Positions 1 through 64,000 of a DNA stretch of 64,000 nt are shown one piece after another. The translations under genes were made by a program, and so were the position numbers. The number at the start of each line of letters is the position of its first letter. Positions within the stretch are counted from its first letter, which is position 1. The notes beneath the pieces were generated by a model. It was not told where the DNA came from, did no database searches, and saw only the letters and a program-made list of their open reading frames with translations. The DNA is taken from IMG/VR virus record IMGVR_UViG_3300047496_000262, positions 15,849-79,848 of that record; one strand, given 5' to 3'. Origin of the DNA: a virus.

Positions 1-408
1 CCTGGGCGACGGATCGGCCAGCGTGGTGTTCCACCTGACCCGCCGATACGGTTGCAGGCACCCGCCCAGAATGCTGTCGGTCAGGTTCCATGAGGCCAGC
101 ATCTCGCCGACATCGTTGACGATGTTCGGCTCGAACAACCATGCGCTGGCGACGAAGGATTCCTGGATCGGCCGGGGCAGCGTTCGCAACACCGCATGGG
201 CGTGTGCCGATAGCTCCAGCGCCATCTGCGCCATCCGCACGAGAAACGAGCGGCCCGGACGGTCCTGATCGTGGATCCGCATGATCGTGTCGATATCGCC
301 GAACAGGGTCAGCACCGAGGCATCCAGCAGGGTTAGGTACCAATCGCAGCCGAGCCCGTCGATGGTGTATTGCACGTCCGGCGGCAGCGGGGCGGCGCGC
401 GGTTGCAT
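1..408 (-). CDS. hypothetical protein (runs off the left edge)
   Basis: Open minus-strand frame from ATG at 408 (MQPRAAPLPPDVQYTIDG...) with no stop before the window edge; abuts the stop of the 410-784 gene. Confidence 0.5.
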   Translation of the reverse strand, partial: MQPRAAPLPPDVQYTIDGLGCDWYLTLLDASVLTLFGDIDTIMRIHDQDRPGRSFLVRMAQMALELSAHAHAVLRTLPRPIQESFVASAWLFEPNIVNDVGEMLASWNLTDSILGGCLQPYRRVRWNTTLADPSPR

Positions 409-409
409 C

Positions 410-784
410 TCAGCCGCCGGCCATCGGCTGTATCGCGATGCTTTGGCCGCTGGCGACCTCCCGGGCGGTCTTGGCCTTGCTCTTTACCGTCGGTCGCTTG
501 GCCGGCTCAGGCGCGTTAATCGTGGTCACGCCAGCCATTTCGACCATATCGGCGAAATCCTTGTCATGGACCGCCAGTGCCCGCAGCCGGAACGCGTGTT
601 CGGCCTTGTCCAATTCGGTTTTCAACGGCGGTGCCAGCCCGCCCATCCGCGGCTCGACTAAGAAGAACACGACGCCCTGGGCCATTTTCTTTTCGATGAT
701 CGCCAGCATCATGGCGTCCTGTTCCTCGGTCCAGACGATGGTCACATCGCCCAGGCGGTTCAGGTAGGTGGTGGAGCGGAGCAT
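410..784 (-). CDS. hypothetical phage protein
   Basis: 124-aa ORF with an AAAGGGAAG RBS, tightly packed in the leftward operon. Confidence 0.65.
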   Translation of the reverse strand: MLRSTTYLNRLGDVTIVWTEEQDAMMLAIIEKKMAQGVVFFLVEPRMGGLAPPLKTELDKAEHAFRLRALAVHDKDFADMVEMAGVTTINAPEPAKRPTVKSKAKTAREVASGQSIAIQPMAGG

Positions 785-799
785 GGGCTTCCCTTTCGT

Positions 800-2239
800 T
801 TACGGGCGGACCGTGAGTTTCAGCGTTACGGTGTTGCAGTAGGTGCCGGAGGCGGCAAAGCTGGCGGGCGGCAGATCGTGGAAACGGCCCCCCATCTTTT
901 CGACCAGCGCCCGGAACGCCACCGATTTCTTGGTCTGGCGGAACTCGGTTCCAGCCGACATGACCGAGACCAGGATGCCGCCCGGTTTCAGGAATTTGAG
1001 CGCGTGCAGGACGTGATCAATATCCCGTTCCAGATCGAAGGGCGGATTCATGACCACCCGATCATACTGCCTGCCCGCGGTGGGTTCGACCGCAAGGAAA
1101 TCGGCGAACTGCACATGCCGGTACAGCCCGGTTTCGTCCAGCAGCTTGGCCCGGCTGACCTCGAACTCGATGCAATCAACGAAGCAGCCGTTCTCCACCG
1201 CCAGCCGGGCCAGTGCCCCCTCTCCGGCGCTGGGTTCCAGCACGGTCAGCGGGGCCTCGGATTTGTCCGGCCATGCGCGATAGAGCGCCGCTTCTTCGAT
1301 CACCACCTTGGCGACGGCCGGCGGCGACGGATAGAACCCGTAATTCTTGGCGACCGCGCGCTTGGGGTTGTCGAAACCCGTCTCCGCGGTCGGGCTGCGC
1401 TCCTCGGGGATGGGTGTGTCGTAATACTCGCCCAGGATCTTGTTGACCTTTTCCAGCAGGTCGTCGCGCTTGAACCAGAGATGGGCGTTACCGTTCATAT
1501 AGGTGTAGCAGCGGAAGTATTCGGTTTCGCTGACACCCTGGCGCCGCCCCCAGCCGGCGCCACGATCCAGATCAATCCGATGGATCAGGCTCATCGGCTG
1601 GCCTTTATCATCGTCCAGAACGCGCATGGCGCGCTCCACGTCGATGATCTGGTCGCAACCGCGATAGTTCCAGTGTCCGCTGTCGTTCAGCGCGTGGGAG
1701 ATGATGATGCGCGAGCCGATCTTCCAACCGTCATGTGAGCGGAACCGCCGGTCCAGGCTGGAAAAGCAGGTAGCGATGCCGCGCCGGAAGATCATATCCG
1801 CATCGGCGGCGAAGGTCTGGAGCGTGGCGATCACGTTATCGACCGTGACCTCGGGCGGATCGGTGCCCAGTTGTGCCCGTAACTGGCGCTTGGCCGTGGT
1901 GTCCATCAGGCTTTCGAGGCCGGTGATTTCGATAATGTGCGCCCAGACATCGGTGTCGGTCAGGCGCTTGGCGGTCGCCAGATACTTGGCCCGGTCCGGC
2001 ACGTCGATATGGGCGATGAAGTTTCTCCGTTCGGCCTCTTGCACCAGATTGTAGCTGTTGGTGGCCGATGGGTAAGCCATCTTGGCCGCCGCCCGCATGG
2101 CCTCGGCCGTCGCCGTCAAGGCGTCGTGCGCCCGCTCGAACAGGACCAGCGCCTGATTGCGGCGGCTGACCAGTTCCTCGATAGTCGGGCGCGGGACCAG
2201 GGCGCCATAGGTGGGGTTGCGGTCAGAACCGTCAGGCAT
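800..2239 (-). CDS. DUF4942-domain DNA amino-methyltransferase
   Basis: C-terminal motifs GFYPSP, LEPSAGEG (motif I) and VVMNPPF (motif IV); the N-terminal part (RRFRSHDGWKIGSRII, YMNGNAHLWFKR) is typical of DUF4942. Start set at MPDGSD (GGAG RBS). Confidence 0.85.
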   Translation of the reverse strand: MPDGSDRNPTYGALVPRPTIEELVSRRNQALVLFERAHDALTATAEAMRAAAKMAYPSATNSYNLVQEAERRNFIAHIDVPDRAKYLATAKRLTDTDVWAHIIEITGLESLMDTTAKRQLRAQLGTDPPEVTVDNVIATLQTFAADADMIFRRGIATCFSSLDRRFRSHDGWKIGSRIIISHALNDSGHWNYRGCDQIIDVERAMRVLDDDKGQPMSLIHRIDLDRGAGWGRRQGVSETEYFRCYTYMNGNAHLWFKRDDLLEKVNKILGEYYDTPIPEERSPTAETGFDNPKRAVAKNYGFYPSPPAVAKVVIEEAALYRAWPDKSEAPLTVLEPSAGEGALARLAVENGCFVDCIEFEVSRAKLLDETGLYRHVQFADFLAVEPTAGRQYDRVVMNPPFDLERDIDHVLHALKFLKPGGILVSVMSAGTEFRQTKKSVAFRALVEKMGGRFHDLPPASFAASGTYCNTVTLKLTVRP

Positions 2240-2499
2240 TATCGCGCACTCCTTAGATATCGGCATTCGGCCTCGTCCCACTGATCGGCCGCAATCCGGC
2301 GCTCCGCCATGCCGTCGCAAGCCGCGTAGGCCTCTTCGAGCGTGTCGTACCATTCGGTCGGCCAGTGCGGCGATCCCACGAGATTGGAGGACCGGCCCGC
2401 CAGCACCCATTTGCGGGCTTGGCGGCTAAAATAGCCGCCGGCCTTGGCAACCATACGGCGCATGTGCGTGCGGCTGGTGAGGGGCTTGCTCGTGCTCAT
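2239..2499 (-). CDS. hypothetical protein
   Basis: 86-aa ORF coupled to both neighbours by overlapping start/stop codons. Confidence 0.55.
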   Translation of the reverse strand: MSTSKPLTSRTHMRRMVAKAGGYFSRQARKWVLAGRSSNLVGSPHWPTEWYDTLEEAYAACDGMAERRIAADQWDEAECRYLRSAR

Positions 2500-2732
2500 G
2501 ACCGCGTACTCAGGAAAAGCATTTCAAATCGGCTCTCCTCATCCGACGTGAGCCGACGGGAGAGCGCCACCGTGCCGTATCGGTACCTTGATAGCGGCAA
2601 CTCCGGCCGATTGACGGAGATACCCCATGGCTGCTCTACATAGTCCCAAGTAATACCGGGAGGCAGCGTGACCGTGGAGCAGGGCCGCAACGCTGGTACA
2701 TAGAGATAGGGAAGATCGGCTGGCGCGCTCAT
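2496..2732 (-). CDS. standalone DarA C-terminal-like (defence against restriction) domain protein
   Basis: 78 aa, YLYVPALRP..TLPPG...RYRYGTVALSRRLTSDEESRFEM; matches my recollection of the DarA_C pattern (Y..RP....P.G...R(Y/H)G...Y.R.LT..E...(Y/F)EL). ATGA overlap with the upstream gene. Confidence 0.55.
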   Translation of the reverse strand: MSAPADLPYLYVPALRPCSTVTLPPGITWDYVEQPWGISVNRPELPLSRYRYGTVALSRRLTSDEESRFEMLFLSTRS

Positions 2733-3496
2733 GGCGACACCGGGATGATGAAATAGGACGGCCTGCCGGTCTCGCCGTGGTCCAGCCGATAGATCTCGTC
2801 GCTGGAGCAATCGGCTTCGATGGCCTCGCGGGCGGCATCGGCGTTGGCGAACACCTCGGCATCCGACCAATCGTAGCTGTTCCAATCGCCAGCCGTGCTG
2901 GTTAAGCACCTAAAATCATCGCCGTCCGAATAATGGCTCTGTCTAATGACCGAGCAGGGGCCGTCGCACACCGCATCTTCCGCGTGGGTCAGTTCATCCG
3001 TTCCGACCACAGAGGCCCGCATCAGCGGGTCGCAATCGTCTGCTGGCAGCAACCACACGGCCAGCCCATCCTCATGGTCCGCCCTCGTGCTGGTCGTTCC
3101 GTCCAGAGCCGCACCGAACGCGCGGCGGCCGGCGGCGCCCATCTTGTCGGGATACAGCGTCACCGCCGAATCAGGTTCGTGCAGAACGGCGATCAGGGGC
3201 CAGCGCACCACCTCGTCATGCAGGTAGCGCATCCAGCCGATCATGCCTTGCTGGGTATGGTGCTCCCATATATCAGCGGGCCAGCCCAGTTTCAGCGAGG
3301 CGCGGAGAAAGCCGGTGAAGCAGGCCGGGCCATTCTCAACCACATCCAGCATGGCCTCCTCGACCTCGGGCGCCTCCAGCGCCTCAATGCCGTAGACGAT
3401 CTCCAGCGGCGGCAGCGTGCGATCGTCGGTGCCCAGCACCAGCGCCAGGCCGCCGCCGTCATCCTCGTACAGCCTGGCTTCTGTGATCTTTTGCAT
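2729..3496 (-). CDS. hypothetical acidic protein
   Basis: 255-aa ORF preceded by the AAAGGAAACCGACC-ATG leader. Confidence 0.65.
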   Translation of the reverse strand: MQKITEARLYEDDGGGLALVLGTDDRTLPPLEIVYGIEALEAPEVEEAMLDVVENGPACFTGFLRASLKLGWPADIWEHHTQQGMIGWMRYLHDEVVRWPLIAVLHEPDSAVTLYPDKMGAAGRRAFGAALDGTTSTRADHEDGLAVWLLPADDCDPLMRASVVGTDELTHAEDAVCDGPCSVIRQSHYSDGDDFRCLTSTAGDWNSYDWSDAEVFANADAAREAIEADCSSDEIYRLDHGETGRPSYFIIPVSP

Positions 3497-3530
3497 GGTC
3501 GGTTTCCTTTCGTGAAAGAGCGGTGTTGGA

Positions 3531-3851
3531 TCAAGGGCCGCTGGTGCAGATCATGAAGCCCAGCAACTTACATTCGCGCTCGACCGCATCAATCATCTCT
3601 GGGTCTTGACCATCGCGCACCACGGGAACCGCATCGGAACCATCAATGTCGGCGCGATAGACAAAATATCCGCTTCGATTACTTGCGGGATGATGATGCC
3701 CCCTTTCATAGGTGTGATTATGCTCGCCGATTGAGGCGTCGAGCGCGGCGGCGTATTCCATCGGCGTGCCGGTGAAGATCTTGCCATCCAGGTCGGCGCT
3801 ATCGCCGAAAATGAAACCCGAGTGGTTGTCGATCAGAATGTAGCGAGCCAT
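3531..3851 (-). CDS. hypothetical phage protein
   Basis: MARYILIDNHSGFIFGDSAD..., with a GGGAGA RBS before the ATG at 3851. Confidence 0.65.
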   Translation of the reverse strand: MARYILIDNHSGFIFGDSADLDGKIFTGTPMEYAAALDASIGEHNHTYERGHHHPASNRSGYFVYRADIDGSDAVPVVRDGQDPEMIDAVERECKLLGFMICTSGP

Positions 3852-3883
3852 TTTCCGTCTCCCTGTTTCCGTTCGATCTGTTG

Positions 3884-4303
3884 CTAAAGATCGGTGTTGG
3901 TCATGATGGTAATGACGGGCTCGCCGCGGTCGCCCGGCCCCACGTCGATCCACAGGCGGTGCAGCATCGGTTGCGCGTGATCCGGTTGCAGGACGCGCAC
4001 TGAGAACTGCGCCCGGCGTTCCGCCGATTTCCGGCGGCGTTCGGCGCGGAGTTGCAGGGTTGCCATCCAGATCACATTGCGCAGGCGACCGGTTTCCGAT
4101 TGCCCCACCATGTGCGGCGGCAGGGGGGTGGGCAGCGCCACGCACCGCGCCCAGGCGGTATCGGTGATGCAGGTGTGCCAGCGCAGGCCCAGCGGCACCG
4201 CCTGTTCCGTGATGTCGATCAGCACGCCGCCTTCGATGGCCTGCCGGCGGGTGTACGCGAAGATCAGTGGCGCATCGGCCAAGGGGTGATTGATCGGATC
4301 CAT
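3884..4303 (-). CDS. DUF6573-like protein
   Basis: Motifs YTRRQAIEGGVLID, GQSETGRL.NV.WM and GPGDRGEPVITIM. Confidence 0.7.
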   Translation of the reverse strand: MDPINHPLADAPLIFAYTRRQAIEGGVLIDITEQAVPLGLRWHTCITDTAWARCVALPTPLPPHMVGQSETGRLRNVIWMATLQLRAERRRKSAERRAQFSVRVLQPDHAQPMLHRLWIDVGPGDRGEPVITIMTNTDL

Positions 4304-4328
4304 GATGGTCGGTTTCCTTTAAGAAAGA

Positions 4329-4354
4329 CGGGCGCCGGTATCGTCCGGCGCCCG
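4329..4354 (-). terminator. putative intrinsic terminator
   Basis: 10-bp perfect stem CGGGCGCCGG/CCGGCGCCCG followed by TCTTTCTT on the minus strand, just after the 4365-5540 gene. Confidence 0.45.
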
Positions 4355-4364
4355 CTGATGGTGA

Positions 4365-5540
4365 TCAGGCCAGCACGGAAGCCTTGCGGTAGCGCTTGCT
4401 GAGAGTCCGCTCGTAGACCGAGGGGACCGGCGCTTCCGGTTCGGCCGCGGTCGGTTCCGCCGCCGGTTCATCCGCATCCGGGGTCGGATCGACGACCGCT
4501 TGCGGCTGGGCGGCCGCTTCTTCTTCCGCTTCCGGCACGGGTTCCGGCACGGGGGTCGCTTCCGGTGCCGGTGCCGGGGCCGCCAGACGCGGTGTCGTGC
4601 CCTCCAGAATCATCTGGATGCGCTTGGCATAGTCCGCGGCTTTTCTCAGGTGCTCATCGCGAATGACCCGGGGCAGATCCATGTTCTCCGCTTGGGCCAG
4701 ATTGCGGGTTTCGTGCGCGCGTAGTGCGGCCAGGGTGCCCTTCATGGCCGGTGCCAGCAAGGCCACCGTCTTTACTTCCACCGGCTTATCGTAGCGCAAC
4801 GGCATCAGGATCAGCGCCGCATTGGGCACCCCGCCGAAGGTGATGACCGTCGGATCCATCACATTGGATTGCCGCATCAGGTTGACCGAGGTGGCATTCA
4901 GGACGGTTGCCAGCGAGCCCACATCTTTCAGATAATTTTGGTTGAAGCTGACGAAATCCAGCGGTTCCGAATGTTCAGCACCGCTCATGTCGATGCCGCC
5001 GATGACGTGGTTGTAATCTGGGAAGGTGCCGTGCACCGGCGCCATCCGCAGCGCGATCTCGTTCCAGTAATCGGTGACCTCCAGCTTGGCCGCCTTGTCG
5101 CCATAGCCGATGCGGCAGAACACCTGCAGGCCGCGCTGGGTGCTTTCCTTCAAGAGCTTGAACCGGCCCTTGAACAGCCCCAACGGGACGATAACGCCCT
5201 GGTGCAACCACGACGGCAATTCGTCATCCACATCGGGATCGAACGAGGCGATGAACAGGCGATGCCCATCGGTCGAGACCACCCGCACCACACCGTCATG
5301 CGCGTGCAGAAAACAGCCGTTCAGGTAGTACCGGGTTTCTTCCGTCGAAGCGCATGACATTGCCGCTTCGATCAGGTGGAGCGGCGCGTTGATATAGGAC
5401 AAGGGCTGCACCCGCTCCGCTTGCGGCTCGACCGGGGCTTCCGCGACCGGGTCCTGGTCGGCGACAAGACGAAAATCGTCCGCACCATCATCTGTGATGG
5501 CAGCGGCAGCAACATTGGTATCGGCATCGAAGGGTGACAT
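4365..5540 (-). CDS. DNA polymerase III beta-clamp-like protein with a Pro/Ala/Glu-rich tail
   Basis: ASTEETRYYLNG, VVSTDGHRL, GTFPDYNHVI and SFNQNYL match DnaN middle and C-terminal domain motifs; domain I appears absent. Confidence 0.75.
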   Translation of the reverse strand: MSPFDADTNVAAAAITDDGADDFRLVADQDPVAEAPVEPQAERVQPLSYINAPLHLIEAAMSCASTEETRYYLNGCFLHAHDGVVRVVSTDGHRLFIASFDPDVDDELPSWLHQGVIVPLGLFKGRFKLLKESTQRGLQVFCRIGYGDKAAKLEVTDYWNEIALRMAPVHGTFPDYNHVIGGIDMSGAEHSEPLDFVSFNQNYLKDVGSLATVLNATSVNLMRQSNVMDPTVITFGGVPNAALILMPLRYDKPVEVKTVALLAPAMKGTLAALRAHETRNLAQAENMDLPRVIRDEHLRKAADYAKRIQMILEGTTPRLAAPAPAPEATPVPEPVPEAEEEAAAQPQAVVDPTPDADEPAAEPTAAEPEAPVPSVYERTLSKRYRKASVLA

Positions 5541-5608
5541 GGAGGGTTCCTTTACAGTTGGGTTACCGCTTGAGGAGCGGTGCCGGGCGCAACGCTGGCC
5601 GGCAGTCT

Positions 5609-5637
5609 TTTATAGCAGAATTTTCGCGCGAACGCAA
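5609..5637 (-). promoter_or_regulatory. sigma70-type promoter for the leftward early operon
   Basis: TTGCGT-17 nt-TATAAA on the minus strand; overlaps the palindrome TTCGCGCGAA. Confidence 0.65.
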
Positions 5638-5665
5638 CAGGAAACGACAGCAAGGGATGATTGTT

Positions 5666-5694
5666 TTGACTATGATCTACTTTGGAGGCATTCT
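5666..5694 (+). promoter_or_regulatory. sigma70-type promoter for the ParB/MTase/terminase operon
   Basis: TTGACT-17 nt-CATTCT, divergent from the 5609-5637 promoter. Confidence 0.55.
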
Positions 5695-5833
5695 CCACCT
5701 TGTGCAGACCTCGCCCCCGGTGCGCGGCATGCGCATGAGACCGCGAGATCCGCATCAGAGCGCGACAAAGGATGATCGGTCGGATATTGTCGCGTCCGTG
5801 CCAATTGATTGCGCGATGAAGGGATAATCGGCG

Positions 5834-6550
5834 ATGGCGACACGGGCTATGGGACCAGCCAGGCGATCTGCCAAGGCCGCGATGGCGACAGAGGCCGAAC
5901 CAGACGACGTGGTGATCGCCGAGCCGGTTGATATGGCGCTGCGCGAACCGATTGATGAGCCGCTGCGCGGGCCGACCCATGTGCCGCTGCGGGCGATTAC
6001 CAAGCTGCCGATCAACGATCTGGTGGCGAACCCGCGCAACGCCCGTAAGCACCCGGCGGCGCAGGTGGCGATGATGGCGAAATCGCTGCTGAAATTCGGC
6101 CAGACCCGGCCCATCCTGGCGCGCGCCCAGAACCGCATGATCATCGTCGGCCATGGGTTGTGGACCGCGGCCAAGGATGCCGGCCTGACCGATATCGACG
6201 TGATCCTGTGGGATGTGGATCAGGCGACCGCCGATCAGTACATGGTGGCCGATAACCGCTTGGGCGATCTTAGCAAGGATGATCCGGACCTGTTGGGTGC
6301 GTTGCTGCGCGAGGCGCCGGAGGCCGATCTGTTTTCCATGGGGTTCATGGCGACCGATCTGGATGCCGCGTTCGGCCAGATGGAAACCATCCTGATCCAC
6401 GAGGTGGAGGCGACCCCGGTGCATGACCGGTTCTGGATATCAGTCAAGGGCCGGTTGCGCGATCAGGCGCGGGCGCTGGACCGGTTGCGCCAGTTCCTGG
6501 CCGACATGCCCGAGGTCGAGGTGGAACTTGGCACCGTGACGTTGGACTAA
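5834..6550 (+). CDS. ParB/Srx N-terminal domain protein
   Basis: NPRNARKH..QV....SL.KFGQTRPIL, IIVGHG and MVADNRL. Confidence 0.85.
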   Translation: MATRAMGPARRSAKAAMATEAEPDDVVIAEPVDMALREPIDEPLRGPTHVPLRAITKLPINDLVANPRNARKHPAAQVAMMAKSLLKFGQTRPILARAQNRMIIVGHGLWTAAKDAGLTDIDVILWDVDQATADQYMVADNRLGDLSKDDPDLLGALLREAPEADLFSMGFMATDLDAAFGQMETILIHEVEATPVHDRFWISVKGRLRDQARALDRLRQFLADMPEVEVELGTVTLD

Positions 6551-6556
6551 CCCGAC

Positions 6557-7210
6557 ATGGCAGCGAAGCGGCGGCAGGATCTGGGCACCAATATGCTGGA
6601 CCAGACGGCCAAGACCAACACCCACCCGGCGGCGCGGCAAGCGAAGATCGCCCTTCGCGAACGGGTGCTGAACGCGATCGGCCCCGACCGGTCGATCGTC
6701 TTCGATGCGTTTGCCGGCGATGGCGAGATGTATCGCGGCATCTGGCACCGCGCGGCGCAGTATGTCGGTTGCGACCGGAAATGGTACCGCGACGAGCGCA
6801 CCGCCTTTGTCGCCGATAACCGGCGGGTGATGCGGGCGATGAGTGCCGCCGATCTGAAGCGCTTTACCATCTTCGATTTCGACCCGTATGGCGCGCCCTG
6901 GTGGCAGGTGGCGATCCTGATCCAGCGCCGCCGGCTGGATCCCGGCGAGGTGTTGGGGCTGGTGCTGACCGAGGGCAGCGGGATCTCGCTGAAGATGGGC
7001 CATATATCCGGCGGGTTGCAGTTCCTGACCGGGGTGCGCGAGGGCGTGGCGGGCGGATCCATGGCGCATGAGGAACTGGTGGATATGGCACTGACCCAGA
7101 CCGCGCGCCGGATGCAGGCCCGAATCATCAAGCGTTGGCAGGGCCGTGGAAAAACCGGTGCATCCATGCGATATATCGCGGTGCTACTGGAGGGCATCCA
7201 GCCGGAATAG
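6557..7210 (+). CDS. SAM-dependent methyltransferase-like protein (DPYG motif)
   Basis: VFDAFAGDGEM (motif I) and FDFDPYGAPW (strand-4 motif). Confidence 0.7.
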   Translation: MAAKRRQDLGTNMLDQTAKTNTHPAARQAKIALRERVLNAIGPDRSIVFDAFAGDGEMYRGIWHRAAQYVGCDRKWYRDERTAFVADNRRVMRAMSAADLKRFTIFDFDPYGAPWWQVAILIQRRRLDPGEVLGLVLTEGSGISLKMGHISGGLQFLTGVREGVAGGSMAHEELVDMALTQTARRMQARIIKRWQGRGKTGASMRYIAVLLEGIQPE

Positions 7211-7222
7211 TGGAGATGGGCC

Positions 7223-7576
7223 ATGGCATTGGCGTTGCGCGAGGGTATCAGCACCGATGATGTGAAGAAGGCGATATCGGCCAGTGGTGCCATCCTGACC
7301 CATGCGTCGCAATTGCTAAATGTCGAGCGGCGCGAGTTGGTCGATTATATTGAGACCCACAAATCGGTGCAGAAGCACATTGAGGAGACCAAGGACAAGT
7401 GCCTTGATCTGGCCGAGACCATGCTGATGCAACTGGTCAAGAAGGGCAATTTCCCCGCCCTGTGCTTCTATTTGAAATGCCAGGGCAAGGACCGCGGCTG
7501 GATTGAGAACGGCCCGGTGACCAGTACCGCGGTGCAGGTGAATGTGAGCATTTCCAAGGAAGAGGCGATGTTCTGA
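7223..7576 (+). CDS. terminase small subunit (HTH)
   Basis: HTH-like N-terminus plus LDLAETML..LVKKGN.PALCFYLKCQGKDRGW; lies directly before TerL. Confidence 0.7.
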   Translation: MALALREGISTDDVKKAISASGAILTHASQLLNVERRELVDYIETHKSVQKHIEETKDKCLDLAETMLMQLVKKGNFPALCFYLKCQGKDRGWIENGPVTSTAVQVNVSISKEEAMF

Positions 7577-7577
7577 G

Positions 7578-9545
7578 ATGCCCGCCCGTGGTGCCACGCT
7601 GGGCGAGCGGCGACTGGCCGCCAAGCGGCGGCAGGAGATCGAAGCCTATCTGCTGGACCATCCGGAGGAACGCGCCAAGCTGGATGCGGTGCAGGCAAGG
7701 CGCGCCGCGCTGTTACTGGCAAGGGATGAGCGCCGCAAGATCGCCCGCGACGCCAAGGTGGCCGCCCGCGAGGCCGCCAAGGCGCTGAAACCGGTCAGGC
7801 CCAAGCCGGAACCAAAACCCAAGCGCACCAAGAAAACCGCACCCGACCCGGATGCGCCGAAGCGCGGCCCCAAGCCCGACCCGAACTCTAAGGCCGGCAT
7901 CGCCCGGCGCGAGGCGGAGGAACGCAAGGCGCTCAGGGCGGCCACGCGGAAGATCGAACGCGCCCAGATCCGCCGCGAGAAAGCCGCCGCCCATGCGCGC
8001 CTGATGCGCCAGAAGGCCCGCGACCAACAGGCGGCGGAGGAAGCAGCGGCCGAACGCCTGAAAGCGGAAGCGCTGGCCGAGGAGGCCCGGATCCGCGAGG
8101 AGCGCGGGCTTGAGGAAGAATCGCCCCGCCAGCCCATCGCCGATAACGAGGGGGATCTCGACCCCAAATTCACGCCCGTGCGCGACGGCAAGAAGCTGCC
8201 CCTGCCGCCCGATGTCTGGACGCCCAATCCCGGGCAGAAAAAGGCGATCAAGCTGCTGACCGGCCGGCAGCGCCACACGCTGATCTATGGCGGGGCCCGG
8301 TCGGGCAAGACCACGCTGTTGCTGATCGCCATCGTGACACGGTGCCTGCTGGCGGCCGGATCCCGGCATGTGATCGTGCGCTCGACCTTTTCCGAGGTGA
8401 AGCGATCAGTGTGGGTGGATACGTTCTATAAGGTCATGCGGACCAAGTTCAAAGGCGTGACCTTCCGCGAGAACAAGCAGGACCAGTTTGTCGAGTTCGC
8501 CAATAAATCCACCATCTGGTTCATCGGCCTGGACAAGAAGGAGCGCGCGGAAAAGATCCTGGGCATGGAGTTCTGCACCATTTTCTGCAACGAGTGTTCG
8601 CAGATCGCATATCCATCGGTGATGCTGGCGCTGACCCGGTTGGCGCAGGTGTGCTTTAAGGCCAATGGCGAGGTTCTGCCCCAGCGGGCCTATTACGATC
8701 TGAACCCGGCCGGCACGCAGCACTGGACCTATCTGATGTTCGTCTTGAAGATGGACCCGCTGGACAAGCGCCGGGTGCTGGATGAGCCGGACGATTATCA
8801 GTACACCACGATCAACCCCAGCCAGAACGTGGCGAACCTGGATCCGAAATTCCTGCAATCGCTGGAACGGATGCCGCCGCGGTATCGCGCCCGGTTCTTT
8901 GAGGGCACCTACCAGAAGGAAATCGACGGCCAGCTATGGACCATCGAGGCGCTGGCAAAGGCGCGCTGCCAGCCCGAGGACGTGCCGCCCGGCTATAAGC
9001 GCATCGTGGTCGCGGTCGATCCCTCCGGTGCCGATGGCAGCGAGGAGAAGCGGTCGGATGCGATCGGCATCGTGGTGGCCGGCCTGGGCTATGACGATAT
9101 CGCCTATGTGCTGGAGGATGCGACGATGACCGGCGGCCCGGCGGATTGGAGCCGGGTGGTGATCCGGCTTTACGATCGATGGAACGCCGACCGGATTGTG
9201 GCGGAATCGAATTTCGGCGGCGAGTTGGTGCGCTATACCATCAAGACCCGGGACCGGCTGGCGAATGTGCATCTGGTGCGGGCCAGCAAGGGCAAGGTGG
9301 TGCGGGCCGAACCGGTTTCGACGCTCTACTTCGCCCCGCTGGAGAATGTGCGCCATGTGGGCGAGTTTCCGGAACTGGAGGAGGAGTTGCTGAACTTCTC
9401 CACCGCGGGCTATCAGGGCAGCCGCAGCCCGAACCGGGCGGATGCGCTGGTCTGGGCCTTGTCGGATCTGATGGTGCAGGGCCGGCCCCATTGGGCCACC
9501 GAGCGCCCGCCGCAGCCCCGGTCGATCCCGATCTTTGCCCGGTGA
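7578..9545 (+). CDS. terL: terminase large subunit with a ~200-aa charged N-terminal extension
   Basis: Walker A GGARSGKT, Walker B IFCNECSQ, coupling motif DLNP, nuclease motifs VVAVDPS, AESNFGG and SPNRADALVW. Confidence 0.93.
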   Translation: MPARGATLGERRLAAKRRQEIEAYLLDHPEERAKLDAVQARRAALLLARDERRKIARDAKVAAREAAKALKPVRPKPEPKPKRTKKTAPDPDAPKRGPKPDPNSKAGIARREAEERKALRAATRKIERAQIRREKAAAHARLMRQKARDQQAAEEAAAERLKAEALAEEARIREERGLEEESPRQPIADNEGDLDPKFTPVRDGKKLPLPPDVWTPNPGQKKAIKLLTGRQRHTLIYGGARSGKTTLLLIAIVTRCLLAAGSRHVIVRSTFSEVKRSVWVDTFYKVMRTKFKGVTFRENKQDQFVEFANKSTIWFIGLDKKERAEKILGMEFCTIFCNECSQIAYPSVMLALTRLAQVCFKANGEVLPQRAYYDLNPAGTQHWTYLMFVLKMDPLDKRRVLDEPDDYQYTTINPSQNVANLDPKFLQSLERMPPRYRARFFEGTYQKEIDGQLWTIEALAKARCQPEDVPPGYKRIVVAVDPSGADGSEEKRSDAIGIVVAGLGYDDIAYVLEDATMTGGPADWSRVVIRLYDRWNADRIVAESNFGGELVRYTIKTRDRLANVHLVRASKGKVVRAEPVSTLYFAPLENVRHVGEFPELEEELLNFSTAGYQGSRSPNRADALVWALSDLMVQGRPHWATERPPQPRSIPIFAR

Positions 9546-9575
9546 CATGGACAGTTGAAACCGAAGGAGACAGTG

Positions 9576-9887
9576 ATGCGCCGGTTTATGATTATGTACG
9601 ACGTGCCGGATGATTATCCGGAGATGAAAGGCATCCAGACGCTGGCGACCGAATTGTACGAGCGGGACTGGATGCCGATACACCAGGATTCGGGTGAAAT
9701 GGCAATCATGTTTGGCACAAAGGACATAAGATTTAGATGGTCTATGACCCAACTCTCAACTGATTCATTCCCTCCAGAGTATCTCGCAGGCTTGATGAAT
9801 AAGAATCTGGATCTCACTCAAGAGGCTGCCGAGCAGAACCGGTTATTGGGTATAGATGCCGCGCCGGACTTCCCCAGCAAAGCCTGA
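9576..9887 (+). CDS. hypothetical protein
   Basis: GAAGGAG RBS; the 3' half is AT-richer than its neighbours. Confidence 0.55.
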   Translation: MRRFMIMYDVPDDYPEMKGIQTLATELYERDWMPIHQDSGEMAIMFGTKDIRFRWSMTQLSTDSFPPEYLAGLMNKNLDLTQEAAEQNRLLGIDAAPDFPSKA

Positions 9888-10161
9888 TCCCATCCTTTTG
9901 CGCTTGGCCCAGGTGCAGAAGGACGCAAATGGCTATTTCCAGCGGGCGATGCGGCGCGAGAATGCCCCGACCGAGCGCATCGGCTGGGAGATGCGCGAGT
10001 TCCGCAAGGCGCTGATCGACCGGCAACCTCTGGTGCAATTGAGGATTCTGGAGAAGTACCGATCCCGGATGCGCGAGTGGTATTTCGCGCCCGAACGCCG
10101 CTTTGCCGGCATGGCGCGGGGCGAGCCAGCGGAAGATCCGGCCGCGGCATCGAAACGCTGA
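9856..10161 (+). CDS. hypothetical protein
   Basis: 101-aa ORF with phage-like codon usage, converging on the pentamer array. Confidence 0.55.
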   Translation: MPRRTSPAKPDPILLRLAQVQKDANGYFQRAMRRENAPTERIGWEMREFRKALIDRQPLVQLRILEKYRSRMREWYFAPERRFAGMARGEPAEDPAAASKR

Positions 10162-10163
10162 TA

Positions 10164-10540
10164 CCGCGGCCGGAAGGTGCTTGAGAGACAGGACCTGCCG
10201 CACCGAACCCGGCCCGACCCCGCCGCGCCCCACCTTGACTGCATGACCAGGACGCGCCGCGACGTAACGAGCCTTGACCCACCACGACCGCCCTGACTCG
10301 CCTTAACCGGCCAAGCACACCTCGCCTCGACCGCCAGACCGTGACGCGACAGACAAGGCCTAGACCCACCTTGACTGCCGAACCCGGAACAAACACGACG
10401 GGCCCGGCCAAAACAAGCCCTGACCGCCTTGACGGTCGCACCGGAACGCGCCTCGACACGCCATACCTCAACGTGCCCCACCTTGCCTGAACCCACCTCA
10501 ACACACCAAATTTGGACCGTCTAACCTTCCTTGACCGCGG
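10164..10540 (-). ncRNA. pentameric G(G/U)Y-NN repeat array 1 (candidate multi-guide RNA, VIPR-like) enclosed by a long-range stem
   Basis: The plus strand parses as about 58 R(C/A)C-NN pentamers with GACY-GC phase breaks at 10237, 10286, 10329, 10373 and 10422. The flanks 10164-10191 and 10517-10540 are complementary on the minus strand. Confidence 0.75.
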
Positions 10541-10543
10541 CTC

Positions 10544-10861
10544 CTAAGCCGCCATATCCGCCTCATTATCCGGCGGATCCTGCTCCGACCCGTCGTCGTC
10601 ACCGCGTTGAATCGCGCGGATTTCGGCGTCGATGCCGGTAATTTGTTGCACCAGAAGCGCGCGGTTGCATCTCAGCCGGCCCAGCAGAAGTTCGTTTAGC
10701 GCCATGATAGTACGAACGTACACCGGAACCGGCAGATCGCCGCTGACCCATCGATAAACCGTGTTCAGGGCACAACCGGCCTGGGCGCCCAGTTGCCGGC
10801 GGCTGATGCCCAGCGTCTTCAGCGCGGCATTCAGCGATTTTCCATCGGTGATCGGGCTCAT
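10544..10861 (-). CDS. XRE/Cro-family HTH protein
   Basis: LNAALKTLGISRRQLGAQAGCALNTVYRWVSGDLPVP. Confidence 0.8.
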   Translation of the reverse strand: MSPITDGKSLNAALKTLGISRRQLGAQAGCALNTVYRWVSGDLPVPVYVRTIMALNELLLGRLRCNRALLVQQITGIDAEIRAIQRGDDDGSEQDPPDNEADMAA

Positions 10862-11073
10862 GATGGTCCTTCCCCGGTGGCGTACCGCAACGACGTGATC
10901 GTAAAGGCCGATGGCCCGACCCTGATGCCGCCCAGCATTTCGGCCGGCACCAGCGGATTGATGCCGGCACCGGCCTTGTTGGCGACCTCGACCGCGCCCA
11001 GGAGCGTGGCGGCCAGACCGACGGTGCGGCCGTCCAGGACAACCCGGCGGATGCGTTCTGCCCGGGCGCTCAT
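10858..11073 (-). CDS. hypothetical protein
   Basis: MSARAERIRRVV..., ATGA-coupled on both sides. Confidence 0.55.
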   Translation of the reverse strand: MSARAERIRRVVLDGRTVGLAATLLGAVEVANKAGAGINPLVPAEMLGGIRVGPSAFTITSLRYATGEGPS

Positions 11074-11276
11074 GCCGCCTGTTCCAGGGCTTCGGCCAGG
11101 GCGTACCAGCCGGCGATATGGCGGAGGTCCATGGTGATGACCTGGGCGTCGTCCGTGGTCAGACGGCCCATCGCGTAGCGCCACGCCATGCGGAAGCGAT
11201 TGGCCTTGTGGGCGACGCGCTGGCGGAGATGCCAAAGCTGATACTGCACCTCGCGGAGCGGGGGATTGTGAATCAT
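11070..11276 (-). CDS. hypothetical protein
   Basis: 68-aa ORF downstream of the 11347-11375 promoter. Confidence 0.55.
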   Translation of the reverse strand: MIHNPPLREVQYQLWHLRQRVAHKANRFRMAWRYAMGRLTTDDAQVITMDLRHIAGWYALAEALEQAA

Positions 11277-11346
11277 AGCATCGTTGCCTTTCCTGTTGAT
11301 TTCTCAAGGCCGCGTCGTGCGGCGATGAGGCGAGAATCGCGGATTA

Positions 11347-11375
11347 GGTCTATCAAGGATTTCGCGCGAGCGCAA
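11347..11375 (-). promoter_or_regulatory. putative promoter for the small-gene/HTH/array-1 transcript
   Basis: TTGCGC-17 nt-TAGACC; shares TTGCGYTCGCGCGAAA with the 5609-5637 promoter. Confidence 0.5.
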
Positions 11376-11382
11376 GTATTTT

Positions 11383-11796
11383 CTATGACGCGCACATCTC
11401 CGCGGCACAGCCCACCTCGCTGTGGAGCGTGACCGAACGCTGCTGCCATCTTCCCTCCCGGCGGCCGGCGCGGGCGTCATCGTCGAAGCGGATGCCTTCC
11501 GGCCAGACACCGGGATTCCGGGGCGGGATCAGGTTGGGCGGGCGCACCCGTTCCGCCTTGATATCGGCGGCATAGCTGGCCCGAACCTTGGTCATGGTCT
11601 GGGCCAGGATGGCGCGGCGGATCTCCTTGCTTTTGACCAGCTTCATCCGCTGCGCGACATGGACCAGCCCGCCCATGGTGAGCACGAAGGGGTGACATTT
11701 AGCGTTGATCATCGGCAGCAGCACCGAGTTGGGCGTATCGCGATAATGTTCGGCCACCATCGCGTCGATCAGCGGTTTCAGTTGCAGCCGATCCAT
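11383..11796 (-). CDS. hypothetical protein
   Basis: 137-aa ORF coupled to the upstream HTH gene. Confidence 0.6.
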   Translation of the reverse strand: MDRLQLKPLIDAMVAEHYRDTPNSVLLPMINAKCHPFVLTMGGLVHVAQRMKLVKSKEIRRAILAQTMTKVRASYAADIKAERVRPPNLIPPRNPGVWPEGIRFDDDARAGRREGRWQQRSVTLHSEVGCAAEMCAS

Positions 11797-12272
11797 CAGC
11801 CGGCCCCCAGATTCGCAATGGCGCGCGAGTATTTATTCCAGGAGGCCGCGACCGAGATCACATGGGCGGGATCACGGCCCAGGATCCGTTGGCGCAATTC
11901 CCACCGGATGATGATGTCGCGTTCCTTGCGGGATCGGATGGATTGGAAAGGCTCCATCAAAGCCCGCATGTCGGTGATGCCGGCCAACTCGGCCAAGTCA
12001 TCAATATCGGTGGTGCTCTCCACCAGCGCGCGGACCCGATCAATGTCCGATATCCGTTTCGATTTGATGAGCATCGGCACCTCCTCTGCACCGTCACTTT
12101 CCTGCCGGCGGCGCATCAGCGCCTCGACCGCCAATTGGACCGCGCGCGATATGGTGACATGACAATTCTCGTACATGCAAACCGTTATTCTGGTGACGCC
12201 CAGGGCTTGCGCGAACAGGCGCTGGGTCAGGCCCAGATCGTGCCGGCACTGCCGAATCTCCGCCCCGGTCAT
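11796..12272 (-). CDS. XRE-family HTH transcriptional regulator
   Basis: MTGAEIRQCRHDLGLTQRLFAQALGVTRITVCMYEN. Confidence 0.8.
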   Translation of the reverse strand: MTGAEIRQCRHDLGLTQRLFAQALGVTRITVCMYENCHVTISRAVQLAVEALMRRRQESDGAEEVPMLIKSKRISDIDRVRALVESTTDIDDLAELAGITDMRALMEPFQSIRSRKERDIIIRWELRQRILGRDPAHVISVAASWNKYSRAIANLGAG

Positions 12273-12330
12273 CGGATCCCCGGCGTCCAGATGCGGCGGT
12301 AACTCGGTCGTGCCCAGCCGCAACCGTTTA

Positions 12331-12367
12331 CGAATCGCCAAAACGGGCCTCCGAATCGCCAAAACGG
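12331..12367. repeat. 16-bp direct repeat CGAATCGCCAAAACGG x2 (21-bp period)
   Basis: Copies at 12331-12346 and 12352-12367, upstream of the HTH gene. Confidence 0.8.
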
Positions 12368-12380
12368 TGGTTGCGATCAG

Positions 12381-12689
12381 TCATGATGCGTCACGGCATA
12401 GCACCAGGGCGGGGTGATCCGGCGGGACCCCGTTGGCAATCGCCATCGAACGGAAGTCTGGATAGATCGGCACCGTTGGACTTAATAAATTGTCCTTCTG
12501 GAGTCGTTGGCGAAAGACGCCGCAATAAGAGTACGGATCACGCGGGCTGGCCGGGCAGTGGATGTCCGCGACCCCATGTTTGTCCAACAATGTGGCGATG
12601 CGGATAAACTCCTCAAGCGGAATTGTTCCGGTCGGAAAATCCATACGCCACGGGCAGTGTTGGCACGGCCAATATCCATTTCCGCTCAT
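12381..12689 (-). CDS. Cys-rich hypothetical protein (PCxxCPWR)
   Basis: MSGNGYWPCQHCPWR...HC...YCG, likely metal-binding. Confidence 0.6.
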   Translation of the reverse strand: MSGNGYWPCQHCPWRMDFPTGTIPLEEFIRIATLLDKHGVADIHCPASPRDPYSYCGVFRQRLQKDNLLSPTVPIYPDFRSMAIANGVPPDHPALVLCRDAS

Positions 12690-13324
12690 TGCGCTCGTTG
12701 CTCCATTTTGGCCGCCTGCTGGACCCGGACCATCTTGCGGTACCGGCCGCGGCGTTCCGAGCCCTTTTTGCCAGGCTTGTCCCAATCGTGGCCGTCCGCT
12801 TCGCAGAGAATGCGGGCGGCGGCGTCGAGCGCTTGCGATGCGGCCCGTTGGATCTCTGCGCGTTGCTTCATCTCCGCATAGGCCGCCTCGCGGGCTTCTG
12901 CTTCCGCCTGTTGCTTGGCGGCGATCCGCGCCATGTCGCGCTTCATCCGGGCCGGCGGCTTGATCTGGAAACCCGCCATGATGGCGACGGCCAATTCCCG
13001 CCAGGACCGATAGGATGTCTGGTCCGGCGACGATGTATAGCGCGGTTCGCGGGTGAAGCCTTGGCCCAGATCGGTCCGCCATTCGTAATCGGTCTCTTCC
13101 GCGCGGTCCCAAATGTCGGACACGCGCCACGGGTTTGATGCCGGGTTAGGATGATTGCTGATGCGGAGCGACACCGGCACCGCGTCGCCCTCGGTGCGAT
13201 CATGTTCCGAGCGGTAGATATAGAGATAGGCCGATCGGCTTCGACGCGATCGGTTCATCTCCACATAGAGCCCAGCGCCGCGGAAAGCGGCGCTGAACCA
13301 AGCGACGGGCGCCAGATCGGTCAT
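12686..13324 (-). CDS. hypothetical protein
   Basis: MTDLAPVAWF...SAYLYIY...LRISNHP; coupled by ATGA overlaps. Confidence 0.6.
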   Translation of the reverse strand: MTDLAPVAWFSAAFRGAGLYVEMNRSRRSRSAYLYIYRSEHDRTEGDAVPVSLRISNHPNPASNPWRVSDIWDRAEETDYEWRTDLGQGFTREPRYTSSPDQTSYRSWRELAVAIMAGFQIKPPARMKRDMARIAAKQQAEAEAREAAYAEMKQRAEIQRAASQALDAAARILCEADGHDWDKPGKKGSERRGRYRKMVRVQQAAKMEQRAQ

Positions 13325-13617
13325 GCGACGCTCCGCCGCTTGGCCTTGCGCTGCACGTACATCCATTCCGGTTGCCAGCATGCCGCCTCATAGCGTGTCG
13401 AGCCCTTGCGCATCCGGATTGAGGCGAAATTCATGGGCCCGAACATATCGCAGGCCGTGACCTTGACCCAGTTCAGCGCCTCTTCCCGTGTGGCGAAGCG
13501 CTGGCCGGTGATCTGGTCGGTTTCCAGATCTAAGATCTTGCCCGCCCAATCGTCGTCAACCGTCTCGAAGACGGCGACACTGGCGACATGCGCGCGGCCT
13601 TGGATGGTTCTGACCAT
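13321..13617 (-). CDS. hypothetical protein
   Basis: MVRTIQGRAHVASV..., in the packed leftward operon. Confidence 0.55.
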   Translation of the reverse strand: MVRTIQGRAHVASVAVFETVDDDWAGKILDLETDQITGQRFATREEALNWVKVTACDMFGPMNFASIRMRKGSTRYEAACWQPEWMYVQRKAKRRSVA

Positions 13618-13627
13618 GATCCGCCCC

Positions 13628-13843
13628 CTACCAATCGAACGCGGTGCAGATCGGGCCGCAGCCCGATGCACGGCAGTTGTGCAGGCGGATCCATCGGGTC
13701 CGCTCGACCTCGGCGGCTTTCCGCATACTGCCGGACCATTGGACGGGCTGGGCGCCGGCCAGCAATTCATCGCAGCGCGGGCATTGGCCCGGCGGCGCCT
13801 TGCGGCCGAATACCGGCCCGCCGCATGTGTGTTTCGTGGTCAT
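13628..13843 (-). CDS. small Cys/His-rich phage protein
   Basis: MTTKHTCGGPVFGRK..CPRCDELLAG...HNC..CGPICTAFDW; AAAGGAAAC RBS. Confidence 0.7.
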   Translation of the reverse strand: MTTKHTCGGPVFGRKAPPGQCPRCDELLAGAQPVQWSGSMRKAAEVERTRWIRLHNCRASGCGPICTAFDW

Positions 13844-13866
13844 GGTTCTGTTTCCTTTCCGGTTCA

Positions 13867-14160
13867 TCAGACTTCAAAACTTACGGTGGCGAGAAAGCCG
13901 CTGGTATCCACGAGAACGCCCGAGGGGATTCTATCCAGCCGCACGGCATCGCTGGTGCCGAACACATCTCTCCTGATCCGGGTCAGCATATTTTGGAACA
14001 GGTCCGAATTTGCAAAACTTCCATATCGAGGGTGCCGGCGAAACGCGCTCATATCGCAATGAGAGCGCTTTAATTCCGGCACCCTGATGCACCGATACGC
14101 TAGGGAGTCGTCGTGATTAAACACGTCTATGACCTTGGATTTGAACGATATCCGTGCCAT
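13867..14160 (-). CDS. hypothetical protein
   Basis: 97-aa ORF with an AAAGGAAAC RBS, first gene after the promoter at 14215-14243. Confidence 0.65.
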   Translation of the reverse strand: MARISFKSKVIDVFNHDDSLAYRCIRVPELKRSHCDMSAFRRHPRYGSFANSDLFQNMLTRIRRDVFGTSDAVRLDRIPSGVLVDTSGFLATVSFEV

Positions 14161-14214
14161 TACCGTTTCCTTTCCTGTTCATGGCGCTGGCCGCTATGGC
14201 ATCAGCGCTGATCG

Positions 14215-14243
14215 AGTGTCGCGCAAACGCGAGATTGCGTCAA
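14215..14243 (-). promoter_or_regulatory. sigma70-type promoter
   Basis: TTGACG-17 nt-GACACT. Confidence 0.55.
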
Positions 14244-14347
14244 TCGCTGATCGCCGCGTAGGCGCGAATTTCTGCCCCATCGACGGATCCGGTAGAAGAT
14301 GAATGCGTCGGCTTAGGCGGCCGGCGCATCCATCCGCTATCGGGGTG

Positions 14348-14590
14348 CTACAAGCCCACCATCAGCAGGATTTCGCCCGCCCCGAAGACACTATCCTGGC
14401 GGCAGGTCTCGCACCGGTAGCGGCAGGCATCGGGCTCGACCCCATCGTCCGAGACCTCGCCGCAATTCAGGCAAAGCCCGTAGCCATCAATATAGGCATC
14501 CTCCAGGTCCTGCGGGCGCTCGCGGGCGATCTTCTCCGCCATCTGCCATTCCGCCTTGCTCGGCTTTTCGTCCAGCGGATGCACGCTCAT
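14348..14590 (-). CDS. zinc-ribbon protein
   Basis: GLCLNCGE...VEPDACRYRCETC..SVFGA. Confidence 0.7.
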   Translation of the reverse strand: MSVHPLDEKPSKAEWQMAEKIARERPQDLEDAYIDGYGLCLNCGEVSDDGVEPDACRYRCETCRQDSVFGAGEILLMVGL

Positions 14591-14931
14591 GGCGACACCA
14601 GCCAGTAGAGGAGGAGCCAAGTACCGGTGATGACGAACCCGGCCAGGATGGAATCCCAGGTGACCGAGCCGGTGAAGGCATGGGGATCCGGATAGTCGCT
14701 CATGATACGGCCCTTTCGATCAGATAGGTTTCGATGAGGAAGCGGCTTTGATGGTCCATCACGATGTAGCGACGGTGTTTGTGCTCCACCGGATCCGACG
14801 GCTTGCCGTTATAGGGATCCTGCACCTTCATCGGCTTTACCATGATCTTTCTCCGTTCTTTCTCTGATAACCCTGCCCATCGCAGGCTATTGGAGCGGTC
14901 GTTGCTGGCCGCTCCAATCGACTAGGATGGT

Positions 14932-15219
14932 TCAATCCTTGGGTTGGATTGCATCAAGATAGATCCGTTCGGCGGAAATCATGGCGTCACGGGCGCTCTC
15001 GTGCTTAATCATGTACTCGTCACGACCGAATCGGCGGGAAGTACGGGTTGCTTCGTTCCACTGGCTTACTTGCGCGTTCCATTTGGTTCCGCGTTTGGCC
15101 TTGAGGTGGCCTCTGGAAAATTGTTCCGGGTTTACGGAGAGCGTCACGCCGTCCGGCATCTGTGCCCGGAAACTTGCTCCGCAGCACGTCCAATAGAACT
15201 TCGGGGTTGGGGTCGTCAT
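14932..15219 (-). CDS. hypothetical protein
   Basis: 95-aa ORF with a GGAGAG RBS. Confidence 0.55.
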   Translation of the reverse strand: MTTPTPKFYWTCCGASFRAQMPDGVTLSVNPEQFSRGHLKAKRGTKWNAQVSQWNEATRTSRRFGRDEYMIKHESARDAMISAERIYLDAIQPKD

Positions 15220-15248
15220 TACTCTCTCCTTCCATGTTGCTGCCGCGC

Positions 15249-15746
15249 TTAGGCGGCGATGCCGATCTGGATTTCCATGGCCGCCGGATCAGCGGCCATC
15301 AGGATGCGGTCTTCGATATCCGCCAGATCGTCGTCGAGGATCCAGGCGGCGATCAGCGCATCGTGCAGCGAATGCTTGGTGACCGCTTCCGGCCCCTGAT
15401 AGGCCACCGCCTGATAGTGCGAGCGTACCTTGTGATTCGGGAAACGCTCGGTGGTGAGCCCATGACGGGCTTTACGCCGCTGCTCCAGATAGTGCCGCAC
15501 CATGCGGCCGCGGAACTCGTCCCGTTCCGCTTCGTTCAGAACGCTGGCGAAGTACATCGCATCGCCCAGCGCGGCGAAGGCGACGATGGCACCGGTTTTC
15601 CCGCAGTAATACGGGGTGTCGAAGCTAGGCCCGCAGAAGCGCTTGGCCGATAGGTTGGGCACCTTGCACAGTACCGCGAAGACGCCCTTGGTGCCGGGCT
15701 CCACCGGCGTCGGCACCGGGTTCGTCCAGCTATGGGTCTGGGTCAT
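15249..15746 (-). CDS. hypothetical protein
   Basis: MTQTHSWTNP..., GGAGG RBS, ATGA overlap. Confidence 0.6.
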   Translation of the reverse strand: MTQTHSWTNPVPTPVEPGTKGVFAVLCKVPNLSAKRFCGPSFDTPYYCGKTGAIVAFAALGDAMYFASVLNEAERDEFRGRMVRHYLEQRRKARHGLTTERFPNHKVRSHYQAVAYQGPEAVTKHSLHDALIAAWILDDDLADIEDRILMAADPAAMEIQIGIAA

Positions 15747-16369
15747 GACGGCCTCCGCAGGTTTTGGGCGGCGTTCCGGCCGGCGGGGGTGACGGCACCG
15801 GCCCGGTTCAGATAGCCGAAGCCGATCAGCGAGGCCTTTGCCATCTCCCAATCCGCCTCGGAGGGCGGCACCTTGTTATCGCGATCCCAGGCGCGATCTT
15901 CCGGATAGCCATGGGTGATATCGGCCACCGCCATCTGGTAGCGGTTCTTGCCCATATAGGAGGATTTGCGGCAGGCCGTGTAGATCAGCACCAGTTGCTC
16001 GACCGGGTGCAGATCCGCGGTGCTGAGCGGCACCAGATCTGCGGCGTTCCGGGGATGAATATGGAAGGTCAGCCCCATATCCTTGCCGCAGAACCACGAG
16101 CGGCGCACGGCGGCGAAACCGGGTTCCAGATGGATGGTCACGTCCCGGCGGCTGCGATCTGGCGGCGCGTTATGGTTGACGGCTTCCACTTCCTTGCCGT
16201 CGCTCATGCGGATGAGGGTCCAGATCTCGCGGGTGCCGCCATCGGATAGCCCGGCGGTCAGCGGGATGGTGACCTTTTCCGTCACCACGGCCTGGAATTT
16301 GGTTCCGGTATAGGTGCCGCGCAGGTGCTTTGGCACCAGGGCGGCATCAAGATAGGTTGGGCGTGTCAT
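15743..16369 (-). CDS. hypothetical phage protein
   Basis: MTRPTYLD...FCGKDMGLTFHIHP.NA...GYLNRAGAVTPAGRNA; AAAGGAAC RBS. Confidence 0.7.
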   Translation of the reverse strand: MTRPTYLDAALVPKHLRGTYTGTKFQAVVTEKVTIPLTAGLSDGGTREIWTLIRMSDGKEVEAVNHNAPPDRSRRDVTIHLEPGFAAVRRSWFCGKDMGLTFHIHPRNAADLVPLSTADLHPVEQLVLIYTACRKSSYMGKNRYQMAVADITHGYPEDRAWDRDNKVPPSEADWEMAKASLIGFGYLNRAGAVTPAGRNAAQNLRRPS

Positions 16370-16420
16370 TCCATCGGTTCCTTTCGTTTGGCTTCCAATC
16401 ACAGCTTGACTGGCAGTCAT

Positions 16421-16448
16421 ATCATGCGCGTTTGGGAGATAATGTCAA
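16421..16448 (-). promoter_or_regulatory. putative promoter of the second leftward block
   Basis: Perfect TTGACA with CATGAT 16 nt downstream. Confidence 0.45.
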
Positions 16449-16864
16449 GCGAAATCATACGTGAGATAGGAGTGATGGCGACGAGGCCCGTTTGAGCGCC
16501 ACCGGGCCCGCCGATATCGCCTGATCGGCCAGCTATGCGTCGATATTGGGTATCCCAACCGTTATGTATGCTTAATTCGCATTGCGGAATCTACCTATGC
16601 CTGCGCTAGCTTGGGGGACAGCGGCGGGTCACTGATTTGTTGCGGGCGGGATGAAGGGAAGTGCAGGCCCTCCGTTCGCCGATCGGTAAACCGCCTAAAA
16701 GACCGCCCCCTTGTCACGAGGCGCGGCCCGCCGCTGTTCCGCAGCTTTTGGGGGATGAGGGGTCACCCGCCTATGTCTAGCCGGAATGCCGGCGCCCGTC
16801 CGAACGGATGGGCGTTACCGGGATCATATTGTCTGGCGTCCCCCGTCGATGGGTGTGGGCGCTG

Positions 16865-17053
16865 ATGACCGCCGAGGATCATGTCCGCTCAATGGAGGCG
16901 GTGATGCTGTCGGTGCAGATCCTGGTGATGAATTTGATACCGCGACCCCGGGAGGAACAGCGGCTCCAGATCGTGACCTGGGCGGCGACCGGCAAGCTGC
17001 CCCGGCCGATGGCGGATATCCTGCTGGATGAATTGGGGCTGGCGGCACCATGA
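16865..17053 (+). CDS. small hypothetical protein
   Basis: Coupled to the primase gene by ATGA. Confidence 0.5.
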   Translation: MTAEDHVRSMEAVMLSVQILVMNLIPRPREEQRLQIVTWAATGKLPRPMADILLDELGLAAP

Positions 17054-18093
17054 GGGACCAGCGGTTTAGCCCGGCGGAACTGGCGCTGGCGGAATCCAGG
17101 GTCAATCTGCCGGCGGAGGTCGGCCGCCATATCAAGTTGACCAAGCAGGGCCGGGCCTATGTGGGGCTCTGCCCGTTCCACGGTGAGAAGACGCCGTCGT
17201 TTTATGTCTATCCCGACCATGTTTATTGCTTTGGCTGCGGCCAGTACATGGGTTCTATTGGTTTTTTAGCATTTATGTATAATAAATCCTTCCGCGAGAT
17301 GGTGGTTGAACTGATCGGCGAGGCGGGCAGCCCCACCAGATTTTTGGCCCAGATGCGGAGTGCGTCGGACCAGTACCGGCCGGAGGCGGATGACGCGGAC
17401 CGGTACAAGGCGTCGCTGGCCCGCGATATATTTTTCAGCGCGGCCCAAGCGGAGGGGACGCTGGTCGAGACCTATTTGAAGGCCCGCGGGATCAGGGCCC
17501 GGGTTTCCAGCCAGATCAAATTCGTGCCGGATTTGGAGCATTGGGATCCGGTTGGCGAGAAGGCGACCCGATGGCCGGCGTTGGTGGCGGGGATCCAGAC
17601 GGGGGCGGGGAGTATCGTTGCGTGCCAGCGGACTTGGCTCCGGCCCGATGGGGCGGGCAAGGCCCCGGTTCCGCATGTCAAGAAGACGTTGGGCAAATTG
17701 TATGACGGGGCGATCCGGCTGAACAGCCCGACGCATTGCCTGGGGCTGGTGGAGGGGCTGGAGACCGGGCTTTCGGTGCGGGCGATCTACCACATACCGG
17801 TGTGGGTGGCGTGTGGCCGGCGGATGGACCAGGTGGCGGTGCCCAAATCGGTGGAGGAAGTGCTGATCTTTGGGGATAATGGGGAGCCCGGGCATAAGGC
17901 GGCTGAGAAGGCGGCGGCTTTCCATTCGAGGAAGGGACGGCGGGTCGAGATCCTTTATCCGGATCAGGATTATGGTGATTTCAACGATGTCTTGCTGGGG
18001 CGGAAGCTGCCGGGTGCGCGTTCCCTGGTTCCGTCTGGCCCGGTTGTGGTTGAGGCGGCCCCGCCCCGGTCGAGACTGGTTGCGATGGTGTGA
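17050..18093 (+). CDS. DNA primase (CHC2 zinc finger + Toprim)
   Basis: GLCPFHGEKTPSF..YCFGCG; VEGLETGLS; IFGDNGEPG; GDFND. Confidence 0.9.
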   Translation: MRDQRFSPAELALAESRVNLPAEVGRHIKLTKQGRAYVGLCPFHGEKTPSFYVYPDHVYCFGCGQYMGSIGFLAFMYNKSFREMVVELIGEAGSPTRFLAQMRSASDQYRPEADDADRYKASLARDIFFSAAQAEGTLVETYLKARGIRARVSSQIKFVPDLEHWDPVGEKATRWPALVAGIQTGAGSIVACQRTWLRPDGAGKAPVPHVKKTLGKLYDGAIRLNSPTHCLGLVEGLETGLSVRAIYHIPVWVACGRRMDQVAVPKSVEEVLIFGDNGEPGHKAAEKAAAFHSRKGRRVEILYPDQDYGDFNDVLLGRKLPGARSLVPSGPVVVEAAPPRSRLVAMV

Positions 18094-19304
18094 TCGACGG
18101 GGATGATGAGGGCTGGCGTGCGTCGGCGGGTAATGCTGCCGATCGTCTAAAACCGCTTCAGGGTTTTACCGGTGCGTCGTGGCATGGGCGCCAGCCGCCG
18201 CCCCGCGAGTGGTTTGTCGAGGATTGTTTTCCCAAGAACAATGTCGGGCTGGTGTCCGGCGATGGTGGTTTGGGGAAAAGCCTGCTGATGCACCAGCTTT
18301 GCATTGCGGCGTCGACCGGGCAACCATGGCTGGGGTTGCAGGTGGCGCGGTGCCGCTCGCTGGCGTTGTTCTGCGAGGATGACCCGGATGAGTTGGAGCG
18401 CCGGCACCATGCGATCTGCCGGTCGATGGGTGTCGAGGTGGCGGATACCGATGATTTCATGATGGTGAGCCGATCGGGTGAGGAATCGGTGCTGATGGAG
18501 TTTGACCGGAAGGATGACCGGGCGAAGCCGACCCGGTTTCTGGCCCAATTGGAGGATCTGATCTGGGATTGGGGTGCCCAGATCGTGATTCTGGACACCG
18601 CGGCGGATGTGTTCGGCGGGAATGAGATTGTGCGCAACCAGGTCCGCCGGTTTGTGATGCGGCTGAAGGCGATTGCGACGCGGATCAGTGGGATTGTGGT
18701 GCTGACCGCGCACCCTAGCGTGTCGGGCATGTCGAGCGGTTCGGGGATATCGGGGTCGACCGCGTGGAATAATTCGGTTCGCGCCCGGCTTTATCTGACG
18801 GCCCCGAAGGCGGCGTATGAGGATGACACGTCGGACCAGGACCGTGATGTCCGGGTGCTGAAGACGATGAAGATGAATTACGGCCCGGCGGGATCGAAGG
18901 TCCGGGTTCGGTATGTCGATGGGGCTTTCCAGCGGATTGAGGGGGAGGAGTATTCGGAGCCCGCGGCTGGTGATCGGCAGGTCTCCCCGTCCGGTCGGAT
19001 CGAGCGCCTGACCGCGGACCAGCAGATCTTGAAGGCGATGCGCGAGGTGATTGCCCGTGGCGGCAAGATCAGCCCGCTCAGCCGTGCGCGCACCGGGATC
19101 CATCTGGTGCTGCATGGCGAGGGGTTCTGCACCGATCTTAAGCCCGGGTATTTGCGGAGCTTCGTCGACCGCGGGCTGTCGGCGGGTTTACTCACCACGG
19201 TGGTCCTTGTCGATCGGGGGCGTCGTGAGCGCAGTTATATCCGCCCGTTGGACTGCCGATACCCCGAGGAGCCTCGCCCGGGCGATCTCCCGTCTTCTAC
19301 CTAA
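18090..19304 (+). CDS. RecA-family AAA_25 / RepA-like replicative helicase
   Basis: Walker A GDGGLGKS, CEDD, VILDT, AHPS, SGSTAWNNSVR and KMNYGP. Confidence 0.9.
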   Translation: MIDGDDEGWRASAGNAADRLKPLQGFTGASWHGRQPPPREWFVEDCFPKNNVGLVSGDGGLGKSLLMHQLCIAASTGQPWLGLQVARCRSLALFCEDDPDELERRHHAICRSMGVEVADTDDFMMVSRSGEESVLMEFDRKDDRAKPTRFLAQLEDLIWDWGAQIVILDTAADVFGGNEIVRNQVRRFVMRLKAIATRISGIVVLTAHPSVSGMSSGSGISGSTAWNNSVRARLYLTAPKAAYEDDTSDQDRDVRVLKTMKMNYGPAGSKVRVRYVDGAFQRIEGEEYSEPAAGDRQVSPSGRIERLTADQQILKAMREVIARGGKISPLSRARTGIHLVLHGEGFCTDLKPGYLRSFVDRGLSAGLLTTVVLVDRGRRERSYIRPLDCRYPEEPRPGDLPSST

Positions 19305-20200
19305 GATCTGCCGCGTTCACTCGGTGTCGCGTGCACGCACTCGCGCTCTCACTCGCACCCCGATCCGCGACAGCGCCGCAGAACGGTGCTAAGCCCATGA
19401 TTTTGCTTGCTCTCACTCGTGCGTTTTTGCGGCGCATAGATCGACGAGTGGGAGCGCCACCCAGCGCATAGCTCCACCAGCCGTTCTGCTCGCACTCGCG
19501 CTCCCACTCGCACTCATGTCATCGACAACGGTGCAGACCGCCGTTAACCCATTGATATCGTTTGCTCTCACTCGCGCTCCTTGTGCGCTGTCTACGAGCA
19601 TGCTCGGTATCTATCCAGCGCATGACGATGACACTTGACGGCGTATTTTTTTTGACCCCATCTCAGCAGCGCTCAGGTGGATAGACTAACCTCGACCCAT
19701 CTCAGCCCGGTCGTTCATACACACCTGTATCAAGACCATTTCCATACCCATTCCCCCAGAACCCTACATCCAGATGTGTTTACGCGACCCTTCTCGTAAA
19801 TGAGAAATTCCGCCCTTCCCAAAACGGTCTTTCGTTTTATGAGTGTGGCTTCAGGATTTTGACGCTCCCATAGAGAAAGGGCGATGTCGTAAGAAAAAGA
19901 TAAGTATAGAGATGTCGCAATCGAAGAATATACACCCATCCAAGCAGGCCTATACATAGAGATCCAGAAAACAATGCTTCAAATACCGTCAACAGACCTC
20001 AATATATGCAGGTCAGATCCAAAAATGCCAAAACGGTCTTTTGTATATCCGGAAAATGCCAAAACGGTACTTGTATGTTACCCGTAGGGGGCAGGGTTGG
20101 GTAATATTATTACCCACTTGTCGCGCTTACGCGGAATATATAAAAAATGGGGCGAAGGATCCAGAATCAGTCCACGATTCGCGTTGATGATAGAGATCTA
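19305..20200. other. non-coding putative replication origin (iteron-like repeats + AT-rich tract)
   Basis: Follows the primase-helicase genes. GCTC(T/C)CACTCG recurs four times within 19337-19580; AT-rich 19700-20200; AAAATGCCAAAACGGT at 20022 and 20053. Confidence 0.55.
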
Positions 20201-20399
20201 CCTTAGCTTCGAGGTCTGGATCTATGGCGGGCGGTAGCAACACCTCCCCCTACCCCCTCCACCCCGCGCTCGCTGGCGGGATCGGCGGAGCGGCGCTGGT
20301 GGCGCGCGCGGCTGGTAGGCGATCGCCGGCAGCGGCCAAGCGCTGGCAGCCGCGGCCCGCGCTCCGTCGGTCGCGGTGGGCCCGTTCCGCCGCGGCTAC

Positions 20400-20925
20400 A
20401 GGGTAGCAGGCGGCTGCAGCCTCGCCGTGCTGGCGACTGGCAGGATCAGGCCAGGGTGGCGCGGGCAGGCCTCGCGGTGCTGCCGACGGCTGGCCCAGCT
20501 CGCGCTGGCAGGATCAGGCCAGGGTGGCGCGGAATCGTAATAAATCGCATATGGCGTATTATGAAAAATGCTAAGGCATTGATATTGCGCGATTGCACGC
20601 GGAACGGGTGCGGCGACACACGCAAGGGTGCGAGAAATCAAGATATAGCGGGTGTCTAGGTGCTGATCGGAGCGGAGATGGTCGGATCAGCGGCTGGCGC
20701 AGCTCGCCTATCGGGTGGCGCAGGCCTCGCGGTGCTACCGATCAGGCCAGGGTGGAGCGGCTGGCGCTGGCGGGTGGCGGCAGGCGCTGGCGGGTGTCGC
20801 CGATCAGCGGCGGCAGGATCAGCGGCGGCACGGTCGGAGATAGAGCTGGCAGGCCTCGCGGTAGCGTCGCCTCGCGGTGCTACCGATCAGGCCAGGGTGG
20901 AGCGGCTGGCGCTGGCGGGTGGCGG
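20400..20925. repeat. mosaic GC-rich direct repeats including a perfect 57-bp duplication
   Basis: 20724-20780 is identical to 20869-20925; GATCAGGCCAGGGTGG x4; GCAGGCCTCGCGGT x3. Confidence 0.85.
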
Positions 20926-20935
20926 AGATGGTCGC

Positions 20936-20969
20936 AAAAAAAGAGGCCTGCCGATTATGGCAGGCCTCT
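20936..20969 (-). terminator. intrinsic terminator
   Basis: 11-bp stem AGAGGCCTGCC/GGCAGGCCTCT followed by a T-tract on the minus strand. Confidence 0.8.
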
Positions 20970-20990
20970 GATGTTAGGCGATGGTGGCGA

Positions 20991-21440
20991 CTAGCTGGCC
21001 TTGCGGAGCGTCGCTTTCGTCACAGGTGCCTCAGCGGCAGGTGCCGGCGCGGCAGGTGCCTCAGCGGCGGGTGCCGGCGCGGCAGGTGCTTCGACGATAG
21101 GCGTGCGGTAAGGTGCTTCAAATTCTTCTATCTTATCGCTGTACCATTTCACTTTCGCCGCATTCTCTTCTCTGTCCTTACGAGAGCGAGTCGCGTCATC
21201 GACGACGGCTTGGCAACGGGTGATGTGCGCGCGGTACGCGGCAATCGTGCCGCTGTGGGGATTCTTCACAGTGGAAGGCTTCGTAGCCGTGCTGGCTTGT
21301 GCCGTCGGCATGACGATCAGCAAAGAGCCGGGGAGGGAAGCGAAAGTGTAGGCGCGGGCGCCGACGATAGGCGATTTCACGCTTTCGATGTCGCTCGCGT
21401 CAAGGATGGCGCGAAGTGTGGAGGCGAGCAATTCAGACAT
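20991..21440 (-). CDS. hypothetical protein with C-terminal APAAPAPAAE repeats
   Basis: MSELLASTL..., AAAGGAAAC RBS; ends just before the terminator. Confidence 0.6.
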   Translation of the reverse strand: MSELLASTLRAILDASDIESVKSPIVGARAYTFASLPGSLLIVMPTAQASTATKPSTVKNPHSGTIAAYRAHITRCQAVVDDATRSRKDREENAAKVKWYSDKIEEFEAPYRTPIVEAPAAPAPAAEAPAAPAPAAEAPVTKATLRKAS

Positions 21441-21545
21441 GATGTTTCCTTTCAGATTGTGCCGGTGCAGGATGCAGCGGCTGGCTTCGTGCTGATCGCA
21501 CGCCACTAGGCTAGCTGTAAGGCCAGCCTAGAAGCCTGCGATCAG

Positions 21546-21773
21546 TCAGGCACGTCGATACGAAGGATCGAAATCGAACGCCTTGATGCCAGCCATACGC
21601 GCGCGGCTGTACTTGGCGCGCATGCCGCACAGGCGGAGCAAGGTAATCTCAGTCAGCGTGAGCGGGATTTCATACTTCGGCTGTGGCGCGGCCTTCGTGA
21701 TGCAGAAGGAGAGGGAAAGCCTGCCGATTTGGACGAAGCGCAAGCCGCCGACTTTGAATGTACGAAGGCGCAT
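21546..21773 (-). CDS. small hypothetical protein
   Basis: MRLRTFKVGGLRFVQIGRLSLSFC, AAAGGA RBS. Confidence 0.6.
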   Translation of the reverse strand: MRLRTFKVGGLRFVQIGRLSLSFCITKAAPQPKYEIPLTLTEITLLRLCGMRAKYSRARMAGIKAFDFDPSYRRA

Positions 21774-21842
21774 TGGATTATCCTTTCCTATTGGTTGCCG
21801 CTGCCGGGTGGTTAGCGGGATCAGCGTCTTGCCGATAACGAG

Positions 21843-21871
21843 AATGTACGCGATGAACGGATGGCAGTCAA
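21843..21871 (-). promoter_or_regulatory. sigma70-type promoter
   Basis: TTGACT-17 nt-TACATT. Confidence 0.7.
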
Positions 21872-21982
21872 TAGGAAATATCGACGGCAGGGAGATTATT
21901 ATATGGCGTGTCGATATCGCAGGGATGAAATCGACGTGCAATCAGCGCATAGCGCGGCGCAAGGTCATGCAAAGATCGCCAC

Positions 21983-22011
21983 TTGCGTTTACGCGAGTCG
22001 CGTGGTATAAT
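21983..22011 (+). promoter_or_regulatory. sigma70-type promoter upstream of the head module
   Basis: TTGCGT-17 nt-TATAAT; the spacer contains the inverted repeat ACGCGAgTCGCGT. Confidence 0.7.
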
Positions 22012-22273
22012 TAGAGGGGGGGTGCTTTGTTTGTGGGATTCGCGCGGCTGGCCTATACCATCCCCCGCAGTCACCAAACGCGAAAGGCGCCCGTGTCAGT
22101 GTCCATACTCTCATGGTGTTCAGTATTCGGCGCGTAATGGTGTTCCGCCTGAGCCCGTGTCGCTGTCCGGTCGATTGCGCGCCTTGGCATTTCCGGCCCC
22201 CGGTGGTTCCGCTTCTCGCTTGTGTGCGAAAAAAAAATTGACCTATAAAGGGGTGTCACGTTTGGAGGTTCCG

Positions 22274-23071
22274 ATGGCTGAGAATGGTGATTCTGCGAAT
22301 GAGCCGATGTTGTCGCGTCGGGCTGGATCGCCGGGTGGTGCGGTTTCGCTGACACAGGTGTTGGCGGCGGTTGAGCGGCATGCGGGATATTTGGCGGGTG
22401 CGTCGGATGATCTGCGGGTTCCGTATGGGGATTTGGTGCATTTTCTGGGGATGAATGGGTATTCGGAACGGTTTTTGGAGCGGTTTGAGGCGTACCGGGA
22501 GGAGGCTTGCGAGGCGGCGTTGTTTCGGCTGGTTAGGCAGGGCAATGCTGAGGCGGCGGTATTTTGGGCGGAACGGGCGGAACGGCGGGCTACTGGTTCG
22601 GTGACGGCGTCTGGTGATGCGTCGGGGGATTTGGCGGGGTTGCTGGAGGATGCGGCGCGGCGGGTGCCGGCGCTGGGGTGGAAGTTGTATGAGGCGCTGG
22701 GGCGGGTGCTGGACGAGGTCGATCCGGGGATGCGGGAGCGGCCGGATGGGTTGGCCCCGAGGGGGATGGCTGAGGCGGTGCAGGGGGCTGCGGATCCGGA
22801 GCGGGGGCAGGTTGCGTTGCCGGCGGTGTGGCATTTCTACTGCCCGGATGGGGAGGGGATCCTGGGTGTCCCGATGGGATGGTATGGCGAGGTGGCGTAC
22901 CGGAAGGCATCGGGTCTGATCCCCGAGCCGTTATCGTTGGAGGCGGGGCTGTCGTATCATCAGGGGGCGGTGATTAGGCTGTGCCGGTCGCATGATGGGT
23001 GGGTGCCGCGGTCGAAAGCGCAATTGCCGGAGATGACGCTACCGAAGAATTTGGTGTATATCGTTTCCTGA
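22274..23071 (+). CDS. TerS-like HTH paralogue with a C-terminal extension
   Basis: GGAGG RBS; residues ~25-100 align without gaps to the 7223-7576 protein (…EAALFRLVRQGNAEAAVFW vs …ETMLMQLVKKGNFPALCFY). Confidence 0.65.
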   Translation: MAENGDSANEPMLSRRAGSPGGAVSLTQVLAAVERHAGYLAGASDDLRVPYGDLVHFLGMNGYSERFLERFEAYREEACEAALFRLVRQGNAEAAVFWAERAERRATGSVTASGDASGDLAGLLEDAARRVPALGWKLYEALGRVLDEVDPGMRERPDGLAPRGMAEAVQGAADPERGQVALPAVWHFYCPDGEGILGVPMGWYGEVAYRKASGLIPEPLSLEAGLSYHQGAVIRLCRSHDGWVPRSKAQLPEMTLPKNLVYIVS

Positions 23072-23101
23072 CAGATCGGCCCCTAGACGAAGGCCCGCCC
23101 G

Positions 23102-24814
23102 TTGTTCAGGAAAATTTCGGCCAAGATTGAATATCCGCAATGGGCGAGGCGCGATGAGCGGTACCGCCGGCTGGATGTGCTTGACCGGTTGCTGGACGGG
23201 ACGTTTTACGACCATCTGCGGCATGCGTTTTACGATGAGACCGACCGGAAGGATCCCAAGGGTGAGATCATCGCCCTGGAGGACCGGCGGCCGTCGACGC
23301 AGTTCCGGTTGCCCCGGATGGTGGCGCGGCAGACCTCGCGGAAGCTCTTTTCCGGGCGGCACATTCCCCGCATCCGGCATAAGGACAAGAAGGCGGCCCG
23401 GGCGATTGAGCGGTTGCTGATTGATTGCCGGTTCTGGAGCAAGTTCCGCGAGGCGTGTTTGCGCGGGTCGGTCGGGTCCATCGCGATGACGTTCTGTGCG
23501 ACCGATGACGGATCGGTGGCGATCGACGTGTGGCAGGCCAAGTTCTGCCGGCCGATGTTCGACCGGCGGCAGGAACTGACCGGGTTGCGGGTGCATTACG
23601 TGACCCAAGGGTCGGAGCTTCGCGATCTGGGGATGAAGGTCGATAAGCCCGGTGACCAGTATTGGTACGTGAAGGATTATTACCCCGACCGCGAGGCGAC
23701 CTATGTGCCGGTGCCGGCGGGGGAGTGGAACCCGGTCGATGGGTTCAACGATCCGATGCGGGTCTTTGAGGTCCACTACGAGTGCGTGACCGATCTGGGC
23801 TTCGTGCCGGGCGTGTGGATCAGGAACCTGGAGACCGGGACCTTTCCCGACGGATCCTGCACCTGGGAAGATGCCATCCCCGATGCGATCGAACTGGATT
23901 ACACGCTGAGCCAGGTTGGCCGCGGGGTGCGGTATAATTCGGCACCGCAACTGGTGGTGACCGGCGAAATCCAGAACCATAACGATCAGGATGGGCCGGT
24001 GTTGCGCGGGCCGTCGACCTATATCCACCTGAACGCGGCCCGCAAGACCGATGGCGGCGACGATCAGGAAGGGGCCGGATCGGCGAAGCTGCTGGAGATG
24101 ACCGGTTCCGGCGTCGAGGCGGCGTTGAAGCTGGTGGAATCCTTGCGGAAATACGCCCTGGAGCAGATCGAGGCCTTTCGCAAGGATCCCGAACACATGA
24201 CCCGCGTCGTGTCCGGTCGGGCGATGGAGTTCCTGGACGAGGAATCCAACGATCTGGTGGCCGATCTCCGGTCCTGCTATGGCGAATATGGGGCCTTGCC
24301 GATGATCAAGAAGATCATCCAGGCCTTGCGCGTGATCGGCGGGTGCCCGCCCGAACTGATGACGCTTGACCTGAAAGGCATCTCGCTCCTCTGGCCCCGG
24401 CAGTTCCAGCCGACGCCGCAGGATTTGCAGATGATGATGCCGGCCATCGGCCAGGCCATGGATCCGTTGGGGATTGCGGCCAATATCGGCGGCGAAAACC
24501 GCACCGGCCCCGATGGCGGCCAGGGGCCCGACCCCGACAACGATGCAAGGCTGCTGAAGATGATCGAAGAGACCCAGTTGATCACCCGCGACGAAGCCAG
24601 GGCCTATCTGGCGGCGAACATGGATCTGGGTATCCTGGACGATCCCGAGGAAGGCGAGCCCGACGACGACCCCAGCGAGCGGCACGAGCCCGATCCCGAT
24701 GGCGACGGGCCACAGCCCAACCCGGTCGAAGAACCGGCCGACGGTTCGGATGAAGGCGGCGGCCAGTTGTTCGTGGGTGCCCCCGCCCCGGTGCGCGAAA
24801 GCGGCCGGACGTGA
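23102..24814 (+). CDS. portal protein
   Basis: 570 aa at the start of the head module; HDL-like LGFVPGVWIRNL, IELDYTLSQVGRG and SGRAME motifs (SPP1 gp6-like); acidic tail. Confidence 0.8.
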   Translation: MFRKISAKIEYPQWARRDERYRRLDVLDRLLDGTFYDHLRHAFYDETDRKDPKGEIIALEDRRPSTQFRLPRMVARQTSRKLFSGRHIPRIRHKDKKAARAIERLLIDCRFWSKFREACLRGSVGSIAMTFCATDDGSVAIDVWQAKFCRPMFDRRQELTGLRVHYVTQGSELRDLGMKVDKPGDQYWYVKDYYPDREATYVPVPAGEWNPVDGFNDPMRVFEVHYECVTDLGFVPGVWIRNLETGTFPDGSCTWEDAIPDAIELDYTLSQVGRGVRYNSAPQLVVTGEIQNHNDQDGPVLRGPSTYIHLNAARKTDGGDDQEGAGSAKLLEMTGSGVEAALKLVESLRKYALEQIEAFRKDPEHMTRVVSGRAMEFLDEESNDLVADLRSCYGEYGALPMIKKIIQALRVIGGCPPELMTLDLKGISLLWPRQFQPTPQDLQMMMPAIGQAMDPLGIAANIGGENRTGPDGGQGPDPDNDARLLKMIEETQLITRDEARAYLAANMDLGILDDPEEGEPDDDPSERHEPDPDGDGPQPNPVEEPADGSDEGGGQLFVGAPAPVRESGRT

Positions 24815-25272
24815 CCGTCATCGCCTATCGCGACGGCGTGCTGGCGACCGATTCGATGCAGGTGCAAGGGGCGCTGCGTGTCGGATTCCACAGCAAGATC
24901 GTCGAGGCCCCGGACGGCTCCATCGGCGCGGCGTCAGGCCTGGGCTCGGCCTGTCAGGCGTTCGGCAAATGGTTCCAGACCTGGAACGGGGATCACGACC
25001 ACGTCGCCAATCCGTTCACCGGCGGGAATGACTGGGCCGCGATGATCATCCGGCCCGATCTTTCCGTGTGGAACCTGGATAGCGACCTCCACTGGCATCT
25101 CTATCACGGCATGCGGTTCTATGCCGACGGCGAAGGCACCGCCCGCTGCATCGCCATCGGTGCCATGGAAATGGGGGCGACCGCGGAACAGGCGGTCCAA
25201 GCCGCCATCAGGCACAGCGTCCATGTCGGCGGGCCAGTCTGCTGGCGCAAAGTCAGCGAGGTGATGTTTTGA
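24811..25272 (+). CDS. Ntn-hydrolase (HslV/proteasome-beta-like) protein
   Basis: N-terminal (M)TVIAYRDGVLATDS, K at about position 29, AIGAMEMGATAEQAV.AAI...GGPV. Confidence 0.75.
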   Translation: MTVIAYRDGVLATDSMQVQGALRVGFHSKIVEAPDGSIGAASGLGSACQAFGKWFQTWNGDHDHVANPFTGGNDWAAMIIRPDLSVWNLDSDLHWHLYHGMRFYADGEGTARCIAIGAMEMGATAEQAVQAAIRHSVHVGGPVCWRKVSEVMF

Positions 25273-25676
25273 ACGATCCGCCCATCCTTACCCCCGTCCG
25301 CATCAACCTGCCGGTCCCGCTGATCGGCGGCAAGGCCTGGCTGCTGGAGAAAAAGGGCACCTATATCCTGGAGGAAGGCCCCGGCGTCTGCATCACCATC
25401 GCCTGCACCCATGCCGGCAGCGGGTCGATGATGTTCCGCGACGGGGTGCCCAACGATGCCGGGTTCTTCCCCGAGTTCGAGGAAGCCAGCGAGGCCGACA
25501 AGATCGCTGCCCCCGGCCGGATCTTCTATCGCGCCAACCCCATCGTCATGGGATCCTGGATGCTGAACGCCGGTTTCATGAACGGGCTGACCGTCGAATA
25601 CAAAGGCGGCCACGATTCCGCCCCCTGCTACGCCTCGATCGTCTGGCAGGCCTTCAAGCGCCGGCAACAGGGCTGA
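25269..25676 (+). CDS. hypothetical beta-rich protein (paralogue of 26204-26524)
   Basis: Coupled ORF; shares GR...GS(W/F).L.AG..NG..VE..G. Confidence 0.65.
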   Translation: MNDPPILTPVRINLPVPLIGGKAWLLEKKGTYILEEGPGVCITIACTHAGSGSMMFRDGVPNDAGFFPEFEEASEADKIAAPGRIFYRANPIVMGSWMLNAGFMNGLTVEYKGGHDSAPCYASIVWQAFKRRQQG

Positions 25677-25680
25677 CGCC

Positions 25681-25917
25681 GTGGCGGAACAGCCCAAGCT
25701 TTTGCGGATCCCGACCACGTTTCGATCGGTCGAAGACGTGCTGGAATGCGCCAAGAAGATGGATCTGCCGAACGTCGTGGTGCTGTCCGAGCGCGAAAAT
25801 GGCTCGCTGGTCATGCTGACGGACAATGTTTGCACCCTGGCCTCCTGCAACTGGCTGCTCGACCGCATGAAAATGGCGATGCTACTGCCCGACGCCCATC
25901 ATCGCACTGAGACCTGA
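25681..25917 (+). CDS. hypothetical protein
   Basis: 78-aa packed ORF. Confidence 0.6.
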   Translation: MAEQPKLLRIPTTFRSVEDVLECAKKMDLPNVVVLSERENGSLVMLTDNVCTLASCNWLLDRMKMAMLLPDAHHRTET

Positions 25918-25925
25918 GCGCGATC

Positions 25926-26207
25926 ATGCCCGCCACCACCAGGAAGAAGCTCCGCAGCCGCAAGGCCCATTACGTCTTCGTGCCGCTCGCCCTGATCAAG
26001 GATGGCCCGCCGCTGGGCTTCACCTCGTGGAAACAGCCGGGCGCCATCCTGCAATTCCTCCGCCAGCGCAAGATCGACGCCGAGGAGTTCGTCAACTGGA
26101 CCAAGGAGCGCATCGGCGGGGCCGGATCGCCCCATATCGGCTATCGGCTGTACTTCATCGGCCCCGAACCGACCGAAAAACAGCGCCAGCGGTTCCTGAC
26201 CCCGTGA
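25926..26207 (+). CDS. hypothetical protein
   Basis: 93-aa packed ORF. Confidence 0.6.
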   Translation: MPATTRKKLRSRKAHYVFVPLALIKDGPPLGFTSWKQPGAILQFLRQRKIDAEEFVNWTKERIGGAGSPHIGYRLYFIGPEPTEKQRQRFLTP

Positions 26208-26524
26208 TTCCCATCGTCGACATGATGGTGCCGTGCTGCCCAGGCTCGCTCACCCGGTCGGTGCAGATCGTGAAGGCGGGGAAATTCCGCATTTCCAGGC
26301 GGCATGCCGAGCTTTATTCGGTCCAGATCGTCTCATCGGGCTCGTGGGGCCGCGCCAGGGTGACCGACGCCCAGGGACGCGTCATCTGGTACCAGCCCTC
26401 CACCTTCACCGGCTCGTTTGCGCTGGGTGCAGGCTGCGAAAATGGCATCATCGTCGAATTATCCGGCACCAATGCCATGAATTTCACGATAAACTTCAGA
26501 GAACAAACCGAAGAGATGGTCTAA
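26204..26524 (+). CDS. hypothetical beta-rich protein (paralogue of 25269-25676)
   Basis: GTGA overlap start; see the paralogy noted above. Confidence 0.6.
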   Translation: MIPIVDMMVPCCPGSLTRSVQIVKAGKFRISRRHAELYSVQIVSSGSWGRARVTDAQGRVIWYQPSTFTGSFALGAGCENGIIVELSGTNAMNFTINFREQTEEMV

Positions 26525-26773
26525 ATGGCGAAAAACCCCAAATCAGGGCCGAAAGACCCGGTCCCGGTCGAAATCATCTCGCCGATCATCGGCACGATCT
26601 CGTATCTGTCGATTCCGGATGGAAATACCGTCGTCCAAGGCGAAGAAATCTGTCAGATTGAGTGCATGAAGACATTTTATCCTGTATATGCGCCAAAGGA
26701 CGGCAAACTGCGCTACCGGTTGATGCTGGGCGACATGGTTTCAGACGGCGAAGTGATTGCGGAAATCATCTAA
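26525..26773 (+). CDS. standalone biotinyl/lipoyl-attachment domain protein
   Basis: IISPIIGTI....GNTVVQGEEICQIECMKTFYPVYAPKDGKL....GDMVSDGEVIAEI matches the BCCP pattern with E-C-M-K. Confidence 0.85.
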   Translation: MAKNPKSGPKDPVPVEIISPIIGTISYLSIPDGNTVVQGEEICQIECMKTFYPVYAPKDGKLRYRLMLGDMVSDGEVIAEII

Positions 26774-26803
26774 ACCCGCCCCTAGCGGCGCCAAAGGACC
26801 CCA

Positions 26804-27529
26804 ATGACCCAGCAATCCATCACCAATTATCAGACAGCCCCGGTCATCGTCCCGTTTGCCCAGCAATCGAAGCTGCTGGATCGCGTCTCCACGGTCCCTT
26901 ACGAGGGCATCTGGACGCCGATGATGTTTCCCAAGACCGTCGCCATCGAATGCGTGGGCTCGTGGTCGACCGTCAACGTCAATCTTGTGGTCAGTTGCGC
27001 GCTGGAGATCCCGAACAACACCGTGACGGTCACCGTCGGCGGCACCATCCATACCGGCGACAATCTGAACGTCACCTTCGGCAACGCCCTGCTGACCAAT
27101 GCGACGCAGACCATCACCTATGTGGTGCAGGCGGGCGATACGATCACCACCGCGGCGGCGGCGCTGGCCGCCCTGATCTCGGTCCATCCCAATCTGGCGC
27201 AGTGCGGCTATCAGGCGACCTCGGTGGCCGGTGCGATCAGCATCACCTTCCCGTCCAACGCCACCAACCTGCCGAACAACGCCAATTATCTGGGATCTCC
27301 CCTGACCCCGCCCGCCAACAACACCCAGTTCAGCATCTCGGTCACCGGCACCGGCGCCACCACCACGCTGACCTATGCCAACGGCACCGACGGGACGCCG
27401 ATCACGCCGTCGCTGACCAGTAACACGACCCAGAACATTCAGGCGGCCTATCGCTACATCAAGGCGCGGCTGACCACGCTGACCGGGTCAAACGCCTATG
27501 TCGATGTCAACCTGGCCGGCAACGGCTAA
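26804..27529 (+). CDS. Thr-rich putative virion protein
   Basis: Contains the TVGGT..GD.L.VTF...Y.V..GDT.TT.AAALAA.I module shared with other structural genes. Confidence 0.7.
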   Translation: MTQQSITNYQTAPVIVPFAQQSKLLDRVSTVPYEGIWTPMMFPKTVAIECVGSWSTVNVNLVVSCALEIPNNTVTVTVGGTIHTGDNLNVTFGNALLTNATQTITYVVQAGDTITTAAAALAALISVHPNLAQCGYQATSVAGAISITFPSNATNLPNNANYLGSPLTPPANNTQFSISVTGTGATTTLTYANGTDGTPITPSLTSNTTQNIQAAYRYIKARLTTLTGSNAYVDVNLAGNG

Positions 27530-27547
27530 CCACGAAGGAGATCAGCG

Positions 27548-28315
27548 TTGCCTTATTCACCGAAATTCGGGCGCGGCCTGTGGCGGCCCTCGCTGATGGC
27601 GCTGACCGCCGAGGGCGATCCGCCGGCACCGGCCGGCGGCACCCCGGCCCCGCAGCGCGTGATCATCGAACACCAGCATGCCGCCCCGCCGACGCCGCCC
27701 GCGCCACCCGCCCCCGCGGCACCGCCCGCCCAGCCTGCGCACACCAAGAGCATCAGCGATTACGAGCGCGATATCGCCGATGCCCGTGCCGATGCCGCGG
27801 CCAACCGGATTTCGGCCCGGAATGCGACCGAACAGGTGCAGGCGGCGCAGGCCCAGATTGAGCAGATCCGCCAGGAAACCGACCGCCGGATCGCCGAGGC
27901 CACGACGCCGCTGACCCAGCGGCAGACCAAGTTGCTGGAACGCCTGTCGATGACCGAGCTAAAGGCCGAAGCGGCCAAGGCCGGGCTCGTCGACATGGAC
28001 CTGTTGCCACTGATCGACCGGTCCAAGATCAGCGTTACCGATGACGGCGAGGTGACCGGCGTGGCCGAGGCGGTGGCCCAGTTCAAGCAGTCGAAACCCA
28101 GCTATTTTCAGGCCGCCACCACCGGCCAGCCCGCGCCGGCTTCGCCGCCCGCGCCCCAGCCGCTTCCCCGGGCCACGGGCGCTACCACGCCACCGCCCAA
28201 TCCCACCCAAACCCCGCCCAGCACCGATGTCAGGGGCATGAACCGGGCCGATTACGCCGCCTTTAAGCGCCAGGAGATCCAGCGCCTGACCGGCGTAACC
28301 ACCGCACGGCGATAA
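27548..28315 (+). CDS. capsid scaffolding protein
   Basis: Pro-rich ends, central coiled coil, ELKAEAAKAGLVDMD and KPSYF; precedes the major capsid gene. Confidence 0.8.
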   Translation: MPYSPKFGRGLWRPSLMALTAEGDPPAPAGGTPAPQRVIIEHQHAAPPTPPAPPAPAAPPAQPAHTKSISDYERDIADARADAAANRISARNATEQVQAAQAQIEQIRQETDRRIAEATTPLTQRQTKLLERLSMTELKAEAAKAGLVDMDLLPLIDRSKISVTDDGEVTGVAEAVAQFKQSKPSYFQAATTGQPAPASPPAPQPLPRATGATTPPPNPTQTPPSTDVRGMNRADYAAFKRQEIQRLTGVTTARR

Positions 28316-28431
28316 ATGTAACGGTATTACACATAAATCGGGAACAAGCGGCACTACGATCTGGTTGAAGTTCAAGAAGTTGTAGTTGCCGCCATCCCTG
28401 GAAGATGTTAATCCCCGAAATAAGAGCCGCT

Positions 28432-28645
28432 ATCAGGGACAGGTGCCCGCAGGCGGACGGTCAGGTACCCGACGTTCGATAAGGCCATAGAAGCCCAAGT
28501 TCGAGCCCCGGCGCTTCCCGGGTTACCATACAGCCTCTGAGGTAGAGCCTCCGAGTCCCGGCGCCCGCGTTTCCGCGAGGCGAGCCCGTCCGGGATGGGC
28601 CAGGAGCCCGAAAGCCGAGATGCGCCAAAAAGGCGTGTCCTTGAT
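28432..28645 (+). ncRNA. candidate structured RNA in the major-capsid leader
   Basis: Closing stem ATCAGGGACA/TGTCCTTGAT encloses at least five hairpins in a 350-nt intergenic gap. Confidence 0.55.
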
Positions 28646-28668
28646 CGTCTTTCTCGGAGATAGCTTCC

Positions 28669-30039
28669 ATGGGCTCGTTTACCAATTTCCCGACCGCGCT
28701 CGTTCCGATCCTCCAGACCGGCTTTCTGGAGCGCGAGTTTGAAGAGGGGCTGGATTCAGTCCTGGCCTATCGCCGCGAGAACCTGGAAGAGACGGTGCCG
28801 GTCCGCATCGGCGAGACCATCACCCGCACCAGGACGGGCCGCAAGACCCCGATCTCCACCGCTATCACCCCGGCCAATAACACCGGCCTGGATAACGGCC
28901 TGACCTCCACCGACGCCGCGGTCGAGCAGTACAGCTTCACCATGCAGCAGTACGCCGACACGACCGACGTGTCGCTGATGGATGATCTGGCCGGCATCGC
29001 CAACAACATCATCCGCGTCGCCCGCAATAACGGCGTCCAGGCCGCCCAGTCGCTGGAGCGCATCACCCGCAAAAAGCTGTTTTCCGCGTATCTAGGTGGC
29101 AACAGCCGGGTGCGCACCGATCTGGGGGCTTCGACCACGACCTCCTGCCATGTCGACGATGTCCGCGGGTTTCAGACGGTTCTGGTCAACGGCGTGGTCA
29201 CCGCTGTCAGCGGCACCAATACCCTGACCGTGACCGAAACCAATGTCGGCGGCGCCGGTGTAAACCAGAACCTGACGGTGACCGGGTTTACCATCGACGG
29301 CACCAATTCATCGTCCTGCCCCGATGGCGTGTCCGGCACCATCACCTTCACCACGGCCACCGCCCCGGTGAACGGCGATTCGCTGATCGCGCTGAACGCC
29401 GCGCAGATCATGCGCCCGTTCTCCCACGTCACCACGGCACAGATGACCGGTCAGGACGTACTGACCCTGGGTCTGGTCGAGGATGCGCTGGCACGGTTGC
29501 GCGATAACGCGGTGCCGCCGATGGATGACGGCACGTTCCATATCATCCTGGACAACACCTCGATGCGGCAGCTTTGGGCCGATCAGGATTTCAAGATCCT
29601 GTATGCCGGCCGCAAGGATGCCAGCGAATACCGCGACGGCGATGTCATCATGCTGTTGGGCATGACCTTCATTCCGACGACGGAAGCCTATGTCCAGGTT
29701 GCCAATTCGTCCGCCGCCACCGGCTATTCGGCCAATAACGTCCGCGTGCGCCGACCGATCGTGCTGGGCGCGGAAGCCACCATCCAAGGCAATTTCGAGG
29801 GGCTGGAGCATTTCCTGGCCCGCGAAGGGGTGAACGCGATCGGCGAGGTCTTCATCGCCAACAACATCGCCCATATCATCCGCCCGCCGCTGGATCGGTT
29901 GCAGCAGACCCTGTCGCAGACCTGGGACTGGGTCGGCGATATCGCGGTACCGACTGACACCACAGCGACCACAAACGTGATTCCCACCGCTACGAACGCC
30001 CTCTACAAGCGCGCGATCATCCTGGAGACGGCTGGTTAA
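28669..30039 (+). CDS. major capsid protein
   Basis: 456 aa after the scaffold gene; LEREF...L, IGETITRTR.G, QAAQSL, LRDNAVP, RPPLDRLQQ; Thr-rich insertion. Confidence 0.85.
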   Translation: MGSFTNFPTALVPILQTGFLEREFEEGLDSVLAYRRENLEETVPVRIGETITRTRTGRKTPISTAITPANNTGLDNGLTSTDAAVEQYSFTMQQYADTTDVSLMDDLAGIANNIIRVARNNGVQAAQSLERITRKKLFSAYLGGNSRVRTDLGASTTTSCHVDDVRGFQTVLVNGVVTAVSGTNTLTVTETNVGGAGVNQNLTVTGFTIDGTNSSSCPDGVSGTITFTTATAPVNGDSLIALNAAQIMRPFSHVTTAQMTGQDVLTLGLVEDALARLRDNAVPPMDDGTFHIILDNTSMRQLWADQDFKILYAGRKDASEYRDGDVIMLLGMTFIPTTEAYVQVANSSAATGYSANNVRVRRPIVLGAEATIQGNFEGLEHFLAREGVNAIGEVFIANNIAHIIRPPLDRLQQTLSQTWDWVGDIAVPTDTTATTNVIPTATNALYKRAIILETAG

Positions 30040-30101
30040 GCCCGTTTTGTAACAGAGCCGATATCAGCGGCAGGACCGTCTTACACCGAAGGAGATCCAT
30101 C

Positions 30102-30344
30102 ATGGCGATGAAGCCCCCGTCGAAGAATATCGCGACCAGCCTGAAGTCGCAGCGCAACTCCGGCGGCCGTGGCCCGCAGAAGGTGATGGTCGGCACGCTG
30201 AATTACAGCGAGCCGGCGATGACGGTGCCGGGCGAAGGCATGACATCAAGCCCGGTTGGCGCCGACCGCGTCCGCCGCCCGCAGGACACCGCCGCCGTAT
30301 TCGCGGTGCCCAACAGCATGAAAATGGGCGGCCGGTCCGAATAA
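30102..30344 (+). CDS. small basic hypothetical protein
   Basis: GAAGGAG RBS, 80 aa. Confidence 0.6.
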   Translation: MAMKPPSKNIATSLKSQRNSGGRGPQKVMVGTLNYSEPAMTVPGEGMTSSPVGADRVRRPQDTAAVFAVPNSMKMGGRSE

Positions 30345-30368
30345 GACCGCGCCTCAAGGGCTATCGTC

Positions 30369-30572
30369 ATGGCGATCACCAAGTCCAACCCGACGACCAA
30401 AACCGTGGCGATTGAAAACGGCACGATGAAGGACGCGCGGGTTCTGGACTGGGATAAATTCGCGGGCTTCGACCAAGGCATGTCGCGGATCCAGAAGCGC
30501 TATGACATGGGTCAGAAGAAGACGCCGACCGGGCCGGGCACGCTGAAGCCGTCCCGGGGCAAGCGGAGGTAA
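30369..30572 (+). CDS. small basic hypothetical protein
   Basis: 67-aa packed ORF. Confidence 0.55.
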   Translation: MAITKSNPTTKTVAIENGTMKDARVLDWDKFAGFDQGMSRIQKRYDMGQKKTPTGPGTLKPSRGKRR

Positions 30573-30578
30573 CAAGGC

Positions 30579-31811
30579 ATGTCGCTGATTATCGCACTCC
30601 AGGGCACGCCCGGTGTCTTTGACCCGCGCAACCCCACGCTGGTGCCGAATACCGACGTGCCGGTGTTTACCGGGGCCTCGCTGGACCATGAGTCGCCGGC
30701 GGTATTCCTGACCAATAACCCGCGCGTGGCCGCGACCGGCACGGCCACCATCGGCGGCACTGTCACCACCAACGACGAGTTGACCATCGAGGTCACCAAC
30801 ACGGTGTTCGGTTCGGCCAACCCGCTGGTCGCGACCTACAAGACGGTGGGCGGCGACACGACATCGACCATTGCCACGGCCATCGCCAATCTGTTCAACG
30901 GCAACCAGACCTTTGTGCAGTACGGGCTGGAATGCTCGGTCGCGGCCAACGTCATCACCTTTAATCACGGCGGCCCGGTCGGCAATTTCACCACCCTGTC
31001 GCTGGTGAGCGAGCCGGATTCGATCACCATCACCGGTACGGCCACCGCCAACGACGTGATGTACGCCAATTTCACCGGCCCTTATGCGCCGGGCGGCGTG
31101 CTGGTCAGCCAGTCGGTGACCGGCGGCTGGACCACGACCCAGATGGCGACCGCACTGGCCGCGGCGATCACCGCGAATGCGACCCTGAGCGCCGCCGGCA
31201 TCACCGCAACCGCCGCCACCAACGTGGTCACTCTGACCGTGCCCGTGTCGCAGGAGCCAACCGTCGTCACCTCGTATGCGCTGCCGGCGACCGAGACCGC
31301 GACGATCACCGGTACCGTGGCGCAGGGCGACGTTCTGACCCTGACCTTTACCAACAGCAACCTGACTGGTTCGCCGGTCACGGTCAGCTATACCGCCCCC
31401 CTGGCCGCGACCACCACGACGCTGGCGACCGGACTGGCGGCGGCGATCAACGCCAACACCAATCTGGTGGCGTTCGGGCTATCGGCGACCTCGACCACGA
31501 ATGTCGTCACCATCGCATTTCCGAACACCAAAGGCGCCATCACCTTTGCCCAGTCGGTCACCACCGGATCGGAAACGATCACGCTTTCCGGCAACGCGAC
31601 CGAGGTGTTGACCTTTGGCACCAAGGCGACGGAGACGGTGACGTTTTCCAACAGCGGGACCTTGACCGGCGGTTCCGGCCCGGTGGTGGCGATCAACAAT
31701 TTCACCTTCACCTACAACAACAACACCATGGCCTTCTTCTACGGGCGCCCCTACACGCTGGGCTATAATCTGGTCCAGGCGCTGGTGTCCGGCGGCATGG
31801 CGATCGTTTGA
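30579..31811 (+). CDS. Thr-rich virion protein with three tandem ~95-aa modules
   Basis: Three copies of ATI(G/T)GT...(N/G)D.L...Y....TTT..AT.LAAAI.AN..L...G..A....NVVT. Confidence 0.75.
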   Translation: MSLIIALQGTPGVFDPRNPTLVPNTDVPVFTGASLDHESPAVFLTNNPRVAATGTATIGGTVTTNDELTIEVTNTVFGSANPLVATYKTVGGDTTSTIATAIANLFNGNQTFVQYGLECSVAANVITFNHGGPVGNFTTLSLVSEPDSITITGTATANDVMYANFTGPYAPGGVLVSQSVTGGWTTTQMATALAAAITANATLSAAGITATAATNVVTLTVPVSQEPTVVTSYALPATETATITGTVAQGDVLTLTFTNSNLTGSPVTVSYTAPLAATTTTLATGLAAAINANTNLVAFGLSATSTTNVVTIAFPNTKGAITFAQSVTTGSETITLSGNATEVLTFGTKATETVTFSNSGTLTGGSGPVVAINNFTFTYNNNTMAFFYGRPYTLGYNLVQALVSGGMAIV

Positions 31812-31854
31812 GCGTGGCCGGCGCTTCCGGGCGCTTGCCGGATTGGAGTGATCG

Positions 31855-32481
31855 GTGGCGGTAAACCCGGTTGTCGTTAAGCAAACCGAAGGCGCGCCTG
31901 GATTTTACAAGCCCTGCGCCCGCTGTAACGCCCCGGTTCATATCCGCCGCAAGATCTGCCAGACCTGTGGGTTCGACCGCCCCCGCGACAAGACCTATGA
32001 GGCCCCGGACCCCGCACCGCCGGAATGGACCGATGCAAAACCGGTCCCCTTTGAGGAGCCCATCCCGTACCTGCCAGGAGATCCCCTGCCGATGTCGACC
32101 ACGATTGAAACCAGAGAGAGCGAAGCGCCGCGCCGCAGCTTTGGCAATATGGCCGCACCCCGAGCCGAGCCACAGACCCCGGTCGAGAACATCGTGCCGG
32201 CCAATGTGGTGCCAGCCAATGTCGTGCCGGTCCGGACGATGGCAGGACCTGGCCGGCCGCCCCGATCCCTGCCGCCCAATCCGCATCACATGGTGTTCGT
32301 CAAGGATTTCACCGGATCCCTGCCGTCGGGTGTCACCGTCGTCGCCAAGCGCGGCCGGACGATTTCCGACCCGCTGACCATTCAGGGCCTGTTGGCGATT
32401 CAGGCCCCGATCGCGCCCGCGGGAGATCTGGGCAAGTTCCATGTCTGCCCGCATTGCGGCACCGTCAGCCATCTGGATTGA
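31855..32481 (+). CDS. Pro-rich protein with zinc-ribbon motifs
   Basis: CARC..CQTC at the N-terminus and CPHC at the C-terminus. Confidence 0.65.
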   Translation: MAVNPVVVKQTEGAPGFYKPCARCNAPVHIRRKICQTCGFDRPRDKTYEAPDPAPPEWTDAKPVPFEEPIPYLPGDPLPMSTTIETRESEAPRRSFGNMAAPRAEPQTPVENIVPANVVPANVVPVRTMAGPGRPPRSLPPNPHHMVFVKDFTGSLPSGVTVVAKRGRTISDPLTIQGLLAIQAPIAPAGDLGKFHVCPHCGTVSHLD

Positions 32482-32502
32482 AAGCAGAAGGAGCAACGCA
32501 TC

Positions 32503-32739
32503 ATGGCGACTAGGAAGGGACGCCCCACGGTGTCGGCCGCACCTGTTGCAGCGGCGCCGTCAAAGGCCAAGACCACGGGCGGTGCCGCGGGTGCTGGATT
32601 TCTGACGCCCACCCCGTCGATCACGGTCAGCGTGAGAAAGATAGCCAACGGCTTCGTCGCCTCGCGTTCTGGCATGGATGGCGAGAAGTATGTCAACCAG
32701 GAGCGTTTCTTCCCGGAAATGCCGAAGGCCGGCAAGTAG
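32503..32739 (+). CDS. small hypothetical protein
   Basis: GAAGGAG RBS, 78 aa. Confidence 0.6.
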   Translation: MATRKGRPTVSAAPVAAAPSKAKTTGGAAGAGFLTPTPSITVSVRKIANGFVASRSGMDGEKYVNQERFFPEMPKAGK

Positions 32740-32753
32740 ACCGGTGATACGCA

Positions 32754-33569
32754 ATGCTGACCCTGGCCGATCGGAGCAATTGTAGGCGCCACCTGGATTA
32801 CCCGGTGATCGGCCTGCCCGTCACCTCGCCCATCGGCGGCACGCTGGGGCCGGGCACCTCGGGATATCGGTTTTTCGAGGCGTTCGGGTTCCTTGAATAC
32901 CGCATGTCAAATTTGGACGTGGACGAAGAAGCCCGGGTGACCGGCAAGGCCTATGGCGCGGTGGCGCTGGTGGGCTTGCAACCCAATCTGGGCGACACCC
33001 TGTCGGTCACGTTCAGCGGCGGCAACCTGACCTCGCCGGTGACGGTCACCGTTACCGCCCTGGCCCCGGTCGCCAATATGGACAACCGGCTGACCATCCT
33101 GGCGCAGATGGCGCAGGCGGTGACACAGAATGCGACGCTGGCCGCCGCCCAGATCACCGCGGTATCGCCCTGGGGCAGCGGCCCCTGGCAACTGGCCGCG
33201 GTGCCGCTGGCCGAGATGGGCGTGCTGAGCCCGGTCGCCTTTACCATCACCGCCACCGGCACCGGCAATATCGCCCCCCAGGTGACCGCCCAGCCGCAGA
33301 CCCTGGGCCCGGCCGCCTCGCTGAATGGCACCACCATGATCTATGGGTACCTGAATATCCTGGACGGGTTGGAAGGCGCCCATGCCGGTTCCAGCCAGAA
33401 CCTGGACACCAAGCAGGCCGCCGTCTGGTACAGCCGGGCCAACGAGATCGGCCTGCGCATGAGCCTGTACCGCCAGTGGCAGGGCATGTTCAGCGATTTC
33501 ATGGGCGTGCCGATCAACGTGTTCCGCCGCCAAAAGGCCCATCGGCACGGCGCCATCCGGTACGCCTGA
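32754..33569 (+). CDS. head-tail connector/adaptor with an inserted module
   Basis: CRRHLDYP...LEYRMSNL..EE and NLDTKQAAVW...NE...R..LY..W flank a Thr-rich insertion. Confidence 0.7.
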   Translation: MLTLADRSNCRRHLDYPVIGLPVTSPIGGTLGPGTSGYRFFEAFGFLEYRMSNLDVDEEARVTGKAYGAVALVGLQPNLGDTLSVTFSGGNLTSPVTVTVTALAPVANMDNRLTILAQMAQAVTQNATLAAAQITAVSPWGSGPWQLAAVPLAEMGVLSPVAFTITATGTGNIAPQVTAQPQTLGPAASLNGTTMIYGYLNILDGLEGAHAGSSQNLDTKQAAVWYSRANEIGLRMSLYRQWQGMFSDFMGVPINVFRRQKAHRHGAIRYA

Positions 33570-33570
33570 T

Positions 33571-33786
33571 ATGGCGATGCTGCAACTGGACCCGATGATC
33601 CCGGTCGACACGGCCGGCGGGCCGGGGCAGGCGTTTCTGGTGATCGACTATAGCCAGGAGCATTTTGTGCTGTTCGGCGTGGCGCTGGACCGGCCGTGGA
33701 AAACCGCGTGTTGCGGCGAGGTTTGGTTCTTTCCCAACAGCGAGGTCCGGTTTCAGGCCAACCGGTCGATGGGGCGGACCCCATGA
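33571..33786 (+). CDS. small conserved phage protein
   Basis: QLDP.IPV.T..G.G.A..VIDYSQEH..LF.V....GEVW...NSEVR.Q.N.SMGR. Confidence 0.65.
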   Translation: MAMLQLDPMIPVDTAGGPGQAFLVIDYSQEHFVLFGVALDRPWKTACCGEVWFFPNSEVRFQANRSMGRTP

Positions 33787-34436
33787 CCACCTATGGCCTG
33801 ATCGCGCAGAAGATCTGGACCGGCTATGCCAAGGCGGCGCAACGCCTGGGGCCGATTTTCACGATCTATCGCCCGAACTCGGCCACACAGCCGCTTCAGC
33901 CGTCCAGCGTGATCGCCACCTTGCCGGCGTCGTTTTCGGTTGATCCCAAATTCGTCCGCCCGCAGGATTACGGCAATGCCAGATGGACCTGTCTGGTGGA
34001 CGGCAACATCACGCGGCCCGGCGATTATCTGTCGGGGAGCGAGGGCACCTGGTTCATCGCCCAGCAGCACATCATGCTGCCGATCTCGGCCGTGCTGTGC
34101 AACCGGACCGCCGATCTGCACCGCGCGGCGCAACAGACCGGCACCGGAATCAACGGCTATGGCGGCAACACCTATGCGACCGAGCAGATCCTGTTGCAGG
34201 GCTGGCCGATGTCGATCCTGAAAGCGCCCTATGGCGCGCCGACCGAACTGAAACTGCCGGGCGACACGGTCGAGCCGAAATGGAACATCCTGGTGCCGCT
34301 GCTGAACCCGGTGTTCGGCGTGACCTTTCAGACCCGCGATATCGTTGAGGACGATCTGAGCCGCCGGTTTTTCGTGGAACTGGCCGAGTTGACCGAACTG
34401 GGCTGGCGCGTGTCGGCCCGTCAGGTGATGACCTGA
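33783..34436 (+). CDS. head-closure/neck protein
   Basis: GYAKAA.RLG, PGDYL, FIAQ...LP..AV.CN and AELTELGWR; position in the neck module. Confidence 0.7.
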   Translation: MTTYGLIAQKIWTGYAKAAQRLGPIFTIYRPNSATQPLQPSSVIATLPASFSVDPKFVRPQDYGNARWTCLVDGNITRPGDYLSGSEGTWFIAQQHIMLPISAVLCNRTADLHRAAQQTGTGINGYGGNTYATEQILLQGWPMSILKAPYGAPTELKLPGDTVEPKWNILVPLLNPVFGVTFQTRDIVEDDLSRRFFVELAELTELGWRVSARQVMT

Positions 34437-34437
34437 G

Positions 34438-35313
34438 ATGGCCGATATTTCCGATGTCTATGCGGCGTTCTGCACGGCGATTCTGGCGGTGCTGTACCCA
34501 TCCGGGGCACCGCAGCCCGGGATCGCCTCGCCGGTCACCGGCAGTGTGTGCCGGATCTACCCCGGCTGGCCCGCGGGCTATGAACTGGACGCCGATTTGC
34601 TGGCCGGCACGGTCAATGTGTCGGTGTTTTCGCCGCAAGGCGGGTTTCACAACACCACCCGGTTCCCCCGGTCCTGGATCACCACCGGATCGGCCCCAAC
34701 CACGCTCAGCGCCGCGGTTTCCGGCACCACCGTCACGTTTTCCGGCACCATGCCGTCGGCCGACGTGCAGAACGTGGCCGTCATCGTCGATAACGTGCCC
34801 TATGTCTATCAGACGGGGCAGTACGACACGCTGGCAACGGTGGCAGCCGGTTTGGCGACCGCGATCTCGGCCAACCGGACGGCAACAGCCAATGGCGCGG
34901 TGCTGACCATCCCCAACTCGCATCTGATCGTGGCGCGCATCGGCGGGGTGCAGACGGGCATTCTGCCAGTGCAGCAGGTTACCCGGAATTTCCAGGTCCA
35001 TTTTTTCTGCAACAGCCCGGCGCAGCGCGATCTGGCCTCGGCCCCGGTGGTTTCGGCCCTGGCTTCGTCGATTTTCCTTAGCCTGAACGACGGCACCGGG
35101 GCCCGAATCATCCTGACCAACGATATCGTGCTGGATGTGGCGCAAAAACCGCTGTGCTATCGGCGGATCCTGGGCTTCTCGGTTGAGTTTTCCATCACTC
35201 AGGCGAGCACTTTCCCGCAAGCTGTGGTATTGAGTACGTCGGTACAGGGTGGTCAAGGTACCATAGGCAGTTTCACGGCGTCCGAACCGCCGATCGTGGT
35301 TTGGGAATCATGA
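34438..35313 (+). CDS. tail terminator/completion protein
   Basis: MADISDV, RIYPGWP....LDADL..G...VSVF; last large gene before the sheath. Confidence 0.65.
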   Translation: MADISDVYAAFCTAILAVLYPSGAPQPGIASPVTGSVCRIYPGWPAGYELDADLLAGTVNVSVFSPQGGFHNTTRFPRSWITTGSAPTTLSAAVSGTTVTFSGTMPSADVQNVAVIVDNVPYVYQTGQYDTLATVAAGLATAISANRTATANGAVLTIPNSHLIVARIGGVQTGILPVQQVTRNFQVHFFCNSPAQRDLASAPVVSALASSIFLSLNDGTGARIILTNDIVLDVAQKPLCYRRILGFSVEFSITQASTFPQAVVLSTSVQGGQGTIGSFTASEPPIVVWES

Positions 35314-35329
35314 GGGAGCGCTTGGCGAC

Positions 35330-35542
35330 ATGGCGCATCATTTGACGGTCCAGGCGATGTTCGAGTTCGAGGGCATCCGGTTCGAGCGCGGCGACCGCAT
35401 CGACGAACCGGCGCTGGTCGAAGCGGTCCAGAAATCCCATCCGGGCCATGTGACCCGCGTGCATGCGCGCGGCCTGATCGTGGATGAGCCGACACCGGTG
35501 GTCGATGTTCAGCCCATACCGGATGAGCCCGTAGATCAGTGA
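35330..35542 (+). CDS. small hypothetical (pre-sheath) protein
   Basis: HLTV...F....RGD.I.E, in the usual position before a sheath gene. Confidence 0.55.
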   Translation: MAHHLTVQAMFEFEGIRFERGDRIDEPALVEAVQKSHPGHVTRVHARGLIVDEPTPVVDVQPIPDEPVDQ

Positions 35543-35623
35543 TTTGACAGTACACGGACCCGGACGGTGTGAGCGCACCGACCGGGTCCTGACCAACGAT
35601 AACCCTGGATTGGACAGGATCAC

Positions 35624-35881
35624 ATGGCTGATGAGCATGATACCAAGCGTTGTGGGCGTTGTAACGAGGAGAAGCCGGTTGATGAGTTTCCTGGCGACAA
35701 GCGGCGGATTGATGGGCGCTATCCATGGTGCAAGCCATGCTGTTGCGACTATCAGCGCGTCTTGCGAATTGCCAGAAACGCCAAGAGATCAAATTTGCAG
35801 GTCACTTGTGTATCCTGTAACAGGAAGAAACAGGCCCAAGACCCGATTGTTTTTGCCAATTCGATTGGGCTTCTTATTTAA
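35624..35881 (+). pseudogene. internally deleted HNH endonuclease
   Basis: N-terminal KRCGRCNEEKP..EF..D....GR..WCKPC fused directly to the C-terminal SNLQVTC.SCN.KK; the catalytic DH segment is missing; lower GC. Confidence 0.7.
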
Positions 35882-35908
35882 CAGCACTTGTGTGCTGGGA
35901 GGTGCTCT

Positions 35909-37798
35909 GTGAGCCAGATTTCCTATACAGGTAGTTTCAATTCCGGCACCCTGATTGTCCCGGATTTCTACCTGAACATCCAGGCGCCGCAATCCGGGGT
36001 GATCCCGCCCGCGCCGTTTGGCCGGGTGGGGGTTGTCGGGATTGCCGGCTGGGGTCCGGTCAACAAGGCGACGCTGATTTCGGGTACCGGCATTTCGATG
36101 TTCGGCAACCTGACCAACCGGACCTACGATCTGGTCACGGCGGCGACCATCGTCCTGCAATCGCAAGGGGCGGCGGGGCTGGGTGCCAACATGACCGTGG
36201 TGCGGGTGACCGACGGGACCGACACGGCGGCCACCGCCTCGGTCGGCGGCACCAGCTTCACCAAGGAAACCGCCACGATCGGCGGTACCATCACCAACGG
36301 CGATGCGGTCAGGATCACCGCGACCTCGTCCGGCATCACCGGTTCCCCGGTGACCGTTTCCTATGCGGTCGGTGCCAGTGACACGGTCTCGACCATCGCC
36401 GCCGGGTTGAAGGCGCTGATCAACGCCAACAGCGCGTTCCAGGCGGTGAACCTGACCGCGACCGTGGTGGGTGCTGTCGTCACCATCGTCTATCCGACCA
36501 GCCTGACCGTGACCTGGAGCCAAGCCGTCACCGGGAGTGCGACGGAGACCGTGACCCTGGCCGCCGGCACCGCCACGGTCTATGGCGCCACCTTTACCTC
36601 GTACTACACCGGGTCCTATGGCAACCAGACGGCCGTGACCATCGGCACCGGATCGGCCATCGGCACCTTTAAGGTCACCATCACCGTGCCCAATATCGGG
36701 TCGGAGACCTATAACAACATCACCGGCAGCGGCACCACGTTCTGGACCAATCTGTGCAACGCCATCAACAACGGGCAAAGCGCCATCCGCGGCCCGTCGC
36801 AGTTGATCAGCGCCACGCTGGGCCAGTCGAATGTAGCCCCCACCCCGGCCACGACGACCCTCAGCGGCGGCACCGACGGGGTGCTGACGCTGTCGTCATC
36901 CACCTTTATCGGGGTCGACGTGGTGCCGCGGACCGGGATGTATGCGCTGCGCAACTCGCAGTGCAGCGACGCGTTTATCGCCGATATGTCCGACACGACG
37001 CAGGAAAGCGCCCAATTGCTGTTCGGCCAGTCGGAAGGCATCCTGATGCACGCCGCTGGCCCACCGGGCGAGACCCCGGCCACGGCGCAGACCACCAGGT
37101 CCAGTGTCGGCACCGATAACCAGTGGTTCAAGCGCTATCTGGGCGATTGGTGCTATTGGCAGGACAACACCAATAACGTCCGCCGGTTGCTGGCACCGCA
37201 GGTATTCGGTGTTGCCACCATGTGTACCCTCCAGCCGCAGCAATCGGCACTCAACCAGCAGACCCCGGCGGTGCTGGCGACCCAGCGCAGCCTGACCGGC
37301 AGCGCCTATGCCAATGACGAGTTGGCGACGCTGACCCTGTCGGACATCGAGGTCATCTGCAACCCGATCCCGGCCGGGGCCTCGTTCGGGTGCCGCATCG
37401 GCCTGGTGTGTTCGTCGAACGATGCCGCCAACACCGATAACTGGCCGCGCCTGACCAGCTTTATCGCGCGCTCGCTGACCGGGCCGGGGGCCTTGGGCAC
37501 CCTGATCGGCCAGCCCATCACGCCGCAATTCTTCACCAACGGCTATGGCATGTTGCAGGCGTTCTTCGCGCAACTGGCGGGGACCACGCCGGCCACGATC
37601 AGCGGCTACAACATCCTGTTCGGCACCGCCAACAACCCGCAAAGCCAGACCTCGCGCGGCATCGTGACCGCCCAGGTTTGGGTCCAGTATCTGGGGATTG
37701 CCCGGATCTTCGTGGTCAACATGCAGACCGGGGCGACCGTCGTGCTGCCGGCCAATAACGATGCACCGCCGGCCTCGCTGTTGCAGCTTGCCGCGTGA
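35909..37798 (+). CDS. contractile tail sheath protein
   Basis: VPDFY..I..P, GVVGIAGWGPVN, VRVTDGTD and LSGGTDG; GTG start with GGAGG RBS. Confidence 0.9.
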   Translation: MSQISYTGSFNSGTLIVPDFYLNIQAPQSGVIPPAPFGRVGVVGIAGWGPVNKATLISGTGISMFGNLTNRTYDLVTAATIVLQSQGAAGLGANMTVVRVTDGTDTAATASVGGTSFTKETATIGGTITNGDAVRITATSSGITGSPVTVSYAVGASDTVSTIAAGLKALINANSAFQAVNLTATVVGAVVTIVYPTSLTVTWSQAVTGSATETVTLAAGTATVYGATFTSYYTGSYGNQTAVTIGTGSAIGTFKVTITVPNIGSETYNNITGSGTTFWTNLCNAINNGQSAIRGPSQLISATLGQSNVAPTPATTTLSGGTDGVLTLSSSTFIGVDVVPRTGMYALRNSQCSDAFIADMSDTTQESAQLLFGQSEGILMHAAGPPGETPATAQTTRSSVGTDNQWFKRYLGDWCYWQDNTNNVRRLLAPQVFGVATMCTLQPQQSALNQQTPAVLATQRSLTGSAYANDELATLTLSDIEVICNPIPAGASFGCRIGLVCSSNDAANTDNWPRLTSFIARSLTGPGALGTLIGQPITPQFFTNGYGMLQAFFAQLAGTTPATISGYNILFGTANNPQSQTSRGIVTAQVWVQYLGIARIFVVNMQTGATVVLPANNDAPPASLLQLAA

Positions 37799-37813
37799 TA
37801 GAGGGCCAGGGCC

Positions 37814-38269
37814 ATGTCCGATCTTCGCTATAATGTCGGTTCCGACGGCGCGTCGGTGGTGATTTCGATCACCAACGCGCAGACCAACGCCATGTACTAC
37901 GCCAGTTGGACGATCCCGACCGAGTTCGACAGCAGACAGAGAACCGCGCAGCTTGAATCCATCGCGATCGACGGCACGCCCCGGTTTCGCGACCTGGAGG
38001 AAGGCTGGGAAGGCTCCATCACCTTCGACAAGGGCAGCGATAATTTCGACGCCTTCATCGCCGCCAAGGAAGCCGCCCGCTATGCCGGCCAGGAGCCGCC
38101 CTTCATCTCGATCCTGCAAACCATCGCCGACCCGAACGGCAACCCGTCGGCGATTTATCGGTTTGACGGGGTGACGTTGCGCGAGGAAGATGCCGGGCGC
38201 TATACCGGCAACACCAAGGTCACCCAGCGTGTGGCGTGGCGGGCCAGTTTCCGCGTGAAGGTGCAGTAG
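37814..38269 (+). CDS. tail tube protein
   Basis: 151 aa directly after the sheath gene; GWEGSITF, YRFDGV and V.Q...W.AS.R. Confidence 0.8.
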   Translation: MSDLRYNVGSDGASVVISITNAQTNAMYYASWTIPTEFDSRQRTAQLESIAIDGTPRFRDLEEGWEGSITFDKGSDNFDAFIAAKEAARYAGQEPPFISILQTIADPNGNPSAIYRFDGVTLREEDAGRYTGNTKVTQRVAWRASFRVKVQ

Positions 38270-38306
38270 GCGGCACCCTTAACCCCTAAGAGAAAGACCG
38301 GTTGCG

Positions 38307-38708
38307 ATGGTACAGCGCGTTGAAATGGTCCGGCCGGTCGAGCCCCAGGGGCAAAGCGATTCGCCCGCGCGGCGGCAGGTGGCGGCGGCCAACGAGATCG
38401 TGCGGGTGACCGATTCGACCGGCAAGGAGATCGGCATCCGCCGCCAGACCGCGCTGGAAAAGGCGCTGTTGCTGAAAGGGCTGGGCGCCAATGCGGCCTC
38501 CGGCCCTTATGTGCAACTGGCCGCGGTGGCATCCCATGTGGTCGAGATCGACGGCGCGCCCGTACCGCCCGCGCGGAACGACCGGCAAGTCGATGCGATT
38601 ATCGCGCGGCTGGGCGATGAAGGGCTGGAGGCGGTGGCCGAGGCGTTCCCGCTGATCTATCCGCAGGTCGACCGGGATCAGGAGATCCAACTGGCAAAAA
38701 ACTCCTGA
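38307..38708 (+). CDS. tail assembly chaperone (gpG-like)
   Basis: Between the tube and tape-measure genes; ends in the slippery site GCA-AAA-AAC-TCC-TGA. Confidence 0.8.
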   Translation: MVQRVEMVRPVEPQGQSDSPARRQVAAANEIVRVTDSTGKEIGIRRQTALEKALLLKGLGANAASGPYVQLAAVASHVVEIDGAPVPPARNDRQVDAIIARLGDEGLEAVAEAFPLIYPQVDRDQEIQLAKNS

Positions 38709-38869
38709 CGGACGCCCAGTTCCGGGACGTTCATGTCCTGGTCAAACAGGGCGTCCCGTGGGATGTGGCGTGGTCGATGGGTTCGGGCGAGCGACTGGCC
38801 TCGCTGGTGGCGCTAGGCGAGGCCGATGGCGGCACCTGGAACTGGGACCGCATGGACTGGAAGAAGTGA
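38696..38869 (+). CDS. -1 frameshift extension of the tail chaperone (gpGT-like)
   Basis: A-AAA-AAC at 38696-38702; the -1 frame is open: LLTDAQFRDVHVLVKQGVPWDVAWSM...GGTWNWDRMDWKK*. Confidence 0.8.
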   Translation, partial: KKLLTDAQFRDVHVLVKQGVPWDVAWSMGSGERLASLVALGEADGGTWNWDRMDWKK

Positions 38870-38878
38870 GCTTGCCCC

Positions 38879-39394
38879 ATGCGTGAGTTCGATAGCTTTA
38901 GCCGATTTGCCCGCGCGCTGAACGCCGATGCCAACCGGCTGGGCAACAACATCGCCGCCAGCATGAAGGTGATCGCCCGCGATACCGCCGCCGTCGCCAA
39001 GGCCAAGATCGCCACATATCAGCCGGGCTTTGAAGCCGAGGACGATGACGGGATGGTGGTCTTTCCCGAATGGCGCCCGTTGGCGGACAGCACCCTGCTG
39101 GAAAAGTGGGAACTGGGCTATTCGCCGCCCGACAACCCGCTGTTGCGCACCGGGCAATTGCGGCAATCCATCGGCGGCAAAGCCGGGCGCGCGCTGGGCT
39201 ATGGCACCGAGCATTTTGCCACCGTCTATTCGACCGACCCCATCATGCTGGAGCACGAGTTCGGGACCCACCGCAACGGCAAAGAGCATGTGCCGCCCCG
39301 GCCGGTGATCGGCGCGGCCATGGCCGAACGGATGGACCATAATCTGCAACTGGTGCTGATCGCGATCGACAAGACTTTCGTAGGCGGTGGGTGA
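38879..39394 (+). CDS. virion morphogenesis protein (Mu gpG/HK97 gp10-like)
   Basis: W.PLA.ST...K, LLRTGQLRQSI, EFGT and VPPRPV.G. Confidence 0.8.
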   Translation: MREFDSFSRFARALNADANRLGNNIAASMKVIARDTAAVAKAKIATYQPGFEAEDDDGMVVFPEWRPLADSTLLEKWELGYSPPDNPLLRTGQLRQSIGGKAGRALGYGTEHFATVYSTDPIMLEHEFGTHRNGKEHVPPRPVIGAAMAERMDHNLQLVLIAIDKTFVGGG

Positions 39395-39397
39395 TCC

Positions 39398-41659
39398 ATG
39401 GTCGAATCCTATTCGGTAAGCTCGACCCTTCGGGTCAAGGATGAGCTAACCCCGGCGCTCCAGACCGCGGGCGCGAAGGCGCTTTTGCTTTACGAACGCC
39501 TGGCTGCGATCGGCAAGCTGAAGATGCCGGGTTTCAGTTTTCCGAAGTCGGTCGGCACCAATCTGGATGCGGCGGCGGAAGCGCTGAAAAAATTCAACAG
39601 TATGACGGCAAATTCTCCAGCAATTGGTGGTTTGGAGCGGCTGGTCACGCTGTCAGCCCAGTTTGCCAGTAACATGAAAGCCGCCGCAGCGGCCCAAGCC
39701 GCCCTGCGGACCATGCCGAATGTTCCGGGTGCCGGAGGGGCCGGTCAGGGTGGGCGCGGTCGGGGCGGTGGCCCGCCGCCTGGGCCCGTGCCGCCCGGCC
39801 CACCATCGCCCAGCCCGGGCGGATCAGCGAAAAAAAGCTGGGGCAGTGGGGCCTTTGACATGATGTTCGCTGGCAGCATCGTCGATGGCTGGGGCGACCG
39901 GATTCTGGGTTTCATGAAGCAATCAGTCGATGCAACCAAGGAGTACCAGCACCAGATTGCGCAGATGAGCGAAGCCCAAGGCATGAGCCAGAAGGAGATT
40001 GCCGACGCCATTGCCGCCGCTTGGAAGAATACCGGCGAGGTGATGACCATGAGCGTCACGGACAGCCTAAAAACGCTGGTGGACCTGAAGAACATCTTTG
40101 GCGACGTAAAGATGGCAAGCACCATGCTGCCTATTGCGGCCAAGGCCAACGCCATCTTGCAATCGGCGTCGGATGGGCGATTGTCGCAGTCTCAGGCCGA
40201 GAACGTCGGCTTCTCCATGTTCAAGGCTTTGGATATCCGAGGGGCCACCGTGGATCCGACCCGTGCCGAGCACGAGGCCGATCTGATGGTCAAGGTGATC
40301 AACGCGATGCAGGGGCGCGTGACGCCCGAGATGTTCCAGGGCGTGTTTCAGTACGCCCGTCAGGCGAAATTCGATCTGTCGGATGATTTTGCCTATGGGA
40401 TCCTGCCGACCCTGATGCTTGAAATGTCGAAAGGCAGTAGCGGAGGAGGAGGCGGCGGATCCCGCGGTGTCGGTCCTGCGTTGGCGGCGTTCTACCGGGT
40501 AGCCGCCCAAGGTTACGTCAGTAGAGCAGCAGTGCCTTTATGGGAACGTCTTGGCCTCAAGGGTGCCGGTAATGTGCTGGAGACGACGACTCCCGGCACC
40601 GTCATGGCCCCGGTCAAGGAGCGCGGTCTGGCAGAACAGAACCCTTTTGAGTGGGCAACCACTGTCCTTGATCCAGCGATCAAAAAATATTTGGGCACTA
40701 AGTACAGCGAAGGCGCTGAGCGCGAAATTGTTGCAGAATTATTCAAAGGCAATCAACTGGCCGCGTCGATGATCATGGAGTTCATCACCAAGCCGCAGAA
40801 CTTCTCGCGCGACCAGAGACTTATTGGTCAGGCCAGTGGCATCAGCGGGTACAACAAACTGGTGGACACCGACCCGGATTTCGCATGGGCCATGGTCAAT
40901 GCGCAGTTCAAGACGTTTCTGGTCTCCATTGGGCCCGACCTGCTGAAGATCGTGGTGCCGGCCCTGAAGGCCTTGGCGGGCAGCCTTCACGATATGGCGA
41001 TCTGGGCAACCAAGAATCCGGACGCGGTGGGTATGATCATGAAATCGCTGGCCGGGCTTGGCGTGTTTTTTGTGTCCATCGGCACCGCTATGTCGGGTAT
41101 CGGGTCGTTTTTGGTCGTAGCCCAAGCGGCCACCGCGATCGGTGGATTGGCGGTCGCCCTCGCCGCACCTGAGTTGTTGGCCGGTGCCGCCGCCATCTCG
41201 GCCATCATTGCGGCGATCATGTTTTGGAAAGGGCCGGATCCATCGAAGAACACCGGCATAGACGGATCACACGCAATCACGGCACCGGATGGCTCGAAAG
41301 TGGTCATCGGACCCGGTGGAAAGGCATTTTTCACCCAAGGTCACCCGAGCGAATCATTAGTCGATTGGTGGAATAAAGCGACGACGCCGCCGCAGCCACC
41401 GAAAGCCGGTACCCCGATGAACGGGAAAGACTGGAACAGCGTCGACCATATGACTTTTCTGCAAAGCGTGGCAGAGACCGTTCGAGCCATTCTGGGCACA
41501 ACACAGGTCACGATTGATGGCAAGGTGGTCGGACAGATCGTGACCAAGGGCCAGGAACAGCAGATGACCAAGCCGCCGACCAGCACCAACAGCACCGACG
41601 CCTATGGCTCGCCGAATTACGGCACCAGCGCCGGTGATTACGTGCCGACCTTTCCCTGA
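39398..41659 (+). CDS. tape measure protein
   Basis: 753 aa, Ala/Gly-rich and helical, with a hydrophobic segment near the C-terminus; follows the chaperones. Confidence 0.8.
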   Translation: MVESYSVSSTLRVKDELTPALQTAGAKALLLYERLAAIGKLKMPGFSFPKSVGTNLDAAAEALKKFNSMTANSPAIGGLERLVTLSAQFASNMKAAAAAQAALRTMPNVPGAGGAGQGGRGRGGGPPPGPVPPGPPSPSPGGSAKKSWGSGAFDMMFAGSIVDGWGDRILGFMKQSVDATKEYQHQIAQMSEAQGMSQKEIADAIAAAWKNTGEVMTMSVTDSLKTLVDLKNIFGDVKMASTMLPIAAKANAILQSASDGRLSQSQAENVGFSMFKALDIRGATVDPTRAEHEADLMVKVINAMQGRVTPEMFQGVFQYARQAKFDLSDDFAYGILPTLMLEMSKGSSGGGGGGSRGVGPALAAFYRVAAQGYVSRAAVPLWERLGLKGAGNVLETTTPGTVMAPVKERGLAEQNPFEWATTVLDPAIKKYLGTKYSEGAEREIVAELFKGNQLAASMIMEFITKPQNFSRDQRLIGQASGISGYNKLVDTDPDFAWAMVNAQFKTFLVSIGPDLLKIVVPALKALAGSLHDMAIWATKNPDAVGMIMKSLAGLGVFFVSIGTAMSGIGSFLVVAQAATAIGGLAVALAAPELLAGAAAISAIIAAIMFWKGPDPSKNTGIDGSHAITAPDGSKVVIGPGGKAFFTQGHPSESLVDWWNKATTPPQPPKAGTPMNGKDWNSVDHMTFLQSVAETVRAILGTTQVTIDGKVVGQIVTKGQEQQMTKPPTSTNSTDAYGSPNYGTSAGDYVPTFP

Positions 41660-42510
41660 TGTCCGCGGTTCCATCGGCCGGCGGGTTTCCGCCCGATTTC
41701 GTCCTGACGCTGGGCAGCGTGCAGTTCAAGAAATTCGAGATCCCGCGCGAGCTTGGCGGCGGCCTTACCCAATCGACCTTTATCCACAAATACCCCGGCG
41801 GCGCCCGTACCGTCGACACCATGGGGCCGGATTACGACACGCTGGAATGGAGCGGCACGTTCCTGGACAGCGATGCCGAGTCCCGCTGCCTGGACCTGAA
41901 GGCGCTGGCCGCCGCCGGATCCGAGATCACGCTGACCTTTAGCCAGTTCAGCTATCAGGTGGTGATCGCCAAATTCACCTTCAAATTCCGGCGCTATTAC
42001 CAGATCGACTATAGCATCAGCCTGACCGTCATCGCCGATAACAGCAACCCGATCGGCGATGCCGGGCAATCCGATACCGGTGCGACCGGCACGCAAGGCC
42101 CCAGCACCACGGATAATCCCGACGAATCGGTGATGCAACAGGACGTGGCCGACGTGGCGGACGATGCCGGCCAGATCGACAACGGCGTGTTGTCGGGCGC
42201 GGTCGGATCCATCACGTCACTGGTGGATTCGGTCGATTCCATTGTCGGCATGGGGCAGAGCGATCTGGCCTCGCTGTCCGGGTTCGTCAACACCGCGCTG
42301 TCGACCGCGAACGGGCTGGTTTCGACGTTCGATTCCGCGGTGGTGGCGGCCGGGGCGGTCGCCAATTTCGTCTCCGGCACCACGCCCCAGGCCTTCATCG
42401 CCACGTTGAACGCCCTCAGCGCTGCCAATTACAATCTGTGCTATGCTGCCGATGCGGCCAACAAGCTATCCCGCCTACAGTTGAGCGTGGTCAGCCTCCA
42501 GGCGCAGTAA
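41659..42510 (+). CDS. tail tube initiator (P2 gpU/DNA-circulation-like)
   Basis: TLG...F..FEIP, H.YPGG.R.VD.MG...D..EWSG.F. Confidence 0.75.
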   Translation: MSAVPSAGGFPPDFVLTLGSVQFKKFEIPRELGGGLTQSTFIHKYPGGARTVDTMGPDYDTLEWSGTFLDSDAESRCLDLKALAAAGSEITLTFSQFSYQVVIAKFTFKFRRYYQIDYSISLTVIADNSNPIGDAGQSDTGATGTQGPSTTDNPDESVMQQDVADVADDAGQIDNGVLSGAVGSITSLVDSVDSIVGMGQSDLASLSGFVNTALSTANGLVSTFDSAVVAAGAVANFVSGTTPQAFIATLNALSAANYNLCYAADAANKLSRLQLSVVSLQAQ

Positions 42511-42526
42511 CCCGTGGGAGTGGCCC

Positions 42527-42721
42527 TTGAACAGCGTGCAGGCGTCGCCCGGCGATGATCTTTACCGCATCTCGGCCCGGGTCTATGGCACGGTGCAGGG
42601 CTGGACGCTGATCGCCCGTGCCAACGGGCTGATCGACCCGCTGATCCAGACCGCGATCAATTTGCAGATCCCCAAATACTCGTCGTCCAGTGCCAATGAC
42701 GGCATTCTGAGCCCGCCCTAG
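42527..42721 (+). CDS. LysM/gpX-like baseplate protein
   Basis: GDDLYRISARVYG....W..IARANGL.DP......L.IP. Confidence 0.8.
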   Translation: MNSVQASPGDDLYRISARVYGTVQGWTLIARANGLIDPLIQTAINLQIPKYSSSSANDGILSPP

Positions 42722-42733
42722 AGACCAGGGCCG

Positions 42734-43912
42734 ATGAGCCAGATTCCAGGATCCAGCCTGCCGACACCGGCACCCGCCGGATCACGCATTTCCAGCAGTC
42801 GGCGCCCCCGGCTGTTCGCCAAGATCAACGGCAGCGTGGTCGACACCATCGCCATCATGGTCGAGAACTGCGCCGCCATGTCGGCCGATAAATTCGAGGT
42901 CGAGTTGCAGGCCTGGGGGCAACAGGAAGGCTTCGATATCGGCTATTTCCAAGGCGTGGAGACCCCGGTCATGGTCGAGATCTGGGGCGGTTTTCTGGCC
43001 GATGCCGACCCGGTCAACGCCATCCCCCAGAACGCCAATCTGCTGATCAAGGGCAAGGTCGACGAAGTGAGGGCGCCGTTGACCGGTGGCAACCTGTCGC
43101 TGTCCGGCCGCGACATGACATCGACCATGCTGGACCAGACCCATGACGGCAATTTCACCAACCAGACAGCCAGCCAGGTGGTCACCACATTGGCAAATCA
43201 GGCGGGGCTGATTGCCGATGTGACCGCCACCACCAGCGCCATCGGTTCGGCGGTGGAGAATGCGGCCTATACCGCGCTGTCGCTGGGCCTGCCGCTGTGG
43301 CAGATCGCATCCGGGTTGGCCGTGCAGGAAGGCTTCGACGTGTTCGTGAAGGGCGACACGCTGTTTTTTCACCCGCCCAACCCCAGCAAGACGGCGACCA
43401 GCCCCAACCCGCCCAACACCAGTTCGGCGGCGGCACCGGCTGCCGATACCCAGCCTTTGAACATCTGGATCACCAGATCATCGAACGGCGCCATCGTTTC
43501 AAACGCCACCCGGATCGAATGGCGCCGATCGCTGACCCTGGACGACCCCTTCGTCAAGGTCAGGAGCACCAATATCCCCGGCGCCACCGCGGTCACCGCG
43601 ACCGCCGGTAGCTCGGCCAGCCCGACACAGACCTTCCAGATCACCAAGCCCAATCTGACCGGCAAGCAGGCCAAGCAATTATCCCAATCCGTCCTGGCAT
43701 CGGCGCAGCGGCATTCGACCGTGTTCGAGGTGGAGATGGAGGCAGATTTCGTCACCGATGTCCGCATGCCGTTCGTGCTGAGCGGCACCGGCACACCGCT
43801 GGACGGGACCTATCGGATTGACACCATCACCCGGAATTATTCGTTCGGCGGCGGGTTTTCGATGCACATTCGCGCCATCACGCCGCCCACGCCCGGCGAG
43901 GTGACGCCGTAA
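42734..43912 (+). CDS. baseplate hub (P2 gpD/Mu gp44-like)
   Basis: ADKFEV, G.VD, LSGRD, NQTASQVV..LA, LA..EGF..FV.G.TL.F.P and Y.IDTIT...S..GGF. Confidence 0.85.
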   Translation: MSQIPGSSLPTPAPAGSRISSSRRPRLFAKINGSVVDTIAIMVENCAAMSADKFEVELQAWGQQEGFDIGYFQGVETPVMVEIWGGFLADADPVNAIPQNANLLIKGKVDEVRAPLTGGNLSLSGRDMTSTMLDQTHDGNFTNQTASQVVTTLANQAGLIADVTATTSAIGSAVENAAYTALSLGLPLWQIASGLAVQEGFDVFVKGDTLFFHPPNPSKTATSPNPPNTSSAAAPAADTQPLNIWITRSSNGAIVSNATRIEWRRSLTLDDPFVKVRSTNIPGATAVTATAGSSASPTQTFQITKPNLTGKQAKQLSQSVLASAQRHSTVFEVEMEADFVTDVRMPFVLSGTGTPLDGTYRIDTITRNYSFGGGFSMHIRAITPPTPGEVTP

Positions 43913-44472
43913 TGTCCGACGTGATCGCCAACCGGATGCGCCAGGAGGCCGCGCGCATCATGAAGCTGATTGCCGATCAGCGCATGGCGGTGGTGACCAG
44001 TTATGACCAGAACCGGTTTCAGGCCAAGGTGATGATCCTGCCCGAGATGGTGGTGACCGACTGGGCCCCGATTCTGACCATGGCGGTCGGCAATGGGTTT
44101 GGCATCTATGCCGCCCCCAATATCGGCGATCAGGTGAAGCTGAGCTTTATCGAAAACCAGCGCGGCATGCCGGTCATTGAGGGGCGGGTGAACGATCAGG
44201 CGCATCCGCCGCCGGCCGTGCCCGCGGGCCAGATCTGGATCATGCAAGGCGCCGATCCGGCCGGCCCGTCGATCAAGCTGAGCACCGTCAGCGGCACGCC
44301 CAGCATCGCCATCACCGGCGAGGTGACCATCACCGGCGACGTGTTGGTGAACGGCAACAGCCTGACCACGTCGGGCAATGTGGTGGTCGGCACCGGCGCA
44401 TCGGGATCTTTCACCACGCCCACCGGCAACATCGTGACGGTGCAGGACGGCATCGTCACCAATATCTATTGA
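43912..44472 (+). CDS. baseplate spike (gpV-like)
   Basis: VVTSYD....AKV...PE...TDW.PI....VGNG.G....P.IGDQV (OB-fold) plus a beta-helical tail. Confidence 0.85.
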   Translation: MSDVIANRMRQEAARIMKLIADQRMAVVTSYDQNRFQAKVMILPEMVVTDWAPILTMAVGNGFGIYAAPNIGDQVKLSFIENQRGMPVIEGRVNDQAHPPPAVPAGQIWIMQGADPAGPSIKLSTVSGTPSIAITGEVTITGDVLVNGNSLTTSGNVVVGTGASGSFTTPTGNIVTVQDGIVTNIY

Positions 44473-44482
44473 GGAGCAACCC

Positions 44483-44866
44483 ATGCAACCGCAAGGCACC
44501 GCGCTGATCAACGCGCAGTATTTCACCGATCTAACCAACCAGATCAATGCCATCAATATCTGTGCAGATCTTCAAGAGCTTGTAGATGACGCTATCGCCT
44601 CTATACAAGCCAATATCGACTCCATTAAGGAACAGGTCGATCAATTGGAGGCATTGTTACTTATACCGACAAATCTATCACAAGTGATTACATGGATAAC
44701 CAATTTCCAGGCGCAGTTATTACTTCCTTATACCAATTATGTAACACAACTAGCGGAGACGGCGACGGCAATTGCAAATCTGGTTACCGCCATAGAAAAT
44801 GCTGCGGAGCGCATCAAAAACTGCACAATTACCATTCCAACGATCACAATTCCGATTCTTCCCTGA
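44483..44866 (+). CDS. hypothetical helical protein (AT-rich gene)
   Basis: GAGGAG RBS, 127 aa. Confidence 0.65.
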   Translation: MQPQGTALINAQYFTDLTNQINAINICADLQELVDDAIASIQANIDSIKEQVDQLEALLLIPTNLSQVITWITNFQAQLLLPYTNYVTQLAETATAIANLVTAIENAAERIKNCTITIPTITIPILP

Positions 44867-44885
44867 TAGTCTTACGGAGGACCCC

Positions 44886-45275
44886 ATGAGCGATATCGCC
44901 GACCTTAGCCACCTGTACGGCAACGATCTGGCGCTGACCGCATCGGGCGATATCGCGGTGGTGACGGCGGCCAACCGGACCATTCAGCGCGTGATCCGGC
45001 GGCTTTGCACCGCCGCCACCAGCGTTCAGGCGTCATCCTATCCGTGGGAGCCCGATTACGGGGCGGGGCTGCCGGCCAGGGTGGGCCAGACCTTTGATCC
45101 ACGCCTGATCGCCGGGATCATCCGGTCGCAATTGCTGGCCGAGCCCAGCGTGGCCCAGATCCCGGCCCCCCAGATATCGTTAACCAACATCACCGCTAAT
45201 GCGGCGACCTGTAATATCCGCTATACCGATGCCAACGGGCAGCAGCAGGGGGCCAAGTTCAACCTCCTGGGATAA
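44886..45275 (+). CDS. baseplate wedge / sheath initiator (gp25-like)
   Basis: DL.H..GNDL....SGD, QRV.RRL.T, DYGAGL...VG and E.SVA..P.P. Confidence 0.8.
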   Translation: MSDIADLSHLYGNDLALTASGDIAVVTAANRTIQRVIRRLCTAATSVQASSYPWEPDYGAGLPARVGQTFDPRLIAGIIRSQLLAEPSVAQIPAPQISLTNITANAATCNIRYTDANGQQQGAKFNLLG

Positions 45276-45321
45276 TCATCCTTTTGGGATAATGATCCCC
45301 CTGCCGAGATGAGGGTCCGCC

Positions 45322-46458
45322 ATGTCGCTGGTTTCCGCCACCTGGGGCGGCATCACATTTTTCACCCAGCAGCAGGTGGCCGCGGTCCAGGGACAGGCGA
45401 CCTCGGCCCCGGTCGACGCCTCGCAAGGGTCGGTTACCCTGGCCCTGGTCGAGGCGACCAACGGCGTTGCCCTGTGGTTGCAGGCCCAGACCATCGCCAC
45501 GGTGCTGTTGACCCGGGCGTCGACCAGCACGGGCCCCGATCTCGACACATGGATGGCCGATTGGAACTTCACCCGGCTGTCGGCGGTCGCCGCCACCGGC
45601 TATTGCACCTTTGGCCGCTTCACCACGACCGGCACGGCGCTGGTCCCGGTCGGCACCATCATCACCTCGTCGATCGGCGGCCCGCAATTCCAGGTCATCG
45701 CCGATTCCACCAATACCGCCTATTCGTCGGCCAAGAACGGCTATCCGATGGCTGCCGGCATCGGATCGGTCGTCGCCACGGTGCAGGCCGTGACCGCCGG
45801 CACCGCCGGCAACGCCGCCGCCAACACGATCACCTATTTCCAGGCGCCGGTGAGCGGGGTCGACACGGTCAACAACCCGACCGCGCTGACCAGCGGGCAG
45901 AATGCCGAACTGGACGCGGCCTTTCGCTCGCGCTTCATCCTTTATATACAAAGCCTGCGCGAGGCGACGATCAACGCGCTGTACTACTGGATCCTCAGCA
46001 TCCAGTCGGGCCTGACCGCCAATATCGTCGAGGGCTACACCTCGGGCGGCACGCCGGACCCCGGGTTCTTTTACGCCGTGGTGGATGACGGCAGCGGCAA
46101 TCCGCCCACGTCTCTGGTCACCGCGGCCTCGCTGGTGGTGAACGCCCATCGAGCGGCCGGGATTTCCTATGCGGTCTATGGGCCCAGCATCCTGACCGTG
46201 AATGTCAGCGCCACCATCACCACGGCCACCAATACCAGCCATTCGGCGGCGGTCGCGGCGGCCACGGCGGCGGTGCAGGCCTATCTGAACACCGTGCCGG
46301 TGGGCGCCACCCTGTCCTATGCCAGGCTTTATCAGGTCATCTTCGATGCCAGCACGTCAATCACCGATGCCACCAACCTGCTGTTGAACGGCGGGTCGGG
46401 CGATATCGTGCCGACCGGGTTGCAGGTGGTCAAATACGGCACGGTCACGATCGCATGA
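45322..46458 (+). CDS. baseplate J-like protein
   Basis: TSTGPDLD.W..D....R..A..ATG, AG..GN, G..AE.D..FR.R and VDDGSG. Confidence 0.9.
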   Translation: MSLVSATWGGITFFTQQQVAAVQGQATSAPVDASQGSVTLALVEATNGVALWLQAQTIATVLLTRASTSTGPDLDTWMADWNFTRLSAVAATGYCTFGRFTTTGTALVPVGTIITSSIGGPQFQVIADSTNTAYSSAKNGYPMAAGIGSVVATVQAVTAGTAGNAAANTITYFQAPVSGVDTVNNPTALTSGQNAELDAAFRSRFILYIQSLREATINALYYWILSIQSGLTANIVEGYTSGGTPDPGFFYAVVDDGSGNPPTSLVTAASLVVNAHRAAGISYAVYGPSILTVNVSATITTATNTSHSAAVAAATAAVQAYLNTVPVGATLSYARLYQVIFDASTSITDATNLLLNGGSGDIVPTGLQVVKYGTVTIA

Positions 46459-47186
46459 CCACCGGTAGCGTCATCGACATCACCCAGCGCCTGCTGAAAT
46501 TTCTGCCCAGCGGCTGGTTCCCGCCGAACGATCCGACGACCCGGCTTTATGCGCTGGAATATGGCTTTGCCACCGCGTTCGCGACGAACTACACGCAGAT
46601 TCAGTACGTCAAGCAACAGACCCGGCTGAATAGCTCCACCGGGGCCTTTGTCGATCTTTCGTCCAACGATTTCTTCGGGTTGACCCTGCCCCGGCGCGCG
46701 GGCGAGTTGGATGCGGCCTTTATCACCCGGATCGAACAGGCGATCTTTCAGGACCGCAATACCAGATCGGCCATCATCTCGGCGGTCTATAACCTGACCG
46801 GGTTCACCCCCACCATTATCGAAACATGGTATCCGCACGATACCGGCGGCTGGTCGGCCGGTAATCTGGGCTTCGATGTGGCCGGATGCTGGGCCGCCGC
46901 CAAATGCGACTTCAACGTCTATATCACCATGCCCGCGCCGCAAAGCGTGACCAACCCGACGCTGGCCGGATGGGATGGTCCGGCATCGCTGGCTGGTTGG
47001 GATTCCGGACTGATTTGCTGGACCGGCCCCAGCCTTGGGGTTACAACGACTCCGGGCATACTGAGTATATGCGCGGCCTTGGAGCGGGTCCGCACCGCCG
47101 GGATCAAGTATTTCGTCCAGTTCACCGGAAGCATCACCTTCCGGCTTGATTCCTCAAACCTGGATTCCAACGCCGTGCTGGCGTGA
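46455..47186 (+). CDS. baseplate wedge protein (gpI-like)
   Basis: LP.GWF, QTR....G.F.DL...DFFG..L.RR.GE.D..F..RI; follows the gpJ-like gene. Confidence 0.8.
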   Translation: MTTGSVIDITQRLLKFLPSGWFPPNDPTTRLYALEYGFATAFATNYTQIQYVKQQTRLNSSTGAFVDLSSNDFFGLTLPRRAGELDAAFITRIEQAIFQDRNTRSAIISAVYNLTGFTPTIIETWYPHDTGGWSAGNLGFDVAGCWAAAKCDFNVYITMPAPQSVTNPTLAGWDGPASLAGWDSGLICWTGPSLGVTTTPGILSICAALERVRTAGIKYFVQFTGSITFRLDSSNLDSNAVLA

Positions 47187-47205
47187 TGCCGTAGGGAGAC
47201 CCCAA

Positions 47206-48555
47206 TTGGACCGTACCACCGTCGTCACCACCGAGGTCCCCCGGCAGATCGATTTCCTGCAAGCCCAGCAATTCGCCATGCAAGGGTTGGGCTTTCTGGC
47301 GCTGGATATCCTGGGCACCGGCACGGTGTGCGGCGGGCTTGCCTGTACCGCCACCAGCCCGTCCAGCATGGCGGTCAGCGTGGCCCCTGGCCGGATCTAT
47401 GAATTGGAGAATTTGGAGGCGACCGCCTGGGGGCTTTACAACGCGACCGGCGGGTTGCCGGCCGATACCAACGCCAACCACAACATCCTGAAACAAGGCA
47501 TCCTGCACGATCCGGTGACGTTGAACGTGACCGCCCCGGTCACCACCGGGCAGTCGGTCAATTATCTGGTCGAGGCCGGGTATTCCGATGTCGACGGCAA
47601 CTCGACGCAGGTGTTCCTTTACAACACGGCCAGCCCAAGCTCGCCGATCACCGCCACCATCAACACCACAAGGTTCGGATCTTGCGTGGTGCAGTTGAAG
47701 GTCGGCACCCCCGCCGCCACCGGCACCCAGGTGACGCCGACGCCGGATACCGGGTTCGTCGGGCTTTACGTGATCACCGTGCCGTATGGTGCCACCTCCA
47801 TCACCGCCGGCAACATCTCGGTCTATTCGCCCAGCCCGTTCATCCCGGCCACGCTGATCACCCTGGGCCAAGGGGCGGCGGCGATTCCCGGACGGTTGCT
47901 GGCGATCAGGACCTTTACCACCGGCAACACCACGCCGGGCACGCCCTATGTGCCGACCACCGGGACCAACACCGTTTATGTGCGGATGATCGGGGCGGGC
48001 GGTTCCGGCGCCGGGGCCGGTGTCTGCACCGGCAGCCAGACCTCGGGCGGGTCGGGCGGCGATGGCGGGTGCCTGCTGGAGGGGATCTATTCGATCGGCA
48101 CGCTGTCCGGTCAGGCCATCACCATCGGCGTCGGCGGGGCGGCCACCGGTTCCGGGTCCAATCCCGGCAATGCCGGCGGATCGACCTTGTTCGGCAGTGT
48201 GCTGACCGCACCCGGCGGGGCCGGCGGGCTATCAACCCCGCCATCGACGCCGCCGTGGATTCAGAATGCCGCCACCACCTTGATCGTTTCGACCGGCGGC
48301 AACCTGATCAACGCCGCCACCACCGCGGCCGGTCCCGCCATCTCCATCGCCTCTGGCGCCACGATCTCGGGCAATGGCGGATCCAGCCCGTTTGGCGGGT
48401 CCGCGGCGCGCGGCCGGATCGGCCAGGGCGTGCCGGGCTTTGCCGGCCAGAGCCCAGGTTCCGGCGGCGGCGGCGGTGTCAGTTATGGCACCGGCACCAA
48501 CGAGCCGGGCGGCGCCGGGATCGACGGCCAGATCATCGTGTTCGAGTACAGCTAG
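47206..48555 (+). CDS. tail fibre/baseplate protein with a glycine-rich C-terminal domain
   Basis: MDR...GL.CT.TSP.SM.V.V.PG.IY; K.G..A.TG.Q.TP.PD.G..GLY; Gly-rich GAGGSG...GG.G..G.I.V.EY. TTG start with GGGAG RBS. Confidence 0.75.
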   Translation: MDRTTVVTTEVPRQIDFLQAQQFAMQGLGFLALDILGTGTVCGGLACTATSPSSMAVSVAPGRIYELENLEATAWGLYNATGGLPADTNANHNILKQGILHDPVTLNVTAPVTTGQSVNYLVEAGYSDVDGNSTQVFLYNTASPSSPITATINTTRFGSCVVQLKVGTPAATGTQVTPTPDTGFVGLYVITVPYGATSITAGNISVYSPSPFIPATLITLGQGAAAIPGRLLAIRTFTTGNTTPGTPYVPTTGTNTVYVRMIGAGGSGAGAGVCTGSQTSGGSGGDGGCLLEGIYSIGTLSGQAITIGVGGAATGSGSNPGNAGGSTLFGSVLTAPGGAGGLSTPPSTPPWIQNAATTLIVSTGGNLINAATTAAGPAISIASGATISGNGGSSPFGGSAARGRIGQGVPGFAGQSPGSGGGGGVSYGTGTNEPGGAGIDGQIIVFEYS

Positions 48556-48556
48556 C

Positions 48557-49246
48557 ATGTCGGTCCTGCCCAGCGGTCCGTTCAGCTATTACAAGGGATC
48601 GGAACTGCCGGCCGCCGTGCTGGACGCCTCGTTCGGCGGGCTTTATCCGACCACGCTGGCGACCCTCCGAACCCTGGTGCGGTGGGCCGGCACGGTCGGC
48701 GCCAGCCAGGCGAGCGGGCCGCCCAATGGATCGTGCTGGCTACTGGGGATCAACACCCTGGGCGATCACGCGCCGATTCAGTACGAATGGGTGGCCTCCA
48801 GCACCGCCGCCGACGATGCGGTCAGCTATACCGCCATCAACCCGACCGGCAATACCGGCAACGGCAGATGGATCAGGGTGGGATCCAGCAGCGACCCGGT
48901 GCTGGCCCCGTTCATTCCCGGCACGCCGTTCGGCGGCGGCGCCACGCTGTGGAGCTATACCCTGCCGGCGGCGCTGACCCTGCCGGCCAATTTTGCCGGG
49001 AGTGCCGCCAGTTGCGACACGGCCCCGACCAACACCGCCACATTCCAAGTCCAGCGCTATGTGTCGGCGACCCCGGCCTGGGTGAATATCGGCACGGTCA
49101 GCTTTGCCGCCACCACGGGGGTGGCGACCTTCTCGACCCAAGCGGCGGTGGTGTTTCAGGCGGGCGACCGGATCCGGGTGCTGGGCCAAAGCGGCACCGA
49201 TGCCACCATGGCCGGCGTGTGCTTTTCATTCCAGATGCTGAGGTAG
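48557..49246 (+). CDS. tail-associated protein
   Basis: MSVLPSG..., contains an ADD....I.P....G.GRW module and a C-terminal beta domain. Confidence 0.65.
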   Translation: MSVLPSGPFSYYKGSELPAAVLDASFGGLYPTTLATLRTLVRWAGTVGASQASGPPNGSCWLLGINTLGDHAPIQYEWVASSTAADDAVSYTAINPTGNTGNGRWIRVGSSSDPVLAPFIPGTPFGGGATLWSYTLPAALTLPANFAGSAASCDTAPTNTATFQVQRYVSATPAWVNIGTVSFAATTGVATFSTQAAVVFQAGDRIRVLGQSGTDATMAGVCFSFQMLR

Positions 49247-49253
49247 CCCGCGC

Positions 49254-50237
49254 ATGACCATCCTCTTTTACGACGGGTTCCTGCGCTACAGCAGCCAGTA
49301 CGACGTGCTGACCCGGATCAACGATAATGCCGCGTGGCATACCGGAGCATCGGCCGGGCTGAATATCGGATCCGGCCGGAATGGCGGCAACTGCATGATT
49401 GGTGGCTACAACTCGGTGGTGCTGAACACGCCGCTCGCCACCGGGGCCGTGCAATGCGCCATCGACCTGAACAACAGCGCCACGTTCAACATTTATTTGC
49501 AGGACTCGGCGCACGGCAACGGCAACCAGGTTACCTTTACCTTTAACCTGTCGAATGGGGTGCTGACCGCGACCTCGGGCAGTAATTCATGGTCGACGCC
49601 GAACAACACGGTACCCGGACCCTACACCTATTTTTCGTTCGCCGCGCAAGTGACGATCGGGGCCAGCGGCACCGGGTCGATCAGCGCCTATATCAATGGC
49701 GTACAGGTGCTGAATCAGCCCGGCGTCACCACACAGCAGACGGCGGGGACCACCTTTGACACGATTGTCTTTACGACGATCTATGGTCAGTACACCGATG
49801 TTTGCATTTCGACCACGCTGGTCGGCCAGGATGCCTATTCGATCTGGATCCCGGCGCTGGCGAACGGTGCCACCGATCAGTTCACCCCGCTCTCCGGGGC
49901 CAACTACACCAATGTCAACGGCCTGACCCAGATCGCGAAGTACAATTCGAGTGCTACGGTGGGCAATGTTGACCTGTTCACCCTGTCGAACAGTTCTATT
50001 TCCGGCAGCACGATTCTGAGTCTGGAGCCCGGCGTGCAGGCCTCGCGCGACAATACCGGATCGCACAGCATGGCGACCTATATGCGATCAACCAGTGGCA
50101 CGCTGACCACCGGCACCTCCTATGCCCTGAGCAGCACCGCCATCGTGTTTGGCACGCCTTATGCCACCGATCCGGCGACCTCGTCGGCGTGGCTGACCAG
50201 CGCCTTGCCGCAGGTGGGTTACAAGCTGGCCGCTTAA
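49254..50237 (+). CDS. tail-associated beta-sandwich (lectin-like) protein
   Basis: M..LFYDGF, INGVQVLN..GV.T, TDP.T..AW; Ser/Thr/Gly/Asn-rich. Confidence 0.65.
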   Translation: MTILFYDGFLRYSSQYDVLTRINDNAAWHTGASAGLNIGSGRNGGNCMIGGYNSVVLNTPLATGAVQCAIDLNNSATFNIYLQDSAHGNGNQVTFTFNLSNGVLTATSGSNSWSTPNNTVPGPYTYFSFAAQVTIGASGTGSISAYINGVQVLNQPGVTTQQTAGTTFDTIVFTTIYGQYTDVCISTTLVGQDAYSIWIPALANGATDQFTPLSGANYTNVNGLTQIAKYNSSATVGNVDLFTLSNSSISGSTILSLEPGVQASRDNTGSHSMATYMRSTSGTLTTGTSYALSSTAIVFGTPYATDPATSSAWLTSALPQVGYKLAA

Positions 50238-50257
50238 TCGCCTGAAAGGACCGCCCG

Positions 50258-50449
50258 ATGACGACGAATGCCTATGCCAACCAGTCCGGCGCCGAGGTGC
50301 TGGTCGAGAAGGCCTCTAACGCCCGCGCCAACCAGTCCGGCGCCGAGGTGCTGGTCCGCGCCATCTCCAAAGCCAGGGCCTATCAGGCCGGTGTTGAGGT
50401 GCTGGTGACCGTGCCGCGGCAGCGCGCCATCACCTGTATCGTCGTCTGA
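50258..50449 (+). CDS. small protein with three tandem 17-aa repeats
   Basis: AYANQSGAEVLV / ARANQSGAEVLV / ARAYQAGVEVLV. Confidence 0.65.
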   Translation: MTTNAYANQSGAEVLVEKASNARANQSGAEVLVRAISKARAYQAGVEVLVTVPRQRAITCIVV

Positions 50450-50567
50450 TCCCGGCCCCGACGCCACCCCAGCAAAAGCGTTTCGCAAATGGTTTGAAAA
50501 ACTGATACAAGGGTGGCGATCTGGATGGCCCCATCTTGGGGTCGCCCTCAGCCCGAGGCGGGCAATC

Positions 50568-50825
50568 ATGCAATTGCCGTTTCAGCACAACCCCAAGGCC
50601 TATTCCAGCGTCAGCTTTATCGTGCTGGTCGGATTGCTACTGGCCGGCGTGCTTTATTGCGATGGCGTGCCGGGCGACCATACCGAGTTGAAATGGTTTC
50701 TGGGCGTGATCGCCGCGGTGACCATCCAGCGGCCGGTGACCTGGGGCTTTTCCGATCCCGCCAAGCCGGACACCAATGCCATCCGCCCTTCGCAGCCGGC
50801 GGGACCGCTCCCGCCGGCTGCCTGA
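50568..50825 (+). CDS. small membrane protein (holin candidate)
   Basis: Two hydrophobic segments in 85 aa. Confidence 0.5.
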   Translation: MQLPFQHNPKAYSSVSFIVLVGLLLAGVLYCDGVPGDHTELKWFLGVIAAVTIQRPVTWGFSDPAKPDTNAIRPSQPAGPLPPAA

Positions 50826-50851
50826 TCCTTAACCGCAAGGAAGCATCCCCC

Positions 50852-51172
50852 ATGTCGATCATCTCTGTCCTGTCCGGCCTTGTGGCCGATGCCAAGGCGG
50901 TCAAGCTATCCACCCTGGAGGCCGAGGCGGAGGAGGCGGGCAAGGCGGCGCTGGAGGCCGGGATCCTGAGCCTGGAATCGCAGCACGGCGTGGCTTCCGA
51001 CGTGGTCAATCTGGGCATCAAGGTGTTCACCGCGGTCAAGGATGCGTCCGGCGGTAAATCGCTGGCAACCGATCTGGCGAATATCGTCGGCGAGGTGGTG
51101 CAGATCGGCATCGAACTGAAGGCCTCTGGTACCGCCAGTGCTGCCCCGGCGGTCGAGCCGGTGGCGTCGTGA
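50852..51172 (+). CDS. hypothetical helical protein
   Basis: MSIISVLSG..., AAGGAAG RBS. Confidence 0.6.
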   Translation: MSIISVLSGLVADAKAVKLSTLEAEAEEAGKAALEAGILSLESQHGVASDVVNLGIKVFTAVKDASGGKSLATDLANIVGEVVQIGIELKASGTASAAPAVEPVAS

Positions 51173-51612
51173 GCGGCCGGAGCCGGCCGATGATCAACCG
51201 CCTTGGCATGATCTGTTCCGGCGCCTTTGTCGCCATCCCGGCGCTGACGGTGATTGCCGTGTCGATCGCCGCGTGTTCGGTGTTTCAGCCCACCCCCGCT
51301 ACGCCCGCCCAGGCGCTGTACGAGGCCAAGGGCGATTATCTGGCGGCGCTGACTGTGGCCGATGCCTATGCGGCCTTGCCGCTGTGCCAAAGCGGCGGAC
51401 CGGTGCTGTGCAAGACCAAGCCGGTGCTGGACCAGATTCGTCAGGCGGCGGACAAGGCCAACACCCTGCTGGCGGTGGCGACCGCCGATCTGACCGCGTA
51501 TCAGGCGGGCAGCAAGGGGCTGACGGTCGAGATCGTGATGGCGGATATCGCGGCCTTTCAAACCACCGCGGCGGCGTTGCAAGCGCTGACCGATGCCGTG
51601 AAGGTGCAGTAA
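51169..51612 (+). CDS. putative lipoprotein
   Basis: Hydrophobic leader with lipobox-like IAAC; Y..LP.C......C motif. Confidence 0.65.
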   Translation: MSGRSRPMINRLGMICSGAFVAIPALTVIAVSIAACSVFQPTPATPAQALYEAKGDYLAALTVADAYAALPLCQSGGPVLCKTKPVLDQIRQAADKANTLLAVATADLTAYQAGSKGLTVEIVMADIAAFQTTAAALQALTDAVKVQ

Positions 51613-51613
51613 G

Positions 51614-51856
51614 ATGTCGGACACCATTTCCACCATCACCACCTGGGCCGACATGGCGCTGCAACTGGCCGGCGCGGTCACGCCGCTGATCCAGGCGGGC
51701 GAGGCGGGCCTATCGGTGTTGCAACAGACCGCGTCGGTCATCACCGAAGGGCAGGCCAGCGGCAGCGACCCGACACCGGATCAGGTGGCCCAGCAAAGCC
51801 AGGCCATCGCTACGGCGCTGGGCTTACTCGACACGGCGGATTCCGCGCTGTCCTGA
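51614..51856 (+). CDS. hypothetical protein
   Basis: 80-aa packed ORF. Confidence 0.6.
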   Translation: MSDTISTITTWADMALQLAGAVTPLIQAGEAGLSVLQQTASVITEGQASGSDPTPDQVAQQSQAIATALGLLDTADSALS

Positions 51857-51932
51857 GCAGGGTGGCGGCGAACTCGCAACTAATCCTGGCTTCTGCTATG
51901 GTCGGCGGCGCTGATATTGGGGGAACCCCGCG

Positions 51933-53057
51933 ATGACCGTCACGCCCAACGAACTGGTATTCTATGGCAGCGCCAACATGCCGGAGGCGGATAGCGCCAC
52001 GGTCGGCGGGTCGGTCGATTTCACCAAGCGCATCGGCTTCATGGATCTGTCGGCGACCGGCACCGTCGACGTGGTGTCGTCATCGGCATCGGATACCGCG
52101 GTTCGCGTGCTGTTGACCGGCCGCGACGGCACCGGCGTGGTACAGACACCGGGATACGCCACCCTGACCGGCACCACGGTGGTGAGCAACGCGTTCAGCG
52201 GCCAGCAGTTCCAGCGCTTGGGGGCGGCCGTCATCACCGGGGGATCAATTGCCGGGCTGACCAATCCCGGCGGCACCGCCGCGGTCGGCGACGTGGCGAT
52301 CATCCAGCACACCCGCACGATCAGCGCCCATACCGCGCAGGCCGGATCGCAAAGCACGTCGGGCGCCACCCCGCCGGTGTTCCATCTGCAAGCGGGCGAC
52401 GGCGCCACGGTATCGGGGCTGGTCTTCAATGGGCTGGGCGCCATCATCCGCATCACCGGCGGTACCGGATCGGGCCAGCTGCGCTATATCGCGGCCAAAT
52501 ATTCCGCCACCGGCAATTACGGCGGCACCTCGTTCGCGGCGGCGGATTACGTGGTGGTCAACCGCGATTGGACCACGGTGCCGGATGCGACCTCGACCTA
52601 TGATATCGCCCCCGGCATGCTGTTCGACATTTTGCCGAACCCGGTGACGGCGATCACCCGGCTGTTCTGGACCTCGTCATCCGATCTGCCGACCGGCAGC
52701 ACCCGGACCTATTACGAGAAGGTTTTTGCGGTCAACAACGACACCGGCCGGGCGCTGACCGTTGCCAGCGTGCAGATCGCCAGCGAAAGCCCGGTCCTGC
52801 CCTCCGGCGCGTTGCTGGATCTGGGCGTCGAAGCCACGCTGAATGCGGGCCTGAGCACCACCAACCGGCAGACCGCCCCCGCCGGCATCAGCTTTACCAC
52901 GCAGCCGGGCGCGATCAGCCTTGCCAACAACCTGCCGCCCGGGGCCGCCCCCAATAGTGCCGGCGCACAGGGCTGCTGGGCGCGGTTGACCCTGCCGGCC
53001 GGCACCGGCCCCTATGTGGGTGCCGCCAACCTTCAGGTGCAGGGCTCATCGACATGA
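51933..53057 (+). CDS. putative virion structural protein
   Basis: Thr/Gly/Ser-rich; IRITGGTGSGQ.R.I..Y and W.T.PD.TS.Y.I beta module. Confidence 0.65.
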   Translation: MTVTPNELVFYGSANMPEADSATVGGSVDFTKRIGFMDLSATGTVDVVSSSASDTAVRVLLTGRDGTGVVQTPGYATLTGTTVVSNAFSGQQFQRLGAAVITGGSIAGLTNPGGTAAVGDVAIIQHTRTISAHTAQAGSQSTSGATPPVFHLQAGDGATVSGLVFNGLGAIIRITGGTGSGQLRYIAAKYSATGNYGGTSFAAADYVVVNRDWTTVPDATSTYDIAPGMLFDILPNPVTAITRLFWTSSSDLPTGSTRTYYEKVFAVNNDTGRALTVASVQIASESPVLPSGALLDLGVEATLNAGLSTTNRQTAPAGISFTTQPGAISLANNLPPGAAPNSAGAQGCWARLTLPAGTGPYVGAANLQVQGSST

Positions 53058-53108
53058 CGGGACGCCATCTGATGGCTGGAACGGCAGTAACGACCCGAGG
53101 GCAAGACC

Positions 53109-54845
53109 ATGGCCGATAATATCCCGATCACCCCCGGTAGCGGCGCCACCGTCGCGACCGAGGACATGACCTATTGGGCGTCGGGCCAGATCGGCGGCCA
53201 CCTTCAGCGCATGAAGATCGTGACCGGCGATGCCAATATCGACGGCGGCGATGCCTCAACCAATTTTCCGCTGGTCGTCACCGACCCGGCGCCCCGGAAC
53301 CCGGACAGCCCGATTTTCGCGTCGATCACCGGGAGCCCGTTTGGCGATTTCGCCGGGGTCAACATCCTGGAACAGGTGGTCACGGACGGCACCGGGCTGG
53401 CCTTCAATACCAAGCTGAGCAATGTCAACCTGGACCCGTCCGGCAATGTCGGGGTGAATATCCAGGGCGCGTCGACCGTCGCGGTGTCGTCGGTCAGCGG
53501 CACCGTCACGGTGGCCGGATCGGTTTCAATTTCCGGCAGCACCGGGCCGATCCAGATTGCCGGCAGCAATGGCGGGGCCATCGCCACCGACGCCAATAAT
53601 CGATTGGCGGTGGTCGGCATCCGCGGGCTGGGTACGAGCAACACGGTATCGCCGGTCATGGTCGGCGCCACCACCCCATCCGGAACCGTCGCCAATATCC
53701 AGACCGACGCGTCGGGTAACATCATCACCGTCGGCCCCGCGGCGACCGGGGCGGCGGCGACCGCCAACCCGGTGCAGATCGGCGGCACCGATGGCACCAA
53801 TGTCCGCACGATCTCGACCGATACCAGCGGGCGGCCGAACGTCAACATCAACGGCACCCCCACGGTGTCGATTTCGGGCACGCCCGCCGTCACCGTCACC
53901 AGTGGCACCATCACGGTCGGCAATTCCAGCCTGACCGTGGTGGGGGCCGCGGCCTCGGGCGCCGCCGCTGCCGGTAACCCGGTGCTGATGGCGGGGAGTG
54001 ACGGCAGCAACGCCAGAACGCTCCGCACCGACACGTCGGGGAACCTGGATGTGAATATCCAGGGAACGCCCGCGGTCACGGTATCATCGGGCACGGTTAC
54101 GGTTTCCGGCACGGTGGCGGTTTCGGCGCTTTCCGGCACGGTGACGGTGATCGGCGACGCCGCCAGCGGGTCGGCAGTGGCGGGCAACCCCGTGCTGATC
54201 GCCGGATCCGACGGCACCAACGCTCGCTCGATCAAAACCGACACGTCCGGCAATGTCGCGGTGAACGTGCAAAATTCGGTGGCGGTGTCGTCGGTCAGCG
54301 GCACCGTGAATATCGCCAGCGGCACCGGTACAGCCATCTCGACCGACGCGTCCGGCCATCTGTTCGTCGTCGGCTCCCGCGGTGCCGGCCAGTCGATCAA
54401 TACCTCGCCGGTTTTGGTCGGCGGCCAGACGCCTGGCAATTTGGTTGCTATCTTACAGACCGATGCTTCTGGCAACCAGATTGCGGTGGGCCCGGTGGCG
54501 GTCGGCTCCGTCATCACGCAGAACCCGGTGGTGATCGGCGGCGTGCTGCCTAGCGGCATGGTTTCGTATTTTAACCTGGACAGCAACGGCAACCAGATCG
54601 TGGCCGGCGAGGTCAGCAGTAATGGCGGCCCATGGACCGGTCAGGCGGTGGCCGCCCAGGACGTGTCGCAGTACGAGGGCCAGAGCTTCATTGAAATCAT
54701 GTCGCAGATCCTGAACGAGTTGCGGGTGCTGAATTACCAAATCCATCAATTGCCCTTGGTTCTTAATTCAGGCATACCATCCATAGACGATCCGATGCGG
54801 CTCGCCCGTGAATATGGCCTGCAAGCCACCAACGGGGTGAACTGA
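53109..54845 (+). CDS. repeat-rich fibre-like protein
   Basis: Multiple NPV(L/Q)(I/M)(G/A)G.DG.N.R.(I/L).TD.SGN repeats and TV.VSG repeats. Confidence 0.7.
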   Translation: MADNIPITPGSGATVATEDMTYWASGQIGGHLQRMKIVTGDANIDGGDASTNFPLVVTDPAPRNPDSPIFASITGSPFGDFAGVNILEQVVTDGTGLAFNTKLSNVNLDPSGNVGVNIQGASTVAVSSVSGTVTVAGSVSISGSTGPIQIAGSNGGAIATDANNRLAVVGIRGLGTSNTVSPVMVGATTPSGTVANIQTDASGNIITVGPAATGAAATANPVQIGGTDGTNVRTISTDTSGRPNVNINGTPTVSISGTPAVTVTSGTITVGNSSLTVVGAAASGAAAAGNPVLMAGSDGSNARTLRTDTSGNLDVNIQGTPAVTVSSGTVTVSGTVAVSALSGTVTVIGDAASGSAVAGNPVLIAGSDGTNARSIKTDTSGNVAVNVQNSVAVSSVSGTVNIASGTGTAISTDASGHLFVVGSRGAGQSINTSPVLVGGQTPGNLVAILQTDASGNQIAVGPVAVGSVITQNPVVIGGVLPSGMVSYFNLDSNGNQIVAGEVSSNGGPWTGQAVAAQDVSQYEGQSFIEIMSQILNELRVLNYQIHQLPLVLNSGIPSIDDPMRLAREYGLQATNGVN

Positions 54846-54859
54846 GGAGTGCCAGACAA

Positions 54860-55492
54860 GTGATCATCCAAGGCCAGATCGGCGCGCTTGCCACCACCGC
54901 ATCCCTAGCCGCCGGCTTTAACCCGAATATCCGCCTGGGCAATATGGGCGATATGGTCGTCTCGGAACTCCACGGCCGATATTACGAGGGTTCGTATCGC
55001 CGCGCCCGGTACAATATCGCCAGCCCCAGCGGCGTGACCACGAGTGTCGGTGCCGCCACCACCTATGTCGGCCTGTGCCTGTCGAACCCGATCAACGCGC
55101 CGGTCAATCTGGTGCTGGAAAAGGTGGGTCTGGGCTTTCTGGTGGTCTGGGGTGCTGCGGCGACGCTGGGCCTGATGTGCGGGTTTAATTCCGGCACCAA
55201 TGTCACCCACACCACGCCGCTTTCGCCCCTGTCGAACCTGATCGGTTCCGGGGCCGCGCCCTATGGCAAGGTGGATTCGTCCGCGACCCTGCCGACGGCA
55301 CCGGTGCTGACCCATGTGTTCGGGGCCGGCCTGACCGGTGCGATCACCGTGCAGACCGCGGAGTTGTCGTTTTTCGACCTGGAAGGCTCCGTCATCCTGG
55401 CGCCGGGCGCCTATGCCGCGATCTATACCAGCACCGCGTCGGGGACCAATTCGTTCTTCGGTTCCCTGTCGTGGGAAGAAGTGCCGCTGTAA
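54860..55492 (+). CDS. putative virion protein
   Basis: SELHGRYYE, L.NP....VNLV and DLEGS..L.PG.......W.EVP. Confidence 0.65.
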   Translation: MIIQGQIGALATTASLAAGFNPNIRLGNMGDMVVSELHGRYYEGSYRRARYNIASPSGVTTSVGAATTYVGLCLSNPINAPVNLVLEKVGLGFLVVWGAAATLGLMCGFNSGTNVTHTTPLSPLSNLIGSGAAPYGKVDSSATLPTAPVLTHVFGAGLTGAITVQTAELSFFDLEGSVILAPGAYAAIYTSTASGTNSFFGSLSWEEVPL

Positions 55493-55555
55493 ACGGCCGG
55501 GCGCCCTAGCGCGCCCCAATCCTCCGGTCTGAACGCCGGTTCGCGAGGACCAGAC

Positions 55556-55960
55556 ATGGCCTATGATGACGGGTCCAATGATAATTCGCGCCTGAACCGT
55601 ATCAGCCGGCTGGCCGCCTCGCCGATCGCCACCTCGATCGCGCGCCTGATCACCATTTTCGGCGGGCCATCGGCGCTGGGCGCGCTGTTCGTGCTGACCG
55701 CCGCCGAACGCGAGATGCAGGCCGACCTGCATCAGATTGGCGAAGATATGGTGCATATGGATGAGCGCATCACCCGCCTGGAGCAGGACGAGATCAACGC
55801 CAAATCGTCGTACCAAGTGACGCGCGATCAACGCGACAAGCAGATTTCAGAGCTTCAAGCCGGTCTCAACGGCATGCACGAGGATATCGACCGGCGGTTC
55901 AATAGTTTGGACGGCCGCGTCCGGTGCCTTGAACATGGCGTCGCCAAGGGGTGCCCGTAA
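55556..55960 (+). CDS. single-TM coiled-coil protein (lysis accessory candidate)
   Basis: N-terminal hydrophobic segment followed by a long heptad region; near the endolysin. Confidence 0.55.
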   Translation: MAYDDGSNDNSRLNRISRLAASPIATSIARLITIFGGPSALGALFVLTAAEREMQADLHQIGEDMVHMDERITRLEQDEINAKSSYQVTRDQRDKQISELQAGLNGMHEDIDRRFNSLDGRVRCLEHGVAKGCP

Positions 55961-55965
55961 CAGCA

Positions 55966-55995
55966 ATCAGGCGGCGGGGTGAACCGCCGCCTGAT
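55966..55995. terminator. 12-bp hairpin between the converging late operon and array 2
   Basis: ATCAGGCGGCGG / CCGCCGCCTGAT perfect stem; followed by TGCTGTT on the minus strand. Confidence 0.65.
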
Positions 55996-56009
55996 GCTTC
56001 GTAGTGGTG

Positions 56010-56445
56010 GACGGCCATAACATGCCCCGCCGCACCCCGCCACAACTCGACCAACCACGACGGCCTTGCCAAGACTTGCCGCGCCCGACCCAACCGCGAC
56101 GCGACGAGCCCAAACAAGCCTTGACGCACCTCGACAGCCGAGCCCCGCCCGGCCTTACCCCGACATGCCGAGCCATGACGGCCTCGCCATACCTTGACGA
56201 GCCCTGCCTAAAACCGCCTGGACGGCCTCGCCAGGACTCGACGCACCAAGCCTCGACTCGCCGTGCCAAGCCTCGACTGCCATACCGTACCCCGCCTTAC
56301 CTCGCCTCGACAGGCCAGGACTATCCCAACCGTGACCGCCGTACCACGCCAGGCCGCACCAGGACGTGCCTCGCCATGCCTAAACAGAACCAGCCTAGAC
56401 CGCCATGATGCGCCAGGACACGCCGAGCCTCACCTTTCCGCGACA
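56010..56445 (-). ncRNA. pentameric G(G/U)Y-NN repeat array 2 (candidate multi-guide RNA, VIPR-like)
   Basis: 80 pentamers in 8 units (9,14,8,8,10,11,12,8) with GACN-GC phase breaks at 56010, 56059, 56133, 56177, 56221, 56275, 56334, 56398 and 56442. Confidence 0.8.
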
Positions 56446-56477
56446 GCGCGCCAGATTTTCGCTGGCCCGCAGTGGAA

Positions 56478-56505
56478 ATTTTGCATTCGAGGTGCCCCCG
56501 GTCAA
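56478..56505 (-). promoter_or_regulatory. promoter pointing into array 2
   Basis: TTGACC-16 nt (ending TG)-CAAAAT; the -35 box overlaps the inverted repeat CAAGCGA-N5-TCGCTTG. Confidence 0.55.
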
Positions 56506-56518
56506 GCGAAATTCTCGC

Positions 56519-56547
56519 TTGCGCGAAATATCGCGCTGGCTTACGGT
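56519..56547 (+). promoter_or_regulatory. divergent promoter for the endolysin
   Basis: TTGCGC-17 nt-TACGGT. Confidence 0.5.
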
Positions 56548-56561
56548 TTTGGAATAGGGAG

Positions 56562-57245
56562 ATGCCAATGATACAGCCCGCCGTCTTAGCCGCATGGCGA
56601 CCGTGGAATGTGCCGCTAGAGGGCTGCACTTTTTGGTTGTACGCCGACACGTTACAGCTTGTGACCACCGGAATCGGCAATTTGGTCGACCCGCTTCCCT
56701 TGGCCCTGCGGGTGCCATGGAAGCACCCGGACGGCACGCTGGCGAGCGCGGATGAGGTTGCCGCTGAGTGGCAGGCGGTGAAAAACAACACCGCCCTGGC
56801 GCAACAGGGTGCCAGGGCCGCGGAGCGCGTCACCACGCTGCGGATTACCGATGCCGATATCGACGCCCTATGCGCCCAGCAACTGGCGGCCAACGCGAGC
56901 ACGATGAAGCTCCACGGGGCCTTTGCCGGGTTCGACCTGTGGCCCGCCGATGCGCAGATGGGCGGCTCCAGCATGGCCTGGGCGATGGGCCCGGGATTCG
57001 GGGCGTCCTGGCCGCATTTCTCGGCGGCGGTGGCGGCCGGCGATTGGGCTGGCGCGGCGATCAACTGCTGGATGGCCGATCGCGGCGGCGATCTGACCAA
57101 CCGCAACGACGCCACCGCAAACTGTTTCCTAGTGGCGGATTACGTCGTTCGCTATGGGTTGGATCCGACCGTCCTGCATGGCCCGGTGCCGTGGCAGGCG
57201 CTCCCGAACTGGGATGGGGAGATGGTGCTGGCGGCGTCGGCGTGA
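56562..57245 (+). CDS. endolysin (T4-lysozyme/GH24-like)
   Basis: LEG....LYAD....VTTGIGNL (E-x8-D-x5-T triad); W.....Q.....MAW.MG and F..A...GDW..AA. Confidence 0.8.
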   Translation: MPMIQPAVLAAWRPWNVPLEGCTFWLYADTLQLVTTGIGNLVDPLPLALRVPWKHPDGTLASADEVAAEWQAVKNNTALAQQGARAAERVTTLRITDADIDALCAQQLAANASTMKLHGAFAGFDLWPADAQMGGSSMAWAMGPGFGASWPHFSAAVAAGDWAGAAINCWMADRGGDLTNRNDATANCFLVADYVVRYGLDPTVLHGPVPWQALPNWDGEMVLAASA

Positions 57246-57631
57246 CCAACCGTGATCGCGATACGCTGGTCTGGCTGACGATGCACTTTAATCGGGTTGG
57301 CCTGTGGTCGAGCGGCCCGAAACCGGTGCTGATGCGGATTTCCAGCGAAACGCGGGATACGGCGATGCGGTTCTTTATGGCGCTGCCCGACAGCAAGCGG
57401 AGCCCTCAGATATGCCCAGATAGCGACGGGTATTTGCTGGTGGTCTGGGATCTGCAAACCGAACCGGTGTGGCTGACCATAGATGGCGAGACCCTGTCAG
57501 CTTCCATCGGTGCCGGGACGCCAGAGAGCGTCCATATCGGCGATGTAAAATTCGGGAATGGCGAATGGATTCCGCCCCAAATCCTGAACGCGATCCCTGA
57601 TCAGCCGGTTGTGACTTGCGCCCACGCATGA
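57242..57631 (+). CDS. hypothetical protein
   Basis: GTGA overlap with the endolysin stop; P.I.PD.DG.L..VW. Confidence 0.55.
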   Translation: MTNRDRDTLVWLTMHFNRVGLWSSGPKPVLMRISSETRDTAMRFFMALPDSKRSPQICPDSDGYLLVVWDLQTEPVWLTIDGETLSASIGAGTPESVHIGDVKFGNGEWIPPQILNAIPDQPVVTCAHA

Positions 57632-57741
57632 TGTTTGATACGAAAACACCTGCGGTTGCTGCACCCCAGCGGTCGCGTTTCCCCCACCTCGGTCGGCGCT
57701 GTCACCGGCGCCGGCTCTTTCGCTGATACGTCAGAAGTTAT

Positions 57742-57817
57742 GTCGGGGTGGAGCAGATGGTAGCTCGTCAGGCCCATAACCTGAAGGTCAGAGGTTCGAG
57801 TCCTCTCCCCGCCACCA
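57742..57817 (+). tRNA. tRNA-Met(CAT), initiator-like, with atypical positions
   Basis: D arm GAGC/GCTC, anticodon arm TCAGG-CCCATAA-CCTGA, T arm AGAGG-TTCGAGT-CCTCT, encoded ACCA end. Confidence 0.88.
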
Positions 57818-57832
57818 CTTAGGAGACCGATC

Positions 57833-58147
57833 ATGCGCTTAAGTACGATACTCTTTGCTTACGCCGCCGGCCTGTCTCTGGGCGTCCTGGCGGGCTGCAC
57901 CGCGCAGCAGGTCGCTACCGTCGAGACTGACGCATCGGCGGTGTGCGCCACGATCAGCGCCACCGAGGCGGCGATTGGGCCGCTCAATCTGGTGCCGATC
58001 GTTTCGACCACCGAGGCGTATCTTGGCGACGCGTGTACCCTTGAAAAGCTGGCGGTGGCTGACGTGCCGTGGCTCTATACGTTCGCGGGTAACCTCAAGT
58101 CGACTGTCGCGGCCGTGAAGCTGGGCAAGGTGCCGGCAGGGTCGTAG
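57833..58147 (+). CDS. putative lipoprotein
   Basis: Signal peptide with LAGC lipobox; AGGAG RBS. Confidence 0.7.
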   Translation: MRLSTILFAYAAGLSLGVLAGCTAQQVATVETDASAVCATISATEAAIGPLNLVPIVSTTEAYLGDACTLEKLAVADVPWLYTFAGNLKSTVAAVKLGKVPAGS

Positions 58148-58258
58148 CGTGACCATCGGAAGGCGCTCGCGCTCGCCGTCGATCCTGGCTAGCAACAGGC
58201 GCGTGAGCTCCCACGCGAGACGGTTTGAGCGCGGCGCCTGCTGGCTAAGGAGGATCAC

Positions 58259-58528
58259 ATGAGGGCTTGGACCGATTATCCGTTCACGGAATTGGGCGAT
58301 ATCCCGAACACCGAGGCACCCGTTCGCGAGGTGTCTGTGGTGGCCTATGACATGGACAAGTATGTTTTGCTCGCGGTCCCTGGCGTGAAGGAACTGATCG
58401 GCGTCAAGCGCTGCTATGTCTATGAAAAACCGGGGATATTAGGCGAGGTTCCGAAATTCGACGTGACTTTGGTGCCCGCCGTTGCCGTGCCCGAATGGCT
58501 GCGCCTGATTAAGCGGCATCAGCAATGA
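58259..58528 (+). CDS. hypothetical phage protein
   Basis: MRAWTDYPF.ELGD.P...AP.REV.V..YD.DKY; AAGGAGG RBS. Confidence 0.7.
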   Translation: MRAWTDYPFTELGDIPNTEAPVREVSVVAYDMDKYVLLAVPGVKELIGVKRCYVYEKPGILGEVPKFDVTLVPAVAVPEWLRLIKRHQQ

Positions 58529-59067
58529 CACCTGATACGCCGCCGCCGAACCCCTGGCAGCCCATTTCGACGGTTCCTATTGGCCGGAAAGTGCTGGGAG
58601 TATGCAAGCGCGTGACCGCGCCAGATCCGCCAAAGGAACTGGATGCGATTGCTGACGTGATCTTGGCCTATCGCCCGAAGCCAAAGTCCAAGCCAGCGAA
58701 GAAGCGCAAGCGCCGCGCAACAAAGATCGCGAAGGATCGGTCAACATGAGCCAAATCGTGACGACAAAAGTAGGTCGCTTCCGCGCCGTTCGAGACGGCG
58801 AGAAAAAGTCATGGTTATGGGAGTGCCCGTCCTGCAAAACGTGGCGCGGCCTGAACCTCGATCAGTTTGAGGGTCGAGTAAGCGTACTGTGCAGCGCGCC
58901 GAAACAGTATTACTACCCAGTGAAGACCGCGCCGTGCGGCTACCATGAAACCCACGAGTTTGCGCGGGAATTGGTCGTTACCATGCAAGCCAGGGCCGTG
59001 CTCGGCGAAGATCCGTTCGATAAAGAGTCGGAAGACGATTAACTGTGGGAGTCAAATATATAATTCC
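58525..59067 (+). mobile_element. possible right-end remnant of an IS1595-like element with two small ORFs (58525-58749, 58746-59042)
   Basis: The PPKELDAIADVILAYRPKPKSK peptide and the GGGAGTCAAATATATAATTCC end resemble my recollection of IS1595-group ends; no transposase present. Confidence 0.4.
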
Positions 59068-59096
59068 CTTATTGATCGAGCGTTGTTCAGGGGAGA

Positions 59097-60890
59097 ATGG
59101 GGACTGACGTGGCGGAGTCGCGCGAATTTCGGCCGGTATTCACAGAGGCGACGCCGGGCGACCTAGCCAGGCGTCATTGTGCCGGGATCGCGCCGGAGTC
59201 ACGTCTGGCCTTCGCACAGCGTTTCACCTTTACGATCGTCGAGGCGTGGTGGCGGGCACTCGGGCCGCGCTGGATGTTGCGCGAACTGCCGGGAGCGTCG
59301 GATCTGATCGGCCTGACGATGGAGGACGCCAATACGGCGTCACGAATCGGCGAGGGACTTGCGGCAAAGGAGCCGCGGCAAGCGGCGGGTTTGATCGGTG
59401 CAATCTACGCGGCCTGTCTCCCGGATACCTACCGGGCCGCCCATGGAATCTACTACACGCCACCAGCACTCGCGGATCGGCTTCTGCTGATGGCGGAAAA
59501 CGCCGGTGTCGCGTGGAGGACCGCAAGTGTGCTCGATCCCGCTTGTGGCTCGGCGGCGCTACTGCTGCCGGTGGTATCCCGGATGGTGGATGCACTGGCC
59601 GGAACTGATCCTGCCTCTATCCTGCAACAACTCGGGCTGCGGCTCAGAGGGATCGACATCGATCCGTTCGGCGCGTGGTTGGCGCAAGTGGCACTCGATT
59701 TCGCGCTTTTGAATCTGACCCACGCGGCAGGGCAGCCGGCACCACGGATGATCGAGAGCCGCGATAGTCTTGACCGGCGGCTGGCTGATCTCGAGCGGTT
59801 CGATCTGGTCATCGGGAATCCGCCTTACGGGCGGATTTCGCTGCCGCCAGCCCGCCGCGCGCTGTTCCAGCGCAGCGTTTACGGCCACGCCAATCTCTAC
59901 GGGCTGTTTACCGATGCCGCGCTGCGGTGGGTTAGGGTCGGCGGGGTCGTCGCCTATGTCACGCCCACCTCGATGCTGTCCGGCCTCTATTACCGGGCTC
60001 TGCGCACGCTCCTCGCGGCGGAGGCGCCGCCGCTGGAGGTGAATTTCGTGGGCGAGCGTAACAACGTGTTTGCCGATGTGCTGCAGGAGACGATGCTGGC
60101 GACCTATCGGCGAGGTGGCCGTGCTATCCCCGGCCGCGTGGGATTTCTCGATACCGGAACGACAGGTCAGGTCCGTCTTCAGAGGGGCGATACATTCACG
60201 CTGCCGGCTGATCCGAGCTCGCCCTGGCTGCTGCCGCGCTCGTCCGACCAGCTATCGCTCTCGCGACGCCTGCGCCTGATGCCGCATCGCCTCCGGGATT
60301 ATGCCTATGGCGTATCGACCGGGCCGCTCGTGTGGAACCGGTTCAAGCCGCAACTCGCAACGCTGAGGACCGACGATGCCTACCCGGTCATCTGGGCGGA
60401 GTCGGTGACTAGTGACGGGCGGTTCGTATGGCGGAGCGAAAAGCGCAACCATGCGCCTTGGTTCGTGGCGCGGCGTCCCAAGGATGATTGGCTGATCCTT
60501 GACCGGCCTTGCGTCCTGGTTCAGCGAACCACCGCGAAGGAACAGAAACGGCGTCTGATCGCCGCGGAACTGCCTGATGAGTTTATTCGCCCTCACGTGG
60601 CGGTCGTGGTGGAGAATCATCTCAACATGGTGCGGCCGGTATCGCCGGCGGCAACGCTGCCGGCGGCGGTGATCGCAGCACTGCTGAACAGTGCCGCCGT
60701 CGATGCCGCGTTCCGGTGCATCAATGGATCGGTGGCGGTGTCCGCGTTTGAACTGGAAGAACTGCCGCTGCCGGCGCCTTCGGTCTTGAACGCGCTGGCG
60801 CGGCTGATCTCCTGTGGGGGGCCGTCGCATAAGGTGGAGGCGTTGATTGCGGCGGCCTATGGGCGGGCGGATGCTGCCGCCGCTGCCTGA
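59097..60890 (+). CDS. type II N6-adenine DNA methyltransferase (Eco57I/BsuBI/PstI-like, gamma class)
   Basis: GIYYTP, VLDPACGS, GIDID, DLVIGNPPY, NLYGLF and VSTGPLVWNR. Confidence 0.9.
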   Translation: MGTDVAESREFRPVFTEATPGDLARRHCAGIAPESRLAFAQRFTFTIVEAWWRALGPRWMLRELPGASDLIGLTMEDANTASRIGEGLAAKEPRQAAGLIGAIYAACLPDTYRAAHGIYYTPPALADRLLLMAENAGVAWRTASVLDPACGSAALLLPVVSRMVDALAGTDPASILQQLGLRLRGIDIDPFGAWLAQVALDFALLNLTHAAGQPAPRMIESRDSLDRRLADLERFDLVIGNPPYGRISLPPARRALFQRSVYGHANLYGLFTDAALRWVRVGGVVAYVTPTSMLSGLYYRALRTLLAAEAPPLEVNFVGERNNVFADVLQETMLATYRRGGRAIPGRVGFLDTGTTGQVRLQRGDTFTLPADPSSPWLLPRSSDQLSLSRRLRLMPHRLRDYAYGVSTGPLVWNRFKPQLATLRTDDAYPVIWAESVTSDGRFVWRSEKRNHAPWFVARRPKDDWLILDRPCVLVQRTTAKEQKRRLIAAELPDEFIRPHVAVVVENHLNMVRPVSPAATLPAAVIAALLNSAAVDAAFRCINGSVAVSAFELEELPLPAPSVLNALARLISCGGPSHKVEALIAAAYGRADAAAAA

Positions 60891-61482
60891 GCTGGCCGAG
60901 GTCCACAATCGTCTTCAGCTTATCTTCCCTCCCGGCACCCCGCAGCGCGGTTACGTCACGCGGGAAATGGCGGCACGGACCGTCTTCGTGCTGCTCTATA
61001 TTGGTGCAATCGAGGATACCGGTATCTGGATGGCGCCGAAGCATGTCTATCGGATGGGCGGTCATCAGGCCGCGCGCCGCACAGATGACGACCGCCGCCT
61101 CTATGCGTCCGCCGTAGAAAGGCCAGGATTTCCGGCACCTGCAGACCGCTGGTTTCAGGATAACACGCGTGAGCCGATCCGAGACGAAACCCTGCGGGAG
61201 GGGTTGGTTCGAGTCGGGGCGGTCATCACGCGTCGGGGACTGCCCACCACCTCCTCCAAGGGGCGATACGCCCTTCAGCGAGATCTCGCCCTGCTGTTCG
61301 ATCCGCGCCTGGAGGGCGAGGCGCTGCAAGGTGCCATCGAGTCTTGGCAGGATCGCTACCTGTCGGCGGGTGGCCTTGCCCGGGTGCGCCTGCAGCAGCG
61401 TTCGGCCGCGGCTTCGAAGTCGAAAGTGCTCGTCGAAGCCGAGCTGGGGGATCTTGAATGCGACGTGCGGGTGTACGTTTAG
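60871..61482 (+). pseudogene. C-terminally truncated BsuBI/PstI-family restriction endonuclease
   Basis: RL..IFP.GT, W..DNTREPIRDETLR and PTTSSK.RYAL N-terminal domain; the ORF ends at about 203 aa without the catalytic domain. Confidence 0.75.
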
Positions 61483-61487
61483 CGCGG

Positions 61488-61694
61488 TCATGATTGACGA
61501 GCCTTTGCCGCCTGCTCTTTACGCACTAGGCAGTAGTGCGATCCCCGCCATGCGCCAGCCGGGCTGATCGCGCAGGGCAGGATGGATAGCCGCTCGTCGC
61601 CGTCGATCACATGGTAGCTATTGCCGAGGGCATTTGCCGTTTTCACCAGCTTGGCATTCGGCCGCTTGGCTAAAACTTTCCGTTTGGCTTGCAT
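61488..61694 (-). CDS. small hypothetical protein
   Basis: MQAKRKVLAKRPNA..., AAGGA RBS. Confidence 0.45.
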   Translation of the reverse strand: MQAKRKVLAKRPNAKLVKTANALGNSYHVIDGDERLSILPCAISPAGAWRGSHYCLVRKEQAAKARQS

Positions 61695-61796
61695 GATTCG
61701 ATTCCTTGAGGGGTTTCTGTGACACAATACTGTGTAAAATGCACGATGGCGATATTGAGGCTGCCCCCTCGGCACGCCGATTGCTAGGCCGCAACC

Positions 61797-62063
61797 ATGC
61801 CGGCCGTCGTCATCCTGATCTATGCCTGCCTTGCGGCGTCGCCCGATCGGTGCCAGACGGAGCGCCTGTCGCCGATGCAGTGCTATGGCGATGCCGAGAT
61901 GCCCGAATGCCGGCCGATCAGCGGCGTCGAGTGCGCCATGCGGGGGCAGATCCCCGTGGCGGCGTGGCTGGCCGATCACCCTGGATACGCGCTGGCACGG
62001 GACCCGCGCAGTGGCCGCACCGGCTGGTCATGCGTCGTGGCGGATGGAAGGCGCGGGGCTTGA
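61797..62063 (+). CDS. small Cys-rich protein
   Basis: LIYACL...PD.C....C....Q...A.W...HPG......W.C. Confidence 0.6.
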   Translation: MPAVVILIYACLAASPDRCQTERLSPMQCYGDAEMPECRPISGVECAMRGQIPVAAWLADHPGYALARDPRSGRTGWSCVVADGRRGA

Positions 62064-62140
62064 GGCCAAGGTTTCGGTAAGGACCGAATAGCGGTAGGAT
62101 CCGGCGCCTGATTCTGATCGCCCGAGGCCATGCTTGCATC

Positions 62141-63373
62141 ATGACGCTATTGCTGTTCTGGAATGGCGGCGGCCCGGTCTATTCGGTGTCGGCCGCGGCG
62201 GGCGGCCCGATGGAGAGCCTGAGCGGCGTGATCGGTTCAGCCGCGTCCTGGCCCGAATTTTTGGGAAGCAGCATTACGATCAACGGCGTGTTCGCCGCCG
62301 AATCCTCCATGCCTATGATCGCCCCGTCTTTGCTTCAGGCCGAGTGGACCGATACCGGCAGTTTCGGTGCCGATGCGGGGTTGCCGTTTGAGTGGGGCAA
62401 TGCCCTTAAAGCCGATCAGGTCATGGTGGATGAGCAGTTGCTCGCGGCCGGGTCGGTCAGTGGCGGACCGGTCTTATGGGCATCGACGATGCAATTCGGC
62501 AGTGTCGTTCTCCAGACCGAGTGGATCACCACCAGTCAGCGCGACCATGTTTGGCCGGTCGAGTGCGGCATCGGGGTTGGCGCCCCAGGATCTGTCGGCA
62601 GCGAAAGCCTGAGCGGGATTAAGTTTATCCCGGCTGTCCAGATCGAATGGGGCGGGGTGATTGCGCAAGGCGGTGCCGCTTCCGTGCCGCTTGAAGCCTT
62701 GATCGGCGCGCTGCGCCCGCTTGCGGTTGTAGCGGAATCCCTGGGCGGTGCGGTTGGCCCGGTGTCACCACAAGCCGAATGGCGGGGCGGCGTGCTGGGC
62801 AGTGGTTCGGTACCCCTCGAATCGACCGGAAACCTTGCAAGTGGTCAGCAACAGATCGAATGGCTCACCCAGGTTCCGGCCGGTATGGCGCGAGCTGAGG
62901 CGCTGGCGGGGGCCTCGGGCGGGGCTTACCCCAACGCCGAATGGTTCGCCAATTTGCAAGCCGGCCCCGCCGCCCCGGTCGAATCCCTGCGCGGCATCGG
63001 CAACACGATGGCGGCACCGATAGAGGATCTGGCCGGGATCTATGGGTCGCCGCCGCCGCAGGGGGAATGGTTTGGTCGGTTCACCTATGCGGCCCTGGGC
63101 CAGAGCGAAAACCTGGCTTCGGTGCCGGCGTCGTCATCCGTGGCACCAGCCGAGTACACGATCACCGCATCGCGTTTCCAGGCCGTGGCGGAGATCGAGT
63201 TCGGCATCGGGGTTGGCCCGTCATCGGCCGCTTGCGCCATCGCGTTTTCGGCGACACCGCTGCCGACCGTATCGGGCTATTACGTGACCGTTGCCGCCCC
63301 CAATCGATCGGCCGGTGCCACCCAGTTCAGCCGCTATCTGTCGCCGGCACCGCTGAGCCGGGTGAACACCTGA
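62141..63373 (+). CDS. repeat protein (about 15-aa P.E(W/S)LG repeats), probably virion-associated
   Basis: Periodic PMESL, QAEW, PFEW, QTEW, QIEW and PLES motifs. Confidence 0.65.
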   Translation: MTLLLFWNGGGPVYSVSAAAGGPMESLSGVIGSAASWPEFLGSSITINGVFAAESSMPMIAPSLLQAEWTDTGSFGADAGLPFEWGNALKADQVMVDEQLLAAGSVSGGPVLWASTMQFGSVVLQTEWITTSQRDHVWPVECGIGVGAPGSVGSESLSGIKFIPAVQIEWGGVIAQGGAASVPLEALIGALRPLAVVAESLGGAVGPVSPQAEWRGGVLGSGSVPLESTGNLASGQQQIEWLTQVPAGMARAEALAGASGGAYPNAEWFANLQAGPAAPVESLRGIGNTMAAPIEDLAGIYGSPPPQGEWFGRFTYAALGQSENLASVPASSSVAPAEYTITASRFQAVAEIEFGIGVGPSSAACAIAFSATPLPTVSGYYVTVAAPNRSAGATQFSRYLSPAPLSRVNT

Positions 63374-63412
63374 ACTGCGTCAACACCTGAACCACACCAG
63401 GAGACCGCCCCC

Positions 63413-63787
63413 ATGCCGCAAGCCCCCGATCTGAAACCCCCGATCCTGGCCGGCGACGAAGAATATGTGCTGTTCGATTTCACCAATGTCGTGGGGGCCG
63501 GGCCGCCGATCACCATCATGCAGGTCACCTGCATCGTCTATTACCAATCGGCCACCAGCACCGATGCGACGCCATCGGCCCGGCTGATCGGCAGCGCGTT
63601 CATCGGCACCATTGCGTCGGGGCCGCCCTATAAGGTGACCGCCAACACCAACGGCATGATCGTGGCGCAGAAGATCGGCACCATGGTGGCCGGCGTCGAA
63701 TACACCATCACCGCGCAGGTCAGCACAACGGACGGCCAGGAGATTTCGATCTGGACCCGGATCCAGTGCGTGGCGCCGGATACATGA
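63413..63787 (+). CDS. fibre-tail adaptor-like protein
   Basis: K.P...DEEY..FDFT...I.....G...AGV.Y.IT..V.T.DG. Confidence 0.6.
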   Translation: MPQAPDLKPPILAGDEEYVLFDFTNVVGAGPPITIMQVTCIVYYQSATSTDATPSARLIGSAFIGTIASGPPYKVTANTNGMIVAQKIGTMVAGVEYTITAQVSTTDGQEISIWTRIQCVAPDT

Positions 63788-63789
63788 TC

Positions 63790-64000
63790 TCAAGTGACCG
63801 GGATCTGTTCCAAACCCGGATAGGGCAGGCCCACCTGATCGCGTGGTTTCGCTTCGGTCTGCTGGCTTTCGCCCCAGACGCCGCGGTTGATCGAGGGCGG
63901 GGCCACGACGATCGCCCGGTTTTCGCGGAACCGAATCAGCCACGGCATATCGCTGGCCTTTGACCGGCGATCCATCTCAGCCAGAACCGGCTTCGCCCGA
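63790..64000 (-). CDS. 3' end of a gene entering from the right edge
   Basis: Open frame ...WLIRFRENRAIVVAPPSI...; converges on the last plus-strand gene. Confidence 0.4.
   Translation of the reverse strand, partial: RAKPVLAEMDRRSKASDMPWLIRFRENRAIVVAPPSINRGVWGESQQTEAKPRDQVGLPYPGLEQIPVT

What the first reader, a model, noticed from the sequence alone, without database searches (positions are those of the whole stretch)
9856..11375. The arrays are orphans in this window: where is the reader protein?
Seen: the neighbours of array 1 are a converging 101-aa unknown ORF, an XRE-HTH gene and two tiny ORFs. Array 2 lies between lysis genes. None of the listed ORFs shows an obvious RAMP/Cas7-like signature such as a C-terminal G-rich loop. 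Inference: the effector is encoded elsewhere in this genome (which extends beyond both edges), is borrowed from a co-infecting element or the host, or is one of the unannotated early ORFs with an unrecognised fold. Dispersed guide cassettes under separate early and late-region promoters would be an unusual organisation.
Basis: inference. Interest (0 to 1): 0.7.

Follow-up and report, generated by a model that had tools for sequence, protein, structure and literature searches.

The report
Phage VIPR guide arrays without Vipr
The two "arrays" are guide-RNA arrays of the recently described CRISPR-like VIPR system. The phage record that carries them has no gene for the Vipr protein that reads such guides, so they are most likely "solo" guides that borrow the protein from another element, a case already published in 2026.

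Summary
Window 10190-10543 and 56011-46 are non-coding tracts of strict 5-nt units. A third lies 13.6 kb before the window start. On the minus strand the units read G(G/T)Y-NN. They form blocks of 9-17 units joined by a 1-nt phase slip. This is the "staggered vrRNA array" of VIPR systems (bioRxiv 10.64898/2026.04.26.720920).

A pattern scan found over 110 viral contigs with the same grammar. In 94 of 114 array-bearing loci a ~255-aa protein sits just upstream of the array. It folds as Csm3/Cas7, and its HMM finds the published SUSP1 Vipr at E 1e-15. That HMM, hhalign, motif scans and a whole-record search find nothing in this 79,848-bp record. The record is linear and about 88% complete. The one well-placed candidate ORF is not a RAMP.

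The arrays are therefore orphans here. Most likely they are solo vrRNAs of a VIPR-null phage, a class published in October 2026 (10.64898/2026.10.15.759431). Less likely, vipr lies in the missing ~12%.

One guide spells the catalytic motif of the GH24 endolysin next door. The phage's own copy differs at 7 of 24 read bases. Earlier agents of this scan found similar solo arrays on other DNA. This is a new member of a known kind.

The parts
10190..10543 (-). Array 1. A staggered vrRNA array of about 70 pentamers G(G/T)Y-NN on the minus strand. The blocks hold 10, 10, 5, 4, 9, 10, 2, 17 and 5 units, joined by 4-nt phase slips (+ strand GACn|GCC).
56011..56446 (-). Array 2. A staggered vrRNA array of about 88 pentamers in eight blocks of 10, 15, 9, 9, 11, 12, 13 and 9 units (44-74 nt).
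10544..10861 (-). HTH transcription-regulator-like gene (105 aa). Its stop codon abuts array 1, so the array is probably co-transcribed with it. It could play a vap-like DNA-binding role, but this is unproven.
10858..11276 (-). Two small ORFs (71 and 68 aa) of the same minus-strand operon. No family match, and too small to be a Vipr.
9856..10161 (+). Converging ORF of 101 aa with no family match.
10137..10174 (.). Inverted repeat of 15 nt (93% complementary) at the distal end of array 1. A possible two-way terminator.
56478..56505 (-). Sigma-70-like promoter (TTGACC, 16 nt, CAAAAT) pointing into array 2 on the minus strand.
55968..55995 (.). GC-rich hairpin at the distal end of array 2. A metatranscriptome contig (55840-56202) runs across it.
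56338..56401 (-). One guide of 12 NN. Under the 1-nt-skip rule it spells Y-(C/W)-L-Y-(I/M)-(D/E)-T-L-A-L-V-T.
56568..57245 (+). GH24-family endolysin gene, next to array 2 and divergent from it.
56631..56666 (+). Site in the phage's own endolysin (FWLYADTLQLVT, the catalytic-motif region) that resembles the guide. 17 of 24 read bases and 9 of 12 codons match. Two of the seven mismatches are Leu TTG/TTA in place of CTN.

Best explanation
The tracts are staggered arrays of VIPR guide RNAs (vrRNAs).

**How such guides work (from the literature).** The arrays are transcribed from the minus strand as G(G/U)Y-NN pentamer repeats and cut into guides of about 44-74 nt. In VIPR systems a small Cas7-like protein, Vipr, polymerises on the GGY triplets. 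It presents the NN pairs to double-stranded DNA, reading two bases and skipping one, and silences the target.

**Shown here.**
- The array grammar.
- The array's kinship with more than 100 viral loci that carry a Vipr gene.
- The absence of any Vipr-like gene in the 79.8 kb held.

**Inferred.** This phage carries three such arrays (about 15 guides of at least 8 units) under their own promoters or operon, but no vipr gene in the part of the genome that is held. Most likely it is a VIPR-null carrier of solo guides. These would be loaded by a Vipr protein supplied in trans by a co-infecting or resident VIPR-positive element, and would redirect that protein against rivals. At least one guide is aimed at the active-site coding region of the endolysin gene as close relatives would carry it. 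The phage's own copy is mismatched.
For: **Grammar and statistics:**

**Match to the published description.** The arrays fit 9-16 YNNGG repeats, GGY or a related consensus, and staggered arrays with a 1-nt overlap.

**Link to Vipr.**
- The same grammar occurs in over 110 IMG/VR contigs.
- In 94 of 114 loci a ~255-aa protein lies on the G-rich strand. In 86 of those it is just upstream of the array (median gap 48 nt).
- Most loci that lack it are cut on that side.
- Its AlphaFold model (pLDDT 83) matches Csm3/Cas7 of type III and type VII complexes at probability 1.0.
- Its HMM finds the experimentally studied SUSP1 Vipr at E 1e-15.

**Absence in this record.**
- hmmsearch --max at E<=10 on all stop-to-stop frames gave only hits at E>=2 and about 3 bits, which is noise.
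- hhalign against 146 ORFs gave a best probability of 3%.
- There is no G-loop motif in a real reading frame.
- The whole-record search found no candidates.
- phmmer with SUSP1 Vipr and Vap1 found nothing.

**Transcription.**
- A promoter-like site points into array 2.
- Array 1 abuts a minus-strand operon.
- Contigs from an RNA library cover 55840-56202 at 99% identity or more.

**Target.**
- One guide spells 9 of 12 codons of the adjacent endolysin's catalytic motif. That score was reached in 1 of 400 shuffled guides and 0 of 400 guides drawn from the pool of NN pairs.
- The guide's best match falls on the same motif in most of the best-matching of the 81 homologous loci.

**Precedent.** Solo vrRNAs in VIPR-null phages that borrow Vipr in trans are published.
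Against: - The record is a linear fragment, about 88% complete by CheckV. Its first gene, a ribonucleotide reductase with an intein, is cut by the contig end. A vipr locus could lie in the missing ~11 kb.
- No natural target matching any guide at 80% or more was found. The only readable guide matches at 71% of read bases.
- The endolysin match is one of 30 guide-orientation tests.
- No VIPR-positive partner phage of the same host is known. The host itself is only guessed from endolysin relatives (Acetobacteraceae / Rhodospirillales MAGs).
- The triplet consensus here (about a quarter GTC and some GTT) is looser than the published GGY.
- The strand and processing of the RNA are not shown. Contigs cannot give the strand.
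Confidence: 0.6

Rival explanations
1. The phage is VIPR-positive. Its vipr (and vap) locus, perhaps with a fourth array, lies in the part of the genome that is not in the record. The three arrays seen are dispersed cassettes served in cis.
For: - The record is linear and about 88% complete, and its first gene is truncated.
- Other records place Vipr 6 kb from the array (G003), or 20 kb away on the other strand (G005).
Against: - In 86 of 94 loci the Vipr gene directly precedes an array. Here none of three arrays has one.
- Only about 12% of the genome is unseen.
- In the published enterobacterial panel, VIPR-null carriers (388 phages) outnumber VIPR-positive records (148).
Confidence: 0.17
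2. A reader protein is encoded in the record, but it belongs to a family too divergent for the Vipr profile, or is not a RAMP at all. It would be one of about 12 unannotated ORFs of 130-260 aa.
For: - Many early ORFs have no family match.
- Vipr proteins are very diverse, with seven types.
- The triplet consensus here is looser than GGY.
- G001, a 77-kb record rated 100% complete, has a 2.1-kb array with a relaxed grammar and no Vipr match.
Against: - The profile bridges from the staggered-array family to the type II SUSP1 Vipr at E 1e-15, so it is not narrow.
- The conserved G-V-G-D-W/F-R loop is absent from all real reading frames.
- The only syntenic candidate is the 148-aa ORF upstream of the third array. 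It gives a confident model (pLDDT 83) that is mostly beta-strand, with no Cas7 match and an hhalign probability of 0.2%.
- The ORF of 201 aa has only a generic ACT-like ferredoxin domain in a poor model.
Confidence: 0.1
3. The arrays are decaying relics of a lost VIPR system and have no present function.
For: - Array 1 has short, degenerate blocks of 2, 4 and 5 units, and the third array is weak.
- G005 shows a Vipr gene broken by a stop codon 20 kb from an array.
- An earlier agent of this scan read orphan arrays in a complete 134-kb phage partly this way.
Against: - Array 2 keeps the triplet at 84 of 91 positions while the NN pairs vary freely. That pattern indicates selection on the scaffold.
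- Three separate loci are retained, with promoter-like signals.
- One guide still reads as a coherent protein motif.
Confidence: 0.08
4. The tracts are not guide RNAs. They would instead be C-rich Rho-loading (rut-like) tracts, binding sites for a TRAP-like ring, or arrays of protein-binding sites on DNA such as an origin, a centromere or a pac site.
For: - The + strand is C-rich and G-poor (GC skew about -0.33) and lies after genes.
- A 5-nt period with blocks of 9-11 units resembles TRAP sites (my own knowledge).
Against: - The identical grammar, including the GACn|GCC junction, is physically linked to a Cas7-like Vipr gene in 94 loci.
- Neither a Rho site nor a DNA-site model explains invariant triplets with hypervariable NN pairs.
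- No Rfam family matches.
Confidence: 0.05

Closest known systems
VIPR systems with staggered vrRNA arrays (Vipr + vap + vrRNA; bioRxiv 10.64898/2026.04.26.720920; structures in 10.64898/2026.04.26.720927)
   Same: - Pentamer repeats with a fixed triplet and a variable NN pair.
- Blocks of 9-17 units.
- Blocks abut with a 1-nt overlap and have no separate 3' tail.
- Carried by a phage.
- One guide reads a coding sequence in the codon register, with the skipped base at the wobble position.
   Different: - No vipr and no recognisable vap gene in the 79.8 kb held.
- The triplet is G(G/T)Y, with about 25% GTC and some GTT, rather than GGY.
- Three arrays are spread over 70 kb rather than forming one compact locus.
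Solo (orphan) vrRNAs of VIPR-null phages and F5 satellites (bioRxiv 10.64898/2026.10.15.759431)
   Same: - vrRNA arrays on an element with no Vipr hit on the same contig.
- The proposed need to borrow Vipr in trans.
- Guides aligned to the codon wobble position and aimed at conserved, active-site-coding parts of competitors' genes.
   Different: - The published cases are Enterobacteriaceae phages with type II guides (pseudoknot tail), mostly single guides. Their targets are vipr, vrRNA loci, satellites or REP elements.
- Here there are staggered multi-guide arrays in a high-GC phage from a moss metagenome.
- The one readable target is an endolysin.
- The genome is incomplete.
Phage-borne orphan CRISPR mini-arrays and RNA anti-CRISPRs (my own knowledge; cited as 'dummy crRNAs')
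   Same: Guide-like RNAs carried without the effector genes, which use or jam an effector made by another genome.
   Different: These have CRISPR repeats and contiguous spacers, and rely on host Cas proteins. They lack the pentamer code and the Vipr filament.

Membership tests
VIPR system (complete) | vrRNA made of tandem pentamers with a conserved GGY (or related) triplet and hypervariable NN, 9-16 repeats per guide | tested here: met
   - Triplet counts are and block sizes.
- The grammar pattern matches 5 times against 0 expected.
- The consensus is G(G/T)Y, a 'related consensus' in the sense of the paper.
VIPR system (complete) | A vipr gene (minimal RAMP with RRM core, G-loop and thumb) in the locus | tested here: not met
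   No match by HMM, hhalign, motif scan, phmmer or whole-record search. The positive control, SUSP1 Vipr, scores E 1e-15. The record is only about 88% complete.
VIPR system (complete) | An accessory vap gene beside vipr | tested here: inconclusive
   - SUSP1 Vap1 has no match.
- The families that flank arrays in other loci (clusters 1 and 5) have no match.
- A 105-aa HTH gene abuts array 1, but kinship to any vap is not shown.
VIPR system (complete) | Staggered array architecture, with adjacent guides sharing 1 nt | tested here: met
   Every block boundary is a 4-nt step, GACn followed by GCC on the + strand. The same junction occurs in Vipr-linked loci. Legend of fig. S18.
VIPR system (complete) | Guides match natural DNA targets under the 1-nt-skip rule at 80% or more of NN positions | tested here: inconclusive
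   - No hit at 80% or more was found in the phage's own record, in 1.15 Mb of VIPR loci or in 81 endolysin loci. No exact hit was found in viral or metagenome contigs.
- One guide matches the neighbouring endolysin at 17 of 24 bases and 9 of 12 codons, above the null.
VIPR system (complete) | Expression and processing into small RNAs bound by Vipr | not testable with these tools
   The only data are Logan contigs of one metatranscriptome, filed twice, which cover 55840-56202. They give no strand, no ends and no protein binding.
Solo vrRNA of a VIPR-null element | [quoted passage not shown] | tested here: met
   Caveat: the paper required complete genomes, and this record is a fragment.
Solo vrRNA of a VIPR-null element | A VIPR-positive element that can co-infect the same host and supply a compatible Vipr | tested here: inconclusive
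   The host is unknown. The endolysin's nearest relatives lie in Acetobacteraceae / Rhodospirillales MAGs. Three of 301 genomes sampled from that order have a Vipr-like gene, and none of 5 named genomes do. I found no array within 1.5 kb of those three genes.

The most novel reading that the evidence does not exclude
Array 2 and the recoded endolysin next to it may form a linked 'guide plus immune allele' weapon. The phage makes no Vipr of its own. Instead it loads its guides onto a rival's Vipr during co-infection and turns that protein against the rival's own lysis gene. Its own allele escapes through changes at the read bases, including rare TTG/TTA leucine codons. The three dispersed arrays would each sit beside the gene class they police.
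Probability: 0.25. Interest if true: 0.7.

Novelty: new member of a known kind. Interest (0 to 1): 0.42.

Why it matters
VIPR was described only in 2026, and almost all experimental work is on type II systems of enterobacterial phages. This record extends the solo-guide phenomenon in three ways:
- to staggered multi-guide arrays;
- to a high-GC phage from a moss or soil community;
- to a lytic-function target.

It also offers a concrete guide/target/escape-allele triplet that can be tested in a reporter assay. It does not change the known mechanism.

For the scan, the practical lesson is that the Vipr profile built here (alignment A1) and the 47-nt grammar pattern separate complete from solo VIPR loci quickly.

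Tried and rejected
**Other readings of the tracts**
- Tandem Repeats Finder and exact-repeat tools see only fragments of the arrays. The period-5 parse was needed.
- I first considered a Rho rut tract, TRAP-like sites, primase sites, or origin, centromere or pac sites. I dropped these once the grammar proved to be linked to Vipr genes.
- Rfam finds only a tRNA in the window.
- Two regions with similar skew or periodicity are coding, not arrays: window 22256-23071, and record 7015-7986, a pentapeptide-repeat gene.

**Relatives and extending the record**
- There are no close relatives of the phage in GenBank phages. Only three distant terminase relatives exist in IMG/VR.

**Reader candidates**
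- The ESM Atlas gave nothing useful for two candidate ORFs.
- The 148-aa ORF upstream of the third array is not a RAMP.

**Target searches**
- Exact guide patterns found nothing in viral contigs for three guides, or in metagenome contigs for one guide.
- No guide matches the phage's own record, 1.15 Mb of VIPR-positive loci, or 81 endolysin loci above shuffled controls at the DNA level.
- G000 and G001, another record with an array and no Vipr, share only a ParB-like protein, so no alternative reader emerged.

**RNA data**
- Parts of array 2 without RNA-contig cover (56203-57075) say nothing.
- X3 and X4 look like one data set filed twice.
Full report
**What is there.** The window is positions 15849-79848 of a single 79,848-bp virus record. 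The record is classed as linear and about 88% complete. The two arrays behind the finding are real.
- On the + strand, window 10190-10543 and 56011-56446 parse almost without exception into pentamers [G/A][C/A]C-NN. In array 2 the triplets are GCC 42, GAC 22, ACC 15 and AAC 5 of 91. In array 1 they are GCC 21, GAC 18, ACC 17 and AAC 8 of 75.
- The phase is broken only by 4-nt steps, nearly all of the form GACn followed by GCC. This cuts the tracts into blocks of mostly 9-17 units.
- Identity at lag 5 and lag 10 is 0.44 and 0.47, against about 0.25 at other lags.
- A 47-nt grammar pattern matches five times in the window. It never matches in 100 dinucleotide-preserving shuffles.
- A third, weaker array of the same grammar and on the same strand lies outside the window, at record 2113-2262. 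It sits between a 148-aa ORF and a ribonucleotide reductase gene.
- Two other regions with strong skew or periodicity are ordinary coding sequence.

**What it is.** A literature search for pentanucleotide repeats in phages returned the VIPR preprint.
- VIPR systems consist of a small Cas7-like protein, Vipr, and vrRNAs built of 9-16 YNNGG repeats.
- The GGY triplets are held by the protein. The NN pairs read double-stranded DNA, two bases read and one skipped.
- The paper also describes 'staggered' arrays, in which one guide ends where the next begins with a 1-nt overlap.
- Read on the minus strand, the tracts here are G(G/T)Y-NN repeats with exactly that junction (GGC-N-GTC).

I tested the link independently.
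114 of the 122 sequences then held, this record among them, contain true arrays of 0.2-2.4 kb.
- I clustered all ORFs of these loci. The commonest family is a protein of about 255 aa, present in 94 loci. It lies on the G-rich strand, and in 86 cases directly upstream of the array with a median gap of 48 nt.
- Most loci that lack it are cut on that side.
- Its AlphaFold model (34-sequence alignment, pLDDT 83, pTM 0.77) matches Csm3/Cas7 subunits of type III and type VII effector complexes at Foldseek probability 1.0.
- Its HMM scores the experimentally characterised Vipr of Escherichia phage SUSP1 at E 1e-15. I located that gene between its GGY-NN arrays at 28474-29061.
- So the family is Vipr, and arrays of this grammar are normally its guides.

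- hmmsearch with all filters off, at E<=10, on every stop-to-stop frame of 40 aa or more gave only chance-level hits (E>=2, about 3 bits).
- hhalign of the family profile against 146 plausible ORFs gave a best probability of 3%.
- A search for the conserved loop, shared by both families (GVGDWRP in SUSP1 and GIGDFRQ in the array-linked family), found nothing in any real frame.
- The whole-record search with the alignment produced no candidates.
- phmmer with SUSP1 Vipr and Vap1 found nothing.
- The two families that most often flank arrays elsewhere are also absent.
- The genes beside array 1 are an HTH regulator of 105 aa and two ORFs of about 70 aa.
- Array 2 has no same-strand neighbour. 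It has its own promoter-like site and a distal hairpin.
- The only ORF in the canonical position is the 148-aa ORF upstream of the third array. It has 36 homologues, a confident and mostly beta-strand model (pLDDT 83), no Cas7 match, and 0.2% hhalign probability to Vipr.

The 'orphan' observation is therefore correct for the 79.8 kb that exist.

**How unusual is that?**
- Among the records I could search whole, one has Vipr 0.8 kb from its arrays and one has it 6 kb away.
- One has it 20 kb away on the other strand, interrupted by a TAA stop.
- Two have no match. One of those is a 77-kb record rated 100% complete, whose 2.1-kb array runs into the contig end. The other is a 22-kb record rated 44% complete.
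- A second preprint (October 2026) reports 444 'solo' vrRNA loci in 388 VIPR-null enterobacterial phages and in satellites. It states that such guides must borrow Vipr in trans. It shows that they redirect or target rivals' VIPR systems.
- Earlier agents of this scan also reported solo arrays on other DNA.

The organisation is non-canonical but already known.

**What keeps the cis alternative alive.** The record is a fragment. Its first gene, a class II-like ribonucleotide reductase with an intein, is cut by the contig start. Joining the two ends does not restore it. About 12% of the genome may be missing. Weighing the small unseen fraction, the absence of a Vipr gene next to any of three arrays, and the published excess of VIPR-null carriers, I put about 0.6 on solo guides, 0.17 on vipr in the missing part, 0.1 on an unrecognised reader, and the rest on relics or other functions.

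**Do the guides read anything?**
- Under the 1-nt-skip rule no guide matches the phage's own record, the 1.15 Mb of VIPR-positive loci, or the public viral and metagenome contigs (exact patterns) above controls.
- I then followed a lead from earlier notes of this scan and translated each guide as NNx codons.
- The 12-NN guide at 56338-56401 spells Y-(C/W)-L-Y-(I/M)-(D/E)-T-L-A-L-V-T. The gene 170 nt away, a GH24-family endolysin by the names of its homologues, encodes FWLYADTLQLVT in frame at 56631-56666.
- Nine of 12 codons match. That score was reached by 1 of 400 shuffled guides and 0 of 400 guides drawn from the pool of NN pairs, anywhere in six frames. Thirty guide-orientations were tested, so the score alone is borderline. 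The location in the adjacent gene, in frame, on the most conserved motif, makes chance unlikely.
- The site is the E-G...Y-x-D...L-V-T-x-G-x-G motif, invariant at Y, D, V and T across 36 homologues.
- Guide-specified residues at mismatch positions occur naturally in relatives, for example YWLYLDTHVLVT.
- In most of the best-matching of the 81 homologous loci, the guide's best match falls on this same site (16-17 of 24).
- The phage's own copy differs at 7 of 24 read bases. Two differences are leucine TTG and TTA where the guide reads CT. TTR codons are 16% of leucine codons in this genome and TTA is 1.7%. However, five of the gene's six TTR codons lie in its first 45 residues, so the bias is regional.
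- This fits a guide aimed at the endolysin of close relatives with a mismatched self allele. No allele matching at 80% or more was found, so the target is inferred, not shown.

**Context.**
- The stretch occurs at full length in moss-metagenome DNA runs that may be its source.
- Contigs of one metatranscriptome, filed twice, carry pieces of the region at 99% identity or more. One piece (55840-56202) covers the distal 190 nt of array 2 and the hairpin. This is compatible with transcription, but gives no strand or ends.
- The endolysin's nearest relatives are in Acetobacteraceae, Rhodospirillales and Dongiaceae MAGs.
- Three of 301 genomes sampled from that order carry a Vipr-like gene. A partner is therefore conceivable but rare in the sample.

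**Verdict.** Its guide-RNA reading is right, and its list of possible homes for the reader protein is sensible. The feature is a further example of VIPR guide arrays without Vipr, a kind published within the past months. Three local points are of interest: the staggered multi-guide form, the three dispersed loci, and a guide that reads the neighbouring endolysin's active-site motif.

Noticed in passing
L122:7015-7986 (record coordinates, minus strand; outside the window): A 323-aa pentapeptide-repeat protein gene (A-[DN]-L-x-x type, 15-nt period). It gave the strongest periodicity signal in the record. It might be a DNA mimic or anti-defence protein, but this was not examined.
   Followed up: partly
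L122:2-2029 (minus strand): A ribonucleotide reductase gene that carries an intein-like insert and is cut by the contig start. The third pentamer array lies directly upstream of it.
   Followed up: partly
window 56568-56705: Five of the endolysin's six TTA/TTG leucine codons fall in its first 45 residues, in a genome where TTR is 16% of leucine codons. This could reflect recoding of the guide-read region or a mosaic origin.
   Followed up: partly
window 55966 and 55996: The metatranscriptome contigs differ from the record at two bases (A>T, G>T) just outside the hairpin between the 134-aa gene and array 2. This may be a strain variant or an RNA-level difference. It rests on a single contig of depth 6.6.
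   Followed up: no
L024:8700-10868 (G001:74880-77047): A 77-kb virus record rated 100% complete has a 2.1-kb array of about 40 guide blocks. The grammar is relaxed (xxC-NN, with the same GACt|GCC junction). There is no Vipr match, and the array runs into the contig end. A CsrA-like gene and a nuclease-like gene lie just downstream.
   Followed up: partly
L123 (G005:47901-48545): A Vipr gene with an in-frame TAA stop, 20 kb from and on the opposite strand to that record's array. It may be a VIPR system in the act of being lost.
   Followed up: no
window 60847-61482 and 59097-60890: A BsuBI/PstI restriction-endonuclease HTH domain protein lies next to a 597-aa ORF near the right end of the record. 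This is a possible phage-borne restriction-modification module.
   Followed up: no
window 5834-7576: A ParB_N-domain gene, a probable methyltransferase-like ORF and a small ORF lie directly before the large terminase gene. The ParB-like protein is the only protein shared with two other array-bearing records (G001, G003).
   Followed up: partly
window 57742-57814: A tRNA gene (Rfam, 57.5 bits) downstream of the endolysin. The DNA run shows a pile-up of short foreign contigs there (depth 700), as expected for a conserved tRNA.
   Followed up: no
window 56513-56528: A short palindrome (TTTCGCGCAAGCGAGA region) lies between the array 2 promoter-like site and the endolysin start.
   Followed up: no

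What the first reader, a model, noticed from the sequence alone, without database searches (positions are those of the whole stretch)
10164..10540. Second pentamer array, 46 kb away, closed by a long-range stem whose G-U pairs identify the transcribed strand
Seen: the same grammar as array 2, about 58 pentamers with phase breaks at ~10193, 10237, 10286, 10329, 10373 and 10422 (spacings 44,49,43,44,49), then a final run of 14 pentamers; the NN content is different. On the minus strand the 5' flank CCGCGGUC-AA-GGAAGGU-U-AGACGG (10540-10517) pairs with the 3' flank CUGUCU...ACCUUCC-GG-CCGCGG (10191-10164). That gives about 21 bp including two G-U wobbles that work only on the minus (G-rich) strand. 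The array starts 4 nt after the stop of an XRE-HTH gene. Inference: the array is co-transcribed with the small early operon (promoter 11347-11375) and released or stabilised by the enclosing helix, possibly an RNase III-type substrate. Two independent arrays with one grammar imply a shared trans-acting reader.
Basis: partly seen in the sequence, partly recalled or inferred. Interest (0 to 1): 0.9.

Follow-up and report, generated by a model that had tools for sequence, protein, structure and literature searches.

The report
Phage VIPR guide-RNA array, no reader gene
The pentamer array is real and is a guide-RNA array of a VIPR system, a CRISPR-like phage system first published in 2026, so it is one more member of a known kind; its one oddity is that no gene for the protein that reads such guides is found on this 80-kb phage contig.

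Summary
On the minus strand, 10185-10517 parses as G-(G/T)-(C/T)-N-N pentamers in units that overlap by one G. There are five full units of 17, 10, 9, 10 and 11 pentamers and three short remnants.

This grammar is that of VIPR vrRNAs in the "staggered array" form (bioRxiv 10.64898/2026.04.26.720920). The same grammar, including the GGC-N-G|TC junction, is in at least 118 IMG/VR contigs. In 100 of them a ~255-aa gene sits beside the array, and its profile matches the solved SUSP1 Vipr protein (E 2e-11). Arrays share that gene's strand in 130 of 131 cases. That, not G-U pairs, is what identifies the G-rich strand as the RNA.

This phage has three such arrays. No Vipr gene was found on the 79.8-kb contig, which is 88% complete. 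Array B is therefore "solo" by the published 20-kb criterion.

The flanking complementarity exists: 21 bp, p about 0.002. However, its register depends on the context folded, a local hairpin competes with it, and no such helix appears at the sister arrays or across 170 arrays in other phages.

No target was found. This scan had already found VIPR systems on other DNA.

The parts
10185..10517 (-). Array B: staggered vrRNA array. There are about 68 pentamer positions, of which 52 fit G-K-Y strictly.
   Evidence: Junction-aware parse and first parse. Runs of perfect pentamers are found only in the arrays.
10433..10517 (-). Unit B1: 17 pentamers, 15 well formed, including a perfect run of 14.
10424..10433 (-). 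Unit B2: 2-pentamer remnant (GTCAA GGCGG).
10375..10424 (-). Unit B3: 10 pentamers, 9 well formed.
10331..10375 (-). Unit B4: 9 pentamers, 8 well formed.
10288..10331 (-). Irregular 43-nt stretch holding two short runs of 4 and 5 pentamers. These are probably degenerate units.
10239..10288 (-). Unit B6: 10 pentamers, 9 well formed.
10185..10239 (-). Unit B7: 11 pentamers, all well formed. Its last two pentamers overlap the 3' arm of the claimed stem.
10517..10540 (-). 5' flank arm of the claimed long-range helix. It is itself a degenerate pentamer leader.
10164..10191 (-). 3' flank arm of the claimed long-range helix.
10140..10175 (.). Local GC-rich hairpin of about 15 bp that competes for the CCGCGG arm. 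It lies between the convergent transcription units.
   Evidence: sequence
10544..10861 (-). 105-aa HTH-like regulator gene immediately upstream of array B on the same strand.
   Evidence: weak HTH hits
11272..11299 (-). Sigma-70-like promoter candidate for the small minus-strand operon that ends in array B.
   Evidence: consensus match only
56012..56444 (-). Array C: sister staggered vrRNA array with 8 units of 9 to 15 pentamers.
56478..56505 (-). Promoter-like site (TTGACC, 16-nt spacer, CAAAAT) just upstream of array C on the G-rich strand.

Best explanation
Array B is a staggered vrRNA array of a VIPR (Viral Interference Programmable Repeat) system. It is transcribed from the minus strand, probably as the 3' end of the small HTH operon.

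In the published mechanism, one Vipr RAMP protomer binds each pentamer. Neighbouring protomers sequester the fixed G-(G/U)-Y triplet and present the NN dinucleotide. The NNs of one unit together pair with double-stranded DNA in the pattern NN-x-NN-x (the one-nucleotide skip rule), and this silences transcription of a competing mobile element.

Here each unit starts with GUC and ends with GGC-N-G. That last G is also the first G of the next unit. Each junction therefore shifts the register by one base and so delimits the guides; that the shift ends filament growth is my inference.

Array B encodes about five full-length guides (17, 10, 9, 10 and 11 repeats) and three short remnants. The reader protein is not encoded on the assembled contig. 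It is supplied either from the roughly 12% of the genome that was not assembled, or in trans by a co-resident VIPR-positive phage or prophage. Solo vrRNAs that work in trans are described in bioRxiv 10.64898/2026.10.15.759431.

Shown here: the grammar, the junction, the family-wide link to Vipr, and the strand. Inferred from the papers: binding, the skip rule and silencing.
For: Grammar and junction.

Occurrence elsewhere: the pattern (GKYNN)x3-GGCN-GTCNN-(GKYNN)x4-GKY has exact matches in at least 118 IMG/VR contigs with 35-71% GC. There, 371 phase breaks are 4 nt long and unit lengths of 24 to 79 nt are overwhelmingly 5n+4.

Link to Vipr: a ~255-aa ORF cluster lies next to the arrays in 96 loci, and 4 more loci carry truncated copies. 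Its profile hits PDB 36pp_D, 'SUSP1 Vipr protein', at E 2e-11 over the G-loop region. Arrays are on the same strand as that gene in 130 of 131 cases, downstream of it in 115, with a median gap of 77 nt.

Literature: GGY/NN repeats, 9-16 per vrRNA, the 1-nt skip rule, and staggered arrays with a 1-nt overlap. One protomer binds per repeat.

NN composition: N4 resembles codon position 1 (G 0.39 against 0.37). N5 resembles position 2 and not position 3. This is what guides against coding DNA with the skip at the wobble base would look like.

Expression: there is a promoter-like site on the G-rich strand upstream of array C. Metatranscriptome contigs cover 10417-10558 and the HTH gene; this is weak evidence.
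Against: No Vipr homologue was found on the 79,848-bp contig. The searches were:
- hmmsearch --max on the six-frame translation (best E 0.18, and that hit lies inside an array)
- hhalign against 343 ORFs (highest probability 3%)
- a motif search
- The genome search on the contig itself

The same profile does find vipr in three of five control records.

The usual accessory-gene clusters are also absent.

No target was found.

There is no direct RNA evidence for processed units.

GTY makes up 38% of the triplets here, rather than the canonical GGY. This is within the range of the same-grammar contigs (27%) and of the variants the paper lists (YNNNG).
Confidence: 0.88

Rival explanations
1. This is an ordinary VIPR-positive phage. 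The vipr gene, and perhaps a vap gene, lie in the part of the genome that was not assembled. The three arrays are dispersed guide arrays that serve the phage's own protein.
For: The contig is linear and 88% complete, and a ribonucleotide reductase gene is cut by its start. The fragment at the right end is not the missing reductase C-terminus, so real sequence is missing. In complete records, vipr can lie away from the fetched array locus (G001, G003).
Against: In other phages 98% of arrays lie within 1.5 kb of vipr. Here none of the three arrays does. Array B is at least 26 kb from either contig end, so it counts as solo by the published 20-kb rule.
Confidence: 0.4
2. This is a VIPR-null phage with solo arrays. 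The guides borrow, redirect or soak up the Vipr protein of a co-resident phage or prophage. That would be either hijacking of guides or counter-defence.
For: No Vipr and no usual accessory gene is on 79.8 kb. Another phage record, G004 (40 kb, 97% complete), carries a staggered array and also has no Vipr match. Solo vrRNAs on VIPR-null phages and satellites are documented in Enterobacteriaceae. The grammar and junction match those read by the Vipr type found beside staggered arrays.
Against: The contig is incomplete. No array unit matches any vipr gene, accessory gene or array in the 118 loci above shuffled controls. The host and its resident elements are unknown.
Confidence: 0.45
3. One reading: the array is a structured RNA domain closed by a long-range helix. 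The helix releases or stabilises it, for example as an RNase III substrate.
For: The flanks are complementary over 21 bp (-29.6 kcal/mol). The wider flanks give p = 0.002 against shuffles. The centroid fold of the minus strand closes the array, and the fold z-score is -3.1 against -0.7 for the plus strand.
Against: Only 7 of the 21 bp are likely in the ensemble, and these form on either strand. In a wider context the register changes and a local 15-bp hairpin takes one arm. Arrays A and C show no such helix (z = +0.3 and -0.1). Across 170 arrays in other phages the mean z is -0.06, and 0.6% fall below -3. No close relatives exist for a covariation test.
Confidence: 0.15
4. The arrays are decaying relics with no present function.
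For: There are three short or irregular units (2, 4 and 5 pentamers) and a few off-pattern pentamers. No reader and no target were found.
Against: The scaffold is intact in 15/17, 9/10, 8/9, 9/10 and 11/11 pentamers of the full units while the NN positions vary freely. All three arrays keep the same junction. Array C has its own promoter-like site.
Confidence: 0.07

Closest known systems
VIPR systems with staggered vrRNA arrays (bioRxiv 10.64898/2026.04.26.720920, fig. S18; structures in 10.64898/2026.04.26.720927)
   Same: The repeats are pentamers with a fixed G-rich triplet and a free NN. Full units hold 9-17 repeats. Neighbouring units overlap by 1 nt. The element is phage-borne, and the G-rich strand is the RNA strand.
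   Different: No vipr or vap gene lies next to any of the three arrays or anywhere on the contig. The second triplet base is U in 38% of repeats. Nothing here resembles the 3' pseudoknot tail of type II vrRNAs.
Solo vrRNAs of VIPR-null phages and satellites (bioRxiv 10.64898/2026.10.15.759431)
   Same: Guide arrays have no Vipr within 20 kb or on the contig. They would have to use a Vipr supplied from elsewhere.
   Different: The published cases carry 1-2 tailed type II vrRNAs, in SUSP1-like enterobacterial phages and their satellites. Here there are three dispersed staggered arrays with about 16 full units, in a 63% GC phage from a moss metagenome. In addition, the genome is incomplete.
CRISPR arrays and class 1 RAMP (Cas7) filaments
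   Same: A RAMP filament presents a guide RNA, with periodic flipped bases. The array encodes many guides.
   Different: There are no 23-50 nt direct repeats and no contiguous spacers. The guide information is non-contiguous, 2 nt in every 5. There are no cas genes.
TRAP binding sites, (G/U)AG triplets with 2-3 nt spacers (my own knowledge; considered before the VIPR lead)
   Same: Both have a 5-nt period made of a fixed triplet plus a free spacer, read by an oligomeric protein.
   Different: The triplet differs. These arrays are tens to hundreds of repeats long and have register-shifting junctions. They are associated with a RAMP protein, not with TRAP.

Membership tests
VIPR vrRNA array | Tandem pentamers with a conserved GGY (or related) triplet alternating with NN; at least 4 repeats, typically 9-16 per vrRNA | tested here: met
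   The G-K-Y-N-N parse gives full units of 17, 10, 9, 10 and 11 repeats. Triplet use is GGC 0.38, GGT 0.25, GTC 0.29 and GTT 0.09. The paper lists related consensus forms, including YNNNG.
VIPR vrRNA array | NN positions are hypervariable while the scaffold is conserved | tested here: met
   Within and between arrays A, B and C, all 16 dinucleotides occur and no guide is shared with any of 118 other loci. Variation among close relatives could not be tested because no close relative was found.
VIPR vrRNA array (staggered form) | Neighbouring vrRNAs overlap by 1 nt, so unit length is 5n+4 | tested here: met
   The junctions are GGC-N-G|TC and the spacings are 44 or 49 nt, plus one irregular 43. 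The same holds in the other phages. The published description is the fig. S18 legend.
VIPR system | A vipr gene (minimal RAMP with RRM core, G-loop and thumb) lies beside the arrays | tested here: not met
   There is no match on the 79.8-kb contig. The positive controls work. One basic ORFan of 208 aa was folded (pLDDT 90) and is not RAMP-like. The contig is 88% complete, so absence from the phage itself is not proven.
VIPR system | An accessory vap gene lies next to vipr | tested here: inconclusive
   The accessory clusters common next to staggered arrays have no match here. An HTH-like gene precedes array B, and HTH-like vaps exist in some types. Homology to a published vap was not tested.
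VIPR vrRNA array | The G-rich strand is transcribed and yields processed small RNAs | tested here: inconclusive
   Arrays share vipr's strand in 130 of 131 cases elsewhere. There are promoter-like sites. RNA-library contigs cover 10417-10558 only, and they cannot show strand or ends.
VIPR vrRNA array | Natural targets match the NN-x-NN-x (1-nt skip) rule | tested here: inconclusive
   Nothing exceeded shuffled controls or chance. The tools allowed only exact or seeded scans, and the host is unknown.
VIPR vrRNA array | Vipr binds the RNA and silences matching DNA | not testable with these tools
   This needs biochemistry or a reporter assay.
CRISPR array | Direct repeats of about 23-50 nt separated by contiguous spacers, usually with cas genes | tested here: not met
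   Tandem Repeats Finder and the parses show only 5-nt periodicity.
Rfam RNA families | A match at the family's gathering score | tested here: not met
   In the window only a tRNA reaches the gathering score, and nothing does in 9800-10900.

The most novel reading that the evidence does not exclude
The phage truly lacks vipr. It carries three dispersed solo staggered arrays (about 16 full guide units) whose RNAs load onto the Vipr protein of a rival phage or resident prophage, either to redirect it or to titrate it. Array B would be made early, as the tail of an HTH-regulator operon. This would extend the 'borrowed reader' strategy from enterobacterial SUSP1-like phages to an unrelated high-GC environmental phage and to the staggered array type.
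Probability: 0.35. Interest if true: 0.55.

Novelty: new member of a known kind. Interest (0 to 1): 0.35.

Why it matters
The finding shows that VIPR guide arrays can be recognised from raw sequence. It adds a high-GC phage from a moss metagenome whose arrays are scattered across the genome, away from any reader gene. If the phage really lacks Vipr, phages outside the Enterobacteriaceae also carry guides for someone else's effector, which bears on how widespread guide hijacking is in conflicts between phages. The kind of element itself has been published since April 2026, and this scan had already met it on other DNA. The element is therefore not a discovery in its own right.

Tried and rejected
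**Readings considered before the VIPR lead**
- I considered a TRAP-like RNA site, a Rho-binding C-rich RNA on the plus strand, G-quadruplexes, primase site arrays, R-loop origins and a CsrA sponge. All were dropped once the link to the Vipr protein was shown.
- Coding potential is rejected. Unit lengths of 5n+4 break every reading frame, and the long minus-strand ORF across the array is an artefact of low A content.
- A period-5 peak at genome 7341-7791 is a pentapeptide-repeat gene, not an array.
- Rfam gave nothing.

[quoted passage not shown] - Exact IMG/VR scans for the B1 core, B7 and B6 gave 0 hits.
- B3 gave 3 identical 36-38% GC contigs, which count as one independent hit. The skip base there is not at the wobble position, so I judged it chance.
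- The 16- and 18-base seeds of B1, extended locally, reached at most 24/34 and 26/34. This is within chance.
- No guide is shared with other phages.

**Relatives, host and contig ends**
- No blastn match was found in the phage collection.
- The terminase gave only relatives of 43% identity or less, in IMG/VR and in genomes of unrelated phyla. No covariation test and no host call was therefore possible.
- The genome search draws no relatives for a virus record.

**RNA evidence**
- Two metatranscriptome runs, apparently one data set filed twice, hold short contigs over parts of 7264-13764, including 10417-10558.
- Contigs cannot show strand, ends or level, and DNA carry-over is possible.
- The uncovered part, 10164-10416, says nothing either way.

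**Candidate divergent Vipr**
- The 208-aa protein encoded at 15743-16420 has no profile similarity to Vipr.
- It has a confident fold, but that fold has no significant PDB match.

Full report

The window is bases 15849-79848 of a 79,848-bp linear IMG/VR virus record that is 88% complete. Between two convergent genes lies a 380-bp stretch that is C-rich on the plus strand: G 159, C 89, T 86 and A 43 when read on the minus strand.

A dynamic-programming parse of the minus strand gives runs of G-(G/T)-(C/T)-N-N pentamers separated by register shifts. The shifts can be treated as a 1-nt overlap, in which the last G of GGC-N-G is also the first G of the next GTC-N-N. The array then falls into units at these positions:

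| Unit | Window position | Pentamers |
|---|---|---|
| B1 | 10433-10517 | 17 |
| B2 | 10424-10433 | 2 |
| B3 | 10375-10424 | 10 |
| B4 | 10331-10375 | 9 |
| (irregular) | 10288-10331 | 4 + 5 |
| B6 | 10239-10288 | 10 |
| B7 | 10185-10239 | 11 |

In the whole genome, runs of 6 or more perfect pentamers occur 12 times. All are on the minus strand and all lie within three arrays. These are array B, the array at window 56012-56444, and a third at genome 2096-2281, outside the window.

A period-5 Fourier scan picks out the two arrays in the window. It also picks out two coding period-15 repeats, one of which is a pentapeptide-repeat gene.

**2. What is it?**

Rfam has no match.

In those contigs, arrays of 15 to 161 pentamers are common. 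Phase breaks are 4 nt long in 371 cases. Unit lengths are overwhelmingly 5n+4 and peak at 44-49 nt.

Earlier notes of this scan named VIPR systems, and I checked the papers. VIPR vrRNAs consist of 9-16 GGY/NN repeats. The NNs pair with double-stranded DNA under a one-nucleotide skip rule. "Staggered arrays" have vrRNAs that overlap by 1 nt.

I then tested the link independently:
- Clustering all ORFs of the 118 loci gave one ~255-aa family present in 96 loci, plus 4 truncated copies at locus edges.
- A profile of 11 diverse members hits the PDB chain 36pp_D, "SUSP1 Vipr protein", at E 2e-11 over the G-loop region. It has no Pfam family.
- Arrays are on the same strand as this gene in 130 of 131 cases, downstream of it in 115, with a median gap of 77 nt.

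The grammar in the window is therefore that of VIPR guide arrays, and the G-rich strand is the RNA strand.

**3. The reader protein is missing here.**

None of the three arrays has a vipr neighbour. Array A lies between a 166-aa ORFan and a class II ribonucleotide reductase gene. Array B follows a 105-aa HTH-like gene. Array C stands alone behind a promoter-like site.

The Vipr model finds nothing in the six-frame translation. The best score is E 0.18, and that hit lies inside an array. The other searches were also negative:
- hhalign against 343 ORFs peaks at 3% probability.
- The invariant D-x-R-x-R...W motif is absent from any plausible protein.
- The genome tool finds nothing.

The same profile finds vipr in three control records. 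It also finds none in G004, a 40-kb, 97% complete phage that carries a staggered array inside an operon. Solo staggered arrays therefore exist elsewhere too.

One basic ORFan was tested as a possible divergent RAMP. It has 47 homologues and folds confidently (pLDDT 90), but it shows no profile or fold similarity to Vipr or Cas RAMPs.

The contig is incomplete. The reductase gene is cut by the contig start, and the right-end fragment is not its missing C-terminus. A vipr gene in the missing ~10 kb therefore cannot be excluded.

Array B is at least 26 kb from either contig end. It is "solo" under the published operational rule, which requires no Vipr within 20 kb.

**4. The long-range stem.**

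The complementarity is as described: 8+7+6 bp with two G-U pairs, at -29.6 kcal/mol. The wider flanks score -37.2 against -23.4 +/- 4.0 for shuffles, p = 0.002. The minus-strand fold is more stable than shuffles (z = -3.1; plus strand -0.7), and its centroid closes the array.

Four results count against a functional helix:
- In the ensemble, only the central GGAAGGU/ACCUUCC helix is likely. It forms equally on the plus strand, and the two segments carrying the G-U pairs have p < 0.05.
- With the array held single-stranded, as it would be if coated by protein, and with a wider context, a local ~15-bp hairpin at 10140-10175 captures the CCGCGG arm. GGAAGG then pairs further downstream, and only the AGACGG/CUGUCU segment remains.
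- Arrays A and C show no flank pairing.
- Across 170 arrays in other phages, flank pairing is indistinguishable from shuffles: mean z is -0.06 and 0.6% fall below -3.

No close relatives exist for a covariation test. I rate a functional enclosing helix at about 15%. It is not needed to identify the strand.

**5. Expression.**

Promoter-like sites lie on the minus strand at 11272-11299, upstream of the small operon, and at 56478-56505, upstream of array C.

The contig occurs in moss metagenomes. Two metatranscriptome runs, which look like one data set filed twice, hold short contigs over 10417-10558, 10649-10844 and 10914-11101, among other parts. This is only a weak hint that the HTH gene and the first unit are present as RNA.

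**6. Targets.**

N4 and N5 resemble codon positions 1 and 2 of this phage's genes and not position 3. This fits guides against coding DNA with the skip at the wobble base.

No target was found:
- No self-match and no match in 118 VIPR loci exceeded shuffled guides.
- Three exact IMG/VR scans were empty.
- One scan hit a single 36-38% GC sequence, present in three contigs and out of codon register. I judged it chance.
- Seed-and-extend scans in IMG/VR and in metagenomes stayed within chance.

The host could not be inferred.

**7. Verdict.**

This is a genuine VIPR staggered guide array. It is a kind published in 2026 and already met by this scan on other DNA.

The features particular to this instance are:
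- three arrays dispersed across the genome with no reader gene on 80 kb;
- a high share of GUY triplets;
- attachment of array B to an early HTH operon.

The enclosing-helix mechanism is not supported.

Noticed in passing
L120:7015-7986 (genome coordinates, outside the window), minus strand: A pentapeptide-repeat protein gene of about 323 aa with a very regular 15-nt repeat. It gives the strongest period-5 signal in the genome.
   Followed up: partly
L120:2-2086, minus strand: A class II (B12-type) ribonucleotide reductase large subunit with a LAGLIDADG intein-like insert. It is cut by the contig start. Array A lies immediately upstream of it.
   Followed up: partly
window 15743-16420, minus strand: A 208-aa member of a conserved family of hypothetical proteins, with 47 homologues in metagenomes. 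It has a confident predicted fold (pLDDT 90; beta-sandwich plus helical domain) with no significant PDB match.
   Followed up: partly
L101:7052-7248 (IMGVR_UViG contig of 40,080 bp, 97% complete): A staggered vrRNA array embedded in an operon of a nearly complete phage genome that has no match to the Vipr profile. This is a second candidate VIPR-null carrier of a solo array.
   Followed up: partly
G003:C1:1473-2123 (record of L043): The Vipr match lies in an open frame of 638 aa. This may be a fused or extended Vipr.
   Followed up: no
Phage records such as MW534375.1:10307-10969 (Gordonia phage ODay) and NC_051648.1:37397-37960 (Mycobacterium phage Donkeykong): tblastn with a Vipr of the staggered-array type finds homologues in 30 records of cultured Gordonia and Mycobacterium phages. 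All listed hits are annotated as hypothetical proteins.
   Followed up: no
window 57742-57814, plus strand: A phage-borne tRNA gene, 1.3 kb from array C.
   Followed up: no
window 59097-60890 (+), L120:2797-4173 (-) and window 4365-5540 (-): An Eco57I-like N6 DNA methylase, a C5 cytosine methylase and a DnaN-like sliding clamp are encoded by the phage.
   Followed up: no
L128:8246-8274, L129:2389-2417 and L130:7565-7593: There is an exact 20-of-20 match to the 1-nt-skip pattern of unit B3 in three identical 36-38% GC viral contigs. The skip base is at codon position 2, and I judged the match to be chance.
   Followed up: yes

Follow-up and report, generated by a model that had tools for sequence, protein, structure and literature searches.

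A probable staggered VIPR guide-RNA array in a phage from a moss metagenome, with no vipr gene found on its contig

Phage record and genes around array C

The virus record IMGVR_UViG_3300047496_000262 is a linear contig of 79,848 bp from a moss metagenome assembly, about 88% complete according to CheckV. The window analysed here is a 64,000-nt stretch of this record. The record contains three arrays of tandem pentamers, designated A, B and C, all on the minus strand and dispersed over about 70 kb; together, they comprise approximately 24 guide-like units. The capsid protein of the phage has many relatives with 63–81% identity, encoded on contigs of about 60–87 kb. One of these relatives is found in an Acetobacteraceae MAG, which makes an acetic-acid-type alphaproteobacterium the probable host; from the capsid relatives, the host is probably a member of Acetobacteraceae.

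Array C (window 56012..56444, minus strand) lies between two plus-strand genes, neither of which matches a Pfam or PHROG family. The 134-aa gene at 55556..55960 converges on the array, and its product has a single hydrophobic stretch and a tail resembling a coiled coil. The 227-aa gene at 56562..57245 diverges from the array promoter candidate and shows faint lysozyme similarity only (E 0.8). The earlier note on this DNA placed the array antisense inside a lysis module; the antisense position among plus-strand genes holds, but the lysis assignment finds no backing in the family searches. No close relative of the array C neighbourhood was found in the phage collection or in IMG/VR, and the 227-aa gene has a single homologue, 37% identical, which is not accompanied by an array. 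Further along, the phage carries a plus-strand tRNA-Met gene with a CAT anticodon (57742–57817), followed by a 104-aa ORF with a lipoprotein signal (57833–58147) and an Eco57I-type N6 DNA methylase gene (59097–60890).

The array is preceded by a sigma-70-like promoter candidate, TTGACC-16-CAAAAT, located on the minus strand at 56478..56505 and assigned by consensus match only. The site proposed earlier was recovered by a scan; it has 9 of 12 consensus matches, with 0.1 such sites expected in shuffled sequences. RNA started there would begin approximately 27 nt ahead of the first pentamer. At the opposite end, a GC-rich 12-bp hairpin (55966..55995) separates the array from the converging gene 55556–55960; it lies 17 nt past the last pentamer and folds as had been described. 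The 77-nt trailer of the array has a minimum free energy of −35.5 kcal/mol (z = −3.9). This hairpin, with its weak U-tract, is a probable two-way terminator or 3′ cap. A terminal GC-rich hairpin is present at all three arrays (z = −2.4 for array A and −4.2 for array B).

An imperfect palindrome of the TCTCGCTTGCGCGA type is located just upstream of the array C −35 box (56513..56528). It is one mismatch away from a recurrent 14-bp operator-like motif, TYGCGYNNRCGCRA, which has five exact copies in the genome. Palindromes of the GCGCGA...CGCGC type lie ahead of each array, at 56513–56528 and approximately 10610–10625 in the window for arrays C and B, and at approximately L001 2290–2310 for array A; those of arrays A and B have the 12-mer CGAAATCCGCGC in common. 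The likeness of the palindromes to TYGCGYNNRCGCRA suggests that one regulator may control the arrays together with other promoters.

A moss/plant metatranscriptome library contains a 363-nt contig that spans window positions 55840–56202 and so takes in the end of gene 55556–55960, the hairpin and the final three and a half array units. Two bases differ, 55966 A>T and 55996 G>T, one on either side of the hairpin stem. The contig is unstranded and could be DNA carry-over; it provides a weak hint of array C expression. The two RNA runs, X3 and X4, seem to be a single data set deposited twice; they leave the promoter-proximal portion of array C uncovered, a gap that is uninformative.

Organisation of array C

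Array C was characterised by parsing, unit relocation, periodicity analysis and shuffling. Parsing of the minus strand gives an unbroken chain of 88 pentamers, from 56444 down to 56012, arranged in eight units. The form G-[G/T]-[C/T]-NN (G-K-Y-NN) is followed by 95% of the pentamers, in agreement with the earlier reading of this strand as a pentamer run. The triplets comprise GGC (48%), GTC (25%), GGT (17%) and GTT (6%), giving 65% GGY and 31% GTY. The information content of positions 1–5 is 1.82, 1.09, 1.06, 0.07 and 0.01 bits. The NN positions are thus free to vary, as previously noted: they are approximately uniform despite the 63% G+C content of the genome, and 15 of the 16 dinucleotides are used. 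The units are also unlike one another, since no pair has similar NN strings and the highest pairwise likeness is 62%.

In minus-strand order, the units contain 9, 13, 12, 11, 9, 9, 15 and 10 pentamers, with spacings of 44, 64, 59, 54, 44, 44, 74 and 49 nt. Their minus-strand positions in the window are 56444–56400 (C1), 56400–56336 (C2), 56336–56277 (C3), 56277–56223 (C4), 56223–56179 (C5), 56179–56135 (C6), 56135–56061 (C7) and 56061–56012 (C8). The spacings are those reported in the earlier note, in reverse order; the pentamer counts given there were too low because the junction pentamer of each unit had been omitted. All seven junctions are a 4-nt step, GGC-N-G|TC. As each unit starts with GUC and ends with GGC-N, neighbouring units overlap by 1 nt, with one G common to both.

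The autocorrelation of array C has peaks at lags of 5, 10, 15 and onward. The power at period 5 is 3.79, compared to 0.72 at period 3, and the flanking genes show the opposite. The 3-nt coding periodicity is absent from the array; the dominance of period 5 indicates that the ORFs spanning it are by-products of a stop-poor repeat. The junction pattern has five matches in the window, compared to 0.00 expected from 100 shuffles, and no array appeared in 20 Markov-2 simulated genomes; these controls exclude a chance origin of array C. A search of Rfam returned tRNA as the only match and no family for the array.

Arrays A and B

Array B (window 10185..10517, minus strand) consists of approximately 62 pentamers, 92% of which are G-K-Y. 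Its units contain 17, 2, 10, 9, 4+5, 10 and 11 pentamers, and variant junctions, GACC|GTC and TGCA|GTC, are present. A gene at 10544..10861, on the same strand, encodes a 105-aa HTH (XRE-like) protein with weak matches to HTH_23 and phrog_4779. The stop codon of this gene is 26 nt ahead of the first pentamer of array B, and the two are probably co-transcribed.

Array A is located on the minus strand at L001:2095–2262 in genome coordinates, approximately 13.6 kb before the window. Its junctions are as in array C and 84% of its pentamers are G-K-Y. The neighbouring genes encode a C-5 cytosine DNA methylase (L001:2797–4173) and a class II ribonucleotide reductase (L001:2–2086); the latter gene contains a LAGLIDADG intein and is truncated by the contig end. 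Array C is more regular than either A or B.

Relation to VIPR systems

VIPR is a CRISPR-related phage silencing system described in April 2026 (bioRxiv 10.64898/2026.04.26.720920). The Vipr protein is a small Cas7-like RAMP protein that binds with one protomer per repeat (10.64898/2026.04.26.720920; structures in 10.64898/2026.04.26.720927), and its guide, the vrRNA, consists of 9–16 alternating GGY/NN repeats (10.64898/2026.04.26.720920). The NN dinucleotides pair with DNA in such a way that every third base is skipped (a 1-nt skip), and the outcome is the transcriptional silencing of competing mobile elements (2026 preprints). VIPR types I–VII are defined by the protein. The first preprint also describes ‘staggered arrays’, where each vrRNA shares 1 nt with the next (fig. 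S18 legend), and states that they were not confirmed by sRNA-seq (10.64898/2026.04.26.720920). A language-model survey has also recovered VIPR arrays in bulk.

The earlier note had likened the array to such RNAs, with a RAMP/Cas7-like partner, one subunit per pentamer and a gapped code; the 2026 preprints bear this comparison out. As VIPR and its staggered arrays are already published, a new kind of element finds no support here. Array C has the properties of vrRNAs with respect to runs of at least four tandem pentamers, hypervariable NN, 9–16 repeats and the 1-nt overlap, while a vipr gene in the locus and a vap gene beside it are both missing on the 79.8-kb contig.

IMG/VR was scanned for the junction pattern embedded in G-K-Y pentamers, and the same array grammar was found in at least 118 contigs. 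Among the matches listed, a Vipr homologue, detected with a profile made from SUSP1 Vipr homologues, is present in 91 of 118; for most of the Vipr-negative loci, the sequence ends too near the array to judge. Of 233 array segments among these matches, 221 (about 95%) have vipr upstream and in the same orientation, the closest at 12 nt and the median at 369 nt from the array. The vipr-linked units listed mostly contain 8–13 pentamers, with a GTC start in 70% and a GGC end in 94%. The array-linked proteins share a G-loop motif, GVGDWRP...G.FG.F, and their profile matches PDB entry 36pp, ‘SUSP1 Vipr protein’, with E 1.6e-15. The trailers of vipr-linked arrays among the matches listed are likewise enriched in structure, with z < −2 for 38% against 2.5%. 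That the same grammar recurs in at least 118 IMG/VR arrays, mostly adjacent to vipr, supports the VIPR reading of array C, which agrees with the class in all its sequence features.

The triplet shares of vipr-linked arrays among the matches listed are 0.42 for GGC, 0.23 for GGT, 0.17 for GTC and 0.11 for GTT, and GTY amounts to 28%. The frequent GUY variants of array C, which had been singled out as notable, are present at 31% but are therefore normal for the class. Sequence of more than 2.7 kb upstream was available for about 8 of the 118 arrays listed in which no Vipr was detected (L015, L031, L044, L048, L068, L094, L102 and L106), which makes them candidates for solo or vipr-distal arrays. 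With approximately 8 of 118 listed arrays lacking Vipr, vipr-less staggered arrays constitute a minority, and array C is not unique in this respect.

Array C resembles VIPR staggered arrays in its fixed G-G/U-Y and free NN, 9–15 repeats per unit, the 1-nt overlap and its location on a phage. Unlike them, it is found on a phage contig with no vipr or vap gene, and it has its own promoter-like site in an antisense position among plus-strand late-region genes. The type II VIPR locus of Escherichia phage phiSUSP1 (KT454805), in which vipr (195 aa), vap1 and the flanking GGY-NN runs were located directly, uses the same pentamer code. The SUSP1 vrRNAs, however, stand apart as individual units of about 100 nt that flank vipr–vap1, each with a conserved 3′ tail and nearly all GGY, whereas the units of array C are not separated by tails and GUY makes up about 31%. 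A further likeness is to the class 1 crRNA/Cas7 backbone, where the guide is coated by evenly spaced RAMP protomers and bases are kept out of pairing at regular intervals by a thumb. The step there is 6 nt with one base hidden, in contrast to 5 nt with three bases hidden here; unlike CRISPR arrays, array C has neither a repeat–spacer structure nor cas genes or machinery for acquisition.

Solo (vipr-null) vrRNAs were reported in October 2026 for phages of the SUSP1 family and for F5 satellites (10.64898/2026.10.15.759431). They are thought to use the Vipr of another element, as ‘guns for hire’, and those of satellites are reported to redirect the Vipr of the helper phage to decoy sites (10.64898/2026.10.15.759431). 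The phage studied here is similar in that its guide RNAs are carried by a mobile element without vipr, as judged from a contig that is 88% complete. Solo vrRNAs, which occur singly or in pairs in enterobacterial phages, are of type II and have a pseudoknot tail; they sit where vipr–vap1 was deleted, and their predicted targets are vipr, satellites and other vrRNAs. The moss phage differs: it has approximately 24 staggered units without tails, spread over three arrays, its genome has a G+C content of 63%, and the searches with its guides yielded no targets.

Search for the Vipr protein

No Vipr was found beside arrays A, B or C, or anywhere on the 79.8-kb contig, in any of the profile and motif searches. 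The absence of a protein adjoining array C, remarked on in the earlier note, is thus real and extends across the whole contig. Nothing on the contig was recovered by phmmer with SUSP1 Vipr and vap1 as queries, by hmmsearch with two Vipr profiles (made from 120 type II homologues and from 91 staggered loci) or by a six-frame Vipr profile search. Comparison of all contig ORFs of 110–480 aa with Vipr using hhalign gave a best probability of 14%. A search for the G-loop motif, which recovered 86 of 91 known Viprs as the positive control, found no Vipr on the contig; the sole match to the motif, 48556–49254, is an out-of-frame ORF. Among the neighbours of the arrays, the ORF downstream of array A encodes the intein-containing class II ribonucleotide reductase, the gene upstream of it encodes the C-5 DNA methylase, and the gene upstream of array B encodes the small HTH protein. 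The vap genes and other gene clusters recurring beside vipr in the 91 loci have no homologue on the contig. Type II and staggered Viprs detect each other with E values of 1e-8 to 1e-19, and a Vipr reading G-K-Y would therefore probably be detectable.

Vipr is absent from the approximately 88% of the phage genome covered by the contig, and about 12% lies outside the record; a scan for relatives of the last complete gene of the contig, sought as a means of extending the record, found none. Because vipr is not on the contig, the protein would come from the missing 12% or from another element in the cell, in which case the arrays would be solo guides; these two sources are considered about equally likely. 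The 71.5-kb IMG/VR contig G002, from a relative with a capsid protein 70% identical, has vipr followed directly by GGY-NN arrays (L173:5546–6644) with long runs and few 4-nt steps, while three complete capsid relatives (59–73 kb) have neither vipr nor arrays; VIPR is therefore an accessory trait in this phage group.

Vipr-bearing elements are also found in the candidate host family, with Vipr present in 3 of 121 sampled Acetobacteraceae genomes. In the Acetobacteraceae MAG G006 (contig C6, L182:8434–10267), vipr is followed by a staggered array of about 480 nt on the same strand; this vipr matches the staggered-class profile with E 3e-91. The contig has no genes in common with the phage, and a 69%-identical capsid relative is located on another contig of G006.

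Search for targets

Targets were sought by applying the 1-nt-skip rule to the NN strings and requiring a match at 80% or more of NN; the rule may not hold for the staggered class. Sixteen well-defined guides from the phage arrays were compared, with shuffled guides as controls. No targets above the shuffled background were found in about 1.7 Mb, comprising the phage, 118 VIPR loci, 43 loci of relatives (capsid neighbourhoods) and the vipr-bearing contigs L173 and L182. Exact gapped patterns gave no match for C2, C7 and C8 in viral contigs or for C2 and C7 in metagenome contigs. C7 with up to three mismatches had no match in 401 genomes of the candidate host family, nor did mismatch-tolerant patterns of C2, C3 and C4 in four host-family genomes, three of them with Vipr.

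The best match within the phage genome, C8 with 16 of 20 in gene 54860–55492, is attributed to chance, given p = 0.17 against shuffles and the location of the skipped bases at codon position 1. The exact gapped scan with C4 gave one match (20 of 22 NN) at L122:9951–9979. It falls in a coiled-coil segment, EIAELTEELAELD, and the gene, SbcC-like and encoding an ATPase, belongs to an unrelated phage with 42% G+C. This match is probably also due to chance, since no other guide matches the contig and such peptide repeats are common. Self-targets are lacking in the VIPR systems of the original preprint as well (10.64898/2026.04.26.720920).

Interpretation of the arrays

Taken together, the grammar and its occurrence next to vipr in other contigs make it likely that array C is a VIPR-type staggered vrRNA array working by the published mechanism. 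All steps of this mechanism, from transcription to silencing, are transferred from the 2026 preprints. The minus strand would be transcribed from the promoter candidate 56505–56478, ending at the hairpin 55995–55966. Vipr would coat the RNA with one protomer per pentamer, gripping G-[G/U]-Y and exposing NN; the 4-nt steps (GGC-N|GUC) would break the register, yielding eight guides of 9–15 pentamers each. The NN of each guide, with one base skipped between them, would specify a DNA site to be bound and silenced by the complex, and the silenced DNA would most likely belong to a competing mobile element.

A non-guide origin of array C, as a protein-coding repeat (such as the 134-aa plus-strand ORF 56004–56408) or a structural DNA repeat, is highly improbable. 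Long ORFs are indeed open on both strands over the array. A translated protein had been put forward earlier as the alternative source of the periodicity, but period 5 is dominant and period 3 absent, and the register shifts by −1 at every junction, so that no single frame could read through. These pseudo-ORFs recur over arrays in unrelated contigs only because they translate the repeat, and no Rfam family matches array C. It is also unlikely that the three arrays are decaying relics, i.e. unused leftovers of a system whose vipr was lost, which have not yet eroded. The missing Vipr and the missing targets are in keeping with decay, as are the lower G-K-Y content of arrays A (84%) and B (92%), the odd junctions and the mini-units of two and four pentamers. 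On the other hand, array C retains 95% of its 88 scaffolds and all seven junctions, a terminal hairpin is present at every array and a promoter-like site at array C. The arrays are in three separate places, each with no vipr remnant, and decay would thus require three independent losses or arrays moving alone; moreover, functional solo vrRNAs are documented elsewhere (10.64898/2026.10.15.759431).

Alternatively, in an appealing version of the solo reading, the long RNAs might act as a sponge or decoy that soaks up or misdirects the Vipr of a rival, the NN content being of little weight. Approximately 24 guide-like units with no effector gene found, the lack of targets and the presence of Vipr-bearing elements in the candidate host family would all suit this role, and the solo vrRNAs of satellites are reported to redirect helper Vipr to decoys (10.64898/2026.10.15.759431). 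The published decoys, however, keep sequence-specific targets in host repeats, and the same data fit ordinary guides whose targets are missing from databases. An NN composition close to uniform, despite a genomic G+C content of 63%, fits information-bearing guides no less well. The sponge is judged improbable. The staggered vrRNA array working by the published mechanism remains the preferred reading. By analogy with solo vrRNAs, it can be tentatively suggested, with more doubt than confidence, that the phage truly lacks vipr and that its approximately 24 staggered guides, in three arrays each transcribed separately, may load onto the Vipr of co-resident prophages or rival phages, redirecting it to targets that suit the phage or soaking it up.

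Significance

Staggered arrays have so far been a computational observation in a supplementary figure. The IMG/VR survey provides a baseline for the class, with at least 118 contigs, vipr upstream on the same strand in about 95% of array segments and about eight vipr-less candidates. Array C, with seven perfect junctions and 95% scaffolds, is a clean staggered example and would be a convenient substrate for studying how such an RNA is cut into guides. If the phage is truly without vipr, the ‘guns for hire’ principle would extend to whole staggered arrays and to an unrelated high-G+C lineage. Effector-less arrays, and not only single guides, would then be carried by phages outside Enterobacteriaceae, which would bear on the sharing and hijacking of RNA-guided systems among mobile elements.
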